Notes under the pieces: generated by a model
Told to the model about the DNA's origin: nothing
Seen by the model: only the letters and a program-made list of their open reading frames with translations
Database searches by the model: none
Translations under genes and position numbers: made by a program
In this document: positions 1 through 39,590 of the stretch, piece by piece
Position numbering within the stretch: the first letter of the stretch is position 1
Layout of the letters: every line of letters starts with the position of its first letter
Virus record (IMG/VR): IMGVR_UViG_3300045988_011202
Span: 1-39,590 of that record
Reading direction: 5' to 3' (one strand)
Origin: a virus
DNA length: 39,590 bases

Positions 1-26
1 CACCCGATGCGGCGGCGTTGCCACTC
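1..26. repeat. 26-nt direct terminal repeat (1..26 identical to 39565..39590). It is the overlap of a circular or terminally redundant genome.
   Basis: The prefix cacccgatgcggcggcgttgccactc equals the last 26 nt. The wrap-around gene is in frame only when the overlap is collapsed (419+301=720 nt; uncollapsed 746 nt is not divisible by 3). Confidence 0.85.
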
Positions 27-119
27 TCACCCGATGCGGCGGCGTTGCCCCTCCAGCCCGATGCGGCGGCGTTGCCCCTCCAGCCCGATGCGGCGGCGTT
101 GCCACTCCAGCCCGATGCG
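1..119 (-). repeat. 27-nt in-frame tandem repeat (NNNcccgatgcggcggcgttgccNctc). It continues at 39525..39590 and encodes 9-aa SGNAAASGW-type repeats.
   Basis: Units read directly at 1-26 (partial), 27-53, 54-80, 81-107 and 108-119 (partial), plus 39537-39563 and 39564-39590. Confidence 0.9.
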
Positions 120-445
120 TTTTCCTCGGTTGCGCTCTCGCACTTGTCAAACACAAACCGCACACCGGCGTTGATAACGCCTTTCAGACCGATTTCTGCG
201 CCGATCTTGATATGTTTGCCGCAAACCTTGCTGTCATCGCCGTTGCGTTCGCCGTTGTCGTCCACATCAACCTCGCAGTACCGGCTATCTGTCGGCCCAT
301 AGTAGCGGAATGTGTCCAGCGGGTTTTCACAGGCGTGGAAACCTTTTTTACACAGTTTTGCGCTTCCCTCCTCGTACTCCTTACCTACCTCGTACTGGAA
401 TTCTCTGCATTTCAGGTATTTATCAAACCCCTTGTATGCCTTCAT
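1..445 (-). CDS. N-terminal part of a wrap-around gene: DUF7666-like phage protein with 9-aa repeats (the C-terminal part is 39290..39590)
   Basis: Minus-strand ATG at 443-445 lies 8 nt after AGGAGG. Hand translation gives MKAYKGFDKYLKCREFQYEVGKEYEEGSAKLCKKGFHACENPLDTFRYYGP...ASGWSGNAAASGWRGNAAASG, running off position 1. The family name is from memory of similar phage proteins. Confidence 0.8.
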   Translation of the reverse strand, partial: MKAYKGFDKYLKCREFQYEVGKEYEEGSAKLCKKGFHACENPLDTFRYYGPTDSRYCEVDVDDNGERNGDDSKVCGKHIKIGAEIGLKGVINAGVRFVFDKCESATEENASGWSGNAAASGWRGNAAASGWRGNAAASGESGNAAASG

Positions 446-464
446 CGCCTTTTCCTCCTGTTAT

Positions 465-563
465 TTACTTGCCTGGTCTATCCAGCTTGTCCAACAGCTT
501 CACGAACATCCACGCCACCGTAGCCGCGCCGATGATGACCAGCGTCAATGTGTAACCGTCCAT
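465..563 (-). CDS. 32-aa single-pass membrane mini-protein (hypothetical)
   Basis: Hand-translated as MDGYTLTLVIIGAATVAWMFVKLLDKLDRPGK. It is packed tightly between its neighbours and is below the ORF-track size cutoff. Confidence 0.35.
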   Translation of the reverse strand: MDGYTLTLVIIGAATVAWMFVKLLDKLDRPGK

Positions 564-565
564 GT

Positions 566-763
566 TTACTCCTCCCGCTCCGCAATCCACGCATCCAGCT
601 TCTTTTTAAAAATCTGAAATACCCGGCTGCGGTCGGTGCGGATGCACACGCCGAAGGGGTACACGCCCTGCTCCAGGCCGTCGGCCAGAGTGTCAGAACA
701 AAGGCTCAAGCCTTTATCTCTAAGATACTTCGATGCCTGGTGAAGCGTCATGGTTTCGATCAT
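566..763 (-). CDS. small HTH DNA-binding protein, excisionase-like
   Basis: 65 aa. The start overlaps the upstream stop (ATGA). TLHQASKYL...PFGVCI...VFQIFKKKLDAWI resembles the excisionase/MerR-type HTH of small phage proteins. Confidence 0.6.
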   Translation of the reverse strand: MIETMTLHQASKYLRDKGLSLCSDTLADGLEQGVYPFGVCIRTDRSRVFQIFKKKLDAWIAEREE

Positions 764-954
764 TTGTCATCCTCCTTCTTCAACAGCTCGTCCACCGTGC
801 AGCCGTACAGCTCGGCGATCTCCGGCAAGCGGCTGGCCCTCGGTGCCTGCGTGCCGGTCTCCCACATGTAAACCGCCGCATCCGTCACCTTTAGTTTCTC
901 GATGACCTGCCGGACACTTAGCCCAGCGGCCAACCGAGCGCTGCGAAAACTCAT
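760..954 (-). CDS. XRE-family HTH regulator (Cro-like), first gene of the minus-strand early operon
   Basis: 64 aa. AGLSVRQVIEKLKVTDAAVYMWETG...IAELYGCTVDELL is a typical HTH_3 sequence. The gene is divergent from the CI-like gene. Confidence 0.85.
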   Translation of the reverse strand: MSFRSARLAAGLSVRQVIEKLKVTDAAVYMWETGTQAPRASRLPEIAELYGCTVDELLKKEDDK

Positions 955-1049
955 TCTGTCACCTCCAGTTTGATTCTTGCTTAGTTTTTAAGGTTGAATA
1001 CGGGTGTTACGGCATCAGGGCGGCTTTCCCTCTCCGCAATCAACAAAAA

Positions 1050-1088
1050 CTAAGTTTTACTTGACAACTTAGCAAACTGTGGTATTAT
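1050..1088 (+). promoter_or_regulatory. sigma70-type promoter of the repressor operon, with an operator-like inverted repeat
   Basis: TTGACA (1061-1066), 16-nt spacer, TGg-TATTAT (extended -10, 1080-1088). The inverted repeat CTAAGTT-N9-AACTTAG (1050-1072) brackets the -35. Confidence 0.6.
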
Positions 1089-1251
1089 GGAAGTGCCAAC
1101 AACCCTTAATATTTTCCGCAGTCCGCTAAGTGCAGGGGGCTTGGTTTTGTATTGCCTCCCGCCGATTCTTATTATAACTAATTAGAAGTTATAAGTCAAC
1201 CACTTTCTATTAGTTTTTATTAGTTTTGGTGAACTGCACAATATCCACGAG

Positions 1252-1620
1252 GTGCAAATGGACGCTATAGACAAAATAAACTTTTACTTGAGCAAAAAGG
1301 GCAAAAATGGAGCCGATTTAAGCCGCGCATTAGGGCTATCAAATAGCATTTATAGCCAATGGAATACGCGGAAAACTAAGCCGTCAAATGTTCGCCTTCC
1401 CGCTATTGCCGAATATCTCGGTGTCTCCGTAGAGGACATTATGCCGGACGATGTAGCCGCCCCCGCAGCTTCGGAGGGCGCAAAAAAAGCCCCCGATCCG
1501 GAGATCGAGGGCGTAATGGAAGATGAAGATTTGAAAGAAGCTGTCGAGCTTTTGAAAAAAATGGATAAGGAAACCCTGCGGATTTTTATCAAAGCCGCCC
1601 GCGGGGCTTTGGAGAATTAA
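1252..1620 (+). CDS. XRE-family HTH repressor (CI-like, no S24 peptidase domain)
   Basis: 122 aa. GADLSRALGLSNSIYSQWNTRKTKP...IAEYLGVSVEDIM is an HTH_3 sequence. The likelier start is ATG 1258, which lies after GAGG. Confidence 0.85.
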   Translation: MQMDAIDKINFYLSKKGKNGADLSRALGLSNSIYSQWNTRKTKPSNVRLPAIAEYLGVSVEDIMPDDVAAPAASEGAKKAPDPEIEGVMEDEDLKEAVELLKKMDKETLRIFIKAARGALEN

Positions 1621-1622
1621 TT

Positions 1623-2000
1623 ATGAGTATTTCGTGGGGTGAAATCGGCGTTTCCGCCTTTTCTGTTTTGGCATCCGCCGGAGTGTCTGTCTACATTTCT
1701 AAGCGGACAGCAAAAGCAGAAATCGAAAAGCTGAAAGCAATATGGGCGCACGAGAAAGAGGCCGCTTGCGATTCCGATTTTGATGCGATGGTTGCCGCCG
1801 TTTCCTTATATGCAAAGTATCCGTCTCCCGCAAACTTTCAGTCCGCTACCAACGCCGTCGGCATTTATCGCGCAAAAGCCACGGGAGAAGCGGCGGAAAA
1901 GGTTGACGAACTCAGCCGTTTAATCGTGAGGGAATGCCCAAATTGCGCAGCAGTATCCGACCAGCTGCAAGCCGTAATTGAGTGCAAGCGTAAAGCGTAG
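1623..2000 (+). CDS. N-terminally membrane-anchored protein co-transcribed with the repressor (possible superinfection exclusion)
   Basis: 125 aa with hydrophobic helix GEIGVSAFSVLASAGVSVYIS. The gene starts 2 nt after the repressor stop. Confidence 0.6.
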   Translation: MSISWGEIGVSAFSVLASAGVSVYISKRTAKAEIEKLKAIWAHEKEAACDSDFDAMVAAVSLYAKYPSPANFQSATNAVGIYRAKATGEAAEKVDELSRLIVRECPNCAAVSDQLQAVIECKRKA

Positions 2001-2002
2001 CT

Positions 2003-2179
2003 TTAAAAGGTCGCCTTGCCCTGCTCTCCCTCTTTCCAAAACATATCAAGTTCACCGGAAAAAAGATTCCTGGCAATTTTGTAAAGCTCACTGATGGCTG
2101 TTTCGCGGTCAACGCCGTCCAGCTCAAGGCCGATTTCGCGCTCGTAGCCGTTTTCTTTACTGATAGCCCAAATTTTCAT
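2003..2179 (-). CDS. hypothetical 58-aa protein
   Basis: Hand-translated as MKIWAISKENGYEREIGLELDGVDRETAISELYKIARNLFSGELDMFWKEGEQGKATF. Its start overlaps the stop of the upstream small ORF (ATGA). Confidence 0.4.
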   Translation of the reverse strand: MKIWAISKENGYEREIGLELDGVDRETAISELYKIARNLFSGELDMFWKEGEQGKATF

Positions 2180-2346
2180 TTTATCGCCTCCATAATTTTA
2201 TCAAACTGATTGCGGGTCATTTTACTCGCCAAAGAAATCGCCTCAGAAAGTAACGCAATATGCTCTGGATTCTTTATTATATCACATTTATTTCCCGTTT
2301 CACAGCTTAAAAATTCCATCTTTATACTTTTCTGCTTCCAATCCAC
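2176..2346 (-). CDS. hypothetical 56-aa protein
   Basis: GTG start 7 nt after AGGAGA. Translation is VDWKQKSIKMEFLSCETGNKCDIIKNPEHIALLSEAISLASKMTRNQFDKIMEAIK. Confidence 0.35.
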   Translation of the reverse strand: MDWKQKSIKMEFLSCETGNKCDIIKNPEHIALLSEAISLASKMTRNQFDKIMEAIK

Positions 2347-2467
2347 ATTATTTCTCCTTTCGGTTTATCTACCTATAGTCAAAATATGGCATTTGTTGCA
2401 CAGTTTAGGGCAACAAGGCGAAAAATTTTAGGGGAAGTGTTTGCTGTGATGATATTATGTGATTTAT

Positions 2468-2504
2468 CCCCACCGCCCCCGCACCGGACGGTGGGGATTT
2501 TTTG
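2468..2504 (+). terminator. rho-independent terminator (+ strand)
   Basis: CCCCACCG / CGGTGGGG stem (2468-2475 / 2489-2496) followed by ATTTTTTG. Confidence 0.6.
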
Positions 2505-2650
2505 CCGCCTATCGCCGTCACCGGCTCCTGGCCGCATACCCACGGTATCAGTTTGTTGTTTGGCAAGTCAATCCAAAAACCGGATAATATCCGATTAGCC
2601 GATAAAAACAAGCAGAGAGGTTTGCCCGAAATAAGGCAGGAGGGGAAGAA

Positions 2651-3307
2651 ATGGAAAAAACTTTACAGGATATTTGCAGAGAGGCAAAGGAGTACCAGCA
2701 TCTTACCACGCAAGACTTAGCCGATTTAACAGATCTGTCATCGTCCACGATCAGCAATTACTTTTCTGCATCGTCAAAGGATCCAAGCCTATACAAAATG
2801 GGGCTTATATGCGCCGCCCTCGGTGTGTCTATAGATGAGTATTTTGGTATCGTAAAGAGACCAACCACGGAGGAGCAGCTGGCAGAGGCACATAGAGCAA
2901 TGGCCGATGCAGATGCAAAGCATAGCGCAGCCCTACGCATTGCGCACTTGGAGGGCGGCATGGAGCAACTGACCGGATCAGTGGCAAAGCATGAAAAAAA
3001 GGAGCGCGTATTGCAAATTTGGGTGTATATCCTGGCGTTTTCGCTGTCGATTTCCGTATCCATAATATTTGGATATTTGGCGTTTGACTCAAGCGTCCCC
3101 CACACGGGGCTTATCCGCAACGGGCAGATTACATCACTCGGCTGGATGCTATTTGCGCTGCTTGCAGTAGGCGTCGGTGTAATCATTGCTGCGCTGATAA
3201 ATGCACTGCGATATTACAGGCACCATCAAACCGATAAAAATATAGGGCAGGAGGATAAAAATGGGAAAAGCAATGAGGAGGGCCAACGGAACCGGGACAG
3301 TGTATAA
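2651..3307 (+). CDS. membrane-tethered XRE-family HTH protein (HTH, coiled coil, 2 TM helices)
   Basis: 218 aa with RBS GGAGGGG. The HTH is LTTQDLADLTDLSSSTISNYF...AALGVSIDEYF. The TM helices are VLQIWVYILAFSLSISVSIIFGYLAF and LGWMLFALLAVGVGVIIAALINAL. Confidence 0.75.
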   Translation: MEKTLQDICREAKEYQHLTTQDLADLTDLSSSTISNYFSASSKDPSLYKMGLICAALGVSIDEYFGIVKRPTTEEQLAEAHRAMADADAKHSAALRIAHLEGGMEQLTGSVAKHEKKERVLQIWVYILAFSLSISVSIIFGYLAFDSSVPHTGLIRNGQITSLGWMLFALLAVGVGVIIAALINALRYYRHHQTDKNIGQEDKNGKSNEEGQRNRDSV

Positions 3308-4262
3308 GCTCGCCGGCCGCCGCCGCAGGCCTTGGGTGGCCGCAAAGCAAAAAATTATTATAGGATATTACCCCACCAAAAAAGATGCTATAGCGGCGCT
3401 GGAACGTCTTGCAGGCAAGGATTTAACGGAGCGGTACAACATGACCTTTGCCCAGGTGTTCGACGCTTGGAAAGAGGAGCATTACAAAAAAATAGGGCCA
3501 AACGGTATAGAGGGCTATGATGGCGCATTTAAAATTTTTGCGCCGCTGCATGAGCGGAAGTTCCGAGACTTAAAAACGGCGGATTTCCAGGGCGTGCTGG
3601 ATGCCCACATGCATAAATCCCACAGCACTGTGTCCAAGTATAAGCAACTCATAACGCAGATGTCCACATGGGCCATGCGTGAGGAGATCATCACAACAAA
3701 TTTTGCAAAATTCGCCCAGCTACCGGAAAACATAAAGAAAGAAAAAGAAACATTTACCGATGTAGAAATAAGCAAGCTGGAGGCGGACGGCAGCGACACC
3801 GCAAAAATTATCCTCATGCTGATTTACACAGGCATGCGCATAGGGGAATTGTTTTCCCTCCCGACTAAAGACTATCACAAAGATTATGTGATCGGCGGCG
3901 AAAAGACGAAAGCCGGGCGGAACAGGATCATCCCCATCCGCCCTGAAGGGCTCCCATACTTTGCCTATTTTGCAAATAAGGCCACCGGCCCGCTGCTCAT
4001 ATCCGGCTATGCTGGGGAAAAAATCCCAGCAAACTTCCGCCGCCGGGATTATTACCCGCTTTTGGAGAAATTAAAAATCCAGCGCAAAACGCCGCACTCC
4101 ACCCGGCACACCTATGCGAGCTGGGCGAGAAAAGCGGGGATTGCTCCAGAGATGCTGCAGAGGATCATCGGCCACGCCAACTACTCCACTACCGCAAATA
4201 TATACGTCCATACGTCAGCGGAGGAATTGGTGCAGGCCGTTAAAAAGGCGAAAATTTGTTAG
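3261..4262 (+). CDS. int: tyrosine site-specific integrase
   Basis: 333 aa with AGGAGG 7 nt upstream. Catalytic signature: GMRIGEL..., HSTRHTYASW, GHANYSTTANIYVH (R-H-R-H-Y). Confidence 0.95.
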   Translation: MGKAMRRANGTGTVYKLAGRRRRPWVAAKQKIIIGYYPTKKDAIAALERLAGKDLTERYNMTFAQVFDAWKEEHYKKIGPNGIEGYDGAFKIFAPLHERKFRDLKTADFQGVLDAHMHKSHSTVSKYKQLITQMSTWAMREEIITTNFAKFAQLPENIKKEKETFTDVEISKLEADGSDTAKIILMLIYTGMRIGELFSLPTKDYHKDYVIGGEKTKAGRNRIIPIRPEGLPYFAYFANKATGPLLISGYAGEKIPANFRRRDYYPLLEKLKIQRKTPHSTRHTYASWARKAGIAPEMLQRIIGHANYSTTANIYVHTSAEELVQAVKKAKIC

Positions 4263-4400
4263 TAGTTTGTTAGTTACCGACGGGAGCCAAGGCAAGCCTG
4301 TGCAGAATTACTCGGTGAAAAGTTGCAAAATCGCAACAAATATTGTTATTCTTATTAACTTTTGTGCCTATATATTCAAAACGATTATAATTCACTCGCA

Positions 4401-4435
4401 GGAGGTCACTGGTTCGAGTCCAGCAGTCTCCACCA
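4401..4435 (+). other. attP core candidate: 3' fragment of a tRNA gene (variable loop, T-arm, acceptor 3' strand, CCA)
   Basis: The sequence is ggaggtc-actgg-TTCGAGT-ccagc-agtctcc-a-cca. No matching 5' half (GGAGACT, D-arm) lies upstream. It sits immediately downstream of int. Confidence 0.7.
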
Positions 4436-4440
4436 AAAAA

Positions 4441-4479
4441 GTCCAGGAATCTCAAGGGTTCCCGGACTTTTTATTTTTG
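4441..4479 (+). terminator. rho-independent terminator after the tRNA fragment
   Basis: GTCCAGG...CCCGGAC stem followed by TTTTTATTTTT. Confidence 0.6.
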
Positions 4480-4519
4480 CCAAGATTAACTTTGTTAGTA
4501 ATGTGTTAGTAGTAGCGAT

Positions 4520-4843
4520 TTAGGTTAGTTTTTTTAGGACGCTGTTATAGGCTTTCTCATTGACGATTTTTAGGGTGTCCATAAGCTCGTCCATGACTTC
4601 CCACGCCCTATCCTGTGCCACATTCCCGACCGCTTTCAAAAATTCACTGCCGGAGGGGTTTATTGTCTTGGCCGGCGCGGGCTCTGCAGAATACAGCATT
4701 GGGGGAGCTTTCGCCTGCAGTTGCTCCCCGCCGTGCTCGTTACGGATAATGTAGAGCGCCGCCAGTTTCTCATAATTGGGCCAGCTTGATTCTTCTGTTT
4801 CCAGCCGTGCGATCCATAGTTTCAGCTCGGTTTCATCGATCAT
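4520..4843 (-). CDS. cargo operon gene H, hypothetical (107 aa)
   Basis: Start MIDETELKLWIARLE lies after a GGGGGA RBS. The longer ORF-track start (4912) would overlap gene G. Confidence 0.7.
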   Translation of the reverse strand: MIDETELKLWIARLETEESSWPNYEKLAALYIIRNEHGGEQLQAKAPPMLYSAEPAPAKTINPSGSEFLKAVGNVAQDRAWEVMDELMDTLKIVNEKAYNSVLKKLT

Positions 4844-4856
4844 GGGGAATCCCCCT

Positions 4857-5234
4857 TTAATTCTCCATAAGGCTGACAGCGCGGCGCAGGGCCTCCCTGA
4901 CGCGCTCGTCATCCGTTTCCCGCATCATGTCGTTTAGCTGGGTGCGCAGATGCTCCGCGCCATCCGCGCGGCTGTAATGTCCGCGCACATAGTGCGAGCC
5001 GCGCCGCGCGTAGGAACTGCCCCGGCCATAGGCGCCGCGCATATCCGCTTCCCAATCACCGCCGCCAGAATAGCCGTCTGATTCCATCATGTCAATTTTA
5101 TCTATGTTCTTGATGGTTGCTGTCAGTTTGTGGGCAATTTCCAGGTCGCCCGCACCCAATTCGCCTTTTCGGGCCAGTTCGTCCAGCTCCTTGCAGAGCA
5201 TATCCCGCAGTTCATACATAGATTTCATACCCAT
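4857..5234 (-). CDS. cargo operon gene G, hypothetical protein with a central G/R/Y/S-rich disordered segment
   Basis: 125 aa with RBS AAAGGAGAA. Helical ends flank DGYSGGGDWEADMRGAYGRGSSYARRGSHYVRGHYSR. Confidence 0.75.
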   Translation of the reverse strand: MGMKSMYELRDMLCKELDELARKGELGAGDLEIAHKLTATIKNIDKIDMMESDGYSGGGDWEADMRGAYGRGSSYARRGSHYVRGHYSRADGAEHLRTQLNDMMRETDDERVREALRRAVSLMEN

Positions 5235-5248
5235 TGTGTTCTCCTTTC

Positions 5249-5671
5249 TCAGCTCACACGGTCGATGGTCAGGTTGCTATTGGCAAAGCTGACCGCCTCC
5301 GCGCTGGTGTTCTTCGCTGCCACAGTCACGCAGCAACCACGCGGCACTTCCACGATGGCGCTGACGTAGACGTTAAAATAGTTTTCCACCGCAGCCGGGG
5401 TGACGGTCGCCGTTGCTCCGTTGAGTGCTTCGCCGTTGACGGCAAGCGCCGTGGTGATCGCGCCTACCGTGCCGCCCGTGGGGACGGCGATGTTCGCGCC
5501 AAAGCTCACCTTAAAGCGCGCCTTACACTGCTGCGTCAATCCGCGCAGGGTGACAAGTCCACTGCCCTCGCGGTGGACGATGCAGGGCTTGCCGCAAGCC
5601 GCAGTGGATACCATCGGAATATTCTGGCCAGCAAGGACGGTCACGATTCCGGGATTTACATATTCAGCCAT
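5249..5671 (-). CDS. cargo operon gene F, C1q/TNF-like (BclA C-terminal-domain-like) beta-sandwich protein
   Basis: 140 aa. The alternating beta pattern GQNIPMV...LVTLRG...FKVSFGANIAV...ALAVNGEALNG...VSAIVEV...VTVAAKNTS...SNLTIDRVS recalls BclA-CTD-type domains (from memory). Confidence 0.6.
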   Translation of the reverse strand: MAEYVNPGIVTVLAGQNIPMVSTAACGKPCIVHREGSGLVTLRGLTQQCKARFKVSFGANIAVPTGGTVGAITTALAVNGEALNGATATVTPAAVENYFNVYVSAIVEVPRGCCVTVAAKNTSAEAVSFANSNLTIDRVS

Positions 5672-5696
5672 AATTTCAGTCCTTTCATAAAATACA

Positions 5697-5720
5697 GCGG
5701 CAGGGCTATTGCCCCGCCGC
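5697..5720 (-). terminator. possible intra-operon terminator or attenuator hairpin between cargo genes E and F
   Basis: Minus-sense GCGGCGGGGC-AAUA-GCCCUGCCGC followed by UGUAUUUUAU. Confidence 0.3.
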
Positions 5721-5788
5721 CTTTGTTTATAGTATCGGCATGGGGCCGACCATTTCCCAACATAGGGAAAAGCTACGCTATGCAGTTG

Positions 5789-6505
5789 TCAGCAGCCGCA
5801 ACCGGCAAACTGGTTGCAGCAATAAGGATTCTGCACCGTGTAGGCCGGAATGGGAGAGGGGCGCAGCTGCGAAACCAGATAGCTATTCTGAGCCGCCTGG
5901 CTTGCCGCCAGCTTCAAACCCTGGTTCTCGGCCTGGAGGTCAGAGAGCTTGCTCTGCGTGAGGAAGTCGAGGATTGCGCGGCTGTTGCTGTTGGCGTTGT
6001 CGATGATGTCGCGGGTCGCGTTCTGCACCGTGTTCCGGGTATCGCAAGCCTGAGCAGCCATGTCATACCGCACGCCCTCGATGCTGCGCTGGGTGTTGCA
6101 GCAGCACTCAGCGGCCTGCATTTGCATTGCAGTCAACTGCTGCATGAGAGCCGCCTGCTGGTTACTGCGGGAGAGCTCAGCCTGCGCAAAGCCGTTGGCC
6201 ATCGCCATGTTGGTGCCGTTGACAAGCTGCGCCTGCTGGTAAAAACCGTCGCAAAGGCCCTGATTTACACTGTCGATCTTGCGCTCGACATTGGCAAAAT
6301 CAGAGGTCAGCACGTAGCCGTCGACCACGCCGCCGGAATTGCCAGCGTTGTTGCCCCAGCCGTTGCCGCCCCAGCCCATTAGCACGATAAAAAACAGGAT
6401 GATCCACCAGCCATTACCGCCGCCGAAACCATCATAGCCGCCGCCCATCATGCCGGTAGGCGCAACGGGCATAATAGTGGAGGTACCACCATCAGAGAGA
6501 GCCAT
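5789..6505 (-). CDS. cargo operon gene E, Gly-rich membrane protein with a coiled coil and Cys clusters
   Basis: 238 aa. GGGYDGFGGGNGWWIILFFIVLMGWGGNGWGNNAGNSGG resembles a tiny-TM/YjcZ-like segment. It also has a Q/A/N-rich helical region, ECCCN, and a C-terminal NPYCCNQFAGCGC. Confidence 0.75.
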   Translation of the reverse strand: MALSDGGTSTIMPVAPTGMMGGGYDGFGGGNGWWIILFFIVLMGWGGNGWGNNAGNSGGVVDGYVLTSDFANVERKIDSVNQGLCDGFYQQAQLVNGTNMAMANGFAQAELSRSNQQAALMQQLTAMQMQAAECCCNTQRSIEGVRYDMAAQACDTRNTVQNATRDIIDNANSNSRAILDFLTQSKLSDLQAENQGLKLAASQAAQNSYLVSQLRPSPIPAYTVQNPYCCNQFAGCGC

Positions 6506-6540
6506 AAAATCACTCCTTTGTTTTAAAAAATTTTATCTAA

Positions 6541-6554
6541 TTCGTGGCCACGAA
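6541..6554. promoter_or_regulatory. perfect 14-bp palindrome TTCGTGGCCACGAA upstream of gene E (operator-like), next to an A/T-rich -10-like TAAAAT
   Basis: Read directly in the 53-nt D-E intergenic gap. Confidence 0.3.
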
Positions 6555-6558
6555 AAGA

Positions 6559-6780
6559 TTACCGGAACAAATTCCCAAATTGGGCCGCCATGCCCTGGAG
6601 TTGGTTTAACTGATCCTGCGAGATTTGACCGCTTTGCACAAGCCGCTCAATCTCCGCCTTGGGATCGCCTTTAAATGTCGATTTAAACTGATTAAACTGC
6701 TGTATCATCTGCGCAAAGCCGCCCATCGGGCCGGACATCCGCCCGCCGCCCAGCGCACCATAAAACGGATTACCCATCAT
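6559..6780 (-). CDS. cargo operon gene D, G/M/Q-rich 73-aa protein
   Basis: MMGNPFYGALGGGRMSGPMGGFAQMIQQFNQFK...LNQLQGMAAQFGNLFR. It overlaps the end of gene C by 11 nt. Confidence 0.65.
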   Translation of the reverse strand: MMGNPFYGALGGGRMSGPMGGFAQMIQQFNQFKSTFKGDPKAEIERLVQSGQISQDQLNQLQGMAAQFGNLFR

Positions 6781-7207
6781 TATCGGTCTCCTTTACTTTT
6801 TTCGGATTTTCTGCGCCTTTTATCTCCTCCACGATTGCCGTCAGGCGGTCAAACTCTTCTCGCGTGACAAATTCAGCGCCCGGCTTTTTAGGTGTTACAG
6901 GCCCTATTTCTGCCCGCTCCGTGAGATCGTAAATCTTAAGAGATGGTTTTCCGCTGGCATCTGCCTGCTTGAGATAGACGGTAGGTGCGGTACTGTCCCA
7001 TAAAGCAACCGCCGCGTTAGGCGCTATCATCCAATTCCGGGCCTCCTGCTCGCCGCTTACCCATTGCACCCCGCCCTGTGCGATTGGATTTTGCGGGGCC
7101 TGTGGCGTCTGCATCATAGGCATCTGCTGCTGCCGCATCTGCATGAGTGTGTCCGGCATAGGCTGCGGGTAATAAGGGTTTTGGTAGCCGTAAGGGGTAA
7201 AAGCCAT
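6770..7207 (-). CDS. cargo operon gene C, P/Q/M-rich N-terminus plus a globular C-terminal domain
   Basis: 145 aa. YGYQNPYYPQPMPDTLMQMRQQQMPMMQTPQAPQNP is followed by GVQWVSGEQEARNWMIAPNAAVALWDSTAPTVYLK. Confidence 0.7.
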   Translation of the reverse strand: MAFTPYGYQNPYYPQPMPDTLMQMRQQQMPMMQTPQAPQNPIAQGGVQWVSGEQEARNWMIAPNAAVALWDSTAPTVYLKQADASGKPSLKIYDLTERAEIGPVTPKKPGAEFVTREEFDRLTAIVEEIKGAENPKKVKETDNDG

Positions 7208-7209
7208 AA

Positions 7210-7593
7210 TTATTCCATCCTTTCCGTTGTCCAGTAATATAAGGGCACTTCGCCGCCCGAATTCCAGGAATCAAAAATTACGCCATCCTGTACGCAGACC
7301 ACATGTCCGGATAGAGCAAGGATATAAGTCCCTTTTGGGTGTTCCTCCGCAAACCGCTCCACCGTGTAGCAATCGGGGCATGTGTCCGGGATAATATGCC
7401 GCCGGTATCCGATACTGCGCAAGTAAGACCCCCAACAGGCGTTAGCGTTTGGTAAATCTCCGTCCAAGTAGCCCTGCATGCACAGCCGGAGGTAAACCTC
7501 ACCCCAATCCTTTCCCGTGGCCTTACAGATTGCGCGGACAGTGCAATCGGACACGTTTTTCCCGCATGGATTTGGATTAAAATATTTATACAT
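7210..7593 (-). CDS. cargo operon gene B, putative papain-like (Cys-His-Asp) peptidase or transglutaminase-fold protein
   Basis: The start MYKYFNPNPCGKNVSDCTVRAI overlaps the stop of gene A. Candidate triad is C (SDCTVRA), H (LSGHVVCV) and D (FDSWNS). It resembles a widespread prophage family (from memory). Confidence 0.6.
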   Translation of the reverse strand: MYKYFNPNPCGKNVSDCTVRAICKATGKDWGEVYLRLCMQGYLDGDLPNANACWGSYLRSIGYRRHIIPDTCPDCYTVERFAEEHPKGTYILALSGHVVCVQDGVIFDSWNSGGEVPLYYWTTERME

Positions 7594-7726
7594 GATCGCA
7601 ATCCCTATATAGGCTTTCAGCAATTTCCACATACGCTAAAAGCCCCCGGGGATCGTCTGCGTACAGAATGCAAATATCCTGCGCCATTTGCGCGGTAAAC
7701 CCGCATTTGATTAATCGCTCGTACAT
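7586..7726 (-). CDS. cargo operon gene A, hypothetical 46-aa protein
   Basis: ATG lies 7 nt after AAGGAGG. Translation is MYERLIKCGFTAQMAQDICILYADDPRGLLAYVEIAESLYRDCDHV. It is below the ORF-track cutoff. Confidence 0.5.
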   Translation of the reverse strand: MYERLIKCGFTAQMAQDICILYADDPRGLLAYVEIAESLYRDCDHV

Positions 7727-7750
7727 ATTCCAGCCTCCTTGCCTCTATAA

Positions 7751-7787
7751 TAAAAAAAATCCGGGCAGATAAACTGCCCGGATTCTG
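7751..7787 (-). terminator. rho-independent terminator (minus strand) closing the RHH operon
   Basis: Minus-sense AATCCGGGCAG-UUUAU-CUGCCCGGAUU followed by UUUUUUU. Confidence 0.75.
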
Positions 7788-7804
7788 CCTGGATTCTGCA
7801 ATGA

Positions 7805-7945
7805 TTAATCTTCTTTTTTTATTGCCTCTTTAATTAGTTTCTCGATGTAGTTCGAGACGCTGCGCCCATCCGCTTCAGCGGCGGCCTGCAGTTGGGATTT
7901 GAGATCCGGCGTGATCCGGATTACGAGACGGTCTGTTTTTGCCAC
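7805..7945 (-). CDS. ribbon-helix-helix (CopG/Arc-like) DNA-binding protein, 46 aa
   Basis: GTG start after GGAGGT. VAKTDRLVIRITPDLKSQLQAAAEADGRSVSNYIEKLIKEAIKKED shows the classic RHH beta-alpha-alpha pattern. Confidence 0.7.
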   Translation of the reverse strand: MAKTDRLVIRITPDLKSQLQAAAEADGRSVSNYIEKLIKEAIKKED

Positions 7946-7961
7946 TTGCTACCTCCAAAAT

Positions 7962-8366
7962 TTAATCCCACATATGCGCTACGCAATATGCGCTCCATTT
8001 TTCCTCCATCTCGGATATGGCTACGTTATAATCCTCACCCGCCAAAATTTTATGCGCAGCGGATTGACCGGCTGTGCGTTTGGCGTAATTTTCGGCCTTG
8101 CTCCACTCATCCGCCTTGAGATATGCAACAGCTTTTGGATATTGCTTGCGCAGCGCATCAAGATCGTGAGTCGGCTTAGGGCGGACACCCATACCGCCAC
8201 ACGCTGCATCACCCTCAAAGGACGCATTTAGTTCCCGATGCCACGCTCGTAAATCGGCCTGCGCGTTTCTGATTTCCGATAGCCCCGGAATGGCGTTTAT
8301 CTTGGCCGCCAAGTCTTGCGCCTCTTGTTTTTCGGATCGCTCTTTTTCCAGTAAGTAATCCATCAT
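7962..8366 (-). CDS. hypothetical 134-aa protein (accessory operon)
   Basis: The start MMDYLLEKERSEKQ lies 8 nt after GGAGGTG. The longer ORF-track start would overlap the upstream gene. Confidence 0.7.
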   Translation of the reverse strand: MMDYLLEKERSEKQEAQDLAAKINAIPGLSEIRNAQADLRAWHRELNASFEGDAACGGMGVRPKPTHDLDALRKQYPKAVAYLKADEWSKAENYAKRTAGQSAAHKILAGEDYNVAISEMEEKWSAYCVAHMWD

Positions 8367-8367
8367 T

Positions 8368-8715
8368 TTAGTGCTCACCTCCATACTCTCCTGTGACATC
8401 CTCAACGTCAAAATTCCAGGAGTCCCCATTATTAATCTCGTCCTCGGTAAGCCCCTGCAATCCATCACCGTCTTCGCCCCTGTTAGCGTTTTCGCACTCG
8501 TGCTCCCACCAAGAGATCAGTTCATCGGCATCCTTATCTGTATAGGTATAGGCTTTGTCGCAACCACAATCGTCAAGATCAATGACATCATGGCCATCGC
8601 GCGCATCGTAACCGCCTATATCGTCAAAGCAATCGGGTTCATACCCGGCATTCCATCCGCCGCGCCAAAGGCGGAGGGTAATCTCCAGCAATCGAGTTTC
8701 GGTTTTGATAAACAT
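8368..8715 (-). CDS. very acidic 115-aa protein (candidate DNA-mimic or anti-defence protein)
   Basis: The start MFIKTETRLLEI follows AGGAGA. D/E-rich stretches include DCFDDIGGYDARDGHDVIDLDDCGCD...EDGDGLQGLTEDEINNGDSWNFDVEDVTGEYGGEH. Confidence 0.7.
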   Translation of the reverse strand: MFIKTETRLLEITLRLWRGGWNAGYEPDCFDDIGGYDARDGHDVIDLDDCGCDKAYTYTDKDADELISWWEHECENANRGEDGDGLQGLTEDEINNGDSWNFDVEDVTGEYGGEH

Positions 8716-8766
8716 TTGATTTTCTCCTTTCAAAATTGGCCTGTCCGTTATCTTTACTGTGGTTAC

Positions 8767-8795
8767 AGTGTACACCATTTGTACACATAATGCAA
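8767..8795 (-). promoter_or_regulatory. promoter of the acidic-protein/RHH operon, with two TGTACA palindromes 11 bp apart
   Basis: Minus-sense TTGCAT-17 nt-TACACT. TGTACA sits at 8769-8774 and 8780-8785 within direct GTGTACA repeats, inside the spacer and -10. A further inverted repeat TGCACAAA-N13-TTTGTGCA lies upstream (about 8808-8836). Confidence 0.5.
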
Positions 8796-8831
8796 GGAGA
8801 GAAGTGCACAAATTTTTATTATTTTTTTGTG

Positions 8832-8871
8832 CAAAAACGAAAAATAGCCGCACCCAAAAAGGGCACGGCTA
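8832..8871 (-). terminator. rho-independent terminator (minus strand only)
   Basis: Minus-sense AGCCGUGCCC-UUUUU-GGGUGCGGCU has two G-U pairs, which would be C-A mismatches on the + strand. It is followed by AUUUUUCGUUUUU. Confidence 0.65.
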
Positions 8872-8874
8872 CTT

Positions 8875-9150
8875 TTAGGAATTGAATGCATCCGCCAGTT
8901 TTTGGTATGCTCGGCGGCGCAATTTGTAAAATCCATCTACACTGATATGCAGTTTTGCCGCCGTCTGTACGCAGGTGCGGCCAAAAACGTCCACGTCAAT
9001 TACACAGGTTTCCTCGTCTTCCGGTAGCCCTACCGCGCGGATCGTTTCTGTGGCGCGGCATGGTGCCATAGTGGATAGTTTTTTGCGGATCCTTTTGTGC
9101 TGTTCTATCATTTTCCACGGTGTGCCGTGGAGGTGCGGATGCTTATGCAC
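8875..9150 (-). CDS. small sigma70-region-4-like HTH protein (start uncertain)
   Basis: The C-terminus TCVQTAAKLHISVDGFYKLRRRAYQKLADAF looks like a sigma region 4 / RinA-type HTH. The GTG start at 9150 has no RBS; the alternative is ATG 9111. Confidence 0.55.
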   Translation of the reverse strand: MHKHPHLHGTPWKMIEQHKRIRKKLSTMAPCRATETIRAVGLPEDEETCVIDVDVFGRTCVQTAAKLHISVDGFYKLRRRAYQKLADAFNS

Positions 9151-9241
9151 GGGCGTGAGGCCGGCGTAGCGATGTCCTCTGCGCCCTCCAGGTGTTTACC
9201 GTTACCGGATATACCCATCAAACCCGGCATCCTTCAGCCGC

Positions 9242-10291
9242 TCAGATGGGCAGCTCGTTCACTCTCTTCTGGACAGCAGCGTAGTCGTATCCAGCGGATT
9301 CGAGCTTGCAGCGACGCTCAGCACCGTTGCCCCATTTGCCGGCAATAACTTCCAGGGCAATCTCGTTAACTGACTTTTTCACAACACTACCAGTGCTGAT
9401 GGTGCTGAGATCAACCCAGCCATACACGCCGCTAATGTACGCGCCTTTGTCATTAACAGCTCGGAGGTGGATCGGATGCTTGCCGCTGCTTTTTGCCGTC
9501 ACTTTTGCCTTGGATGCCTTGACTTCAGTGCCGGATGTGGCATTTGCGCTCGTATAGTGCTTGCCTCCCTTGAAATCCACAATCTCGCCGACATTCACGT
9601 CCAGCGTGGCGGGCTTGCCCGGCTGCTCAGGCTCTTCCTTGCTGTTCAGCAGCTCATTCACGCGATCCTGCACGGCATCATAGTCGTACCCCTCTGCCTC
9701 CAGGCGCTGGCGGCGGTCGGAGCCATTGCCCCACTCGCCACGGATCACCTCCCGGGCAACCTCGTCCACGGACTTAGCAGGCTGGGCAGATAGACGGCTA
9801 TTGACCTCTGCGGCAATGCGGCCCATGCGCTTGTGCAGGTAGGGCCCGGGACAAGCCGTAGCCGTAAACATACGGTGCTCGGTCAGGTTGCCGTCTGCAC
9901 CCCCGGTGTAGTTAAGGGCCTTGATGCCGTTGCGCTGGCAGATGTCCACGCACAGGTCAATCAGCTTGCTATAAGCTGCATTGGACACGGGCCAGTCGCC
10001 GCCGGTGGCGCAGTTGGCAACCTCGATGTTGACGGCTCGGTTGTCGTTGCTGGGAGACGCAGAGGCCCATGCGCGGTCGCCCTCGTCCACATAGAGGCCC
10101 ACCCGGCCATCGGAGCCGATACCATAGTTGGAGCTGGCCTCGTAGCTGGGTTTGGCAAAGAGATTGCCGCAGGTCTCCACAGACAGATCACCGGCCATGT
10201 GATGGATGGTGATCTTGTCAATGGCGTGGTTCCGTGGATGGTCGCAGTTAGGGGAGAGTTTGGTGTAAGATACCAAGCTGGAATTACTCAT
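9242..10291 (-). CDS. endolysin: N-acetylmuramoyl-L-alanine amidase (Amidase_2/PGRP), CW_7 repeat, SH3-like domain, second CW_7 repeat
   Basis: Start MSNSSLVSYTKLSPN. ITIHHMAGDL...NIEVAN...TEHRMFTATACPG is an Amidase_2 pattern. There are two Cpl-7-type repeats (VAREVIRGEWGNGSDRRQRLEAEGYDYDAVQDRVNELL and ALEVIAGKWGNGAERRCKLESAGYDYAAVQKRVNEL). Confidence 0.93.
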   Translation of the reverse strand: MSNSSLVSYTKLSPNCDHPRNHAIDKITIHHMAGDLSVETCGNLFAKPSYEASSNYGIGSDGRVGLYVDEGDRAWASASPSNDNRAVNIEVANCATGGDWPVSNAAYSKLIDLCVDICQRNGIKALNYTGGADGNLTEHRMFTATACPGPYLHKRMGRIAAEVNSRLSAQPAKSVDEVAREVIRGEWGNGSDRRQRLEAEGYDYDAVQDRVNELLNSKEEPEQPGKPATLDVNVGEIVDFKGGKHYTSANATSGTEVKASKAKVTAKSSGKHPIHLRAVNDKGAYISGVYGWVDLSTISTGSVVKKSVNEIALEVIAGKWGNGAERRCKLESAGYDYAAVQKRVNELPI

Positions 10292-10499
10292 TGCCGCTGC
10301 CCCCTTTGTTGTAGGTGGCCGTGGAGATGCACAGCACAGCGCCCAGGAACGTGTCCACGGCGGTGATGGTGGTGACGATCTCCTCCGAGTAGGGCCAGGC
10401 CCACACGGCGGACAAGGCCGCGTACAGCGTGGCAATGGCCGGCAGGACGATGATGACCAGCCACTTGAGAATGTCATACAGCTTGTCAGGGATTTTCAT
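10284..10499 (-). CDS. holin (Dp-1-type family)
   Basis: 71 aa. MKIPDKLYDILKWLVIIVLPAIATLYAALSAVWAWPYSEEIVTTITAVDTFLGAVL is typical of Phage_holin_Dp1. It overlaps the endolysin start. Confidence 0.85.
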   Translation of the reverse strand: MKIPDKLYDILKWLVIIVLPAIATLYAALSAVWAWPYSEEIVTTITAVDTFLGAVLCISTATYNKGGSGNE

Positions 10500-10539
10500 G
10501 GTTTGCTCCTTTCTGTGCCCGATTCGGGCACCACAAATA

Positions 10540-10797
10540 TTAATTCTTGTTTTCTAAATCGGCGATGCGGTGGTTGGCGACCTTGATCTGCTCCTCCAGC
10601 ACCGGGACGCGCCTCGCAAAATTGTTATGCTCCCGAACTTCCCGGGTCAGCTCCTCCAGCTTAGTGTCGGTGACGGCTTGATGCGTATCCAGCTTGGCCT
10701 GCACATCTCGGGTGGTTTTGCTGCTGGTGATGATTACCCCCAGCAGCGACAAGCCGCCGGTAATCAAGGCCACAATGATAGTTTCCGTCATGTTCAT
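10540..10797 (-). CDS. lysis-module membrane protein with a coiled coil (XhlA-like/holin accessory, tentative)
   Basis: The start MNMTETIIVALITGGLSLLGVIITSS forms a TM helix, followed by a heptad-like region LEELTREVREHNNFARRVPVLEEQIKVANHRIADLE. Confidence 0.6.
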   Translation of the reverse strand: MNMTETIIVALITGGLSLLGVIITSSKTTRDVQAKLDTHQAVTDTKLEELTREVREHNNFARRVPVLEEQIKVANHRIADLENKN

Positions 10798-10896
10798 TCC
10801 TTTCCTGCCGCCAGCAGAGCGGCAAACATAAACCCCAAGCACGATGATGCGGGGATAATCAATAACAGCCACAAAGGATCCATACGGCGCACCTCC

Positions 10897-12846
10897 TCAG
10901 CTTGCAATCCATATTCCGGCGATGTAAATATAGTACCCGGCGGCTATAGCCTCTTTGGGGCGTATCTGTATGGTGCCGGAGGTGGTCAGCCTCGCATCTA
11001 ATGACTTTTGACAGTATACACTCAGAGCATAGGTGGACGTTGGGAAATGGTCGCTTATGTCGGCAATGTCGTATGTTGTATCAGCCGTTAGCGCAACATT
11101 GGTCTCTCCAGACACCCTCAAGATGCCGAGGCCCATCATAGCGGAGTATTTTGCCATACCGCTAAAGCCTTTCAAGTTTGATCCGGATGCGCCAATCGTC
11201 AGATTGGTAGGCCCCAGGCCCAGCAGCGTCAGCGTTCCTGCCACATCGTCGTAGCGAATCACGCTGCGGCTGTTTTGGGCGTCGTAGACGCCCCAAGCTG
11301 CTGTGGATTCCCCGTTGCCGCCGTATACGCCCACATTGTGCGGATTTGCGGCTCCGTCCGTGGTCTGAAAATAGATGTCCTTTTCCGTGTCCGACTTTTT
11401 GTATCCACCCATATAGACAAATCGATCTGCGTATATGGATTTGTCAAAATAGGCATCCAGCCCCACCTGTAATGCCTTAGTTTTATCGTCATCGCACAGG
11501 CGTCCAATGCCAACGGATGATTTTGATTTTGCTAAGTGCTGCAGCACAAAGGACGCCGAAATGTCCCGCATGCTGGAATTGCTGGTGCTAAAAGCATCAA
11601 TTGCCACCACGCGCACCGTGTATCGCTTATTGCTGTCTGCGGGGAAAATGGTGGAGATGTTTTTGGGGGCATACTTATCGGCCTCCGGTATCGTCGGCGT
11701 TACTTCCGTCCACAACCCCGTACCCCCGTATTCTCGGTACTGCACCTTGTAAGCCGCTGTATTTTTGTTGTACAGCGCAGTGATAGCGGCGGTAAAGGTA
11801 ACTTTACCGTACTCTCCCGTGCGGTTCGCTGCGCCGTTTTGCGTGCAACGGGTGGCGGAGATGGACGAGATAGTGGGGACGCTGTATTTGGATACCGTAT
11901 AGCTTAGCGATTTTGTAGCCGTGCGCCCACGGCTATCCGTTACAGCGCATGTGATATACACCGTGCCGTAGTAAGGCAAAAGCCCCGTTGTCCCGCTCGC
12001 CGCAGATGCGGTATACAGTGTGCCGGAGCCCGCCGACCAGCCCACCTTAATGCTGTAAGATTTGATGGTGCTGCCTTGTATACCCGTCCCGGTGATTGTC
12101 ACTGCTATCTTGCTGCGCAGTTGCACAAAGTACCCGCCATAGTTGGTTTTGACGTTTGTGGGGTCACTCACGGCCACTGACAGCGTTGGCACCACGCTTG
12201 CCGGGATTGATAGCGTCACCGTACACTCCGAGCGTCCCACATAAGCGGTGCCGTTGTAAGTCTCACAGATGATCGTTGCCGCCAGTTTTGTGCTGTTGGG
12301 CGCGTTGGTGGCAAGGCTAATAGGCGGTGTCCAGAAGTAAGTTCCCGCTGTGCCATCATATCCCGTGAGCCGCACAGCGCTTTTGCTGCCAATCTTGTAA
12401 TAGAGTTTGTCAGTAAAGTTCGCGCTCTTGCGGCCAATTGTGATTTTAAGGGCCGTGCCGAGTGTGCCCGTGCTGGGCGCTGATACAGCAGATGCGCGTG
12501 GGATGGTGTCCAGCGTCAGCGTCTTTGTCTGCTCGATTACGCCCGCGCTGATCTCCGTGTCCATCCACGTCCGCACCTTAATGCTCCCAGTGCCATCAGC
12601 CTTGTGGCTGACGGTGAGGGTGGTGTCCAAGATGGTCTTGGTGGTATTTTGCGGCAGCGTAAACGCTACTGTGTGCTCGGTCTCTGTGCCGCCATTAATG
12701 GTGATGTAGTAATACGCCTTATCACCGGGGGCATCATTATAGCTGGTGCCGGTCTGCTGTGATGTCCACTTGATGCGGACTTTGGAGGTATTGTTGGCTA
12801 TGGATTGGCCAACTTGCTCCAAGGATAGATTTTGATATACACTCAT
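10897..12846 (-). CDS. tail fibre / receptor-binding minor structural protein (DUF859-type N-terminus)
   Basis: 649 aa. SLEQVGQSIANNTSKVRIKWTSQQTGTSYNDAP...TLDTIPRAS resembles siphovirus DUF859. The gene lies after Tal. Confidence 0.8.
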   Translation of the reverse strand: MSVYQNLSLEQVGQSIANNTSKVRIKWTSQQTGTSYNDAPGDKAYYYITINGGTETEHTVAFTLPQNTTKTILDTTLTVSHKADGTGSIKVRTWMDTEISAGVIEQTKTLTLDTIPRASAVSAPSTGTLGTALKITIGRKSANFTDKLYYKIGSKSAVRLTGYDGTAGTYFWTPPISLATNAPNSTKLAATIICETYNGTAYVGRSECTVTLSIPASVVPTLSVAVSDPTNVKTNYGGYFVQLRSKIAVTITGTGIQGSTIKSYSIKVGWSAGSGTLYTASAASGTTGLLPYYGTVYITCAVTDSRGRTATKSLSYTVSKYSVPTISSISATRCTQNGAANRTGEYGKVTFTAAITALYNKNTAAYKVQYREYGGTGLWTEVTPTIPEADKYAPKNISTIFPADSNKRYTVRVVAIDAFSTSNSSMRDISASFVLQHLAKSKSSVGIGRLCDDDKTKALQVGLDAYFDKSIYADRFVYMGGYKKSDTEKDIYFQTTDGAANPHNVGVYGGNGESTAAWGVYDAQNSRSVIRYDDVAGTLTLLGLGPTNLTIGASGSNLKGFSGMAKYSAMMGLGILRVSGETNVALTADTTYDIADISDHFPTSTYALSVYCQKSLDARLTTSGTIQIRPKEAIAAGYYIYIAGIWIAS

Positions 12847-12860
12847 GGGGCGTTCCCTCC

Positions 12861-14519
12861 TTAGCTGACAATCACATCACCGTTATCGTCCGCCTGTATA
12901 ACAACGTTGCCGATAATCAACACAGTGGTCTTGATTCGCATTGTCTCCACGCCATCTGCCGTGATCTGCAATTCTGGGGTATTATTGCGGACAAACTGTA
13001 ATACATCATTATCCAGCCGCAAAAGGATTTCGTTACCACTCTCTCCGATAATCAAGCCATCGTCCGTAAAGTGGAAGGCTTTGGTGATGGATTCATACTT
13101 GGCTTGCAAATCGCCGTCTACGTTATCAATGCGCTCGGTGACTTTGGTGATGTCAATGCCAAGCTGGTCGGTCAGCACGGAGAGCCTTGTGCTGACCTCC
13201 TCCTTGTAGCTGCCGAAATCCCTGGTTTCCACATAGTTTTCCAGCGCCGACAAGATAATGGAATTGACATTCTGTTGTAAATCGGTGATCTGCTGGGTAG
13301 TGGTTTGGGTTATCTGGCCTGTAGAATCTTCCACCCGCTCGATTAACTCCGCGCGCGTGTTTTCAATGCGCTCGTTTGTTTTTCGATCAGCATCAATTTG
13401 CGATCCGGTATATGTGCGGCTGGTCCCGCCCAACGTGATTTGTGTGTTGCCTGGGTCAAGGATGTCCGGGGCCAACTCCATCAGCGGGTAGGATGCGCTG
13501 TAGCCGTGTGGTGTGCTCAAAAGTGCCGTCATCCTGCCCACCCGGAAATGCTGGATGCCCTCTTGCCAACCCAAATCCACCGCCTTGCAGGTGATGGTCT
13601 CCGGCATGGACAGGCCGTTATCGGCCAGGGCCGCCTTGGCTTTGGTCTGCAAGTTGGCGGCCGCGGTCACATCGTCCCACTTGATATGCCGGGTAATGCG
13701 GCCATATGTGGCCACGCCGGACTTGCTGTAGATGATTTTCCCGGACTTCACAAGGTCATCCGTCAAGTCACCGTCCGGCAGATTTCCGATAGTCAGGCCA
13801 TCCTTGCCTTCCGGCAGGATAGCAGTGTAGATAGACGTGCCGTCAACCTCACTGGATAGGTCAAGCAGGTTTTCGGCAAATTCCACCGTCTGCGTATTTG
13901 TCAGCGGCAGTTCCGCATAATAGTCCAAATAATTGCCGTCATTCTCGTATCGGATCAGCAGATTCCCGCCCAGGGAGGACTCGGACAGCTTGCCCCGGAT
14001 GGCCTCCATCGTAGTCAGGTAGTCGGTACTGCCGCGGGTGATGTAGTTGTTTGGGTCCGCCACAGTGCAGACACCGGGGAGGATTTGCTGCTCAGCAGAC
14101 ACCTGCGCATTGTGCTGTGACAGAATCCAGCGGAAAAAAAATTCCACCACATTCCCGCTTGCGGCGGCGGCATTATAGGAAGCGTCCTCCGTAAAGCCCT
14201 CTGGGAAGTTGAACGGCGGTATGATGCTGTCATTCAGCGCCGCCATAATGCCCTCTGTTTCGATTTTGTGCGCCCCGTAGAAGTCTTTTATATCGCTGGT
14301 TATTCTTCCCCTATATATAGGGAAAGTGCCATCCAGAAGCTCCACAAAGCCGCTCATGCGGCGAAGATTGCTTAAATAGGGATGTTCTGCGTCCACCGTA
14401 AAGGCCATTTCCCCGGCCTTGCTGACCGCCAGCTTCACAGAGGGGTCACGGACGATTAGTTTTTCATCCGCAAGGCGTGGGTCATACAGGATATAGTTTT
14501 TGTATTTGAGTTGATACAT
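12861..14519 (-). CDS. tail-associated lysin / baseplate hub (Tal, prophage tail endopeptidase family)
   Basis: 552 aa. The N-terminus YILYDPRLADEKLIVRDPSVKLAVSKAGEMAFTV...IYRGRI is typical of Prophage_tail proteins. Position after Dit fits. Confidence 0.85.
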   Translation of the reverse strand: MYQLKYKNYILYDPRLADEKLIVRDPSVKLAVSKAGEMAFTVDAEHPYLSNLRRMSGFVELLDGTFPIYRGRITSDIKDFYGAHKIETEGIMAALNDSIIPPFNFPEGFTEDASYNAAAASGNVVEFFFRWILSQHNAQVSAEQQILPGVCTVADPNNYITRGSTDYLTTMEAIRGKLSESSLGGNLLIRYENDGNYLDYYAELPLTNTQTVEFAENLLDLSSEVDGTSIYTAILPEGKDGLTIGNLPDGDLTDDLVKSGKIIYSKSGVATYGRITRHIKWDDVTAAANLQTKAKAALADNGLSMPETITCKAVDLGWQEGIQHFRVGRMTALLSTPHGYSASYPLMELAPDILDPGNTQITLGGTSRTYTGSQIDADRKTNERIENTRAELIERVEDSTGQITQTTTQQITDLQQNVNSIILSALENYVETRDFGSYKEEVSTRLSVLTDQLGIDITKVTERIDNVDGDLQAKYESITKAFHFTDDGLIIGESGNEILLRLDNDVLQFVRNNTPELQITADGVETMRIKTTVLIIGNVVIQADDNGDVIVS

Positions 14520-15184
14520 TACAGGCTCGCCTCCTGGTATGTCACAGTTATGCTACCTGTGCCGCTTGCGACTTTTGCTTTCAAAGTGTTGCTTCCAGCC
14601 GCAAGACGGATAGCGGGCAGAATATGATCTCCCGCGCTGATGTTGATTGTGCTGCTGCCCCAAAGTAAGGTGGTGTCCTGGGCCACCGTAATAGTAGGGA
14701 TGACAGGCCGGCGCTCGTTGGGTAAGGATAACTGTTTGTAGGCCGTGCTAAGGTCAGAGCGGGAAACCGTGGTTTTTGCGTTCTTGTATTTCCACGGGTC
14801 GCAGTCAACCGTGACCGGGATAGTCTGCATCATTTTGACAAGCTCCACCTGCCCAACGGAGCACCGCCCACTGTAAAAATGGGCGGTGTCCTCGGGGAAT
14901 GTTATTTTAACGCGCTTGCCGTGGACTTTGTTGCAGAAATCGGAAATCGTAGCAGGCCATGTCTTGCCGCTCACCGTGTCCACGCCGGTGAGCTTCAGTG
15001 TAATAGTACGGTTCTTATAGGTGACTTCTCCGGTCAGCACTTCAGACGCATCCAGCAGACCGTCCCGGCCCGGAACATCGATCATGTTCGTGCGGACTTC
15101 CGGAAGGGAAATGGACTTACTTGCAAGCAGCAGGCCATATTCTGCGTAGGTATCTTTCCCGTCAAAAAATACTTTTCCAATCAT
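14519..15184 (-). CDS. distal tail protein (Dit, Sipho_tail family)
   Basis: 221 aa. FDGKDTYAEYGLLL...LPEVRTNMIDVPGRDGLLD matches the family. The gene lies directly after the tape measure gene. Confidence 0.85.
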   Translation of the reverse strand: MIGKVFFDGKDTYAEYGLLLASKSISLPEVRTNMIDVPGRDGLLDASEVLTGEVTYKNRTITLKLTGVDTVSGKTWPATISDFCNKVHGKRVKITFPEDTAHFYSGRCSVGQVELVKMMQTIPVTVDCDPWKYKNAKTTVSRSDLSTAYKQLSLPNERRPVIPTITVAQDTTLLWGSSTINISAGDHILPAIRLAAGSNTLKAKVASGTGSITVTYQEASL

Positions 15185-16857
15185 ACGGCCCTTGCCCTCC
15201 TCGCGTTGATTTTGGCCAGTTCTTCATCCATGCATGGGGCAAGCAAACCGACAACCTGGCCACTGTCCATGATGACTTTCATATTTGCCAACATAGGCAA
15301 ATACTGTTCCAGCAGCATTACAATTTTTCCGGAATCGCCGCCCCAGCTTGTGCTTGCTGCTCCGTAAGAGCCACTTGTATAGTGCCTGCTGATGTTCGCA
15401 TCTGCGGTAATTGTGCCAGCGTCAAAGTCCATGCTGTTTTCAATGTCCTTTTTTACGGACTTGAATTGATCGTCAAAGCCTTCGCCTAAGCCTTCAGCCA
15501 TAAAGCCGCCAATACCGGCGAACACTTTAGACGGGGAGTGGATGCCCAAGAAATCCTTAACTCCACCTACAATTCCACCGAAAAAGTCTTTTACTTTTCC
15601 AGAAACCCACGAACCCATGCTTTTGATGCCGTTCCAAAGTCCTTCGACTATGTTCTTGCCGACATCGAAAATTGCATGGATGCCGCTGATAATCCCCTTC
15701 ACGATAGACGAAATGATTTGTGGAATTTTTGATACCAAATTCGGTATGGCACGAATCAGTCCATTAGCAAGTGCAGCAATCAGCCTGATTCCACCATCGA
15801 TCAGTTTCGGCAGGTTGTCAATCAGCTTATCGACTATGACATCAACCATTTCCAGCACACAGTCAATCAGCATATCGATGTTGTCAAGGATGCCGCTTAC
15901 AAGCGCAATGATTAAATCCATGCCAGCAGCAACAATGCTTGGCAGGTTTTCAAGCAAAATCTGGACTGCCATCGGAATGATTGTTTGGGACGCTTCTGTT
16001 ATGAGTTGCGTAAGCCCTTGGATGATGATATTTATGCGCGGAATGATATTTTCGCCAACGGTAACAAGACTATCAACGAACTGCTCTATAAGTGTTTTGA
16101 AATCGGCGTTATCGTCAGCAATGCCGGTAAGCAGGTTGCTCCATGCGGCCTTCATGGATGAAACAGAGCCTTGGATGGTGGTGCTTGCTTCATCTGCCGT
16201 TGTTCCGTATATGCCCATTTCAACTTGAACATCATGGATTGCGCTGACAATATCCGCATAGCTTTCAATGCTGTAATTTGTGTATTTACCTTGGGCAGCG
16301 TTTAGAGCGTTTGCATCGTCAATAAGGCGCTGCATTTCTTCTTTTGTTCCACCATAGCCAAGCTTCAGGTTATCAAGCATGGTATAGTTCTGCTTGGCAA
16401 ACCCCTGATAGGCGTTCTGGATAGATGCCATATCCGTGCCCATTTTATTTGCATTGTCAGACATATCCGTGATTGCAACATTAGCCATGTCTGCCGCCGC
16501 TTCTGTATCACCGCCAAGCGATTGCAGCAAGGACGCAGAAAAACTTGTAACTGTGTCCATATATTCGTTAGCGGATAGTCCTGCAGTCTTATATGCATTT
16601 GCTGCATATTCTTGAACTTTTGCAGAGCTATCCTTGAATAGCGTATCAACGCCACCGACCAGTTGTTCATACTCAGCATAGTTGTTAAGCGCTTTTTTTG
16701 TAAGCACGGCAATGCCGGTAGCAGCCGCACTTACAGCTGCGGCGCCGACTTTAGCCGCAGCGGCAAGCCCATTTTTGAATTTTCCTGATAATGTCTCTAC
16801 ATTTTCGCTTGCCTCGTCTTGCACAGATATTTTCACAAACAGATCAAGAAGATTCAT
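15181..16857 (-). CDS. tail tape measure protein
   Basis: 558 aa. It has the TP901-type core (ANKMGTDMASIQNAYQGFAKQNYTMLDNLKLGYGGTKEEM) and long hydrophobic helical repeats. Confidence 0.92.
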   Translation of the reverse strand: MNLLDLFVKISVQDEASENVETLSGKFKNGLAAAAKVGAAAVSAAATGIAVLTKKALNNYAEYEQLVGGVDTLFKDSSAKVQEYAANAYKTAGLSANEYMDTVTSFSASLLQSLGGDTEAAADMANVAITDMSDNANKMGTDMASIQNAYQGFAKQNYTMLDNLKLGYGGTKEEMQRLIDDANALNAAQGKYTNYSIESYADIVSAIHDVQVEMGIYGTTADEASTTIQGSVSSMKAAWSNLLTGIADDNADFKTLIEQFVDSLVTVGENIIPRINIIIQGLTQLITEASQTIIPMAVQILLENLPSIVAAGMDLIIALVSGILDNIDMLIDCVLEMVDVIVDKLIDNLPKLIDGGIRLIAALANGLIRAIPNLVSKIPQIISSIVKGIISGIHAIFDVGKNIVEGLWNGIKSMGSWVSGKVKDFFGGIVGGVKDFLGIHSPSKVFAGIGGFMAEGLGEGFDDQFKSVKKDIENSMDFDAGTITADANISRHYTSGSYGAASTSWGGDSGKIVMLLEQYLPMLANMKVIMDSGQVVGLLAPCMDEELAKINARRARAV

Positions 16858-16897
16858 GCGTTCACCTCGCTCTCTTTGTAAATTCTGAAAATTATTC

Positions 16898-16926
16898 GTG
16901 ACATTCCATTGATAGTATGGTATGAT
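16898..16926 (+). promoter_or_regulatory. sigma70-type promoter of the PH-domain moron
   Basis: GTGACA, 17 nt, TATGAT, with an upstream TGg (extended -10). Confidence 0.6.
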
Positions 16927-16947
16927 ATCGGCAAGGAGGGATTATTT

Positions 16948-17331
16948 ATGATAAGTTTTAACAAAGATTCTGCGTGGGACTTAAAGCCGATTCCTGTTTC
17001 CGATGTGCGTGGTGAAGTGAATGGCTTGTTGATTGACGGGGAAGAAATCGCTGCCGCATTTAAGACCGTACGCGACCAGCTGATTTTTACTAACAAACGA
17101 GTCATATCGGTTGATGTACAGGGGATTACAGGAAAGCGCAAGTCCTTCGGCTCTATGCCCTATTCGAAAGTGCAGTTTTTCTCCGTGCAAACCCCAGGCT
17201 TTGCCGAAATCATCCCGGATAGCGAACTTGTCCTGACATTCTCCAATGGTTATGTCGCAAAGTTCGAGTTTAAGGGAGGTACAGACATCGGGAAAATCGG
17301 AAGAATGATTTCTGATTATGTCCTCAAGTAA
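16948..17331 (+). CDS. bacterial PH-domain (YokE-like) protein, a reverse-oriented moron
   Basis: The start MISFNKDSAW follows AAGGAGGG. VNGLLIDGEEIAAAFKTVRDQLIFTNKRVISVDVQGITGKRKSFGSMPYSKVQFFSVQT is a bPH-like pattern. Confidence 0.75.
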   Translation: MISFNKDSAWDLKPIPVSDVRGEVNGLLIDGEEIAAAFKTVRDQLIFTNKRVISVDVQGITGKRKSFGSMPYSKVQFFSVQTPGFAEIIPDSELVLTFSNGYVAKFEFKGGTDIGKIGRMISDYVLK

Positions 17332-17343
17332 TGCATATTCGCC

Positions 17344-17371
17344 CGCCGCCCCTTCACGGGGCGGCTTTTTT
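17344..17371 (+). terminator. unidirectional rho-independent terminator of the moron
   Basis: GCCGCCCC-TTCAC-GGGGCGGC followed by TTTTTT. There is no U-run on the minus-sense side. Confidence 0.8.
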
Positions 17372-17600
17372 AACTTGTAACCCGCACCGATTGACAATAT
17401 CTCTGGTGATTTCTTCACAGGAGCGATTGTCTTTTTTGCTCACATCTATAATTTCAATATATCGCTTATCGATTGACACGCCCGCGCATCGCTCGCATAT
17501 TACTTTAAGCAGGTCAGCAGCATAAATTCGATATGCTTTTTCTTCTGCATCCTGCTTATACCGCGCTACACAGTATGACAGAAATGGCTTTACTCTTTGG
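17354..17600 (-). CDS. -1 frame extension of the tail assembly chaperone (gpT-like part of the G-T fusion)
   Basis: The open frame VKPFLSYCVARYKQDAEEKAYRIYAADLLKVICERCAGVSIDKRYIEIIDVSKKDNRSCEEITRDIVNRCGLQVKKAAP has no Met anywhere. It is reachable only by a -1 shift from the 17590..17994 ORF. Confidence 0.65.
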
Positions 17601-17994
17601 CTTCCCCGATATTCTCCTGCACAGAGCCGGACGGCGTTTCTGCCGTCTCGGTCTGCGCAGATGTAAAAAGGTCTGTAAAGGCCTCGTCCGTCATAAGCTC
17701 AGTAACATCAACCAACAACTTGGCAAGCGTCAGCCCGGCGGCATATTTTTTTGCAGGCACGCCTTCCACAGCCGCCAAAATTGCGATCAGATCTTTCTTG
17801 TGCCCACGCAAAAGCAGCGGAGCAGATTTCTTAACCCTTGCCAATACAAAGTCCTTTGCATTTACGCCATCCGGGAGCTTCTGACGCTGAAACAACGCTG
17901 CGGCTACTTTGTCCTCGGCTATGTTGGCAATAGGATCGATAATGTCTGCGATAACATCAAACACTCGCTCCCCCTTAATTTTTGACAGTTTCAT
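17590..17994 (-). CDS. tail assembly chaperone (gpG-like)
   Basis: Start MKLSKIKGERVFDVIADIIDPIANI. The C-terminus is acidic. The gene lies between the major tail protein and the tape measure gene. Confidence 0.8.
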   Translation of the reverse strand: MKLSKIKGERVFDVIADIIDPIANIAEDKVAAALFQRQKLPDGVNAKDFVLARVKKSAPLLLRGHKKDLIAILAAVEGVPAKKYAAGLTLAKLLVDVTELMTDEAFTDLFTSAQTETAETPSGSVQENIGEAKE

Positions 17995-17998
17995 GGTG

Positions 17999-18583
17999 TT
18001 ACGCCTCCGCCGTACCGGCCTTGATGTAAATTTCAAATGGCACAGTGTCCTGCGCGCTCATGGAGTAGTGGGCCGTATACTCAAACGCGAACTGCCCCTT
18101 CGCCTTGTCGCTGGTCTTCAGCTGGAAGCCGCCGGTAGACAGTGCGTTCATCAGGTGGATGGCGATGAAGCCGCCATTTTTATCGCCGTTCTTGTCGGAG
18201 TAGTCGCCCACCAGCCAGATGTCGGCAAAGTCAGCGTCCGACAGATCGTTCCGAGGCGTGACCTTCCCATCGCTGGTACCCACATCGGCAGCACCGCAAA
18301 GGCTCTTTGCGATCGCAGTGGACGCATTGACAAACGTGCCGGCCATTTTCACTTCCCACGATTCGAGCCGCTTCAGCTCTTTCATGTTTTTGGGGCAGTT
18401 GTCGATATCCTCGCCAAAGTCCGTATAGGTCGGAGTGGCGGTAAAATTGATCCCGCCGGTGGTTGCGCCGATCTGACCGGCTTCACCGATGGTACCGGTG
18501 GCGGGAGTAAAGTCAGTGGTCAAAATACCGGCGTTGATCTGGAGCTTTTGAAATGCATCGGAGGGAATTTTAGTGAATTTCAT
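17999..18583 (-). CDS. major tail protein
   Basis: 194 aa with a strong RBS. Position and beta-rich composition are typical of phi13/TP901-type major tail proteins. Confidence 0.85.
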   Translation of the reverse strand: MKFTKIPSDAFQKLQINAGILTTDFTPATGTIGEAGQIGATTGGINFTATPTYTDFGEDIDNCPKNMKELKRLESWEVKMAGTFVNASTAIAKSLCGAADVGTSDGKVTPRNDLSDADFADIWLVGDYSDKNGDKNGGFIAIHLMNALSTGGFQLKTSDKAKGQFAFEYTAHYSMSAQDTVPFEIYIKAGTAEA

Positions 18584-18598
18584 ATTTTCTTCCTTTCA

Positions 18599-18967
18599 TC
18601 AGTTTTGCGATAGGTATTCTACCGTGATGTTGAGATACCTTCGCTTGATGTTTTTATCGCTTTCGTCCGCGATGTTCTGACACCACGGGGAGCCACGCTT
18701 GATCCACATTGCTCCGCCGTCATAGGCGACCATACAGCCGCCCATGCCGATTGCGTCGCTGATTTCTTGTGCCTTTGCGTTGGGCATCGCTTCGCTCTCG
18801 GTGTAATACCAGAGGTTGACCGTCAGCGGGATTTCGCCGCTCTCCCATGATCCGGTGATAAGCTCATAGGTCAGCCACGGAAAGGTCGCGTCTTCCGGCA
18901 CATTCGAGGTCGGATACGAAGGGAGGAATTGGGAAAACCACGCATGGAGTGCCTTGTCTTTTGTCAT
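18599..18967 (-). CDS. tail terminator / tail completion protein (tentative)
   Basis: 122 aa, immediately upstream of the major tail gene. The assignment is by synteny. Confidence 0.6.
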   Translation of the reverse strand: MTKDKALHAWFSQFLPSYPTSNVPEDATFPWLTYELITGSWESGEIPLTVNLWYYTESEAMPNAKAQEISDAIGMGGCMVAYDGGAMWIKRGSPWCQNIADESDKNIKRRYLNITVEYLSQN

Positions 18968-19323
18968 TTCGGCAGCTCCTTTCGTTCGGCGGTGAAGAAT
19001 TTCAGTGCTCGGACGGTCGCCCCCGCAGACCTTGGCGCAGCTTTTTCCTCGGGATTCGAGGTCACACGATAGGTAATCCCCGTTTCCGTATCGCGGAAAT
19101 AATCGTTGTACTCGATGGGAACGCGCTGATTGACCAGTGCGGAATATACCGAGGTAACACCGTCCTTTTCCGCTTTTCGCGCCTCCATCGATGTGTCAAG
19201 AGACTGGTAATTGAGGAACTCCGCTCCCTCTTCCCACGCGGTGATGTAGCCGCCCGCTCCGTCAGGCGTGCGCTTTTTCTCCATCAAAATGCACTTGTGG
19301 GCAAAATCGTCCAGTAGACTCAC
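18964..19323 (-). CDS. head closure / head-tail joining protein (tentative)
   Basis: 119 aa, translationally coupled to its neighbours. The assignment is by synteny with the SPP1 gp16 position. Confidence 0.6.
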   Translation of the reverse strand: MSLLDDFAHKCILMEKKRTPDGAGGYITAWEEGAEFLNYQSLDTSMEARKAEKDGVTSVYSALVNQRVPIEYNDYFRDTETGITYRVTSNPEEKAAPRSAGATVRALKFFTAERKELPK

Positions 19324-19754
19324 GGTTCCACCCCCTTGAGCTTGCGCCAGTCATTTAACCGGCCTTTAAAAGTGCCCTGCCAGCCCGTCCCAGCGCTCGT
19401 GTCGGCATTTCCGCCGCTCGCCTTGGTGTAACTGTATCCACCGAAGCTTTCGCTCGTGTACGGGCTTAAAACGGCTTCACCGTTCTTTTCTTCCCATGCG
19501 GCGATATCTTCGGCAAGCACAAGCACAGCCTTTGGCACAGCCAACACCCACACCGTCCCGGTAAAGGTTTCATCCGTGAGGTCGGTCACCGGGTACTGGT
19601 GCAGGCCATCGTTAAATACGGATCCGCAGATACGGAAATATTGATTGGTCAGGAGAAAGGGCAGCGCAATGCTGCCGTTCTCCACGGTGAACGTGCCCTC
19701 GCGAATCTCCACAAGGAACCAGTTGTTCAAATGCCGCAAGACTTGTTCAAGCAT
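19320..19754 (-). CDS. head-tail connector/adaptor protein (tentative)
   Basis: 144 aa, the first gene after the capsid gene. The assignment is by synteny. Confidence 0.55.
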   Translation of the reverse strand: MLEQVLRHLNNWFLVEIREGTFTVENGSIALPFLLTNQYFRICGSVFNDGLHQYPVTDLTDETFTGTVWVLAVPKAVLVLAEDIAAWEEKNGEAVLSPYTSESFGGYSYTKASGGNADTSAGTGWQGTFKGRLNDWRKLKGVEP

Positions 19755-19770
19755 TACGCTGCCCTCCTAT

Positions 19771-20673
19771 TTAGCCCGCGCCGGCCACCGAAACGGTAGC
19801 CACGGCAATGCCGTCCAGATACTCAGCCCACAGCTTCATGCCCATGATGGCGTACATATCGCCCGTGGCGCGGCTGTAATCGCCGTCGACATGGACGCCG
19901 ATCAGGTTGGTCTCGCCCTTCACGGTGTAATTCAGCCCCAGCTTGGCAAAGTCGCTGTCGCTCGGGTCCACATAGTACAGGTCGATGTTTTCCACGGGCA
20001 AAGCGATCACCTTCTTGGAGGCGATGTACTTCTCGGGCAGCAGGAACAGGGTGCGGTAGCCCATGAAGTTCTCCACGTAGTTGATTCCGAACATCGTCTG
20101 CACGGTGATATCCTTGTCACCCAGGTAATCGTAAGCGTCGATGATGTTGGCAAAGCCCACCACCTCGGTCACGTCCTTGTCGAGACCGGCAAACTTGTCC
20201 AGCACTTTGCCCTTTGCCATCGCAAGAGCGCGCTGCCAAGTCTTTTCCGTTACCTTGAGCGTGCCGGTGCCGAGGAAGGTGTAGAAGTCAGTCAAAACCT
20301 TGTTCTGCAGGGCCACGAGGAACGCCTCGTCGGTCTTCTCCACGGCAACATCAGCGCCGTACTTCGCCACGCTCTCGATAGTCACGCTCTTGGCATACTT
20401 GGAAATGTCGATGTCGTCGTAGGCGACAGGCTCCACCTTCATTTTGGTGAAGGGGATCTCGTCACCCTCAGCCACGGTGCCACCCTTGAGACCGCCGTCC
20501 ACGCTGGCCTTGTAAGAAACCAGCTTCGTGCCGGGGGCCTTGCGGATGGGACGCATGATGCCCATGATGTTCCGCAGTGCGTCCCAGTTATCAGCGAAGC
20601 GGGACACGAAATCCACCTCACGGGCGGAAGTGGTAAACTGGGCAGAAGTTGTTACGTTAGTTTTCGCAGCCAT
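19771..20673 (-). CDS. major capsid protein (HK97 fold, SPP1 gp13-like)
   Basis: 300 aa following the scaffold gene. It has the typical N-terminus and an ESVAKYG...VEKTDEAF region. Confidence 0.9.
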   Translation of the reverse strand: MAAKTNVTTSAQFTTSAREVDFVSRFADNWDALRNIMGIMRPIRKAPGTKLVSYKASVDGGLKGGTVAEGDEIPFTKMKVEPVAYDDIDISKYAKSVTIESVAKYGADVAVEKTDEAFLVALQNKVLTDFYTFLGTGTLKVTEKTWQRALAMAKGKVLDKFAGLDKDVTEVVGFANIIDAYDYLGDKDITVQTMFGINYVENFMGYRTLFLLPEKYIASKKVIALPVENIDLYYVDPSDSDFAKLGLNYTVKGETNLIGVHVDGDYSRATGDMYAIMGMKLWAEYLDGIAVATVSVAGAG

Positions 20674-20693
20674 AAATAGCTCCTTTCAAAAAA

Positions 20694-21305
20694 TCAGTTG
20701 TTTTCGCTTGCCATCAGATCGGCAAGTGCTTTTTGGCGCTCCGCCGTAGACATCACATAGCGGCCCTTATCGTCCTTCTTGTAGATGTCCTCTCGGGATT
20801 TTGCGCCGCCGGTGTTTGCCGGGGGGTTGGCGGGATTCGCCCCGTGCGTCTGCGTGGTGGAGACAAGCCCCTTGTAGGTGCCGTCTACGAGCGCATCAAG
20901 GCTCTTGGTGTCCTTGATCTTGTCGCCGTCCATCTCCAATGCGGCCATTTCTTCGACACAGCCGCGCATCGCAAGGTCCAAATTCGCGCCGGTGATGTTT
21001 TTGCTCTCAAAGTAAGCACGCACGGCCTTTTCCTTTGCCGCCTTGCTTTCCTTTGCCGTGATGTCGGTCTTAAAGGCTTCAAAGGCCGAGTGTTCCTTCT
21101 CGTACTTCTCCTTGTAACCGCCGTCACCCGCTGCCTTGAGGTCGTCCAACTGCTTCTGAACGCCGGGCAGCTTCTCCGCATCGGCCTTGTAGCGGGTCAC
21201 ATCCGCCTTTAGGCCGTCCACGGTGTCGGTATGCGCCTCGATGATGGTATCAACCTGCTCATCGGTAAGCCCCATACCCTTCAAAAGTTTTCGTGTAAGT
21301 GCCAT
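20694..21305 (-). CDS. capsid scaffolding protein
   Basis: 203 aa. It is a K/E/D-rich helical protein (LTDEQVDTIIEAHTDTVDGLKADVTRYKADAEKL) directly upstream of the capsid gene. Confidence 0.85.
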   Translation of the reverse strand: MALTRKLLKGMGLTDEQVDTIIEAHTDTVDGLKADVTRYKADAEKLPGVQKQLDDLKAAGDGGYKEKYEKEHSAFEAFKTDITAKESKAAKEKAVRAYFESKNITGANLDLAMRGCVEEMAALEMDGDKIKDTKSLDALVDGTYKGLVSTTQTHGANPANPPANTGGAKSREDIYKKDDKGRYVMSTAERQKALADLMASENN

Positions 21306-21355
21306 GACACTATCTCCTTTTCTTCGGTTCCGTTCCTTCGGAAACGATAGTCTTA

Positions 21356-21378
21356 TAAAAACCGCTGTCCTTTGCGGT
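21356..21378 (-). terminator. weak terminator/attenuator-like hairpin between the gp10-like and scaffold genes
   Basis: Minus-sense ACCGC-AAAGGACA-GCGGU followed by UUUUUAUAAG, within a 120-nt gap. Confidence 0.3.
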
Positions 21379-21425
21379 AATTAACAAAAAGAGCCAACTG
21401 CATACAATTTGTAAGCAATTAGCTC

Positions 21426-21824
21426 CTATTTCAGTTCGTCCTCCAATATCTTCCGGTATTGGATGGCATGGTCGGCGGCAGCAGGTTTCAAAAACGGCTG
21501 TGCCTTGTTGCCACGCGTGTAATGCCAATTTCCCTTTGCGTCCTGATACACCCACGGTGTAGGCCGTCCGCCGCCACCTTCGGCGTAAATGCCGGTTCCT
21601 AATTCCACATACGCACCGTACTCAGAATCCGTTCCGATGATTGCCGCCGGTTCCTGCTCGTCTACCACATGAGTAATGCTGTTGCGCAGATTGCCGGTGT
21701 CAACGGGGCACAGCTTTTTTGCATATCCCTCTGCCACCAGTCCGCACTTTTCAAGCCCGCGCAGCAGCGCCGCCTTAATTTCGGCAGAAATCTCTTTGCT
21801 GTTGTCTTGGATTTTAACGCTCAT
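21426..21824 (-). CDS. HK97 gp10-family phage protein
   Basis: Start MSVKIQDNSKEIS. AEGYAKKLCPVDTGNLRNSITH and the later YGAYVELGTG are the HK97-gp10-like signature. Confidence 0.8.
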   Translation of the reverse strand: MSVKIQDNSKEISAEIKAALLRGLEKCGLVAEGYAKKLCPVDTGNLRNSITHVVDEQEPAAIIGTDSEYGAYVELGTGIYAEGGGGRPTPWVYQDAKGNWHYTRGNKAQPFLKPAAADHAIQYRKILEDELK

Positions 21825-21934
21825 TTTCAAATCCCTCTTGACTATTTTACGGAAATTGCATATACTATCTATGAGGAAACTCATGTTTCCGTTTTATCGA
21901 GGTAATCCTCCGCCCGTTCTGGTGGGGGGTTGCC

Positions 21935-23404
21935 TCATTTTTTATATCGCCGCACAAAGAGGACAGCCCCGTTATGCAGCGCAATTATATCTGCATTAAA
22001 CGATTTGCTTCTTGTTGCTCTCGCATCCAATACATCAATTAGTTTTTTCTTATCAATCCCATCGGCAACATCAAAAATCACCCCTCCTTGATTCCCGTGT
22101 ATCTGCTTTATCGCTTTGCGCAGAGCGCTATCTGCGGCTTTTTCTGTGGAAATCGACTTTATTTCCCATTGCTTCCCTTTCCACAGCATGTCTGGCATTT
22201 GCATACCTGGCGTCTGCGATTCTTTCAGTAGCACAATTTTCCCGCCGAACAGCTCTCTAATTTGATTTGCTACATTTATTTCTTCTTTGTGGGTTTTGGA
22301 GCGGTATCCGTTCTCGTATCGCACCTTACCCATGCGGGGCTTGGCAGAATCTATGTATTTCTTCGTAACATCCTTTGCAGATTTTTCGCTCCCCATGTGA
22401 TATGGGGATAACTGTTTGCCGCTGTATCCCTGCTTCGATGCTTCCCACTGAGCATATGTCATGTCAGATATAAGCCCGTCGCGTGTCCTACGCAGCCCGT
22501 CTGATGTATCTACCCCATCCACGGCGGCAATCAGCGTACAGCGGCAGTTATATATCTCCCACGGTGGTCCTTGTGGGTCGCCGGGAAAACGACAACCGTT
22601 AGAAAACTTCTTGTCCTGCGCCACTTGTTCGCCGTCAAGCATGGCATGAGAGTGGCGTGTACGCGCGTCCAGCGTAGCCAACCATTCTTTTTTGAGCTTA
22701 ATGCCCATCTTTTCCGCTGCCGCATAGCTGTCCATGCGTCCGGCGTTCTGCGCGCCGGTCACGGCTGTGCGGGCGGTGCGGATGGCGGAATCGCGACTCA
22801 TGGTGGTAATGCGCTTTTGCAGATCATCCGCCATGTGCTTGATGCTCTTTCCCTGCAAGATGGAGCTGGTGACGCTTGCCGTAATTTGCTTCTTGCCGTA
22901 TGCGAGATCAATCCCGCGTTTCAGTGCTCTATCCTTTGGATAGTACGGCATCAGCCCCGGCTGCTCTACGATTAGGCGTTTCACCGTCTGCTCGTCCCAC
23001 AAGTCAAATCCGACGTTGCCCGCAACCTGTTCGATGGTGTACGCCGCATAGTTGCGGTTAAGGGAGTAGATACCGGGCGTTGCGTCATTGGTGTAAGACA
23101 CCGCCACGGCGTTTGCATCGGTAACACGGTGTGCCACCTTGTCCCGCATAGCCTGATAGCGTTTCCCACGCCCGATCTGGTTGAACCGCCATTGCTTATA
23201 GTCGGCCTCCGTCCATTCCTTTCCGTTCTGCACGGTGCCGATCAGCGCCTTCATTTCCTCGTCGCGCTTTTTGAATTGCTCAAAATATGCGTCGATGGTA
23301 GCTCGCAGTTCTTCCCCCGCCTCGCGGTATAGCGTTGCAATACGCCGCTCCAGCTTCGCAAGCTCCTTATCGGTCAGCTTGTGTCCGAGGTCACTGTTCG
23401 CCAT
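21935..23404 (-). CDS. head morphogenesis protein (MuF / SPP1 gp7 family) with an extra C-terminal PD-(D/E)xK nuclease-toxin-like domain
   Basis: The N-terminal ~320 aa carry the Phage_Mu_F signature (TRHSHAMLDGEQV...PPWEIYNCRCTL). The C-terminal ~160 aa contain PDMLWKGKQWEIKSI (PD...ExK). Confidence 0.88.
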   Translation of the reverse strand: MANSDLGHKLTDKELAKLERRIATLYREAGEELRATIDAYFEQFKKRDEEMKALIGTVQNGKEWTEADYKQWRFNQIGRGKRYQAMRDKVAHRVTDANAVAVSYTNDATPGIYSLNRNYAAYTIEQVAGNVGFDLWDEQTVKRLIVEQPGLMPYYPKDRALKRGIDLAYGKKQITASVTSSILQGKSIKHMADDLQKRITTMSRDSAIRTARTAVTGAQNAGRMDSYAAAEKMGIKLKKEWLATLDARTRHSHAMLDGEQVAQDKKFSNGCRFPGDPQGPPWEIYNCRCTLIAAVDGVDTSDGLRRTRDGLISDMTYAQWEASKQGYSGKQLSPYHMGSEKSAKDVTKKYIDSAKPRMGKVRYENGYRSKTHKEEINVANQIRELFGGKIVLLKESQTPGMQMPDMLWKGKQWEIKSISTEKAADSALRKAIKQIHGNQGGVIFDVADGIDKKKLIDVLDARATRSKSFNADIIALHNGAVLFVRRYKK

Positions 23405-24746
23405 CGCCGTTCACCTCCGGCGCATCCGGTTCCGCAAAGCTCCGGTCAATCTCTTCTGCAGCCTTCCGCTTTGCCATGTCCTCGTACTGGTCAATGTCGC
23501 CGTTGATGGTCAGCAGCTTCTTCGTGATGTATTCGTCATCGTAATACGCCGCACCCAGAAGAATGTTCTGCGTTTCCTCGCTCTTGTTGATGATCTGATT
23601 GCGCGTGTAGCTTGGCTGATCCTCAATGCCTGCCAAACGCAAAATTTCCACAATAAACCGCGTGACCTCGGATTCAAACTTGTCCGTTTTCAGATCCAGC
23701 GGCACATAGCTGGCCTTGATCGCGGTCGCCGTCTGGTTCCCGGCAGATACCGCCGCAGCGTCAAAGCACTGAAAATCCTCGTATAGCTTCTTCTTGAGCA
23801 TATCAATGGTGCTGCTCGTGCCCTCATACGGGGCCTCGATGGTCTTGCTCTCCACCTTTGCGCCATCATCGCCGTTGGCGTGGGCAACATGCGTGGTTTT
23901 CAAGCGCTCCACAAACTTTGCATCGTCGAGGTCGTCCATGCCGTTGCAGTTAGACAGCACCCAATAAATCAGGTTGCCCTCATCCACATTGTTAACCATG
24001 TTCGAGGACGCCAGATCCAGCGCGTCAATGGTGTTGCGCTTGCCGACGATTTCGGAGAGACACCGCTTATTGTTTTTCAGCGGCACGATTGGGAAACTCG
24101 GATAATTCCCGCCGTCGTAAATCTCTGTTTCGCCGACTTCCGCCTTGCGCTCGATCAGCTTATAGCTGCGCTTTGGCTGCATGACGGTCATATCCTCGCC
24201 GCTGGGCTGGAAATACTCGGTAAATCCGTCGATCTCATACAGCGTCGCTCTAAGCGGCTTATCCTGTGCCACCTGCCAGAACCGGATACCAGCTTTCATT
24301 GCACCGTCTTCCTCATCGTAGAGAGGGACAAACTCAAGCAAGGAGAACACCCGCAAATGCGTCAGATCCCAGAAGCCGAAAGACACGCCTGCGATTTTCG
24401 CCTCACGCGCCGCATCCATGACTTCCTGGTCAAAGTCCGGGCATAGCTTGTTTGGTGTTTCCTTCTCCGCGAAGGTCACGCCGTTGCCCAGAAGATACGA
24501 TACCTCCTGATCCACCGCCAGACCGAAGAATCGGCTGGCCAGCTTGTGGTTTGCCGTCCACATATCCGCGTGGGCGCGGCCCTGCATATCATAGATGATC
24601 TTTTCATAGCGGTTGATTGTCGGATTCAGCCCGTTGTAATATTCCTCAGCATCCGCCGCCGTCTTATATGCGTGGGATTCACGGTGCTCGTTGATCGCGC
24701 TGCGGATAAACTCCATCCGCGCCTTTTCGTCCTCGCCCACCGCCAC
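23391..24746 (-). CDS. portal protein (SPP1 gp6 family)
   Basis: 451 aa between TerL and MuF, with a typical N-terminal region and an acidic C-terminus. Confidence 0.9.
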   Translation of the reverse strand: MAVGEDEKARMEFIRSAINEHRESHAYKTAADAEEYYNGLNPTINRYEKIIYDMQGRAHADMWTANHKLASRFFGLAVDQEVSYLLGNGVTFAEKETPNKLCPDFDQEVMDAAREAKIAGVSFGFWDLTHLRVFSLLEFVPLYDEEDGAMKAGIRFWQVAQDKPLRATLYEIDGFTEYFQPSGEDMTVMQPKRSYKLIERKAEVGETEIYDGGNYPSFPIVPLKNNKRCLSEIVGKRNTIDALDLASSNMVNNVDEGNLIYWVLSNCNGMDDLDDAKFVERLKTTHVAHANGDDGAKVESKTIEAPYEGTSSTIDMLKKKLYEDFQCFDAAAVSAGNQTATAIKASYVPLDLKTDKFESEVTRFIVEILRLAGIEDQPSYTRNQIINKSEETQNILLGAAYYDDEYITKKLLTINGDIDQYEDMAKRKAAEEIDRSFAEPDAPEVNGDGEQ

Positions 24747-24762
24747 AAGGTCATTATATGTC

Positions 24763-26046
24763 TTAATCTCCGCTCACCCCTTGTCTCAGAATGGAAACAT
24801 AATCAGAGCTGTCGCGTTTGTTCCACAACCGCTTTACGATGCTGGCCGCGCTGTCCGGCGCGTCATCATGCTCCACGTTCTCGTTGTAATCGCAAATCTG
24901 GTCGATATACGCATCATCCGTCCCGGCCACAAAAACCACATTGCGCCATTCCGCCTTGAGATAGCTTGTGATTTTAAGGGATTTGTTCATGCTTTCGTGA
25001 TAGGTAACGGCCCGTTCCCCCTTCGCGCGCAACGCCTTTGCCAGATAGCCCTTGTCGGCGTTGGTCTCGCAGTAAATCACCCCAGCATTGAAAGACTTCC
25101 GAAGCCGGATGATCTCATCCATGCAATCGTCCACATGCTTGTGCCAAAGCCGCCCATAGAGGTAATATGTCGTTCCCTTCTTCCGGGCGACCGTAAACGC
25201 CGTGTAGTCATCGCCGCCGTATGCCGCGTCGATATGGCAAATGCCCTGCTCTGCAAGGCAAGGCTCCGCGCCCATTTGCGGCGTGTCAAAGATCACATCA
25301 TCACTGGCAATGTGCCGCAGCTCGTAGTTTGCTGCAAACAGGGATGACGTCATAGACGATTTAATGGTTTGCAACTCATCCCCGGAGATCAACCCAGTTG
25401 AATAGCAATCGTACTTTTCGATATTCGGCATCATGGAAAACGCGTCTTCCTTGTGCCAGGGCGTTCCGGTGTTAAAAATGCGCCCGCCACGATTGCGGAT
25501 ATTCTGTAACTCCTGATAGATCGTTTTTGTATGGTCTCGCTCTGCGCGGGAAATGCGATCCTGCACGTTTACAATATCGTCCGTAAATATGCGGTCAAAA
25601 TGCTTGCCGGTCAAGGACCCGTTCACGCCGCACGCCACAAGCTGGCTCGTGCCCTTGTTGTCCGCTGCCAGATTCGTGGAAATCTCCGTCGCGGATACCG
25701 TTGTCAGGATCAGCGGTTTTCCGTGGATCTTCTCGCACAGCGCCTCCATGTATGGCGATAGCAGCAGATTCCGCACCTGCCGCACAACCTCTTTCACGTC
25801 CGCATCCGTTTTTCGCATAAACAACGTTTTGAGATTCGGCAGAAGAACGATGATCTCCGCCAGCGCAATCGAAACGCACGTTGTTTTATAGCTTCCACGG
25901 TGCGCCTGCAAGGTTTTGTCCTCACGCCCGCGCACCATATCCTGTATCCATGCGTTGTGCAGCGCGCCCAGCTTATCAAACCCAACGGCATGGCCGAACG
26001 CAATGGGATTATGTATCAGCAGTTCCGCCGCTTGTATCCGCGTCAT
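24763..26046 (-). CDS. terL: terminase large subunit
   Basis: 427 aa. It has a Walker-A-like HRGSYKTT, an ATPase region and a nuclease half (IDAAYGGDDYTAF). Confidence 0.92.
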   Translation of the reverse strand: MTRIQAAELLIHNPIAFGHAVGFDKLGALHNAWIQDMVRGREDKTLQAHRGSYKTTCVSIALAEIIVLLPNLKTLFMRKTDADVKEVVRQVRNLLLSPYMEALCEKIHGKPLILTTVSATEISTNLAADNKGTSQLVACGVNGSLTGKHFDRIFTDDIVNVQDRISRAERDHTKTIYQELQNIRNRGGRIFNTGTPWHKEDAFSMMPNIEKYDCYSTGLISGDELQTIKSSMTSSLFAANYELRHIASDDVIFDTPQMGAEPCLAEQGICHIDAAYGGDDYTAFTVARKKGTTYYLYGRLWHKHVDDCMDEIIRLRKSFNAGVIYCETNADKGYLAKALRAKGERAVTYHESMNKSLKITSYLKAEWRNVVFVAGTDDAYIDQICDYNENVEHDDAPDSAASIVKRLWNKRDSSDYVSILRQGVSGD

Positions 26047-26389
26047 TCTGCATCACCATCTTCTCCAACTCGTCCAATGCAATGCCCTTCGCGTCCGTAA
26101 CCGCCACGTCCACGCTGTCACGCTGCCCCAAAAACTGTTTGCCGAGGAAGATCGCCATTGTAGCGTTCTTTTCAGCCAATCGCCACTGGCTCCGACGCAG
26201 TGAAATTTTCCCCGCGCCGCGCTTTTGTCTAAATACCTCGGAAAAACTGGCATGATAGGTGCGTTTACACCAACTATCCAATGTTTTATCGGTCACATCA
26301 AACCAGCCGCAGATTTCCTCAAGCGTGCATTGCAGGCCGCAGAGGTTCTCGAACTGCTTCTGATCTATTTCCTTTCTTGGCCTTGCCAT
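26009..26389 (-). CDS. terS: terminase small subunit
   Basis: The start MARPRKEIDQKQFENLCGLQCTLEEICGWFDV lies 5 nt after AGGAGGG. The HTH N-terminus is typical. Confidence 0.8.
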   Translation of the reverse strand: MARPRKEIDQKQFENLCGLQCTLEEICGWFDVTDKTLDSWCKRTYHASFSEVFRQKRGAGKISLRRSQWRLAEKNATMAIFLGKQFLGQRDSVDVAVTDAKGIALDELEKMVMQNDADTSGGTADT

Positions 26390-26495
26390 ACGCACCCTCC
26401 TTTCTCCGCTGGCGTTTAATAAACTTCTCCATGTCCCTCTTTAGGTGCGGGCTGCTTGTATTTTCGATGATTGCCCGCGCTTCTTCAATCGTCAT
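26319..26495 (-). CDS. possible small ORF overlapping the terS start (doubtful)
   Basis: MTIEEARAIIENTSSPHLKRDMEKFIKRQRRKEG looks protein-like, but the last ~25 codons overlap terS out of frame. Confidence 0.25.
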   Translation of the reverse strand: MTIEEARAIIENTSSPHLKRDMEKFIKRQRRKEGAYGKAKKGNRSEAVREPLRPAMHA

Positions 26496-27720
26496 GCCCA
26501 AGTCCTGCCACGATTTTCTTTTCTCTGTCGGAAAGTTCCCACACGTTTGTATCACGCACTCTTACTTTCTCGGCGGCGGCTTTCTCGGCGGCGGCTTTCT
26601 CGGCGGCGGCTTTCTTTGAAAGCAAATAGCCGCTTCCGAATAGTGCTCTCCCGCTTTCCTTCTGCGCATCAAGACCACGAATGAAATGCACATCATCTGC
26701 ACAAATTTCAAGTGATACGCCATGCGCCGCCATGTAGCAAAGCATTGTTGCCGTTAATACTTCGTCCGGATATTCATATTTTGGGAGCGTTTTATGCTGT
26801 TTTGCAAGATTTTCTTTATTCGCTTCGTCTATCTGCTCTCTCAAATCAGATGCGGCAATAATTTTTTTGCTTCCTAAGTTCGTCACAAACGATGTGTTTA
26901 CGCTTGCACCGTTTTCATAAACCACACCGCTACCGCAAGCAACGTAGTTTGCCTTACCTCGCATGATTCCGAGCAACGTCAAAGTCGGCGCAAAAAGAAA
27001 ATATGCAATGCCGTTTTCTGTATACCACTCACAGATCTCAGAAATAATAGAAAATGGAGGATTGTCAATAACAACGCACCCTTTTGGATAGTTTTCTTTT
27101 TTGTAATTTCCTCCGGGATAAAAAGGGCGAACAACAGGTGGATTACCAAGTTTATATTTTTTCAGGCTCCACCGCTTGGCTACATTGTAAATATTTTCTG
27201 GTGTGTAGCAATCGTCCGTTGTTTTCTTCGCCTCGAACTTTTCAAGGAAAGCTTGGTAGTCCTCGTCATCGTCTGAAAGCTCTCCACGCTCCATCCTTTC
27301 CCGGAACTCCTGCTCTCTTTGCTCGTTGGTCATTTCTTCAATTTCGGATTCGTCCAGCTCCGGAAAAGAAAAGTCAAAATCAAACGCCGACAGGTCAAGC
27401 CCAGGCAGTTCCACCGCCAGCAGGTCAAAGTCCCAGTCGCTCTCGTTGCTCTTGTTATCCACCAGACGTAGGGCGTTCACCTGCTCCGGTGTCAGATCGT
27501 CCACGCAGACGCAAGGCACTTCTTCCATGCCCAGCTTCTTTGCCGCCATAGCACGGCAGTGGCCGATTACAATCACACCGTCACGGTCAATCACAATCGG
27601 CTGCACAAAGCCGTATTGCTTGATGCTCTCCGCAACATTGTTGATTTGCCGTTTATCATGCTTTTTTGCGTTGCCGGCATACGGCACAATATCCGCAAGC
27701 CGCCGTTTTGTGATTTTCAT
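26485..27720 (-). CDS. ParB-like nuclease domain fused to an N6-adenine-type DNA methyltransferase
   Basis: The start MKITKRRLADIVPYAGNAKKHD follows AGGAGGAAA. The ParB-N motif is GFVQPIVIDRDGVIVIGHCR. The methyltransferase motifs are DDCYTP and VVIDNPPFS. Confidence 0.85.
   Translation of the reverse strand: MKITKRRLADIVPYAGNAKKHDKRQINNVAESIKQYGFVQPIVIDRDGVIVIGHCRAMAAKKLGMEEVPCVCVDDLTPEQVNALRLVDNKSNESDWDFDLLAVELPGLDLSAFDFDFSFPELDESEIEEMTNEQREQEFRERMERGELSDDDEDYQAFLEKFEAKKTTDDCYTPENIYNVAKRWSLKKYKLGNPPVVRPFYPGGNYKKENYPKGCVVIDNPPFSIISEICEWYTENGIAYFLFAPTLTLLGIMRGKANYVACGSGVVYENGASVNTSFVTNLGSKKIIAASDLREQIDEANKENLAKQHKTLPKYEYPDEVLTATMLCYMAAHGVSLEICADDVHFIRGLDAQKESGRALFGSGYLLSKKAAAEKAAAEKAAAEKVRVRDTNVWELSDREKKIVAGLGHDD
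26565..26615 (-). repeat. 15-nt tandem repeat x3.4 inside the ParB-methyltransferase gene (encodes KAAAE x3)
   Basis: ctttctcggcggcgg is repeated head to tail. Confidence 0.9.
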
Positions 27721-27840
27721 GCTTTCCTCCTGTTTTGCTACCAGCCCCCACCCCTTGGCTACAGTAACAGTCTTTACCCTCCCATGCGGCCTTCTGGAAG
27801 CTCTCAAACATGGGCTACACACTATTTTTGATATTTTCTA

Positions 27841-27869
27841 TTGACAGAATGCATCGGATAGTATATGAT
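27841..27869 (+). promoter_or_regulatory. near-consensus sigma70 promoter driving a small non-coding transcript
   Basis: TTGACA (27841-27846), 17 nt, TATGAT (27864-27869). Confidence 0.65.
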
Positions 27870-27875
27870 TGACTT

Positions 27876-27987
27876 GCCCGATGCAGGAGGCGCTTGCATC
27901 GGTGGGAAATTCGATCCTATTTCCCGTGGATTGAAATGCTAAAAACAGTATGCTGGGGAAAAAGAGCGGAGCTTCCGCTCTTTTTTC
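27876..27987 (+). ncRNA. candidate ~110-nt small RNA (promoter, two hairpins, intrinsic terminator)
   Basis: Hairpins are CCGATGCA/TGCATCGG (27878-27902) and GGGAAAT/ATTTCCC (27904-27925). The terminator is GAGCGGA-GCT-TCCGCTC followed by TTTTTT. No plausible ORF or RBS-start pair lies inside. Confidence 0.5.
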
Positions 27988-27988
27988 T
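27959..27988. terminator. bidirectional rho-independent terminator
   Basis: AAAAA-GAGCGGAGCTTCCGCTC-TTTTTT. The A-run and T-run flank the stem, so it can stop both the + strand sRNA and the minus-strand structured RNA. Confidence 0.7.
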
Positions 27989-28345
27989 TTTTATTGTGCG
28001 GCATTGCAGTCCTGCCCTGCTTTAGCGCTTCAGGGAAAGTCCCCGTCACTCGCTGTGGTCTACCCTTACGGGGCACCTATGCCGCGTGTGGGGCATACGC
28101 CCCAAGAAAGCCCCTTGCGGGTGAAAACGATTCAACGTTTTCATCTGGCACCGCATATTGGTCGTCTTCCCGCTTAGATTGTCACACGCTACCGACAACT
28201 ACGCTCCGAAAAGTCGTAGCCCCTATTCCGTCAGGTCAAACCGGTCTTGACGCATCAAGACAAGCGCAGTTTTCAGCGAGCATTGTCATTTCCATGTGAG
28301 CCATGACGACAACGGTCTCACATTGTCCGGGCGCTACCCGGCCAC

Positions 28346-28422
28346 TGGCAGGGACGGTTGGGAATCGAACCCACCCAAGCGGTTTTGGAGACCGCCTCGC
28401 CAGCCTTGGAACATTCGCCCCT
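28346..28422 (-). tRNA. tRNA-Trp(CCA)-like element, 77 nt, with a degenerate D-arm and an irregular T-arm
   Basis: Acceptor is AGGGGCG/CGTCCCT (one G-U) followed by G-CCA. The anticodon arm GCGGT-CUCCAAA-ACCGC is perfect. The T-loop is TTCGATT, but one extra nt lies between the T-stem and the acceptor. The D region AATGTTCCAAGGCTGGCGAG forms only about 3 bp. Confidence 0.55.
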
Positions 28423-28605
28423 ATATCCCGCGTTTGCGGATTCGTCACGGAGCCTCCTCCGCGTTCTAAGTAACGCTCGATTCAACGCGGGCAAATCGAA
28501 CGGCCCTTCGCGGAGCCACGCCCTGCTGACGGGACAAATCTGGACGCATCCTGCCGGTAATGGCTTCCCGGCTTTGAGCCCCTGTACGCTGTCAGCTTTG
28601 GGTCT

Positions 28606-28698
28606 TGGTGCAGACGGCTGGACTCGAACCAGCGACCAATGGCATTCAATCGCATATCCATTTGCGCGATAAAGCTCTACCGACTGAGCTACGCCTGC
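28606..28698 (-). tRNA. 93-nt tRNA-like element: canonical acceptor, D-arm and T-arm, but no canonical anticodon arm
   Basis: GCAGGCG-TA-GCTC-AGTCGGTA-GAGC ... GCTGG-TTCGAGT-CCAGC-CGTCTGC-A-CCA. Between the D and T arms there are 40 nt instead of about 23. Two mutually exclusive helices form there: ATCGC/GCGAT and AATGG/CCATT. Confidence 0.5.
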
Positions 28699-28869
28699 AT
28701 ATAACAACAGCCCATAGGTTCCCCTACAGGCTGTTTGTGCCGGTATGACCTTTCGGTGCCAGAAGGTGCGCCCAATACCGGCGGCGCATAGAAGGGAGGA
28801 AAAGTGATGATTGGGAAAACGCGTGGATGCCACTGTCCTATCATCCACTGTACCTATTGTAGCACATCA

Positions 28870-29334
28870 TTAAGTGGAATCTGTATCACCTTTCACGAGT
28901 AACCCTGCATATTTCGCTACATCATGCAGGAATCTTTCCTTCCGGCGGCTGAATGTTGCCTCGCTAATCCCGGGAATCACGATCCGATTACGGGCATACT
29001 TGTGCTTACCTTGGCAGTTGCGCATAATGCCATATATTAGCTGCCGCCGGATTGTATCGCTTCCGATATCTCTGCCGCAACGGTCTATAGCGTATTCCAC
29101 CGCCAGCATCTTCTGCGTCTCCGGACATCGCTCTATGGCGGCCAGCTGCTCCGCCTTACTCTCGGCGGGCCTACCAGCGCCCGATCCAGTTGGCATGCCC
29201 TCTGTGGCGCTATGCGTCACGCCCAGAATCTCCGCCCGGGCCTCGCGATACGCCCGCACCCGGCGCGGATACCCACGCACATAAGCAATGCACTCCAACC
29301 GCACGTCATAAGGCAGCGTTGCCTTTTTGCTCAT
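28870..29334 (-). CDS. putative late-gene transcriptional activator (RinA/ArpU-like, sigma-r4-like HTH)
   Basis: 154 aa, the last protein gene before the packaging module. The C-terminus GISEATFSRRKERFLHDVAKYAG is HTH-like. Confidence 0.5.
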   Translation of the reverse strand: MSKKATLPYDVRLECIAYVRGYPRRVRAYREARAEILGVTHSATEGMPTGSGAGRPAESKAEQLAAIERCPETQKMLAVEYAIDRCGRDIGSDTIRRQLIYGIMRNCQGKHKYARNRIVIPGISEATFSRRKERFLHDVAKYAGLLVKGDTDST

Positions 29335-29638
29335 TTTCCCTCCTTTTCTCCGCGCTGTTTACCATCTTATATTCGCCCCGCAGGGCCTTTTCGATGTCAG
29401 CCATCTTGATATAGCCGTTGTTCTTGGCTTCCACCAGCTCCACAAGGCACTGCTGTAAGTATTCCAGGCTGCGGGTGTCGTGCTCGTCCGCCGTCTGCTC
29501 CCGCACATGGAATCCGCACTTGTCCAGCAGCACGCAGGAAACATTGTCCATGCATTGTTTGGTGCCATCCAGCCGCCCCAGCTCGTATGCCTTGGCCGGA
29601 TTATTTGGCACCGGTCTGCCGTTTGCCCTTTTGAGCAT
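29306..29638 (-). CDS. hypothetical protein (110 aa)
   Basis: Start MLKRANGRPVPNNPAKAY after a GGGGTGA-like RBS. Confidence 0.6.
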   Translation of the reverse strand: MLKRANGRPVPNNPAKAYELGRLDGTKQCMDNVSCVLLDKCGFHVREQTADEHDTRSLEYLQQCLVELVEAKNNGYIKMADIEKALRGEYKMVNSAEKRRENEQKGNAAL

Positions 29639-29765
29639 CGCTATCACCCCTTTCCTCGTATATGCATACGCCCGGTGTATTTGCCACTGGGCAATAATCC
29701 GCACACGCCGGGCAATCTGCGTTTACGCAAACCTCGTCTTGCATCCACTTGCATTCATCAATCAT
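29601..29765 (-). CDS. Cys-rich mini-protein with a ferredoxin-like CX4CX2CX3CP motif (54 aa)
   Basis: MIDECKWMQDEVCVNADCPACADYCPVANTPGVCIYEE. Confidence 0.45.
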   Translation of the reverse strand: MIDECKWMQDEVCVNADCPACADYCPVANTPGVCIYEERGDSDAQKGKRQTGAK

Positions 29766-29868
29766 CGCCGTCGCCGTCCTCCTCCAGATATTCGCACCAC
29801 GGAAAACACACCACATCTGATAATAATGCGGGACATTCCAGCTCGTTAGGGCAAGTGCAAATTAACAT
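29758..29868 (-). CDS. possible 36-aa Cys-rich mini-protein
   Basis: MLICTCPNELECPALLSDVVCFPWCEYLEEDGDGDD. The start overlaps the upstream stop (ATGTTAA) and follows AAGGAAGG. Confidence 0.35.
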   Translation of the reverse strand: MLICTCPNELECPALLSDVVCFPWCEYLEEDGDGDD

Positions 29869-30164
29869 TCCGCACCTTCCTTCCGTTCGCCGTTTGCGCA
29901 AAAGAAGTCCTCGCGGAGGATGCAACCTGAACATGTCCCGTATTTGCACACCAATCTCCCGTATAACTTGCGTGTGTAGATGCAGTCCTTACACCGCACC
30001 ACCAGCACAGCGTCAACGGTGGGCGTATCGGCTATGAGCCTCTGGATTTTGCTGTGTGCAGCAAAGTTTACAAGCCATTTCAAATCGTCTGTAATCTGCA
30101 CCTGTGCAGACATATAGGCCTCGTATTCGTCCACAGCCATTTGATCAGCGTCAATCAGCCGCAT
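29862..30164 (-). CDS. hypothetical protein with a C-terminal Cys cluster (100 aa)
   Basis: Start MRLIDADQMAVDEYEAY after GGAGGTG. The C-terminus is VVRCKDCIYTRK...CKYGTCSGCILREDFFCANGE. Confidence 0.65.
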   Translation of the reverse strand: MRLIDADQMAVDEYEAYMSAQVQITDDLKWLVNFAAHSKIQRLIADTPTVDAVLVVRCKDCIYTRKLYGRLVCKYGTCSGCILREDFFCANGERKEGAEC

Positions 30165-30468
30165 CGCTGTCACCTCCGTCCATTTTCGCCCCGCAGTTGG
30201 GGCAGTAGGCGAATTGCGTCTCCGCGCCAGATGCCAGCCCGCCACAGGCGCTACAGCGCCACCAGTCTACACCGCCAGCAAACCTCGGCCCGTCATGTAC
30301 AAAGTGCCCATGCACCACCGGGGCCACATCGGCGGCGGGGAACTTTAACGCAATTCTCCTCGCAGATATAATCCCATTGCTCCAACCCTTCCCGTAATCG
30401 TCAAGAAATTCCGCTGTGCGACTTTTGAGGTAGGCGCAATACGCTTCCCGCTCAATGTATTCAGCCAT
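30151..30468 (-). CDS. hypothetical protein with a C-terminal zinc ribbon (105 aa)
   Basis: Start MAEYIEREAYCAYL after GGAGGG. The C-terminus is WWRCSACGG...AYCPNCGAKM. Confidence 0.65.
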   Translation of the reverse strand: MAEYIEREAYCAYLKSRTAEFLDDYGKGWSNGIISARRIALKFPAADVAPVVHGHFVHDGPRFAGGVDWWRCSACGGLASGAETQFAYCPNCGAKMDGGDSDAAD

Positions 30469-30470
30469 TG

Positions 30471-30968
30471 TCAGCCCTCCAATTTCATGAAGCAGCCCCA
30501 AAAGGTCTGCGATTTCTTCCCGCTGTGATGACCAAATAAAGGTCGCTGTCCTATCGCTTTCCAAACTTCGGCGGCAGGGATCTGTGTTCCCGCCCATTTG
30601 AAAATCAATACGCCATCGGGTTTAAGTACACGCATACACTCTTTGAAACCGTCTTGGAGCATTTTTGGCCAGTTATTGTCGAGTCGGCCATACTTTTTAG
30701 CCAACCATGCGTTCTCTCCAACCCGACGAAGATGGGGCGGATCCCAGACAACAAGAGCAAACGAATTGGCATCAAACGGAAGATCCGTAAAATCGCATTG
30801 AATATCGGGGGCAATAATGCAAGATCTCTCGGACTGGCCGTTTCCCGATTTCCAAACAGCATACAGTTCTTCAACTCGTTTGTCTGCATAAATTGCGGCG
30901 GGGTGATTTTTATTGAACCATATTGTTCTGGATCCGCAGGTCACATCAAGAATCTTCTTTTCGCACAT
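30471..30968 (-). CDS. small SAM-dependent DNA methyltransferase (N6A/N4C type, DPPH motif)
   Basis: 165 aa. Motif I-like ILDVTCGSRT and motif IV VVWDPPH. Confidence 0.8.
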   Translation of the reverse strand: MCEKKILDVTCGSRTIWFNKNHPAAIYADKRVEELYAVWKSGNGQSERSCIIAPDIQCDFTDLPFDANSFALVVWDPPHLRRVGENAWLAKKYGRLDNNWPKMLQDGFKECMRVLKPDGVLIFKWAGTQIPAAEVWKAIGQRPLFGHHSGKKSQTFWGCFMKLEG

Positions 30969-31173
30969 CGTCAGCCCTCCTGTTCCATGCTTCGATTGCT
31001 TTTTCTTTGCTGGGCAGCCCAGATACTTTCATCTTCTTTGTGTGGAGGCCATCACCAGCCCTATATCTGCCACAACCAGCATCCCACCCAAAGTCTGCTC
31101 TATCGTAGGTATCGTACATATGGATAACGGTTGTAACTCCACCGCACTCAGGGCAGCGTTTCAATTCAGCCAT
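30946..31173 (-). CDS. Lar-family restriction-alleviation-like zinc-ribbon protein
   Basis: 75 aa. LKRCPECGG...and KEKAIEAWNRRA is the Lar-family signature (from memory). Confidence 0.6.
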   Translation of the reverse strand: MAELKRCPECGGVTTVIHMYDTYDRADFGWDAGCGRYRAGDGLHTKKMKVSGLPSKEKAIEAWNRRADDVRKEDS

Positions 31174-31175
31174 TA

Positions 31176-31337
31176 CTAACCCTCCTGTTCTTCCTCCCCG
31201 TCGGATACAGACGCGCCCTCGTTTTCTTCAACACAGCAATCTGTGCATACGCTCTCTCCGTTTGGCAAACCGTAGCACATTTCTCCCGTTTCGATGCGCT
31301 TTCCGCAGAATGCGCACCAATTCCATAGCCGGCTCAT
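31176..31337 (-). CDS. 53-aa zinc-ribbon mini-protein
   Basis: Hand-translated as MSRLWNWCAFCGKRIETGEMCYGLPNGESVCTDCCVEENEGASVSDGEEEQEG. The start overlaps the upstream stop (ATGA). Confidence 0.5.
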   Translation of the reverse strand: MSRLWNWCAFCGKRIETGEMCYGLPNGESVCTDCCVEENEGASVSDGEEEQEG

Positions 31338-31834
31338 TTCATCGCCTCCAATGCTTTCTCCGCCTCCTCGCGGGTGAGGAATACGGTCTTGCCGACATCA
31401 CGCGCATCTACAACGCCGCAACGTGATGTGTTCAACATAGTCCTCCCATTAAGTGTGCTTATATCTGTCACAGTAAAACTGTAAACTTGCTCGACCGGGT
31501 GACTACAGAATGTCCAAAGCCCGTCGTCCACCTTGCACGGCAGCACCACCAATCGCCCGTCCTTGTCTGCCTCGGCCAGCTCGCGCAAACGGGTATAGTT
31601 GCAAAGGCTCTCCAAATCAGCAAGACGCATCAGCTTCAGCGCGATCTCGTCTGCCTTATCTTTCGGCAGAACTTCCTCCGGTTCCAGTCCCGTGTCCTCG
31701 TAGGCGGCGCGCATTGTCAACAAATCACGCTGGATAATAGATAACATGCGATTTTGCGCTACGCTGTTTGTTGGTTTTCGTTCCCGCAAAACCACCTTCA
31801 CAGCAGCGGCCCTCTCGATGTATTCAGCCATCAT
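31334..31834 (-). CDS. hypothetical protein (166 aa), MAEYIER-type N-terminus
   Basis: Translationally coupled on both sides. The N-terminus is paralogous to that of 30151..30468. Confidence 0.7.
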   Translation of the reverse strand: MMAEYIERAAAVKVVLRERKPTNSVAQNRMLSIIQRDLLTMRAAYEDTGLEPEEVLPKDKADEIALKLMRLADLESLCNYTRLRELAEADKDGRLVVLPCKVDDGLWTFCSHPVEQVYSFTVTDISTLNGRTMLNTSRCGVVDARDVGKTVFLTREEAEKALEAMK

Positions 31835-32091
31835 TCACCCTCCGCATCGCAATCTTCAAGCATCGCTTTTATTGTTGCGATGTTCGCCCGGATAATGTCC
31901 ATTGTCACATCACTTTGGATGTGGTGTGCAAAAACTGCCTTGTCTGTTGCATCAGCGTTATAGTATCCGGTAATTGTCTCACCATCCGGGGAAGTTGCTG
32001 CAATGCACAGGCACGCTGGCTTAAACTCGGAAATAACTTTCGGGGATTCTTCCAGCCACTTGGAATACGGTTGCTTTGTGATATCGTTCAT
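31831..32091 (-). CDS. hypothetical protein (86 aa)
   Basis: A compact coupled ORF in the early operon. Confidence 0.65.
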   Translation of the reverse strand: MNDITKQPYSKWLEESPKVISEFKPACLCIAATSPDGETITGYYNADATDKAVFAHHIQSDVTMDIIRANIATIKAMLEDCDAEGE

Positions 32092-32445
32092 TCACTCCAC
32101 CTCCTGCATCCAATATTCTTTACGACAGTCGTCGCATCTGCGACCAATGGTTGCGCAGCCGCCATTTGCGTTCCTGTGCGATGCAGAAATTGGGCAGGGG
32201 CATACCAGCAGCACGCCATGTGTGCTAATACTCGCCTCCGGGTAGTGTTTTAAAAACACACTCTGTCGTGTCTTTCGCGGGTGTGCAGCAGACCATTCTT
32301 CTACGAGCTTGACGCGTTCCTTCGGAGTATAATTCGTTCCCGGTAGACGTATTGGGCATGCCCCGCCTTTGCAACATTCCGCACAGTTGCTAATATTTGC
32401 ATTGCACATCCGCTTTGCTTCTTCAATAAACTTCACAGCGTCCAT
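32092..32445 (-). CDS. Cys-rich hypothetical protein (117 aa)
   Basis: MDAVKFIEEAKRMCNANISNCAECCKGGACPI...LLVCPCPI...CDDCRKEYW. Confidence 0.65.
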   Translation of the reverse strand: MDAVKFIEEAKRMCNANISNCAECCKGGACPIRLPGTNYTPKERVKLVEEWSAAHPRKTRQSVFLKHYPEASISTHGVLLVCPCPISASHRNANGGCATIGRRCDDCRKEYWMQEVE

Positions 32446-32457
32446 ATTGTCAACCTC

Positions 32458-32661
32458 CTATCTCTTGTGATTCTTCCCCCGCTGGGCGCTCCGCCACCCG
32501 CGCCGGAACATGGATTTTCTGCCGGCTGTAAGTGCGCCTACAGTAGTCCCATAGTCCCGCCCCAGCCGCCGGGCTTCATATTCCCGGAAAGCCTCGCAAG
32601 CCTTCCGGCAGGCCCCGCAGGGGAGCCTGCCGGGGCAATCTTTTACGCATGGGCTTTTCAT
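32458..32661 (-). CDS. Cys-rich zinc-finger mini-protein (67 aa)
   Basis: The start MKSPCVKDCPGRLPCGACRKACEAF overlaps the upstream stop. Confidence 0.55.
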   Translation of the reverse strand: MKSPCVKDCPGRLPCGACRKACEAFREYEARRLGRDYGTTVGALTAGRKSMFRRGWRSAQRGKNHKR

Positions 32662-33131
32662 CCGGCCCACCTCACGATCTTTTCTCGCACACCCCACCGC
32701 AAGGCGTCCTCGTGGCTGTCAAAATACAGATCCAGCCGATTCCCGGCAATGGCGCCACCGGTGTCCTGCACGGTGTATGTATGGCCGTCCAGTTCGATTT
32801 CTGTCCCCATCGGCAGCACATCTGGGTCTGCGGCGATCGTCACGCCCTGGGTGGCTTTTGCGCCGGTGGCTGTGTAGCCATTTGCGAACACCCCACAGCA
32901 TTTTTCACAGGGGCAGTACGCTGTGACGGTGAATGCCGCTTCTTGCCTATACCCAGCCTTTTCAGCCGATTCTGGCTGCAATGCAACCACCTGCGGCAAC
33001 CGCTCCTCTGCTGGATTATCATTTGCGCTGCACGTCTGTGCTGTCATCGCAATGGTCAGCGCACCCAGCGTTGCCGCCGCCAGCACCATTATCCCAGCGA
33101 TCCGATTCATTTTGTCACATTTTCCCATCAT
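32658..33131 (-). CDS. secreted 3D-domain protein (RlpA/MltA-like double-psi beta-barrel; putative peptidoglycan-acting)
   Basis: Signal-like N-terminus IAGIMVLAAATLGALTIAMTAQTCSA. FTVTAYCPCEKCCG...GVTIAADPDVLPMGTEIEL...YTVQDTGGAIAGNRLDLYF is the 3D-domain pattern. Confidence 0.8.
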   Translation of the reverse strand: MMGKCDKMNRIAGIMVLAAATLGALTIAMTAQTCSANDNPAEERLPQVVALQPESAEKAGYRQEAAFTVTAYCPCEKCCGVFANGYTATGAKATQGVTIAADPDVLPMGTEIELDGHTYTVQDTGGAIAGNRLDLYFDSHEDALRWGVREKIVRWAG

Positions 33132-33502
33132 TCCGTCCTTTCGTCCGCCTCAAACTCCGGGCAACTTAGCACCAAGTAAGACTCTGACTTGCGGCCTGGT
33201 ATGCCGAGCGATTTTACCGCCACCCATCCCGGCGCTGGCTCAAAGCGTACCTTTTTGGAGCTATCCAGCCCCGTCCAGGAGCAGCGCCCAACAGCTTTTT
33301 TGCATCTCCAACAGAGCGTCCCCCTGCTTTCCGTGTTGTTTTGGTTTGTGAGCCTCTTTTCGCTTATCCGGCGCATCTTTCTGGCGATTGCATCACACTG
33401 TTTGCAAGTTGTCCTCCACTTGTTTTCGCCTTTTTTGCTGTAGTTTGTGATTGGCTTTTCTATGCCGCAGCGCTTACATACGCGCATCTCGGGTTGTAGC
33501 AT
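33128..33502 (-). CDS. zinc-ribbon protein, hypothetical (124 aa)
   Basis: The start MLQPEMRVCKRCG lies 5 nt after GGAGGA. CKRCG...CKQCD and CWRCKKAVGRCSW motifs are present. Confidence 0.6.
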   Translation of the reverse strand: MLQPEMRVCKRCGIEKPITNYSKKGENKWRTTCKQCDAIARKMRRISEKRLTNQNNTESRGTLCWRCKKAVGRCSWTGLDSSKKVRFEPAPGWVAVKSLGIPGRKSESYLVLSCPEFEADERTE

Positions 33503-33887
33503 CCATGTCCTCCATCTCCCGGATAAACAATACTGTCCGTGGGTTATCCTTGTCGTACAGCACCCGACTCCCGTCGTGGCTAACGATAATGCCGCTGTGG
33601 TCGTCCTTGAGTACACCGGCCCGCACCAGCACATCGTCGATGGATTCCAGCAGATTTGTCAAATCCACTCGCCTCCGGGTAGGCATATAAAACAGGCATT
33701 TGACCTCCACAGGCTTCTCAATGGGGCGCTGCACTTTGGCCTTTTTGCAGTGCCATACAGCTTCCGCCTCGTAGTCCTGGTACTGCTTGGACGGCATAAT
33801 AAACGGCTTCCCCGTTTTGCTGCTATGCATGATCCGCATATGGTTTTTCTTTGTGACGGGTGCCAGCGGCACCGTGATCTCAATCAT
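33474..33887 (-). CDS. rusA: RusA-family Holliday junction resolvase
   Basis: 137 aa. VTKKNHMRI...RRVDLTNLLESIDDVLVRAGVLKDDHSGII is the RusA signature. Confidence 0.88.
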   Translation of the reverse strand: MIEITVPLAPVTKKNHMRIMHSSKTGKPFIMPSKQYQDYEAEAVWHCKKAKVQRPIEKPVEVKCLFYMPTRRRVDLTNLLESIDDVLVRAGVLKDDHSGIIVSHDGSRVLYDKDNPRTVLFIREMEDMDATTRDARM

Positions 33888-34071
33888 CGTCTCCCTCCCC
33901 TATCGGTACGGCCACATACTTGGGCCGTCCTTTGGTACGCTTGCCGCCGTACACGGCCCAGTAGATCGTCCGCCAGCTGACGCCGCAAATGTTGGCCAGC
34001 TCGATAATAGATTCCGAAACGGCATCCGGGAGCTCGTACTTGTCCCGGCTTACTCGCATGTAGATTGTCAT
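33880..34071 (-). CDS. small HTH DNA-binding protein (63 aa)
   Basis: SIIELANICGVSWRTIYWAVYGGKR is HTH-like. Confidence 0.55.
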   Translation of the reverse strand: MTIYMRVSRDKYELPDAVSESIIELANICGVSWRTIYWAVYGGKRTKGRPKYVAVPIGEGDDD

Positions 34072-34072
34072 A

Positions 34073-34378
34073 TTACACCGCCAATCCGTCCAGCAGCTCC
34101 TCCACGGTCATCTGACCCGGCACCTGCATGGCCTTTGCAAGCCTGCTGTATGTGGCCAGCTCGTCCAGAGCCCGCTTGCGGTACATGTCCAGCAGCGCCT
34201 TCTTGTCCTCGTCGGTCTCGGCAAGGCGGTATCCGCCGTCCTTCAGCGCCACAATGGGCACCCCCTGCCTCCGCTGCGCCCGGATCATTCGCCGGTTCTC
34301 TCTGTCCGGCATCCCGGTCAATGCTTCAAGGTTTTTCCGGGTGTATGTAATGCCGGGAATCATGCGTAATGTGGTCAT
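34073..34378 (-). CDS. hypothetical protein (101 aa)
   Basis: The start MTTLRMIPGITY lies 6 nt after GGGGAGG, which is located in the end of the methyltransferase ORF. Confidence 0.65.
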   Translation of the reverse strand: MTTLRMIPGITYTRKNLEALTGMPDRENRRMIRAQRRQGVPIVALKDGGYRLAETDEDKKALLDMYRKRALDELATYSRLAKAMQVPGQMTVEELLDGLAV

Positions 34379-34379
34379 G

Positions 34380-35765
34380 TCAATCCTCCCCAAATCTCAG
34401 TTTCGTCACGGCAATGGGGAACTCTTCAATCTCGCTTGCCCAGCGTGCCGTGCCCTTGCCGTTGTGCCGCTCAAACACCAGCGGAAAGCCGCCGATACCG
34501 TCAAACAGGCTACCCATCGTAACAGGGCGAAGATATTGCGCACTGATACGCTTTGCCAGGAAATCCCAGAAGGGAAGGGCGATGGAGTTACCCAGTGCCT
34601 TGTAGCGAGGGCTGTCGCTTGGTTTGCGCAGCTTGCCCTTACTGTCGCGCCACTCGCCAATGTCTGTCCATCCGTCCGGGAAACCTTGCAGCCGTTCGCA
34701 CTCCATCGGGGTAAGGCGTCGCACAATCATGCCCGTTCTCACGGTGTTCTGCAAATTGTAGCTGATTCCGCCGTTTGATTTTGCCTGCAAAGTCCCGTTT
34801 GTTTCGCCGCCCTCTCGGAAGTTCCGGCAGTCAACAGCACAAACAAGGTCTGTGCTGTCCTTAAAGTCCCGCTGCTTGCAACTGCTTGCAACCTCTCCGG
34901 CGCGGTAATCTCCAAACCCTTGCATTTGATATGTCAGCGGCACTTGGTTTCCGCCTGTTCCCATACGGGCTTGCAAACTCGGAACAATCTCGCCGCAGTC
35001 TCGGATGACATCGCAAGCGTGCGACATATCCAGTGCAACCACCGCCGGGGTTTGGTTCGTCCCGCTGGGTGCCGCCGCCAGCGTGGGCGATACTTCCTCA
35101 CTGTACCCGATGCCGCCCGCCTGTGCGCCCTGTCCGGCCTTAAACCCGGCACATAGCACAGCTTCGCGGTTCAGACCGCTGTTTTCACGGGAACTGAGCG
35201 TAGGCGAAACGCCGTTACCGTCGTATACGCGCTGGCTCTGTGCGTCCCAAGGTGTCATGCACATTACCCCGTGGCGGTCGCCGGCAGTCAGCGTAGGAGA
35301 CGGGTCTCCCTCTTTTCCGATGCCAAGACCGTTTCCGCTGCCATCGTGGTTGCGGCTCTCTCCGCCGCCCTGCCATCTTGTAGCTTTGTCGTTGATGGGG
35401 ATTGCTGCAAATATGGCAGGATTGTTCACACCTCCTCCAACACCGCCTTGTAGTGTGGGAGATTTTCCGTTTGTGTCAAAAATGCGCTTGCTTTGGCAAT
35501 CCCAAGCCGTCATGCAGTCCCCGACTGCCGGATTAAAACCTCTTTCAGCAGCTTCGGCAAATCCTTCCCGCGCCGTTCCGCTCTCCGTAGGATGCCTTGA
35601 CACGCTTTTGCGCTCAAAGAGTATTTCTCCTGCGGTGTCTCCTCCAAAATCTGCGACAACCGAGATACGACGGCGGCGTTGTGGGACTCCCCAGTATTGC
35701 GCGTCATGCACTCGCCAAGCCACGCTCCATCGTCCTCCCACCTCATCGTGGTAGCCCCCCCCCAA
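34380..35765 (-). CDS. cytosine-5 DNA methyltransferase, downstream reading frame: motif VIII, multiple TRD modules, motifs IX and X, then motifs I and II at the C-terminus
   Basis: QYWGVPQRRRRISVVA (VIII). Repeated xSPTL modules. RRLTPMECERLQGFPDGWT (IX). GNSIALP (X). Then GSLFDGIGGF (I) and WASEIEEFPIAVTKLRF (II). The ORF-track start is only a TTG inside the G9 tract. Confidence 0.85.
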   Translation of the reverse strand: MGGGYHDEVGGRWSVAWRVHDAQYWGVPQRRRRISVVADFGGDTAGEILFERKSVSRHPTESGTAREGFAEAAERGFNPAVGDCMTAWDCQSKRIFDTNGKSPTLQGGVGGGVNNPAIFAAIPINDKATRWQGGGESRNHDGSGNGLGIGKEGDPSPTLTAGDRHGVMCMTPWDAQSQRVYDGNGVSPTLSSRENSGLNREAVLCAGFKAGQGAQAGGIGYSEEVSPTLAAAPSGTNQTPAVVALDMSHACDVIRDCGEIVPSLQARMGTGGNQVPLTYQMQGFGDYRAGEVASSCKQRDFKDSTDLVCAVDCRNFREGGETNGTLQAKSNGGISYNLQNTVRTGMIVRRLTPMECERLQGFPDGWTDIGEWRDSKGKLRKPSDSPRYKALGNSIALPFWDFLAKRISAQYLRPVTMGSLFDGIGGFPLVFERHNGKGTARWASEIEEFPIAVTKLRFGED

Positions 35766-36130
35766 GTTGGCCAGCCTTTTTCAGGCACATCAATATCGGG
35801 GGCTTCCGGCTCTGCGATGCGGATGATCTCTTCGAGGACTGCCGCGAAGTCTTTTCCTTTGTTGCTGCTGAAAGCTCCGGGCACATTTTCCCAGACCATA
35901 AACCGAGGTCTGACCATGTCACCTGTCCTTCCGTTTGCTCTGTCATGCTCTCTCATCTCCTTTACGATGCGGATTTGCGCCATGAACAATCCGCTCCTTG
36001 CGCCGGCCAATCCGGCGCGTTTTCCCGCAATGCTCAAATCTTGGCACGGCGATCCGCCCGTGATAACATCCACGATTTCAATTTCTGCACCGTTGATTTT
36101 GCAAATATCTCCTAAATGCTTCACTTCCAT
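35510..36130 (-). CDS. cytosine-5 DNA methyltransferase, upstream reading frame: motifs III-IV-VI; goes out of frame at the G9 tract
   Basis: Start MEVKHLGDICKINGAEIEIVDVITGGSPCQDLSIAGKR (PCQ, motif IV), then MVWENVPG (ENV, motif VI). After WPTWGG the sequence stops looking like a methyltransferase. Confidence 0.85.
   Translation of the reverse strand: MEVKHLGDICKINGAEIEIVDVITGGSPCQDLSIAGKRAGLAGARSGLFMAQIRIVKEMREHDRANGRTGDMVRPRFMVWENVPGAFSSNKGKDFAAVLEEIIRIAEPEAPDIDVPEKGWPTWGGATTMRWEDDGAWLGECMTRNTGESHNAAVVSRLSQILEETPQEKYSLSAKACQGILRRAERRGKDLPKLLKEVLIRQSGTA
35755..35763. repeat. C9/G9 homopolymer at the frame junction of the C5-methyltransferase
   Basis: Read directly as gtagcccccccccaag. One extra G would fuse ...EKGWPTWGG to GYHDEVGGRWSVAWRVHDAQYWGVPQRRRR in frame. 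Confidence 0.9.
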
Positions 36131-36137
36131 CGCCCTC

Positions 36138-36779
36138 CTACCATCGCATAAACTCCGCCAGGCTATTGTCCGGTGTCTTTTCCTTGGGATCGGCAGTCTT
36201 TGCCCATCTTTCCCACTTTTCGGCATTTCGACAAGCCGCTTTCCAGTTTTTCATGGGGGTCTTGCCGACCATCCAGCCCTTAGACTCGTAGAAATCAATA
36301 AATTCCTGCGGGTCCACCGGGGAATGGCGTTCAGCCACATAGGACTGCACCTCTGCCAGGGTGGGCGGGGTAAAGCGCTTCGCGCGTATATCACCCTTGC
36401 TATCGTTAGATAGCTGGGTATTGGTATTGGTTTTGGTTTCGGTATTGGTTTCGGTATTGCCATTTTTGCCATTAGCAACTATGGCTTTGCCATTTTTGCC
36501 ATTAGCAAAAATGCGTTTGCCATTTTGCCATCTTGCGGCGGCTCCGGCCTTGCCCGCCTCGCGCCGGGTGGTAGAAATGTCGTCATAGCTCGCCTTAAAC
36601 CGATCCTCCTGCGCCATTACGCGCTTGGCATAAAATCTCTCATTGCCACAGAGCGCCAACTGCTCTCCCGTCATGCTGTATACCAGCAATGCCCGCGTTA
36701 GCCGCCCGAACTCTGCATCGTTGAGTGCTTCCATCTCCTCTAAATAGTCATAGGGGAGTGCAGCATAGTTTCTTGCCAT
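36138..36779 (-). CDS. replisome-organiser-like protein with the conserved phage C-terminus (Phg_2220_C-type)
   Basis: 213 aa. The C-terminus is FTPPTLAEVQSYVAERHSPVDPQEFIDFYESKGWMVGKTPMKNWKAACRNAEKW. The linker is low-complexity NGK/TETN repeats. Confidence 0.75.
   Translation of the reverse strand: MARNYAALPYDYLEEMEALNDAEFGRLTRALLVYSMTGEQLALCGNERFYAKRVMAQEDRFKASYDDISTTRREAGKAGAAARWQNGKRIFANGKNGKAIVANGKNGNTETNTETKTNTNTQLSNDSKGDIRAKRFTPPTLAEVQSYVAERHSPVDPQEFIDFYESKGWMVGKTPMKNWKAACRNAEKWERWAKTADPKEKTPDNSLAEFMRW
36425..36530 (-). repeat. coding tandem repeats: a 12-nt unit (ggtattggtttc) and a 30-nt unit (gccatttttgccattagcaa...) x2.4
   Basis: Read directly. They encode ANGKNGKAIVANGKNGNTETNTETKTNTNT. 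Confidence 0.8.
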
Positions 36780-36791
36780 CGTGACACCGCC

Positions 36792-37196
36792 TTAAAACGG
36801 AAGGTCGCCGTCGTCCTCGGAAATCTCCGCGAATGTCTGCGTGGGTTCCTGTACAGCGAAGGTATACGTGGGTTTCTGAACAGCGTCCTTGCTGCCGCAG
36901 AAATGCACCTTGTCGGCAGTCAGCTCCACCACGGTGCGCTTGTTGCCGGCCTTGTCCTCATAGTCCCGGCTGGAGAGCTTGCCCTCCACGATGATCTCCT
37001 TGCCTTTGGTAAAGTGGGTGCAGATCAGCTCTGCCGTTCCCTGCCATGCCACACAGGGGAGGAACAGCTTCGTTTCTCTGTCCTTTACCTTCTCGCTCCA
37101 CGCCAAGCGGAAGCTGCATACCGTTGTCCCGTTCTGTGTGGCTCTGCGTTCGGGGTCAGAGCAAAGCCGCCCCTGCAAAATCATTCTGTTTACCAT
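36792..37196 (-). CDS. ssb: single-stranded DNA-binding protein
   Basis: 134 aa. OB-fold pattern NRMILQGRLCSDPERRATQNGTTVCSFRLA and an acidic tip DDGDLPF. Confidence 0.93.
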   Translation of the reverse strand: MVNRMILQGRLCSDPERRATQNGTTVCSFRLAWSEKVKDRETKLFLPCVAWQGTAELICTHFTKGKEIIVEGKLSSRDYEDKAGNKRTVVELTADKVHFCGSKDAVQKPTYTFAVQEPTQTFAEISEDDGDLPF

Positions 37197-37207
37197 CTTT
37201 TTCCTCC

Positions 37208-37489
37208 TTACAAATAGCTTTTTCCAAATTCTCGCCGGAAGTCATCTTCCGTCCAGCCCTGCTCCCGCATGGCCTTTAATTGGCCGTATCTTTGCAGCTG
37301 CCGCATTTTTAAGGCGTTGTTGTGTACGGCGGTTTTCGCGAAAATATGGCACCTGTTATGGCACAGGTACACCACAAGGCCGTATTTCTCGCTTTTCTTG
37401 CGGCATGCACCGGGGAATATGTGGTGCAGGTCCAGCGGGTCACTTGCGCCATTTCTGCCGCAGAGAAAACACCGTCTATTGTCAGTCAC
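37208..37489 (-). CDS. HNH/zinc-finger nuclease-like protein (tentative)
   Basis: 93 aa. CFLCGR...LDLHHIFPGACRKKSEKYGLVVYLCHNRCH. Confidence 0.45.
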   Translation of the reverse strand: MTDNRRCFLCGRNGASDPLDLHHIFPGACRKKSEKYGLVVYLCHNRCHIFAKTAVHNNALKMRQLQRYGQLKAMREQGWTEDDFRREFGKSYL

Positions 37490-38042
37490 CTTTATAACCT
37501 CCCAGCGGCTTGGCTTCGCCCCAGCGAGATTTCAGGGAATCCAGCTCTTGCGGGGTCAGCGTCTCGATGCCTGCTTCCTTGCAATCGGCAACAATTTGGT
37601 CGATAAGTCGGCTCATCTGCTCCACATCGTAGGTGCTGGATCCGTACCAGACGGTCACATTCACGCAGCCGGGAATTTTGCTCGGCCCTTGCTCGGCCAT
37701 CCAGCCCGTTCCCTTGGATTCCCATTTTCGGCAGAACTCGTCCGCCGCCTTTGATACAATGCACAGAACATCGCTTACGCCACCGATTGTCTTTATTTCC
37801 TCCCGATACACATCATTTCTCGGAATCCCATAGTGCGCCGCCAGCTTGTCCAGCAAAACCCACGCATACGCATTGGCATCCAGGCTCCTGCCCTTGCGCT
37901 TGATCTGCGCCACATACTGCTTGTCCGGCTGCAGCTCGTCGCACACGGCCATTGCCGACCGGGGGGACTGCACCCGAAGGCACAGCCACGCCCCATCGCT
38001 GTCCTGCTGCCACCGGGCGGCGGTCACATCAGCCTGCAGCAT
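37482..38042 (-). CDS. NinB/Orf-like recombination mediator (tentative)
   Basis: 186 aa. KRKGRSLDANAYAWVLLDKLA resembles the RSLDQN motif of lambda NinB. The gene lies next to Erf and SSB. Confidence 0.45.
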   Translation of the reverse strand: MLQADVTAARWQQDSDGAWLCLRVQSPRSAMAVCDELQPDKQYVAQIKRKGRSLDANAYAWVLLDKLAAHYGIPRNDVYREEIKTIGGVSDVLCIVSKAADEFCRKWESKGTGWMAEQGPSKIPGCVNVTVWYGSSTYDVEQMSRLIDQIVADCKEAGIETLTPQELDSLKSRWGEAKPLGGYKGD

Positions 38043-38619
38043 TGTCCTGCTCCTTCTTTGCTGCCTTCATGCAGTCGGCGCACATCTGCGCTCCGTAGCG
38101 GCCCTTGGAATACTTAACCATATCCTTTACCGTCCACATTTCGCCGTTGCGCTTCCTTACAGACACAATGTCCGATCCGCACCGCTCACACACAGGCGCA
38201 GCGTTCCGCTCTTTCTCGTCCAGTTCGGCGGAGGAAATCTTGTCCGGGTCTTCTCCGGTGGGAATCGCAAACGTCCGCAACCACATATACTTGAAAGCGT
38301 ATGTCATAGCCTTGCCGCTGCCCTTGTCCTGCGTGTCCGCGCCATCGCCGCAGGACGCGATTTCAATGTATTCTTCCGGGTTCTCCACATTCACCATGCG
38401 GTACAAAACATCCACATGGGTGATGTTGCCGGTTCTTGTTGCCGTCTGTGCGATGGGGTATACAACCAGTTTGTGTTTCAGCAGCTCCGCCCGCATGATG
38501 GATGTGACTTTCTCCTCACTCAGGGCTTTATACTTGGTGCTGCCGAACTCTACATGATCGTCCTTTGCAAGATACTGGACATCCTGCATAATCGCAGCGA
38601 TTTTCTCGTAGATGTTCAA
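38029..38619 (-). CDS. ERF-family single-strand annealing recombinase
   Basis: 196 aa. IYEKIAAIMQDVQYLAKD...YKALSEEKV...DKGSGKAMTYAFKYMWLRTFAIPTGEDPD is the ERF pattern. A C-terminal zinc ribbon is present. Confidence 0.8.
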   Translation of the reverse strand: MNIYEKIAAIMQDVQYLAKDDHVEFGSTKYKALSEEKVTSIMRAELLKHKLVVYPIAQTATRTGNITHVDVLYRMVNVENPEEYIEIASCGDGADTQDKGSGKAMTYAFKYMWLRTFAIPTGEDPDKISSAELDEKERNAAPVCERCGSDIVSVRKRNGEMWTVKDMVKYSKGRYGAQMCADCMKAAKKEQDNAAG

Positions 38620-38819
38620 AATTCTTCCTCCTCGTCAATGATTTCCAGCGGGCAGTGCGCACCAATGATTCTTGTGTCTATCAGATACTCGCTCGTTCTC
38701 CTGCACTGGTTGCGGGAATATGTTTCCAGCAGAGGGCAGAGGTTACACGCCATATGCCCCTCCGGGAAGTAAATATCCACGGATGTCTTGATGTACCGCA
38801 ATACGCCTCCCTCGCTCAT
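38616..38819 (-). CDS. Cys-containing mini-protein (67 aa), hypothetical
   Basis: The start MSEGGVLRYIKTSVDIYFPEGHMACNLCP overlaps the upstream stop (ATGA). Confidence 0.55.
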   Translation of the reverse strand: MSEGGVLRYIKTSVDIYFPEGHMACNLCPLLETYSRNQCRRTSEYLIDTRIIGAHCPLEIIDEEEEF

Positions 38820-39010
38820 TCCAACGCCTCCTCGTAATACTCCTCGTTGTCTCTGACGCACTCTCCACAAAGCCAAATGTCCTTGTAGTGCAGAGCAGGG
38901 AAATCTGTAATGCGGCAGCCGCAGCAATCGCACACAGGCATCCTCGCAAGCCGCCTATCCTGCTCCTCTGCGTAGCACTCCGCGTCCCATACCGGGTCAG
39001 ATGTCCACAT
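38816..39010 (-). CDS. Cys-rich mini-protein (64 aa), hypothetical
   Basis: The start MWTSDPVWDAECYAEEQ lies 9 nt after AGGAGG. It contains PVCDCCGCRI...WLCGECV. Confidence 0.55.
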   Translation of the reverse strand: MWTSDPVWDAECYAEEQDRRLARMPVCDCCGCRITDFPALHYKDIWLCGECVRDNEEYYEEALE

Positions 39011-39293
39011 CGGATGCATCCTCCTTTTCAGTATCCAGCTTCCACACATCCCGGGTAACCTTGGAAACCTGGGGAATATCCCCCGCATACAGGGCGTTCA
39101 GGAAATCGTCCTCACCGGTTCCGTACAAAACAAAGCGTGGCTCTGTGATGACCTTGTACCCGGAATATACGGTTGTCTTATTGCTGCCGCTAACCAGATC
39201 GCCCACCTCGGCCACATTACACTCCGACCGCATAGCTACCCGGACGCCGTACCTTTCAGCCACGATGGCGTAGTAATGTCTTTGCATCTTCAT
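38997..39293 (-). CDS. hypothetical protein (98 aa)
   Basis: The start MKMQRHYYAIVAERYG overlaps the upstream stop (ATGA). Confidence 0.65.
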   Translation of the reverse strand: MKMQRHYYAIVAERYGVRVAMRSECNVAEVGDLVSGSNKTTVYSGYKVITEPRFVLYGTGEDDFLNALYAGDIPQVSKVTRDVWKLDTEKEDASDVDI

Positions 39294-39590
39294 TCCTCCA
39301 CCTCCGAAATCTCGCCGTTTTGCAGCGTGTACCATGTGTTTTCTTTGACGGCTTCTCCGTCGACCCTTACGATTTTGGCATCTATGATGTTTCCGTCATC
39401 GTCACGCTCCGATACCAAAAGCCAGTTGCCCACAGAGCCTCTTGCAAGGCTATCCTGGCCCCATGCAACGGCGACGCACTGATTGCCAATCGCGGATGCT
39501 TTGCCATACCGGCCAGTCACAGCAGCCGTGCCACTCCAGCCCGATGCGGCGGCGTTGCCACTCACACCCGATGCGGCGGCGTTGCCACTC
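39290..39590 (-). CDS. C-terminal part of the wrap-around DUF7666-like repeat protein (the N-terminal part is 1..445)
   Basis: The frame stays open to the right window edge: ...SGNAAASGVSGNAAASGWSGTAAVTGRYGKASAIGNQCVAVAWGQDSLARGSVGNWLLVSERDDDGNIIDAKIVRVDGEAVKENTWYTLQNGEISEVEE. The ORF-track Met at 39565 is not the real start. Confidence 0.8.
   Translation of the reverse strand, partial: SGNAAASGVSGNAAASGWSGTAAVTGRYGKASAIGNQCVAVAWGQDSLARGSVGNWLLVSERDDDGNIIDAKIVRVDGEAVKENTWYTLQNGEISEVEE

Follow-up and report, generated by a model that had tools for sequence, protein, structure and literature searches.

A strictly conserved, self-regulated accessory cassette in thousands of gut phages

Related gene sets in described viruses

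Several described viruses carry all or part of the gene set examined here, whose members we name A to H. Butyrivibrio phage Ceridwen encodes the complete B–H cassette, has neither an integrase nor an excisionase and has been observed in the lytic cycle only; its Butyrivibrio host is not known to form spores. Homologues of protein E, together with analogous partners, are found in C. perfringens phages, crAss-like phages, Bacteroides phages and Methanomassiliicoccales viruses. A cultured Bacteroides uniformis phage carries an E-family protein, and the E-type module of Bacteroides phage C3_41T2LP includes a PolyVal metallopeptidase. In CPD1, cr116_1 and C3_41T2LP the position of F is taken by beta-rich Cys proteins, and the CPD1 group has the module and lacks an integrase.

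The DNA analysed here (the window) is a stretch of 39,590 nucleotides, IMG/VR virus record IMGVR_UViG_3300045988_011202. The genome is circular and carries an identical 27-nt repeat at both window ends.

Gene content and conservation

Eight co-oriented ORFs, all on the minus strand, were confirmed at positions 4520–7726, between a hairpin with a T-run on one side and attP on the other. A preliminary description of the locus had placed them there beside attP, and this position holds in the lineage of the window.

7586–7726, minus: A, 46-aa helical protein, first gene, translationally coupled to B (ORF, dN/dS ~0.2)
7210–7593, minus: B, 127 aa, papain-like topology (phrog_3754 at 2e-34)
6770–7207, minus: C (phrog_21718 at 1e-30; alignments)
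6559–6780, minus: D, 73 aa (phrog_22984 at 1e-22; alignment; dN/dS ~0.15)
5789–6505, minus: E, core protein, 238 aa (phrog_16490 at 7e-40)
5696–5721, minus: GC-rich hairpin in the E–F spacer, also an insertion hotspot (terminator-like scan)
5249–5671, minus: F, free-standing 140-aa jelly roll of TNF/C1q/BclA-CTD type (phrog_20016 at 1e-56)
4857–5234, minus: G, helical ends around a G/R/Y/S/D-rich disordered core (phrog_28802 at 2e-11; alignment, composition)
4520–4843, minus: H, 107-aa helical protein, last gene (alignment)

The genes had been called mostly translationally coupled. A/B and C/D overlap by 8 and 11 nt, the B–C, F–G and G–H junctions have gaps of 2–14 nt, and D–E and E–F are separated by 53 and 117 nt. 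The E–F spacer contains the hairpin, is interrupted by a 71-aa ORF in three relatives (L015–L017) and is larger in about 10 IMG/VR loci.

All eight genes are under purifying selection (pairwise dN/dS 0.04–0.37), and B to H match PHROG families with E-values of 2e-11 to 1e-56. For synteny, 80 IMG/VR contigs were fetched with F; the order and strand of B-C-D-E-F-G-H were constant in all 74 loci of sufficient reach. Constraint, PHROG membership and synteny show that the eight ORFs are more than chance. Detection counts among these 80 contigs are 74 for each of B, C and D, 77 for E, 80 for G and 71 for H; absent genes mostly correspond to contig ends, and several contigs have no detectable H despite sufficient reach. 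Homologues of A precede B at 24 of the 80 loci, and divergent versions occur in L001, L005 and Ceridwen, where the gene is unannotated.

Searches for known phage, defence or Pfam families among the cassette proteins found none, and PADLOC gave no match in the cassette. The earlier view that these genes lie outside the standard phage modules is right in this respect, yet they are recurrent phage families and not orphans. The locus is a strictly conserved, self-regulated accessory cassette, (A)-B-C-D-E-F-G-H, present in thousands of gut phages.

For C, D and G the compositions agree with those first reported. The N-terminus of C is rich in P, Q, M and Y, its beta-rich core measures ~55 aa and its C-terminal helix carries a K/E/D tail; a homologue is encoded by C. 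perfringens phage CPD1. The N-terminus of D is G/M-rich and its C-terminal half Q-rich and helical. Analogues of G in Bacteroides-phage modules are R/D/Y-rich proteins of 74–77 aa. H has the length given before, counted from a start at 4843 that is preceded by a GGGGG ribosome-binding site; H-like phrog_17454 proteins occur in C. perfringens phages.

Promoter and candidate regulator

7747–7799, minus: promoter-like element overlapping the upstream hairpin (sequence read, terminator scan, pattern search)
8875–9111, minus: R, small 78-aa HTH protein similar to sigma-70 region 4 (start codon ATG at 9111)

The region upstream of A had been labelled a strong terminator (7751–7787). The hairpin with its T-run (7756–7786) is real, but the label has to be corrected in that it overlaps the promoter-like element. 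Here GCAGAATCC at 7791–7799 and 7780–7788 and GCAG at 7774–7777 keep an 11-nt phase, and a -10-like TATTAT lies at 7747–7752 with no -35. In many relatives the -10-like hexamer is CATACT, and both versions stand behind phased direct repeats. Of 52 distinct regions upstream of related cassettes, 28 contain at least three phased 10–12-nt repeats, compared with 3–5% of controls. Judged from its sequence, the cassette promoter looks to be of an activator-dependent type, with three to four direct repeats in 11-nt phase, a -10-like hexamer and no -35. A sigma-E/K/G-type promoter, which the preliminary description had considered, was not recognisable upstream of the cassette in the window or its relatives; an activator-type phage promoter appears in its place.

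R matches Pfam Sigma70_r4_2 below threshold (E = 0.009). In the window it directly follows the endolysin gene on the late strand, and three inserted genes separate it from the cassette. Of 74 IMG/VR loci, 61 have an R-type or L002-type homologue upstream of B, about 32 of them at a distance of 70–350 nt, and R is also kept in L014, L026 and L082, whose structural genes are unrelated. R is a candidate activator of the cassette, the link to the promoter being one of co-occurrence only.

Distribution, mobility and the attP border

The window and the complete phage L014 have no detectable structural, lysis or integrase protein in common, but they do share the cassette (41–82% identity) and R. The cassette moves between phages that are unrelated in their virion, lysis and integration genes. 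In phiCP39-O, 26F, 13O, 34O and 9O the flanks are 96–97% identical to those of 17DYC, and the C-, D-, E-like and beta-protein genes are absent; this natural deletion in a viable group indicates that phages still form plaques when the cassette is lost. Outside phage and prophage contexts, where co-occurrence of the genes had been envisaged, for example in sporulation loci, we found one decayed remnant (L008) and no sporulation locus with the cassette.

4392–4435 (approximate), plus: tRNA 3'-half-like fragment (read from sequence)
4441–4467, bidirectional: intrinsic terminator closing the cassette (sequence and scan)

The tRNA-like fragment is probably the attP core region; ARAGORN detected no full tRNA at 4392–4435. 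Fragment and terminator separate H from the integrase gene (3261–4262). In the integrated relative L015, similarity to the window stops just past the terminator and host genes come next. Among phages of the window lineage, nearly all have the cassette as their final operon ahead of attP and integrase; a convergent integrase is present at 34 or more of 71 loci and a prophage border ends 18 more. Variable small genes and toxin/antitoxin-like genes surround the cassette.

Morons classically occupy this place next to attP and the integrase, which speaks against the reading that we prefer below. As a prophage-expressed moron, the cassette would remodel the lysogen envelope and thereby exclude superinfecting phages or otherwise defend the host; an exclusion or defence system was the alternative offered in the preliminary description, here taken without the spore element. 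The prophage border at its end in L015 and in many IMG/VR proviruses agrees with this, as do its own promoter and terminator, its dispensability and mobility between unrelated phages, its membrane protein and the variable neighbours. We nevertheless consider a moron rather unlikely, since the cassette is also found in integrase-less phages (Ceridwen and the CPD1 group) and in crAss-like phages, contains no ATPase, nuclease or sensor domain besides lacking a PADLOC match, and has a promoter without a -35 that apparently depends on a phage activator. Its strict synteny and strong conservation over thousands of phages are also unlike fast-turnover defence islands.

Protein B

B truly starts with the ATG at 7593, and its homologues are 124–129 aa long. 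The family comprises 966 clusters at 90% identity, in which D15, C16, H96 and D107 are invariant. The AF2 model (pLDDT 93) places D15-C16 at the N-terminal end of a helix, with H96 and D107 on neighbouring strands. Foldseek returned weak matches only, among which papain-like enzymes recur. The original reading of B as a papain-like Cys-His-Asp protein is borne out by the model, which predicts an enzyme of papain-like topology with Cys16-His96-Asp107. A small peptidase is always near the module, either B or, in Bacteroides phages, an HExxH protein.

Stand-alone B homologues are encoded in early regions of Bacillus Tsamsa-like phages, beside an ocr-like anti-restriction gene, and of Geobacillus GBK2; Lak megaphages have B homologues as well. 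In L009–L013 the cassette directly follows a ~3,770-aa protein with LPD23/LPD3 polyvalent-protein domains. These observations, with the PolyVal metallopeptidase of C3_41T2LP, could point to a host-takeover or counter-defence set akin to polyvalent-protein modules, in which small peptidases and effectors act early on the host. We regard this as improbable: most lineages place the cassette at the end of the late region behind the lysis genes and not among early genes, its members are mostly low-complexity or structural-looking rather than enzymes, and packaging finds no support in the evidence.

Proteins E and F

In E the N-terminal MPVxP is conserved, the CCC at residues 134–136 is invariant, the heptad regions are Q-rich and the C-terminus carries CC...GCGC. 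The preliminary description had recognised the CCC, the Cys-rich C-terminus, a coiled coil and a Gly-rich, tiny-TM-like segment; we place the hydrophobic segment at residues ~33–45, flanked by Gly, Trp and Asn residues. With 13 residues and a Kyte-Doolittle maximum of 1.47 (19-residue window), the segment is short and may not span a membrane; it is the only one among the cassette proteins, all of which lack a signal peptide or lipobox. Clustering at 90% identity leaves at least 7,912 clusters in the family, whose alignment covers Firmicutes, crAss-like, Bacteroides and archaeal viruses. When all PDB chains were searched with profiles of B, C, E and F, nothing significant was returned; the sub-threshold matches of E were almost all to influenza HA2/HEF2, at the fusion-peptide end and helix A.

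F is the most constrained gene of the cassette (dN/dS ~0.10). Its family, in which a CC is conserved, has at least 7,905 clusters when grouped at 90% identity; grouped at 50% identity, 658 clusters match with E-value <= 1e-3. Foldseek with the AF2 model (pLDDT 73.7) matched EDA-A1, BclA, F-BclA, BxpB/ExsF, 4-1BBL and C1QL1 in the PDB (E-value ~5e-6, TM 0.6–0.75), in line with the BclA-CTD/C1q-like beta sandwich proposed at first. It also matched the phi812 spike knob, the cyanophage A4 tail and C1q-domain phage proteins, and in BFVD stand-alone phage proteins resemble F with TM up to 0.88.

The BclA-CTD/BxpB fold of F, with a weak contact of 3 of 73 family members to Pfam BclA_C, recalls the initial hypothesis, in which a module for lysogenic conversion would build or cross-link material of the spore coat or exosporium. 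In their chemistry, the partners rich in Cys, Gln and Tyr and the papain-fold enzyme are reminiscent of these layers, and signal peptides are absent throughout, as in mother-cell-made coat proteins. However, F has neither collagen-like repeats nor an exosporium-targeting N-terminus, and NCBIfam and Pfam gave no sporulation match. The distribution, namely the cassette in Ceridwen and its E core in viruses of archaea and of Bacteroides, which likewise is not known to form spores, largely refutes this hypothesis. The sharing of the cassette by phages with otherwise unrelated genes and its deletion in the phiCP39-O group also speak against it, and, given the promoter and the sporulation loci as well, we hold it to be extremely improbable. 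A core protein shared with viruses of Bacteroides and methanogens argues for a phage function.

The phage matches of F would fit an optional virion add-on, in which E would be a Cys-knotted trimeric coiled-coil fibre and F a TNF/C1q-like knob, following the fibre logic of PRD1 P5, adenovirus and reovirus. Such fibres would decorate capsids or tails and aid gut persistence or adhesion, with B, C, D, G and H as assembly factors. TNF-like knobs are common on viral fibres, extracellular fibres are typically Cys-rich and coiled-coil, and decoration proteins are typically dispensable, like the cassette. The promoter logic suggests late expression, the cr116_1 module lies between terS and capsid genes, and depositors labelled E-like genes 'outer capsid protein/viral fiber'. 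The same cassette, however, is carried by phages without detectable virion-protein similarity, which makes a specific docking site unlikely, and F-like stand-alone proteins occur in gut contigs labelled sipho-, podo- and myovirus. The strong constraint on F is unlike that of exposed receptor-binding knobs, in Firmicutes phages the cassette forms a transcription unit of its own, apart from the structural module, and the profile searches against PDB chains gave no significant match; we think a virion add-on unlikely.

A proposed membrane-associated complex

Beyond a regulated accessory cassette, the functional picture is what we infer. The explanation we favour, tentatively and at somewhat under even chances, is an autonomous, horizontally mobile, dispensable and phage-controlled cassette of tailed viruses of gut and rumen anaerobes that builds a membrane-associated, Cys-knotted coiled-coil/TNF-like complex. 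The phage's own regulator R would turn the cassette on; we propose that expression falls late in the lytic programme, given the position of R just after the endolysin gene. With its Gly/Trp-flanked segment E would anchor in, or insert into, the cytoplasmic membrane; it would be oligomerised by its Q-rich coiled coils and stapled by the CCC ring and C-terminal CxC, as disulfides or metal thiolates. F, as a TNF/C1q-fold trimer with its conserved CC, would dock on E. The low-complexity C, D and G and the helical A and H may serve as chaperones or adaptors, and the Cys-His-Asp enzyme B would cleave or cross-link one component. The resulting membrane-associated complex would give a non-essential fitness gain in infection.

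Proteins rich in Cys and TNF/C1q folds typically belong to assemblies outside the cell, which counts against this explanation; a virion or post-lysis role fits these features at least as well as the cytoplasmic membrane face. A spanin-like step would moreover be unneeded in monoderm hosts. Our preferred guess is nonetheless that the benefit lies in a membrane-active step tied to release, and not in the spore or exosporium. Two observations were counted towards this link: the sub-threshold HA2/HEF2 matches of E, and the holin and endolysin genes that lie upstream of the cassette in the window, L015, Dulem virus 33, Ceridwen, CPD1/17DYC and cr116_1.

Genomic context of the cassette

Genes A to H (4520-7726) form a fixed cassette, found in viruses of gut anaerobes, that is under constraint, self-contained, mobile and dispensable and has its own regulatory unit. 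The window, which belongs to a lineage whose hosts are Oscillospiraceae according to metagenome-assembled genomes, is a complete temperate phage genome. It is circularly closed, because the same 27-nt tandem repeat occurs at 3-119 and 39529-39590; the array, of about 6-7 copies, spans the genome junction. The late genes lie on the minus strand, the tape measure and tail genes coming first, and their last part includes:

10284-10499, minus strand, Dp-1-type holin gene
9242-10477, minus strand, Amidase_2/CW_7 endolysin gene
7726 down to 4520, minus strand, cassette of eight genes

Between the endolysin gene and the cassette lie four small genes, ending with one for a ribbon-helix-helix (RHH) protein (7805-7945). 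Beyond the cassette come a bidirectional terminator and a fragment resembling the 3' half of a tRNA, and then a tyrosine integrase gene in convergent orientation (3261-4262). Three minus-strand genes at 7805-8853 are inserted between the cassette and R, a small helix-turn-helix (HTH) gene resembling sigma-70 region 4 (r4-like). They encode an acidic protein (161-aa ORF), a 168-aa ORF without a family match and a 46-aa Arc/CopG RHH protein, and in closely related phages (e.g. L025-L028) the insertion is absent or other genes take its place. An integrated relative, L015, diverges from the window directly past the terminator. ARAGORN called no complete tRNA on either side of this divergence point, and an Rfam scan of 4000-9300 gave no match above threshold.

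Elsewhere in the genome, tRNA-Trp(CCA) and tRNA-Ala(CGC) are encoded on the minus strand at 28346-28422 and 28606-28698. A 15-nt tandem repeat unit is present in 3.4 copies at 26565-26615, and 12-nt and 30-nt units at 36417-36531, in the replication region, may mark an origin or iterons.

The eight genes are conserved and constrained

All eight genes are real and evolve under purifying selection, with pairwise dN/dS values of 0.04-0.37 over the whole set and F the most constrained (about 0.10). Their coordinates and descriptions in the preliminary description were correct, apart from two small refinements of start positions: B starts at 7593 (127 aa, judged from its homologues) and H at 4843 (107 aa). 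Proteins B to G match PHROG families at E = 2e-11 to 1e-56, all labelled 'unknown function', and scans of all eight proteins against Pfam, NCBIfam and PADLOC returned nothing significant.

Among 5.8 billion proteins searched, F and E each have some 7,900 clusters or more at the 90% identity level; at 50% identity, the F family comprises 658 clusters with E <= 1e-3. Scanning IMG/VR with the F alignment identified >594 loci, and gene counts were taken on the best 80. Among these, the order B-C-D-E-F-G-H and the strand are constant wherever the contig reaches. F and G are present in all 80 loci; E is found in 77, B, C and D each in 74, and H in 71, and 24 loci have A. The E-F spacer, which holds a GC-rich hairpin at 5696-5721, is an insertion hotspot, and an extra 71-aa helical ORF occupies it in L015-L017 (10835-11050 in L015) and in about ten IMG/VR loci.

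A phased-repeat promoter and a candidate activator

A strong terminator had been placed directly upstream of gene A. The hairpin itself is real (7756-7786), and overlapping it is a promoter-like element, in which GCAGAATCC, a second GCAGAATCC and GCAG stand at 11-nt phase (7799-7774). TATTAT (7752-7747) follows about 20 nt past the repeats, and then a ribosome-binding site and the ATG of A. At least three phased repeats with a 10-12-nt period were found in 28 of 52 distinct upstream regions of related cassettes, against 3-5% in controls. The arrays end just before a -10-like hexamer (TATGAT, TACAAT or CATACT), and a -35 element is absent. The repeat itself varies by lineage (TGACCA, TGACCC, TGAGGCAC, GCACTTT and others); the intergenic region of L009-L013 has phased TGACCC in three to four copies and a CCATACTGGACA element as in other lineages. 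A sigma-70 promoter upstream of A was rejected, a convincing -35/-10 pair being absent. Neither did a sigma-E/K promoter hold up on inspection by eye, since the CATACT hexamer of many relatives has no matching -35.

An r4-like gene of ~75 aa precedes the cassette in 61 of 74 loci, and in about 32 of them it stands immediately upstream. Its likeness to sigma-70 region 4 is sub-threshold (Pfam E about 0.01; PHROG 'sigma factor' 0.008). The copy in the window, R (8875-9111, minus strand), directly follows the endolysin gene, with the three inserted genes between it and the cassette. Judged from these sequence patterns, the cassette appears to be driven by an activator-dependent phage promoter. 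We infer that R is its activator and that the cassette is expressed late.

The activator-dependent late promoters of Firmicutes phages, of the TP901-1 Alt type, likewise lack a -35 and carry helically phased direct repeats ahead of their -10. The cassette promoter resembles them in its 3-4 direct repeats of 10-12-nt period, ending ~20-25 nt before the -10-like hexamer, and in the small HTH gene encoded beside it. It differs in that the candidate activator, of ~75 aa, is sigma-70 region-4-like rather than Alt-like, and in serving accessory genes instead of a structural operon.

The cassette is exchanged between unrelated phages and can be lost

The window was compared with MT835513 (L014), a complete phage genome of 43.9 kb. 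No terminase, portal, capsid, tail, lysin or integrase shared by the two could be detected; what they have in common is the cassette (41-82% identity), together with R and a few replication genes. In this comparison the cassette is not co-inherited with any particular capsid or tail gene set.

A natural deletion of 2.15 kb, relative to 17DYC and CPD1, was found in the Clostridium perfringens phages phiCP39-O, 26F, 13O, 34O and 9O, whose flanks are 96-97% identical to those of 17DYC. It removes the C-like, D-like, E-like and beta-protein genes (4206-6359 in L105 against 2006-2037 in L106, phiCP39-O), and of the H-like gene only 78 aa remain (gp44, phrog_17454). These phages are well-studied plaque formers, and under laboratory conditions neither lysis nor the assembly of virions therefore requires the cassette. 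The idea that it has an essential role in structure or lysis was rejected on the grounds of this deletion in viable close relatives and the lack of co-inheritance with virion genes.

Four unrelated phages have HNH/I-HmuI-type homing endonuclease genes in or beside the cassette:

L001, 9743-10294, homing endonuclease gene
L018, 9518-10312, homing endonuclease gene
L021, 5044-5667, homing endonuclease gene
L023, 6270-6890, homing endonuclease gene

The homing endonucleases of the Butyrivibrio phage Ceridwen and of CPD1 are 45% identical. Such insertions fit a highly conserved, often co-infecting DNA target.

Distribution among gut viruses

Ceridwen, whose host does not sporulate, encodes A-like, B, C, D, E, F, G and H in this order after its lysin, with the homing endonuclease between F and G. 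The CPD1/17DYC group has C-like, D-like, E-like and H-like genes and a Cys-rich beta protein at the position of F. Many crAss-like phages also encode E-family proteins, as do Methanomassiliicoccales viruses and a cultured phage of Bacteroides uniformis, C3_41T2LP; the crAss-like records label these proteins 'spike protein/glycoprotein' or 'outer capsid protein/viral fiber'. In the Bacteroides-phage modules the analogous partners are a beta-rich Cys protein, a phrog_28898 protein (beta-rich N-terminal part and C-terminal coiled coil) and a G-like, R/D/Y-rich disordered protein of 74-77 aa, and a small HExxH peptidase replaces the papain-like B. Searches of Pfam and PHROG with these distant partners were uninformative: just two named matches came up, the domain DUF7841 (one C3_41T2LP protein) and a Flg_new repeat (a vir215 neighbour).

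L009-L013 (1-8104), from a different element type of ~43 kb, have the cassette minus A and H, directly after the gene for a single protein of ~3,770 aa with LPD23/LPD3 polyvalent-protein domains. Beyond phages, only a decayed E'-F-G remnant was seen, in L008. There, truncated E, F and G (9339-10818) lie in a 120-kb bacterial contig beside an ISL3 transposase fragment, in what looks like a decaying chromosomal remnant of the cassette.

The preliminary description had speculated that the genes form a lysogenic-conversion module that remodels the spore or cell surface. The presence of the cassette or its relatives in Ceridwen and in C. perfringens, crAss-like, Bacteroides and archaeal viruses overturns this proposal, and a role at the spore surface is essentially excluded. 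Confinement to temperate phages was likewise not borne out: Ceridwen, CPD1/17DYC and crAss-like phages carry the cassette with no integrase nearby, and for Ceridwen neither integrase nor excisionase was found and only lytic growth was seen (PMC7372960).

The moron position, in turn, was confirmed, the cassette lying at the att end of the prophage with its own promoter and terminator. Among phage morons next to attP are lambda bor/lom and the streptococcal and staphylococcal toxin genes. Like these, the cassette is in this lineage the final transcription unit before attP/integrase, has a promoter and a terminator to itself, is dispensable and is exchanged between phages. Unlike them, it is a fixed operon of eight genes rather than one or two, and crAss-like phages and phages that lack an integrase carry it as well. 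One alternative, an exclusion or envelope module expressed from the prophage, would suit the place of the cassette beside attP; the promoter of the cassette looks activator-dependent, not constitutive as in morons. A known anti-phage defence system was rejected, as none of the eight proteins matched PADLOC-DB at E <= 1.

F is a TNF-like jelly roll

From 45 aligned sequences, AF2 modelled F as a ten-strand jelly roll of the TNF/C1q type at pLDDT 73.7; of the five models, only this one was confident, at pLDDT >= 70. Foldseek matched it in the PDB to EDA-A1, BclA-CTD, F-BclA, BxpB/ExsF, 4-1BBL, C1QL1 and TWEAK (E about 5e-6, TM 0.6-0.75). In BFVD the matches were stand-alone proteins of ~135 aa from gut contigs labelled as sipho-, podo- and myoviruses (TM up to 0.88), some of them named 'BclA protein'. 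The F of the window does not match Pfam BclA_C (PF18573) at E <= 1; 3 of 73 diverse family members do so weakly (best E = 1.8e-4). The model, the Foldseek matches and these weak BclA_C matches together bear out the earlier designation of F as BclA-CTD/C1q-like, as a statement about its fold. F is jelly roll throughout its 140 aa, with neither an exosporium-targeting N-terminus nor collagen-like GXX repeats, and the full-length family representatives listed are stand-alone proteins of about 130-196 aa.

The exosporium of the B. cereus group contains BclA (a collagen stalk with a TNF-like CTD and an N-terminus matured by proteolysis), the TNF-like anchor BxpB/ExsFA and the Cys-rich lattice proteins ExsY/CotY. 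The cassette recalls this set in the jelly-roll fold of F, in the pairing of F with a partner rich in Cys and a small enzyme resembling a protease, and in components that all are without signal peptides. It departs from the set in that F has no collagen repeats, exosporium-targeting motif or Pfam BclA_C match, in that E is a coiled coil with a hydrophobic segment and not ExsY-like, and in its carriers, which include phages of non-sporulating bacteria and archaeal viruses.

B has a papain-like topology

D15, C16, H96 and D107 are invariant in 50 B sequences. In the AF2 model (pLDDT 93), Cys16 lies at the N-terminus of a helix (16-25) and His96 and Asp107 lie on neighbouring strands (97-101 and 104-107), a papain-like topology that upholds the assignment of B as a papain-like Cys-His-Asp protein. 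No Pfam, NCBIfam or PDB sequence match was found. Foldseek returned nothing significant from the PDB (best E 0.3, best probability 0.30); its weak recurring matches are papain-like, namely TssM deubiquitinase, Josephin-2 (TM 0.45), Tae4 and FMDV Lpro. The transglutaminase Tgl, whose fold was named when B was described as a minimal papain-fold enzyme, is absent among them.

Lone homologues of B (33-42% identity) occur as gp15 of Tsamsa (L020) and gp35 of GBK2 (L019), and also in Lak megaphages. In the Bacillus Tsamsa-like phages and Geobacillus GBK2 they lie in early regions, and Tsamsa gp15 has an ocr-like anti-restriction gene and a gene for a kinase in its vicinity. This setting of B would suit another alternative, that the cassette is a takeover or counter-defence set; expression of the cassette itself is probably late.

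E is a coiled-coil protein with the only hydrophobic segment

Throughout its family, E has a hydrophobic stretch of 13 residues flanked by Gly/Trp/Asn, Q-rich heptad regions, an invariant CCC, an ASQxAQ...RPxPxPAY motif and a C-terminal GCGC. The hydrophobic stretch is the sole one of the cassette, no cassette protein has a signal peptide or lipobox, and a C-terminal hydrophobic segment is absent from E. E matched nothing in NCBIfam or Pfam, including the YjcZ-like sporulation family, and its supposed YjcZ-like tiny transmembrane segment reduces to a likeness in composition.

PDB sequence and profile searches with B, C, E and F gave no significant match. Below threshold, 10 of 12 matches of the E profile (residues 36-125) were to influenza HA2/HEF2 (E = 0.04-0.9), and 3 of 5 matches of the C profile (residues about 45-95) were to thioredoxin folds (E = 0.04-0.09), although C is without any cysteine. 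We take both patterns as leads, not as evidence.

E is like spanins and HA2 in having a Gly-rich hydrophobic segment near its N-terminus with long heptad regions after it, in its conserved cysteines, in lying near lysis genes and in the HA2/HEF2 trend of its sub-threshold matches. It differs from them in that a lipoprotein partner and a C-terminal transmembrane segment are both absent; the likeness is not significant, the hosts of the window's lineage are monoderm, and the cassette is dispensable. A two-component spanin pair was rejected, given Oscillospiraceae hosts and proteins without signal peptide or lipobox Cys. Nor was E borne out as an HA2-like class I fusion subunit, given the sub-threshold E-values and a C-terminus with no hydrophobic segment.

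A further alternative is an optional virion fibre with a TNF-like knob, as in PRD1 P5, adenovirus fibre and reovirus sigma-1. The pairing of a coiled-coil protein with a TNF-like trimer and the depositors' labels 'viral fiber' or 'spike' for E-like genes agree with it; against it, shaft and knob would be on separate polypeptides, and the cassette is independent of virion type.

A possible release-linked complex

The cassette usually lies downstream of lysis genes. This position, and the fact that nearly all sub-threshold matches of E are to influenza HA2, weakly favour a late, membrane-active, release-linked accessory role. E would be the membrane-associated core of the proposed complex, because it alone has a hydrophobic segment and none of the proteins has a signal peptide or lipobox. 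It may form an oligomer through its coiled coils, stapled by Cys, on which F, or another beta/Cys protein in other lineages, would dock. C, D, G, A and H could serve as adaptors or chaperones, and B, or the metallopeptidase in Bacteroides phages, would mature the complex.

A bolder reading, to which we give little credence, is that viruses of Firmicutes, Bacteroidota and methanogens share an unrecognised kind of system, specific to gut anaerobes, which builds a self-assembling, Cys-stapled extracellular or envelope structure and whose products are released at lysis and act outside the producer cell. TNF/C1q-like trimers would then top coiled-coil stalks like those of fusion proteins, with a minimal peptidase to mature the structure. 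If this were so, the targets could be neighbouring microbes, virion persistence or, through the TNF/C1q-like ligand fold, the animal host.

The individual folds are of known kinds, and the system as a whole is undescribed in any family, system or paper found. No published description of the cassette was found in the literature on exosporium and prophages, Oscillospiraceae phage sporulation, PHROG families, C3_41T2LP, or crAss spike/fiber proteins and spanins. With ~7,900+ clusters each for E and F, the cassette is among the commoner uncharacterised units of several genes in the gut virome of humans and animals. It stands out by strict synteny, strong constraint, self-regulation and mobility between unrelated phages, and by a core protein, E, that crosses the divide between bacterial and archaeal hosts; the cassette matches no known protein family or system. 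Assigning it a function would annotate thousands of phage genomes and might expose a gut-specific step of the phage life cycle, be it release, exclusion, persistence or host interaction. Cultured carriers exist in Ceridwen, 17DYC, CPD1 and C3_41T2LP, and the phiCP39-O group provides a natural deletion series.

Follow-up and report, generated by a model that had tools for sequence, protein, structure and literature searches.

A candidate autoregulated cassette of a temperate gut siphophage, built like an acr–aca operon and carrying exchangeable cargo

A temperate gut siphophage carries, between its lysis genes and its integrase, a three-gene unit on the minus strand with a terminator on either side, as found by a terminator scan and by reading of the sequence. 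We consider it fairly probable that this cassette is an autoregulated accessory unit of the phage, built like an acr–aca anti-defence operon. A sequence-only reading of the window, by which we mean the whole 39,590-nucleotide stretch of DNA that was analysed, had likened these genes to an acr/aca operon, and a comparison with about 40 related loci supports the likeness in architecture: promoter, leader and ribbon-helix-helix (RHH) protein are constant around swapped cargo, and three sibling loci carry a homolog of AcrVA2. Little of the anti-defence repertoire of gut Firmicutes phages has been mapped. The cassette supplies a search handle, made up of the 46-aa RHH protein, a putative operator and a 29-nt leader, which recovered six uncharacterised small cargo families and the AcrVA2 homolog in one swap site.

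How is the cassette organised? All of its features lie on the minus strand. The first gene, ORF1 (8368–8715), encodes an acidic cargo protein of 115 aa; ORF2 (7962–8366), whose ATG follows the stop codon of ORF1 by one base, encodes a cargo protein of 134 aa; the last gene (7805–7945, with a GTG start) encodes the 46-aa RHH protein, a putative Aca-like autorepressor. These are the three proteins described earlier, and each is under purifying selection (dN/dS of 0.00–0.26 against sibling loci). The flanking terminators, at first placed at 8832–8871 and 7751–7787, were returned by the scan at 8876–8840 and 7786–7756. The upstream one (8840–8876; 16 pairs, of which 7 are G–C, a loop of 5 and a T-run) is a hairpin kept in sibling loci; the one at the cassette end (7756–7786) has 13 pairs, again with 7 G–C, and a T-run. 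The upstream terminator appears to end the transcript of an upstream 91-aa gene and the lysis genes, and to insulate the cassette from read-through. Together the two would separate the cassette from both the transcript of the lysis genes and the genes downstream.

The cassette had also been placed downstream of the endolysin at the end of the prophage. Such a position, in the accessory region that follows the lysis genes at the right end of the prophage, recurs for the ORF1 family, whose members are found between lysis genes and an integrase, a recombinase or the prophage end. One correction is needed: the cassette is not the final unit, as eight further conserved small genes (7726–4520) lie between it and the attachment site and integrase. 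Besides the integrase, the window encodes two HTH repressor-like genes (1252–1620 and 2651–3307). The host is probably a member of the Bacillota (Firmicutes). A scan of a genome collection gave a single matching contig, in a MAG labelled Bacteroidaceae; because the phage lysis genes are of Gram-positive type, that contig is probably mis-binned.

What stays the same among the related loci, and what changes? The promoter class, the leader and the RHH protein (73–100% identical) are constant, and six cargo families occur in seven to eight gene orders. The order ORF1 – short ORF2 – RHH is that of the window. The others are long ORF1 – RHH, long ORF1 – full ORF2 – RHH, P78 – full ORF2 – RHH – AcrVA2-like, P78 – RHH, P70 – RHH, P89 – RHH and, in locus L036, long ORF1 – RHH – AcrVA2-like. 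Phages whose flanking genes are nearly identical differ in what fills the slot, with ORF1, P70 or P78 as unrelated alternatives. The sibling cargo proteins P78, P70 and P89 have no match in Pfam, PHROG, NCBIfam or PADLOC scans, nor P78 and P70 any in PDB profile and sequence searches. The payload slot would then be a swap site, in which related phages vary the small proteins and keep the promoter, the leader and the RHH gene. Where cargo is the sole difference between sibling phages, they amount to a natural experiment on the matching of cargo to host defence.

The nearest link to a validated anti-CRISPR lies at the end of the operon. In L023, L024 and L036 the start of the AcrVA2-homolog gene overlaps the stop codon of the RHH gene. 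The 348-aa homolog of L023 matches the solved AcrVA2 (7ci1) with E = 3.1e-8 and keeps the HxRRGH residues; in AcrVA2, residues H286, R288 and H291 are essential (bioRxiv 10.1101/2022.11.29.518452). As homologs of AcrVA2 mostly occur where Cas12a is absent (bioRxiv 10.1101/2022.11.29.518452), the linkage shows a role in inter-element conflict, not inhibition of CRISPR. Another locus, L074, encodes an ORF1-family member (57.8 bits against the family profile by hmmsearch), then an HTH protein and then an AcrVA2-like protein. By its sequence this order appears to parallel the ORF1 – RHH – AcrVA2-like order of L036, with the two kinds of regulator interchangeable. The window operon, which encodes only ORF1, ORF2 and the RHH protein, has no match to a known Acr and no H-x-R-R-G-H protein of the AcrVA2/FinQ type.

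Since related phages swap other small proteins, the AcrVA2 homolog among them, into the same slot, the payload of the window (ORF1 and ORF2) most likely serves to inhibit either host defence or competing mobile elements. This is guilt by association; any anti-defence activity or target, and likewise the timing of expression, we infer. Several observations count against our preferred reading. Neither ORF1 nor ORF2 resembles a characterised anti-defence protein in sequence or in fold, the promoter has a weak consensus, homologs of ORF2 also occur where there is no RHH gene, and the half-sites of the putative operator vary although the RHH protein is identical.

Might the RHH protein instead be the antitoxin in a toxin–antitoxin module of type II? 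The protein passes the cut-offs of the Pfam models RHH_5 (E = 7.7e-8) and Arc (E = 6.5e-5), is an Arc-like repressor in PHROG, and has a marginal sequence match to Arc in the PDB (E = 0.075). Among antitoxin models in Pfam, TacA1 also scores above its cut-off, ParD and VapB-type models score below theirs, and weak RelB-like matches are found in NCBIfam. However, the 46 residues are a bare domain that ends right after the second RHH helix, without the C-terminal extension that would bind a toxin. Identical RHH proteins stand behind ORF2, P70 or P78 in sibling loci, and behind long ORF1; most homologs of ORF2, on the other hand, occur with no RHH gene, and no toxin or PADLOC defence model matches ORF1 or ORF2. 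A toxin–antitoxin pair, which the sequence-only reading had named as the outcome that would speak against it, is contradicted by these findings. With one and the same RHH protein found beside partners that are unrelated to each other, we regard this explanation as effectively excluded. The RHH protein shows no non-synonymous and 4–7 synonymous changes against three siblings.

The promoter reported earlier, TTGCAT-17-TACACT, is present, with its −35 hexamer at 8790–8795 and its −10 hexamer at 8767–8772 by sequence reading. It agrees with the consensus at 7 of 12 positions and, taken alone, falls below the threshold of the promoter scan. Related loci have TTGCAA-17-TACAAT, TTGACG-17-TACAAT or TTGAAT-17-TATAAT in the same register, directly before the same leader, which supports the window promoter as real. 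Across the 26 loci with a window-like promoter the TTG of the −35 hexamer is invariant, TTGACG and TTGAAT being found in other promoter classes; the −10 position of sibling loci holds TACAAT or TATAAT. We read the promoter as probably of the sigma-70 type. It (8795–8767) would drive a short unstructured leader followed by the three genes, of which ORF1 has a ribosome-binding site, AAAGGAG, at 8724–8730 by sequence reading.

If the cassette is autoregulated, where would the repressor act? Two TGTACA palindromes, at 8785–8780 and 8774–8769, are spaced by exactly 11 bp. The pair is unique in the window, which contains TGTACA six times in all; allowing up to one mismatch, 0.06 such pairs are expected by chance, and at least one was seen in 5 of 100 shuffles. 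The pair and its spacing are thus as first described, but the palindromy is not conserved, whereas a tandem GYGYACA is. The putative RHH operator, TGTGTACAAATGGTGTACA (8769–8787), contains two GYGYACA repeats 11 bp apart, is likewise unique in the window, and takes in the spacer as well as the first half of the −10 element. Its repeats, TGTGTACA and GGTGTACA, are in tandem. The operators of siblings have TGCGTACA, TGCGCACA or TGTGCACA as first site and GGCGTACA or GATGTACA as second site. What is conserved is the degenerate tandem GYGYACA repeat in its 11-bp register, of which the TGTACA palindromes are one variant.

The motif TGYGYACA-WAT-GRYGTACW co-occurs with the RHH gene in every locus of the window's promoter class that is long enough to judge, and a similar operator site is present in L071, whose RHH protein is 73% identical. 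We infer DNA binding and repression as follows. Accumulating RHH protein would bind the two GYGYACA repeats, most likely as a dimer of dimers. Occupation of these repeats, which span spacer and −10 element and are separated by one helical turn, would shut the promoter off. Half-sites of the operator differ among loci with identical RHH proteins. A covariation between an RHH beta-strand residue and the operator (V8N in L023, with GCGCAC in the first site) was considered; as GCGCAC also occurs with V8 proteins (e.g. L028 and L033), and as identical RHH proteins tolerate several operator variants, the idea was dropped.

The minimal RHH protein of about 50 aa with its Arc match in Pfam recalls Arc and Mnt of the immI region of phage P22. 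The expected mode of binding, in which two dimers occupy promoter-overlapping sites spaced by one helical turn, would also be shared. In the cassette, unlike in P22, the RHH gene comes last, the cargo is hypervariable and there is no Ant homolog. Could the cassette nevertheless be an immI-like switch, in which the RHH protein controls ORF1 as an antirepressor directed against a prophage or heterologous repressor? Temperate phages are known to have small acidic antirepressors that are tightly repressed, the RHH protein matches Arc-like models, and the window holds both an integrase and two HTH repressor-like genes. A cognate antirepressor, though, would not be expected to give way to unrelated cargo (ORF1, P70, P78) amid near-identical flanks. 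ORF1 has homologs across many phages unrelated to one another as well as in ArdA-bearing integrative elements, and arc is the first gene of the P22 operon. We regard such a switch as very improbable.

How does the preferred reading, that of an acr–aca-like operon, compare with the systems already known? Here as in acr–aca operons, small and fast-evolving cargo comes first, with the gene for a small DNA-binding regulator in the same operon. Repeats, in our case a putative operator, overlap the promoter; the regulator is conserved and the cargo is swapped; the setting is an accessory region of a temperate phage; and sibling operons hold the homolog of a validated Acr, AcrVA2. The differences are that the regulator is RHH in place of the usual HTH, that the cargo of the window has no known Acr homolog, and that the repeats form a tandem-looking pair instead of a single inverted repeat.

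HTH proteins of Proteobacteria make up most of the Aca regulators known. Aca14 (HDR1349883.1 / WP_005725436.1), from Pasteurella multocida, is an Aca of the RHH type that represses acr operons via repeats at the −10 element (PMC13551039, 2026). This proteobacterial protein, of 66 aa, carries a helical extension, and its dimer binds an AT-rich inverted repeat; HTH and RHH regulators are reported to replace each other in anti-defence operons (PMC13551039). An RHH-type Aca has thus already been described; what is new here is another RHH cassette with new candidate cargo. Compared by description, the two have in common an RHH protein in the aca position and a motif (here a putative operator) that overlaps the −10 element. 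They differ in that our RHH protein has 46 aa and no extension, that its repeats contain G+C and are in tandem, and that the phage has lysis genes of the Gram-positive type.

Directly 3′ of the −10 element lies the conserved 29-nt leader GTAACCACAGTAAAGATAACGGACAGGCC (8738–8766). Its 20-nt core, CACAGTAAAGATAACGGACA, is matched exactly in 34 sequences (the window plus 26 and 7 loci) that span three promoter classes and varied cargo. The leader of L071, a locus found through its RHH gene and not through its leader, has four substitutions. Against Rfam the leader gave no RNA element above threshold, and in four of five leader variants there is no RNA folding signal.

What might the cargo be? ORF1 has 32 D+E against 8 K+R, a pI of 4.05 and a net charge of −24. 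Its family comprises 117 clusters at 50% identity; the net charge of its members has a median of −17 and is −10 or lower in 97% of them. The dN/dS of ORF1 against sibling loci is 0.03–0.14. Homology of ORF1 or ORF2 to known anti-defence proteins failed to appear in the Pfam, PHROG, NCBIfam and PDB searches. ORF1 has no match in any of these or in PADLOC, tblastn against GenBank phages found nothing, and profile searches of the PDB with the ORF1 family gave nothing relevant. The AlphaFold2 model of ORF1 (pLDDT 85) has a beta-sheet packed on a long helix; Foldseek found no match for it in the PDB (best E = 2.2) and, in BFVD, only uncharacterised gut-phage proteins.

The sequence-only reading had suggested that ORF1 is a DNA mimic of the Ocr/ArdA type. 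The negative charge agrees with this, the family is very acidic throughout and is carried on mobile elements, and twice its members adjoin ArdA genes. In L007 a member adjoins an ArdA-YodL-DUF4316 protein, and in L086 and L087 one is encoded on the strand of ArdA, about 1 kb upstream of it. The fold lends no support, however: ORF1 together with 109 family members has no match to ArdA in Pfam, the PDB holds no structural match, and the predicted fold is not that of Ocr or ArdA. An Ocr/ArdA fold is ruled out by the Pfam, PDB profile and Foldseek results.

Elsewhere, homologs of ORF1 are the first gene behind promoters of the TTGACA-17-TATAAT type (L059, L060, L062, L053/L015 and L064), where an inverted repeat lies in the promoter spacer and a gene for an HTH protein comes further along the operon; in one protein, P0157, the ORF1 domain is fused to HTH_3. 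Quite tentatively, and with rather less confidence than we place in the acr–aca reading, we suggest that the ORF1 family is a new class of counter-defence protein, widespread in phages and integrative elements of gut Bacillota, and that the 29-nt leader is a previously undescribed cis-element. The class would consist of strongly acidic proteins of about 100 aa, typically first behind autoregulated promoters, with RHH and HTH regulators interchangeable, and the leader might, for example, signal early expression or mark a junction at which cargo is exchanged. If the cargo does inhibit defence, ORF1 by itself would contribute more than 100 sequence clusters whose fold the PDB lacks.

ORF2 is likewise without a match in Pfam, PHROG, NCBIfam or PADLOC. 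Its AlphaFold2 model (pLDDT 89.5) is all-helical, with no sequence match in the PDB and no fold match there by Foldseek (best E = 0.77). Its homologs, mostly without any RHH gene, are found for example near terminase genes and in a 218-kb phage contig. Is the cassette then a regulated moron, an accessory unit transcribed on its own, whose small proteins work in host takeover, in superinfection exclusion or in lysogenic conversion and whose RHH protein only caps their dose? Its packaging by promoter and terminator after the lysis genes is the classic anatomy of a moron, its cargo has no recognisable function, and ORF2 homologs are found in varied phage regions without the regulator. We think a moron unlikely, although less so than the immI-like switch. 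Exclusion proteins often have a signal peptide or a membrane segment, and by eye neither ORF1 nor ORF2 has one. The turnover of cargo around a fixed regulator, the sharing of operons with the AcrVA2 homolog and the proximity to ArdA point to conflict genes.

In the region after the P78-like gene of L027 only dispersed AAAGTCGC repeats are visible; TRF found no tandem array there, and the idea of a CRISPR-like or tandem array was discarded. As for ORF2, 41 homologs were found, mostly of 175–188 aa, and the longer ones shown have about 50 extra N-terminal residues. The ORF2 of the window, 48 codons shorter than P0037, is an N-terminally shortened form of this phage family, with a dN/dS of 0.14 at a dS of 0.55 against L021.

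What does the cassette contain? It is a compact unit on the minus strand (7756-8876), bounded by a strong intrinsic terminator (8876-8840), which ends the preceding 91-aa gene, and by a second terminator (7786-7756). The promoter consists of a -35 element TTGCAT (8795-8790), a 17-nt spacer and a -10 element TACACT (8772-8767). It is followed by the 29-nt leader GTAACCACAGTAAAGATAACGGACAGGCC (8766-8738) and, between the leader and the first gene, by a ribosome-binding site AAAGGAG. ORF1 (115 aa, 8715-8368) and ORF2 (134 aa, 8366-7962) come next, the ATG of the latter lying one base past the stop codon of the former. The last gene has a GTG start (7945-7805) and encodes 46 residues that exceed the cut-offs of three Pfam models, RHH_5 (7.7e-8), Arc and TacA1, and also match the PHROG Arc-like repressors; we refer to it as the RHH. 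The promoter is weak on its own, agreeing with the consensus at 7/12 positions and falling below the cut of a consensus scan. It carries TGTACA hexamers at 8785-8780 and 8774-8769, the sole such pair in 39.6 kb (0.06 expected by chance, allowing up to one mismatch), TGTACA occurring six times in the whole window. Every part named by the sequence-only reading, namely the terminators, the promoter, the TGTACA pair, the acidic 115-aa protein, the 134-aa protein and the RHH, was thus found.

If the regulator is constant, how does the cargo behave? An exact match to the 20-nt leader core retrieved 9 loci from IMG/VR and 17 from metagenomes; once previously fetched loci and the window were added, 34 sequences were oriented on the leader. 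The promoter class of the window (TTG-N3, 17 nt, TAC-N2-T) is present in 26 of them, and every locus of this class long enough to judge encodes an RHH of 46-51 aa, often identical to that of the window. The genes between leader and RHH vary from locus to locus. The window and nine others have ORF1, short ORF2 and RHH. Sibling loci, which share the leader, have a long ORF1 (187 aa) and RHH; long ORF1, full-length ORF2 and RHH; P78, full-length ORF2, RHH and a 348-aa protein; P78 and RHH; or the acidic P70 and RHH. In one locus, L036, long ORF1 and RHH are followed by a 352-aa protein. Phages with near-identical flanking genes hold P70, P78 or ORF1 in the slot, with RHH proteins identical or one residue apart. 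Locus L071, found by a separate RHH-alignment search, has a 73%-identical RHH after a fifth small protein, P89, behind the promoter TTGACT-tgtacgcacagcgggcg-TACAAT and a leader differing at four positions; the shared leader is therefore not merely a product of its retrieval. Such cargo exchange around a constant promoter and regulator is how acr-aca loci are recognized, and the acr/aca-like architecture proposed earlier holds in this comparison: RHH, promoter and leader stay fixed while cargo swaps. An immI-like antirepressor circuit fits poorly: phages that are otherwise near-identical carry swapped cargo, and the ORF1 family has spread to ArdA-carrying elements. A toxin-antitoxin module is contradicted on four counts: the RHH has no extension beyond its domain, identical copies follow unrelated partners, ORF2 homologs mostly lack an RHH neighbour, and no toxin model was matched.

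Are the two TGTACA palindromes the operator? Across RHH-encoding loci the spacer consensus is TGYGYACA-WAT-GRYGTACW. Only the window and three other loci (L002, L003, L036) have TGTGTACA at the first site; in the remainder that site is TGCGTACA, TGCGCACA, TGTGCACA, TATGCACA or TGCACACA, while the second is GGTGTACA, GGCGTACA or GATGTACA. Several of these variants accompany identical RHH proteins. The palindromes exist and their 11-bp register is kept, but as palindromes they are not conserved; since the sites vary even with an identical RHH, the conserved feature is a tandem GYGYACA pair in 11-bp register running into the -10 element. Dimers of Arc, Mnt, CopG and omega occupy sites spaced by roughly one turn of the helix, and often cooperate in doing so. 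We infer that the RHH binds the tandem pair, consistent with this established behaviour.

The window is a temperate siphophage genome. Its endolysin (Amidase_2 and CW_7 domains; 10477-9242, minus) has a holin-like ORF upstream, and the lysis-gene domains point to a probable Gram-positive gut bacterium as host. Between endolysin and cassette sits the 91-aa ORF (9150-8875, minus), which weakly resembles sigma-70 region 4 (E = 0.014); those siblings for which upstream DNA was read (L021, L023, L026) have it in the same position. Past the cassette, eight small conserved genes (7726-4520, minus) are kept in sibling phages and in the more distant L064. Four of the eight match PHROG families of unknown function (phrog_3754, phrog_21718, phrog_22984, phrog_16490); one of the eight genes encodes a Gly-rich protein of 238 aa that ends in a Cys cluster. 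The opposite strand carries two HTH genes and a tyrosine integrase (3261-4262). On an 82-kb metagenome contig (L021) the same gene order stops about 3.3 kb past the RHH gene, where bacterial genes (ftsK) begin. The cassette is therefore part of the accessory genes that follow the lysis genes at the prophage right end, as the sequence-only reading had placed it, but it is not the last unit there.

ORF1 matched nothing in Pfam, PHROGs, NCBIfam or PADLOC. With 32 acidic and 8 basic residues it has a pI of 4.05 and a net charge of -24. Its 36 close homologs are all gut-metagenomic, unnamed or just 'hypothetical protein'; the sole genome-collection match is an 11-kb contig (L053, CAVHCH010000078.1) from a MAG labelled Bacteroidaceae, probably mis-binned, since lysis genes of Gram-positive type in these phages do not fit that label. 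An exhaustive profile search extended the family to 117 clusters (50% identity), and acidity is uniform across it, the median net charge being -17 for a length of about 102 residues. Among 109 members scanned, the only family match was in P0157 (174 aa), in which the ORF1 domain is fused to a C-terminal HTH_3 (E = 4.9e-8), resembling known anti-CRISPR proteins with their own regulator domain. The AlphaFold2 model of ORF1 is confident (pLDDT 85), a beta-sheet packed on a long helix, with no PDB neighbour (best E = 2.2) and with BFVD matches only to uncharacterised gut-phage proteins. Taken with the missing family matches, this leaves charge as the one property that fits an Ocr/ArdA-type DNA mimic.

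ORF2 likewise had no match in Pfam, PHROGs, NCBIfam or PADLOC, and its all-helical model (pLDDT 89.5) had no PDB neighbour. Most of its 41 homologs are 175-188 aa long, and the longer ones examined have an extra N-terminal domain. The window copy is an in-frame short form lacking this domain, 48 codons shorter than the homolog P0037. The short form is under purifying selection in several diverged loci and persists at dS 0.55 with dN/dS 0.14; it is thus a maintained gene. In L032 and L044 the ORF2 C-terminus is frameshifted (P0038, 147 aa) and runs into the RHH start, which looks like a decaying copy of a cargo gene.

What connects the cassette to known anti-defence genes? In L023 and L024 the start of the 348-aa protein, whose precomputed Pfam label is AcrVA2-like, overlaps the RHH stop codon. 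Its C-terminal 110 residues match the solved AcrVA2 chain 7ci1_A (E = 3.1e-8), including the stretch RPHMRRGHWH, in which H286, R288 and H291 of AcrVA2 are reported to be required for activity (bioRxiv 10.1101/2022.11.29.518452). According to the same study, mobile elements widely carry AcrVA2 homologs, FinQ being one, and mostly lack Cas12a. Locus L074 encodes, in order, a member of the ORF1 family (57.8 bits against its profile), an HTH protein and an AcrVA2-like protein, mirroring the ORF1, RHH and AcrVA2-like order of L036; two unrelated regulators therefore bridge the same two cargo families. In L073, another gut-phage locus, two acidic proteins and an HTH_3 protein precede AcrVA2-like; the promoter is TTGACT-17-TATAAT, and its spacer contains an inverted repeat. 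In the L076-L085 loci, a separate gut-phage group, a small acidic protein comes first, then one of 60 aa that is weakly Arc-like (Pfam Arc E = 0.027), a further small protein and finally AcrVA2-like. In L078 (1380-3510), the only one of these with upstream DNA read, a promoter with the spacer inverted repeat ACATCTGC-TT-GCAGATGT is present twice, which suggests one regulator on two promoters. Elsewhere, ORF1 homologs open operons that have a consensus promoter with an inverted repeat in its 17-nt spacer (ACCACACATTGTGTGGT, TCACCATATTGGTGA, AGCACCGAATCAGTGCT) and that encode an HTH protein further along. ORF1-family members also adjoin an ArdA-YodL-DUF4316 polyvalent protein (L007) or precede a same-strand ArdA gene by about 1 kb (L086, L087).

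The architecture of the cassette matches that of acr-aca operons. For an RHH in the aca position there is a published precedent: Aca14, a 66-aa RHH of Pasteurella multocida, represses two operons and has an AT-rich inverted repeat at the -10 element as its binding site, and the same paper notes that RHH and HTH regulators can take each other's place (PMC13551039). Here, by comparison, the RHH is shorter, the repeats differ, the phages have Gram-positive-type lysis genes and the cargo families are uncharacterised. We consider an RHH-autoregulated cargo cassette highly probable, and it is reasonably likely that its cargo acts against host defence or competing elements. Architecture and comparative behaviour, both read from sequence, partly support a putative Aca-controlled anti-defence locus. 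Nothing ties the window's own cargo to a defence target, and a moron with another role is therefore the main alternative. As a putative anti-defence locus the cassette is a good lead for discovery and supplies a ready search handle, but would not surprise the field.

In three promoter classes that are otherwise unrelated, the leader (GTAAYCACAGTAAAGATAACGGACAGGCC; 8738-8766, minus) comes after the -10 element, ahead of many different first genes. It is also present in L027, L029, L040, L046 and L071; its RNA gave no fold signal in four of five variants and no Rfam match. Possible roles are those of a cis-regulatory site, a signal for translation or a junction for recombination. One class with the same leader, TTGACG-ggtcgcacgaattagcg-TACAAT, has CGCAC and GCGTACA at similar positions and no RHH nearby, and may be controlled in trans. 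Four loci of this class (L027, at 9900-10120, L040, L046 and L048) have a dispersed AAAGTCGC repeat cluster past the P78-like gene; TRF found no tandem array at the L027 cluster, and the repeats look like iterons.

Follow-up and report, generated by a model that had tools for sequence, protein, structure and literature searches.

The methyltransferase gene at positions 34380..36130 on the minus strand of the window (the whole 39,590-nucleotide stretch of viral DNA analyzed here) raises the question of whether a C5-MTase (cytosine-5 DNA methyltransferase) circularly permuted at a break between motifs II and III exists in nature. A sequence-only reading had assigned to it the motif order III-IV-VI-VIII-TRDs-IX-X-I-II. 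On the evidence described below, it is very probable that the gene encodes a phage orphan C5-MTase that is a natural II|III permutant and that its window copy is in an out-of-frame poly-G state. The gene is located in a replication/recombination module with the order Erf-NinB-SSB-replisome organizer-MTase-RusA, without a restriction partner. An Rfam scan of the region gave nothing above the threshold.

In the window, the gene consists of two ORFs (35510..36226 and 34380..35765; these and all following features are on the minus strand), and it is broken at a G9 tract. The probable start is the GTG at 36124, which is located 9 nt downstream of an AGGAGG sequence and is therefore likelier than the ATG at 36130, where the gene had been taken to begin. 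Motif III (HLGDI, 36104..36118), which is N-terminal here, was located by the alignment with M.HhaI and by the canonical relatives. Motif IV (GGSPCQDLS, 36032..36058), containing the catalytic Cys, is invariant in three family alignments and is followed by motif VI (MVWENVPGAF, 35870..35899). The poly-G tract (35755..35763; G9 on the coding strand and C9 on the plus strand) encodes W-G-G between motifs VI and VII. Motifs VII–VIII (WRVHDAQYWGVPQRRRR, 35667..35717), IX (RRLTPMECERLQGFPDGW, 34668..34721), and X (RYKALGNSIALP, 34572..34607) were placed by the M.HhaI and profile alignments. The variable region of 306 aa (34722..35639) separates VIII from IX and contains six T-L-type modules (four xSPTL, VPSLQ, and NGTLQ), which are presumed to be tandem target-recognition domains. 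After the motif X helix and a short linker (34518–34571), the relocated motif I (MGSLFDGIGGF, 34485..34517; M.HhaI and profile alignments) provides the AdoMet-binding loop and retains the ancestral N-terminal x-T-M-G-S-L-F. The relocated motif II (RWASEIEEFPIAVT, 34404..34445) is near the C-terminal end, which reads KLRFGED and is followed by the TGA stop codon (34380–34382). The final codons, GGGGAGGA, double as the ribosome-binding site of the next gene, whose ATG is 1 nt past the stop.

The motif order was analyzed using profile coordinates and the alignment with M.HhaI. The protein matched PF00145 in four stretches with 118.1 bits (E = 7e-34, cut-off 22), and TIGR00675 with 111.2 bits (cut-off 100.65). 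In the piecewise PF00145 scan, residues 5–102, ~130–159, ~466–526, and ~537–574 corresponded to profile positions 46–130, 133–160, 275–323, and 2–37, respectively. The phmmer alignment gave the same picture: query residues 4–60, 140–159, 462–531, and 539–582 were aligned with HhaI residues 56–112 (motifs III–V), 150–169 (VIII), 264–320 (IX–X), and 14–55 (I–II), respectively. The order of the MTase is thus III-IV-VI-VIII, variable region, IX-X, and I-II, and the canonical linear order from I to X is absent according to the profile coordinates. Membership in the C5-MTase superfamily stands, because the fold is not defined by the order of its motifs. The motif set is complete (FDGIGG, SEIE, GSPCQ, ENV, QRRRR, RLQGFPDGW, and GNSIALP, all aligned to the M.HhaI motifs) and invariant in 45–109 family members. 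When the last 44 residues were moved to the front, the protein gave one collinear match to both M.HhaI and PF00145, with HhaI residues 16–112 matched at E = 1.5e-10 and profile positions 5–130 in a single stretch. The six-frame scan of the whole window found one copy each of the I–II, III–VIII, and IX–X segments, and no motifs I–II were present upstream of motif IV. The N-terminus falls between motifs II and III, the linker YLRPVT connects motif X to motif I, and the chain is of unit length, which is the arrangement called Type B. The linker, which had been estimated as ~20 aa, mostly consists of the motif X helix, and the true separation is ~6–8 residues. The permutation join aligns to HhaI 55|56, with ~3 extra residues compared with the canonical sisters. 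The profile coordinates, the M.HhaI alignment, the canonical relatives, and the conservation across hundreds of independent family members all bear out the proposed order, and these sequence comparisons confirm the MTase as a circular permutant with its break between motifs II and III.

The frame break of the window copy is at the poly-G tract. The same intact gene in the same neighborhood, with 1 SNP, was found in independent assemblies of four different samples, where the tract is G7 and the product has 582 aa (580 aa if translation begins at the GTG). The in-frame tract lengths are G7, G10, G13, and so on, and the window copy has 2 additional nucleotides. A repair to G10 giving a protein of 584 aa had been suggested. 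G10 does restore the frame, but the tract is G9, the repaired product has 583 aa, and the intact relatives have G7. As G9 is out of frame, the window copy does not yield a full-length enzyme unless slippage occurs. That the four assemblies with the otherwise identical gene carry G7, and that homopolymers are error-prone, would fit a sequencing or assembly error in the window, the real phage having G7 and an intact gene. We consider this explanation unlikely. An error of +2 is unusual in a short-read consensus, and the cultured isolates FP_Toutatis and Lelie, otherwise 99.65% identical, differ at the same kind of tract (G9 versus G14); the G9-type frame relation of the window copy is also that of FP_Toutatis. 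Length differences also recur in unrelated assemblies (L007, L024, L076, and L085). Among the relatives, the tract is G7 in 13, G8 in L007 and L024, and G9 in the window. Wherever the frame changes between motifs VI and VIII, a G-run of at least 8 is present at that point. A second poly-G tract (at IRGGC) changes from G7 to G8, and this +1 change explains several of the loci that appear shifted. The poly-G tract is hypervariable, and the window copy is in an out-of-frame state. As in contingency genes, the tract is within the ORF, its length differs between near-identical genomes, and it sets the frame.

A second reading frame overlaps the same part of the gene. An ORF of ~130–165 codons, here called ORF X, runs in the +1 frame over MTase motifs VI–VIII and the following linker. 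Its putative ribosome-binding site and start (AAGGAG-N10-ATG, 35944..35962) are inside the MTase codons for K-E-M-R-E-H, and its conserved C-terminal peptide (LSQILEETPQEKYSLSAKACQGILRRAERRGKDLPKLLKEVLIRQ, 35525..35659) occupies the +1 frame with respect to motif VIII. In the window copy, the G9 tract leaves ORF X with 67 aa (35743..35946), and its C-terminal peptide is fused in frame to MTase motifs III–VI (ORF 35510..36226). ORF X is kept across the permuted family and a wider phage C5-MTase clade, whose carriers include Clostridia prophages, Streptococcus Javan phages, Vibrio CP-T1, Pseudomonas TC7, Caulobacter DMCA, mycobacteriophages, and dmt of coliphage P1. The C-terminal 45 residues (LSQILE..P.KYYLSAKAC.GILRRAERRGK.LP..L..AL) are under purifying selection in the +1 frame, even in single-ORF loci, and the MTase frame drifts freely there. 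The +1-frame peptide had no match in Pfam, NCBIfam, or the PDB. Its sole PHROG match was weak, and the matched family may be made up of MTase ORFs truncated by frameshifts. When the peptide was added to the MTase, the PF00145 score increased by only 1–2 bits. The peptide may resemble the "KYYLS" segment with which the variable region of ordinary C5-MTases opens. An antisense gene as the source of the shifted codon periodicity was ruled out by stops in all three antisense frames. The conserved +1-frame ORF means that the plain 582-aa reading is incomplete. It is somewhat probable that ORF X is an unannotated protein-coding ORF of the wide phage C5-MTase clade, and that it forms, together with the poly-G tract and its three frame relations, a compact three-state expression switch.

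The overlapping frame also bears on the number of polypeptides in the working enzyme. Two or more chains (III–VIII and TRD-IX-X-I-II) might be assembled as in M.AquI, which is split in nature, or the +1 peptide might be joined by frameshifting, in which case the continuous ORF would be incidental. In 14 of 81 loci, TRD-IX-X is in the +1 frame and continuous with the KYYLS...RRGK.LP peptide, and the main frame stops ~35 codons past motif VIII. In the lineage of the window, the stop of the +1 frame and an in-frame ATG overlap in the sequence ATGA. The purifying selection on the +1 peptide is in line with this explanation, and C5-MTases split so that motif VIII is separated from the TRD are known to complement each other (PMC5944983). 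We nevertheless regard it as improbable. One continuous frame extends from motif VIII through the variable region in 56 of the 81 loci, and no conserved slippery site or internal start common to Clostridia and P1 was found at the VIII/+1 junction. Moreover, the +1 change in the second poly-G tract accounts for several of the shifted loci. About half of the permuted loci from species genomes are in one frame from III to II. The other half, approximately, are split over two frames, so that many of the copies may have no activity, or the locus may be expressed in a less simple way than as one chain. The X-linker-I-II order in a single chain is conserved however the front half is expressed, and thus the permutation stands either way.

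The frameshift of the window copy and the many split relatives could also suggest that the I–II block is a dead remnant of a truncated second MTase, fused by accident, and that the protein lacks an AdoMet site and is a decaying pseudogene. This is very improbable, because no other part of the protein is as constrained as the relocated block. Its dN/dS is 0.12, compared with 0.18 for III–VIII and 0.21 for IX–X, a pattern that indicates strong purifying selection. The motif I/II residues are invariant among sequences down to 50% identity, and the window has no other copy of I–II. All 224 intact permuted proteins retrieved keep the C-terminal I–II block. A query with the IX-X-linker-I-II junction found ~750 clusters (50% identity) at E ≤ 1e-30; the best 150 of these all match nearly the whole junction, 146 of them in one stretch, and the matches mostly end at or near the C-terminus. 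The permuted clade, with core identity down to 60%, is old and diverse.

The canonical relatives indicate how the permuted order may have originated. Their N-termini read ..TMGSLFDGIGGFPL..WASEIE.FP..VTK.RFP.M.HVGDITKL...GGSPCQDLS, and the break point is exact, at RFP(D/E)|M-x-H-(L/V)-GDI. The seamless connection from the C-terminus to the N-terminus, recognized earlier in the window protein alone, is real; in these sisters, the sequence spanning the break is ..VTK.RFP.M.HVGDI... The initiating Met in the permuted genes is the counterpart of an internal Met in the canonical genes (RFP.M.HVGDI). A neighbor-joining tree of the un-permuted core separated 37 permuted from 18 canonical sequences with bootstrap support of 100/100, and the permuted layout arose once, within a group of prophage enzymes of canonical order. 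The closest of these, C5-MTases of Clostridia prophages (for example, in Sellimonas catena, Blautia schinkii, and Bengtsoniella intestinalis; L042–L047 and L079–L094), have motifs I–II at the N-terminus and at most 65% core identity to the permuted family, which is their sister group. They and the wider P1 Dmt clade share with the permuted family the ADFGG..ILF linker, the modular variable region, the +1-frame ORF, and the genomic niche. We infer that a tandem duplication was followed by in-frame fusion and then by loss of the outer I–II and III–X parts. The duplication and trimming proposed at the outset is thus retained as the most economical route, but the intermediate was not found: no protein with I–II at both ends was detected. 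In one locus (L035), motif II is followed by NMIHY, a doubtful vestige of a duplication.

The permuted enzymes have a wide distribution among gut Clostridia, where phages and prophages carry them (in Oscillospiraceae, Ruminococcaceae, and related groups, Faecalibacterium among them), and the layout was found in all 120 best homologs. Among 80 related loci kept from 185,579 bacterial species genomes, 44 were permuted and 29 canonical, and no other orders were observed. The variable region is the sole part that varies in length across the permuted family (128–533 aa), by gain or loss of whole blocks. Homopolymer errors are common in assemblies, but an assembly or chimera artefact as the source of the permuted arrangement has a negligible probability and is already refuted by independent occurrences: the assemblies of the four samples, 10 IMG/VR contigs, the 44 species-genome loci, and isolate-derived carriers, namely the cultured Faecalibacterium phages FP_Toutatis and Lelie and Acutalibacter sp. 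1XD8-36.

Structure prediction was performed with AlphaFold2. For the 582-aa protein of the window, the alignment was shallow (60 close homologs), and the model was discarded because of its pLDDT of 34. The 395-aa divergent family member P0471 gave a model with a pTM of 0.70, in which pLDDT values of 77–93 were obtained for the core, the C-terminal strand-helix-strand-helix included, and the variable region was unmodelled. The best Foldseek matches of this model were M.HhaI (E = 8.8e-8, rmsd 2.0 Å), M.HaeIII, and M.MpeI. The matches are confined to 152–166 aligned columns, because Foldseek aligns sequentially, and these columns presumably represent the collinear N-terminal III–VIII part. Here, we propose a folding and functional scheme. 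The chain would begin at strand 3 (motif III/IV) and continue through catalytic motifs IV–VIII, the long modular variable region, and IX–X. A linker of 6–8 residues would then connect motif X with motifs I–II (strand 1, helix A, and strand 2), and this C-terminal block would supply what is missing from the AdoMet-binding half of the Rossmann fold. The enzyme is predicted to be active and may methylate several targets via its tandem recognition modules, thereby protecting phage DNA. Slaska-Kiss et al. speculated that the Type B order may weaken AdoMet binding, and among all the permutants made, the engineered M.MpeI and M.SssI variants with Type B order showed the highest activity (PMC5944983).

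The permuted family is a natural test of the AdoMet affinity cost of the Type B order, and a dated single-origin event whose canonical sister group is still extant. New protein topologies can arise by circular permutation, a textbook route for which C5-MTases were the experimental model. Nature does use the II|III break, in an abundant enzyme family of human-gut phages, and the sequences come with a split point already in place for the engineering of targeted methyltransferases. Annotation pipelines label the permuted genes as plain "DNA cytosine methyltransferase" or fragment them, and current databases, where the family is already present and unrecognized, show neither the permutation nor the poly-G switching. 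Should ORF X prove real, a well-studied enzyme class would gain an unknown protein, carried even by phage P1.

Several known systems share single features with the window MTase. The multispecific MTases of Bacillus phages (M.SPRI, M.Phi3TI, M.Rho11sI, and M.phiBssHII) are orphan C5-MTases with tandem target-recognizing modules in the variable region. The window MTase resembles them as a phage orphan with presumed tandem recognition modules, whereas their motif order is canonical, and no close sequence relationship was seen. The phase-variable MTases (mod and Type II) of Haemophilus, Neisseria, Helicobacter, and Campylobacter likewise switch frame by a poly-G or repeat tract that changes its length within the gene. 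Those phasevarion genes are chromosomal and belong to host-adapted pathogens, whereas the present case is a phage gene of gut Clostridia known from sequence comparison between genomes. Plant DRM2 is a natural C5-MTase that also has a rearranged motif order. Its break is between motifs V and VI (order VI–X, I–V), and it is eukaryotic. DRM2 chains were matched by motif IV near their C-terminus. In the window MTase, III to VIII are contiguous at the N-terminus; DRM2 represents an unrelated lineage with another break point.

The closest comparisons are with the permuted bacterial C5-MTases. M.BssHII had been cited as a precedent for natural permutation, correctly so (PMC5944983). The Type H enzymes (M.BssHII, M.Alw26I, M2.Eco31I, M.Esp3I, and M2.BsaI) likewise have ten permuted motifs in one chain, with X followed by I. 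Their termini are in the variable region (IX-X-I...VIII), and the two structural domains are therefore intact. In contrast, the chain of the window MTase starts at motif III with the variable region internal, and the break of its family, between II and III, is inside the AdoMet-binding half of the large domain. The II|III break in a phage multi-TRD enzyme had been thought undescribed, which agrees with the survey by Slaska-Kiss et al. (2018), in which 27 of 27 natural REBASE permutants break in the variable region and the Type B order, made in the laboratory only, was surprisingly absent from nature (PMC5944983). Our literature search, mostly of openly available papers, found no later natural Type B enzyme and no ORF nested in a C5-MTase gene. 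The Type B order in nature thus appears to be new, and it defines a large natural family where the precedent was laboratory-made only. The engineered cp62M.MpeI and cp58M.SssI (Type B) have the same topology as the window MTase, with the N-terminus between II and III and X linked to I (PMC5944983). The M.HaeIII permutants from directed evolution (reference 14 of PMC5944983) also have the Type B topology and are reported to have been made by tandem duplication and truncation, the route proposed here. The engineered Type B enzymes are monospecific laboratory constructs with designed linkers, whereas the family of the window MTase, a predicted enzyme, is natural, ancient, and diversified, and has a long modular variable region.

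The cytosine-5 DNA methyltransferase (MTase) of the window (minus strand, 36130..34380) was aligned with PF00145 at 118 bits, split over four stretches, and it passed the TIGR00675 cut-off. When its pieces were scanned separately, residues 5–102, the motif VIII piece, the IX–X piece, and the final 49 residues corresponded to profile positions 46–130, 133–160, 275–323, and 2–37, respectively, and this check, proposed in the sequence-only reading, gave a permuted order. In a phmmer comparison with solved structures, residues 14–55, 56–112, 150–169, and 264–320 of M.HhaI matched query residues 539–582, 4–60, 140–159, and 462–531. The circular permutation claimed in that reading is thus upheld by both coordinate orders. 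Moving the last 44 residues to the front gave a single stretch on M.HhaI (16–112, E = 1.5e-10) and on PF00145 (positions 5–130). Three block HMMs each found one copy in the six-frame translation of the entire 39.6-kb window, so there is no second motif I–II upstream, the observation that the same reading had named as contrary to a permutation. The motif order is truly permuted.

The gene is covered by two overlapping minus-strand ORFs. The first (35510..36226) carries MEVKHLGDICKING...GGSPCQDLS...MVWENVPGAF, and the second (34380..35765) carries WGVPQRRRR, a long Gly/Ser/Thr-rich region, RLQGFPDGW, GNSIALP, and MGSLFDGIGGF...WASEIEEFPIAVTKLRFGED followed by the stop. The two ORFs meet at a homopolymer (35755–35763, C9 on the plus strand), and a single frame is regained by adding one G (583 residues) or removing two (582 residues). 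The start is likely GTG at 36124, with AGGAGG 9 nt before it and the stop of the upstream gene immediately before. At the other end, the last codons, TTT GGG GAG GAT TGA, form the GGGGAGGA ribosome-binding site (34376–34400, minus strand) of the next gene, which begins with an ATG 1 nt past the MTase stop. This overlap may be part of the reason for the uniform RFGE(D/E) ending of the permuted proteins. The window is phage-like, and ARAGORN predicted a tRNA-Trp(CCA) (28346–28422, minus strand) and a tRNA-Ala(CGC)-like gene (28606–28698, minus strand) that, at 93 nt, is unusually long.

A search of 5.8 billion proteins gave >8000 matches, of which the best 120 all cover the query in the order IV<VI<VIII<IX<X<I, begin with M-K-H-L-G-D-I, and end with ..AVTK.RFGE(D/E). 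A repeat search seeded with a 55%-identical member had the same outcome, and 224 intact permuted proteins were retrieved overall. The IX–X–linker–I–II junction alone, queried against 1.84 billion 50%-identity representatives, matched 750 clusters at E ≤ 1e-30; the best 150 all span essentially the whole junction, 146 of them as a single stretch mostly finishing at or near the C-terminus. The window's gene, with one SNP, is intact with the same neighbors in four independent assemblies. A scan of one genome per bacterial species found 158 loci encoding relatives, and the 80 kept comprised 44 permuted, 29 canonical, and 7 incomplete genes, with no other motif order among them. The host genomes belong to Oscillospiraceae, Ruminococcaceae, Acutalibacteraceae, and further Clostridia. 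In culture, the family is represented by the Faecalibacterium phages FP_Toutatis and Lelie and by Acutalibacter sp. 1XD8-36, whose protein is named just "DNA cytosine methyltransferase" at NCBI. In the virome of the human gut, the permuted family is common.

Among the permuted loci, the Nei–Gojobori dN/dS ratio is 0.12 for the relocated I–II block, 0.18 for III–VIII, and 0.21 for IX–X, and no variation is seen at S540, L541, F542, D543, G544, G547, F548, W563, S565, E566, and E568 among sequences down to 50% identity. An AlphaFold2 model of P0471, a 395-residue family member (alignment of 109 sequences), had a pTM of 0.70; both conserved parts were confident, with block-mean pLDDT mostly 72–95, and the variable region was left without a model. 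The confident part includes the C-terminus (strand 348–351, helix 358–366, strand 371–373, and helix 379–388), and the confidence scores suggest that the C-terminal strand packs into the sheet. The top Foldseek match in the PDB was M.HhaI (E = 8.8e-8, rmsd 2.0 Å over 152 columns); M.HaeIII, M.MpeI, and DNMT1 were the other best matches.

The 29 canonical relatives begin with ..(L/I)-T-M-G-S-L-F-D-G-I-G-G-F-P-L..W-A-S-E-I-E-x-F-P-x-x-V-T-K-x-R-F-P-(D/E)-M-x-H-V-G-D-I-T-K-L..G-G-S-P-C-Q-D-L-S, and the permuted proteins end with ..V-T-K-L-R-F-G-E-D and start with M-(K)-H-L-G-D-I. From this comparison, the cut is exact, and the new start codon is the canonical gene's internal Met. Almost the entire ancestral N-terminus, x-T-M-G-S-L-F, is kept in the permuted linker. 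In a neighbor-joining tree (279 columns of the re-ordered core), 37 permuted and 18 canonical sequences were separated with 100/100 bootstrap support; this split, together with core identity down to 60% inside the permuted clade, indicates one old event. The simplest path would be a tandem duplication whose copies were fused in frame and then lost their outer parts, which was also the route in the M.HaeIII directed-evolution work cited in PMC5944983. This path is inferred, as no duplication intermediate was found. In L035, a permuted gene on MAG contig CAJMPY010000035, the ORF runs past motif II as ..RFGSENMIHYTLNI.. and then as a CPxC...CPxC zinc-ribbon-like tail; the NMIHY that follows motif II resembles the motif III start M-I-H-L-G-D-I and might be a vestige of the duplicated copy.

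A probable second coding layer overlaps motifs VI–VIII and the following linker. The +1 frame past motif VIII encodes LSQILE..PHPKYYLSAKAC.GILRRAERRGK.LP..L..AL in every related locus, canonical and permuted, at a constant offset from motif VIII (83/83 loci checked). Nucleotide diversity at MTase-frame positions 1/2/3 is normal over the 33 nt at motif VIII (0.23/0.10/0.43), falls to 0.08/0.03/0.12 at +33..+54, and becomes 0.62/0.33/0.18 at +108..+138, the pattern expected for selection on the +1 frame; the 50 loci with a continuous MTase frame show the same switch. Four-fold-site diversity in the MTase frame is 0.71 before the +1 ATG, then drops to 0.51 across the overlap and to 0.23 at LVADFGG. 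From −240 to +180, stops in the +1 frame number 0–0.7 per 100 codons versus 2–9.5 elsewhere; the third frame has 2.4–6.7 there, and the antisense frames over the region are closed. The first +1-frame ATG clusters at −254..−227, about 10 nt past AAGGAG, the K-E codons of the conserved VKEMR. The ORF (about 140 codons; 35510–35962, minus strand, in the window) occurs in the window, L001, L042–L094, L095 (phage P1 dmt), and L099–L103, spanning Clostridia prophages, phage P1, and phages of Vibrio, Pseudomonas, Caulobacter, Streptococcus, and Mycobacterium. A tblastn search located the peptide in 137 records from phages. Six more phages were inspected (P1, Vibrio CP-T1, mycobacteriophage KashFlow, Streptococcus Javan261, Caulobacter DMCA, and Pseudomonas TC7), and in each the peptide occupies the +1 frame of the annotated CDS, within an open stretch of 82–221 codons; GGAG precedes the first ATG by 8–11 nt in four of them. 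Protein databases hold it only as 48–88-residue "hypothetical" fragments, and it matched no Pfam or described family. Alternatively, the +1 frame could reflect a programmed frameshift or an enzyme made in two parts. On balance, we favor a nested gene.

Of 81 related loci, 14 have the TRD–IX–X part in the +1 frame, where it runs on from the conserved KYYLS peptide; their main frame ends about 35 codons past motif VIII. A second poly-G tract ("IRGGC", at the start of a recognition module) changes from G7 to G8 in some shifted loci (L033, L037, and L041). In a canonical group (L079, L084, L086, and L089–L094), TRD–IX–X is shifted without homopolymer involvement, so these genes may be split in nature, like M.AquI, or depend on a frameshift.

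The tract between motifs VI and VII is hypervariable, being G7, G8, or G9 among near-identical genes. Intact relatives have G7 (TGG GGG GGC = W-G-G) and the window G9; G7 is also found in nine of ten IMG/VR contigs, and the tenth has G8. In the species genomes, all VI–VIII frame changes coincide with a G-run of 8–10 (L007, L024, L076, and L085), and runs of 8–11 occur in frame too. The most informative pair is FP_Toutatis (G9, L097 position 1892) and Lelie (G14, L098 position 1791), both out of frame, which are 99.65% identical over the MTase gene. This variation suggests that the tract behaves as a contingency locus, whose three length classes set three frame relations among the MTase front half, its back half, and the nested ORF. 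The G9 of the window fuses motifs III–VI to the last 80 residues of the nested ORF (35510..36226), exactly like FP_Toutatis gp14, and shortens the nested ORF to 67 residues (35743..35946). A sequencing error in this tract is unlikely, and the simplest reading of the window copy is an "off" variant.

Other changes affect related genes. A frameshifting insertion between the catalytic Cys and Gln codons of motif IV (TAGA, TAGC, or CAGC; net +1 nt) recurs in L016, L075, and L077, bringing a stop in two of the three, and in many database proteins beginning with MWSLVVHLVSQDLS or MVVHLVSQDLS (e.g., P0398, P0425, and P0491). In L095 (Escherichia phage P1 isolate OP279344, dmt CDS 838..3879), where the C5 domain is N-terminal to a Dam-like domain, an insertion of about 360 residues exactly within motif IV (..GGTPC|FTAGHM...VVHN|CQAFS..) resembles an intein carrying a homing-endonuclease domain. 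In L096 (Mycobacterium phage Schatzie, 66364–67887), the homologous DNA methylase is annotated [quoted passage not shown] and contains an HNH endonuclease gene; the clade seems prone to mobile-element invasion.

This is a real and natural permutation, old, under selection, and widespread. Slaska-Kiss et al. (2018, PMC5944983) listed M.BssHII, M.Alw26I, M2.Eco31I, M.Esp3I, M2.BsaI, and 22 more from REBASE as natural permuted C5-MTases. They also made ten permutation classes of M.MpeI and M.SssI, and the highest activity came from class B, whose N-terminus lies between motifs II and III (PMC5944983). No later report of a natural Type B enzyme was found in the literature searched; with its N-terminus between II and III, the window MTase is such a natural permutant. 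The suggestion that a II|III break is an undescribed natural arrangement therefore stands, the topology being recorded in the literature only from the bench and here found in nature. The engineered class B M.MpeI and M.SssI (PMC5944983) have the same topology as the window MTase, but the latter is natural.
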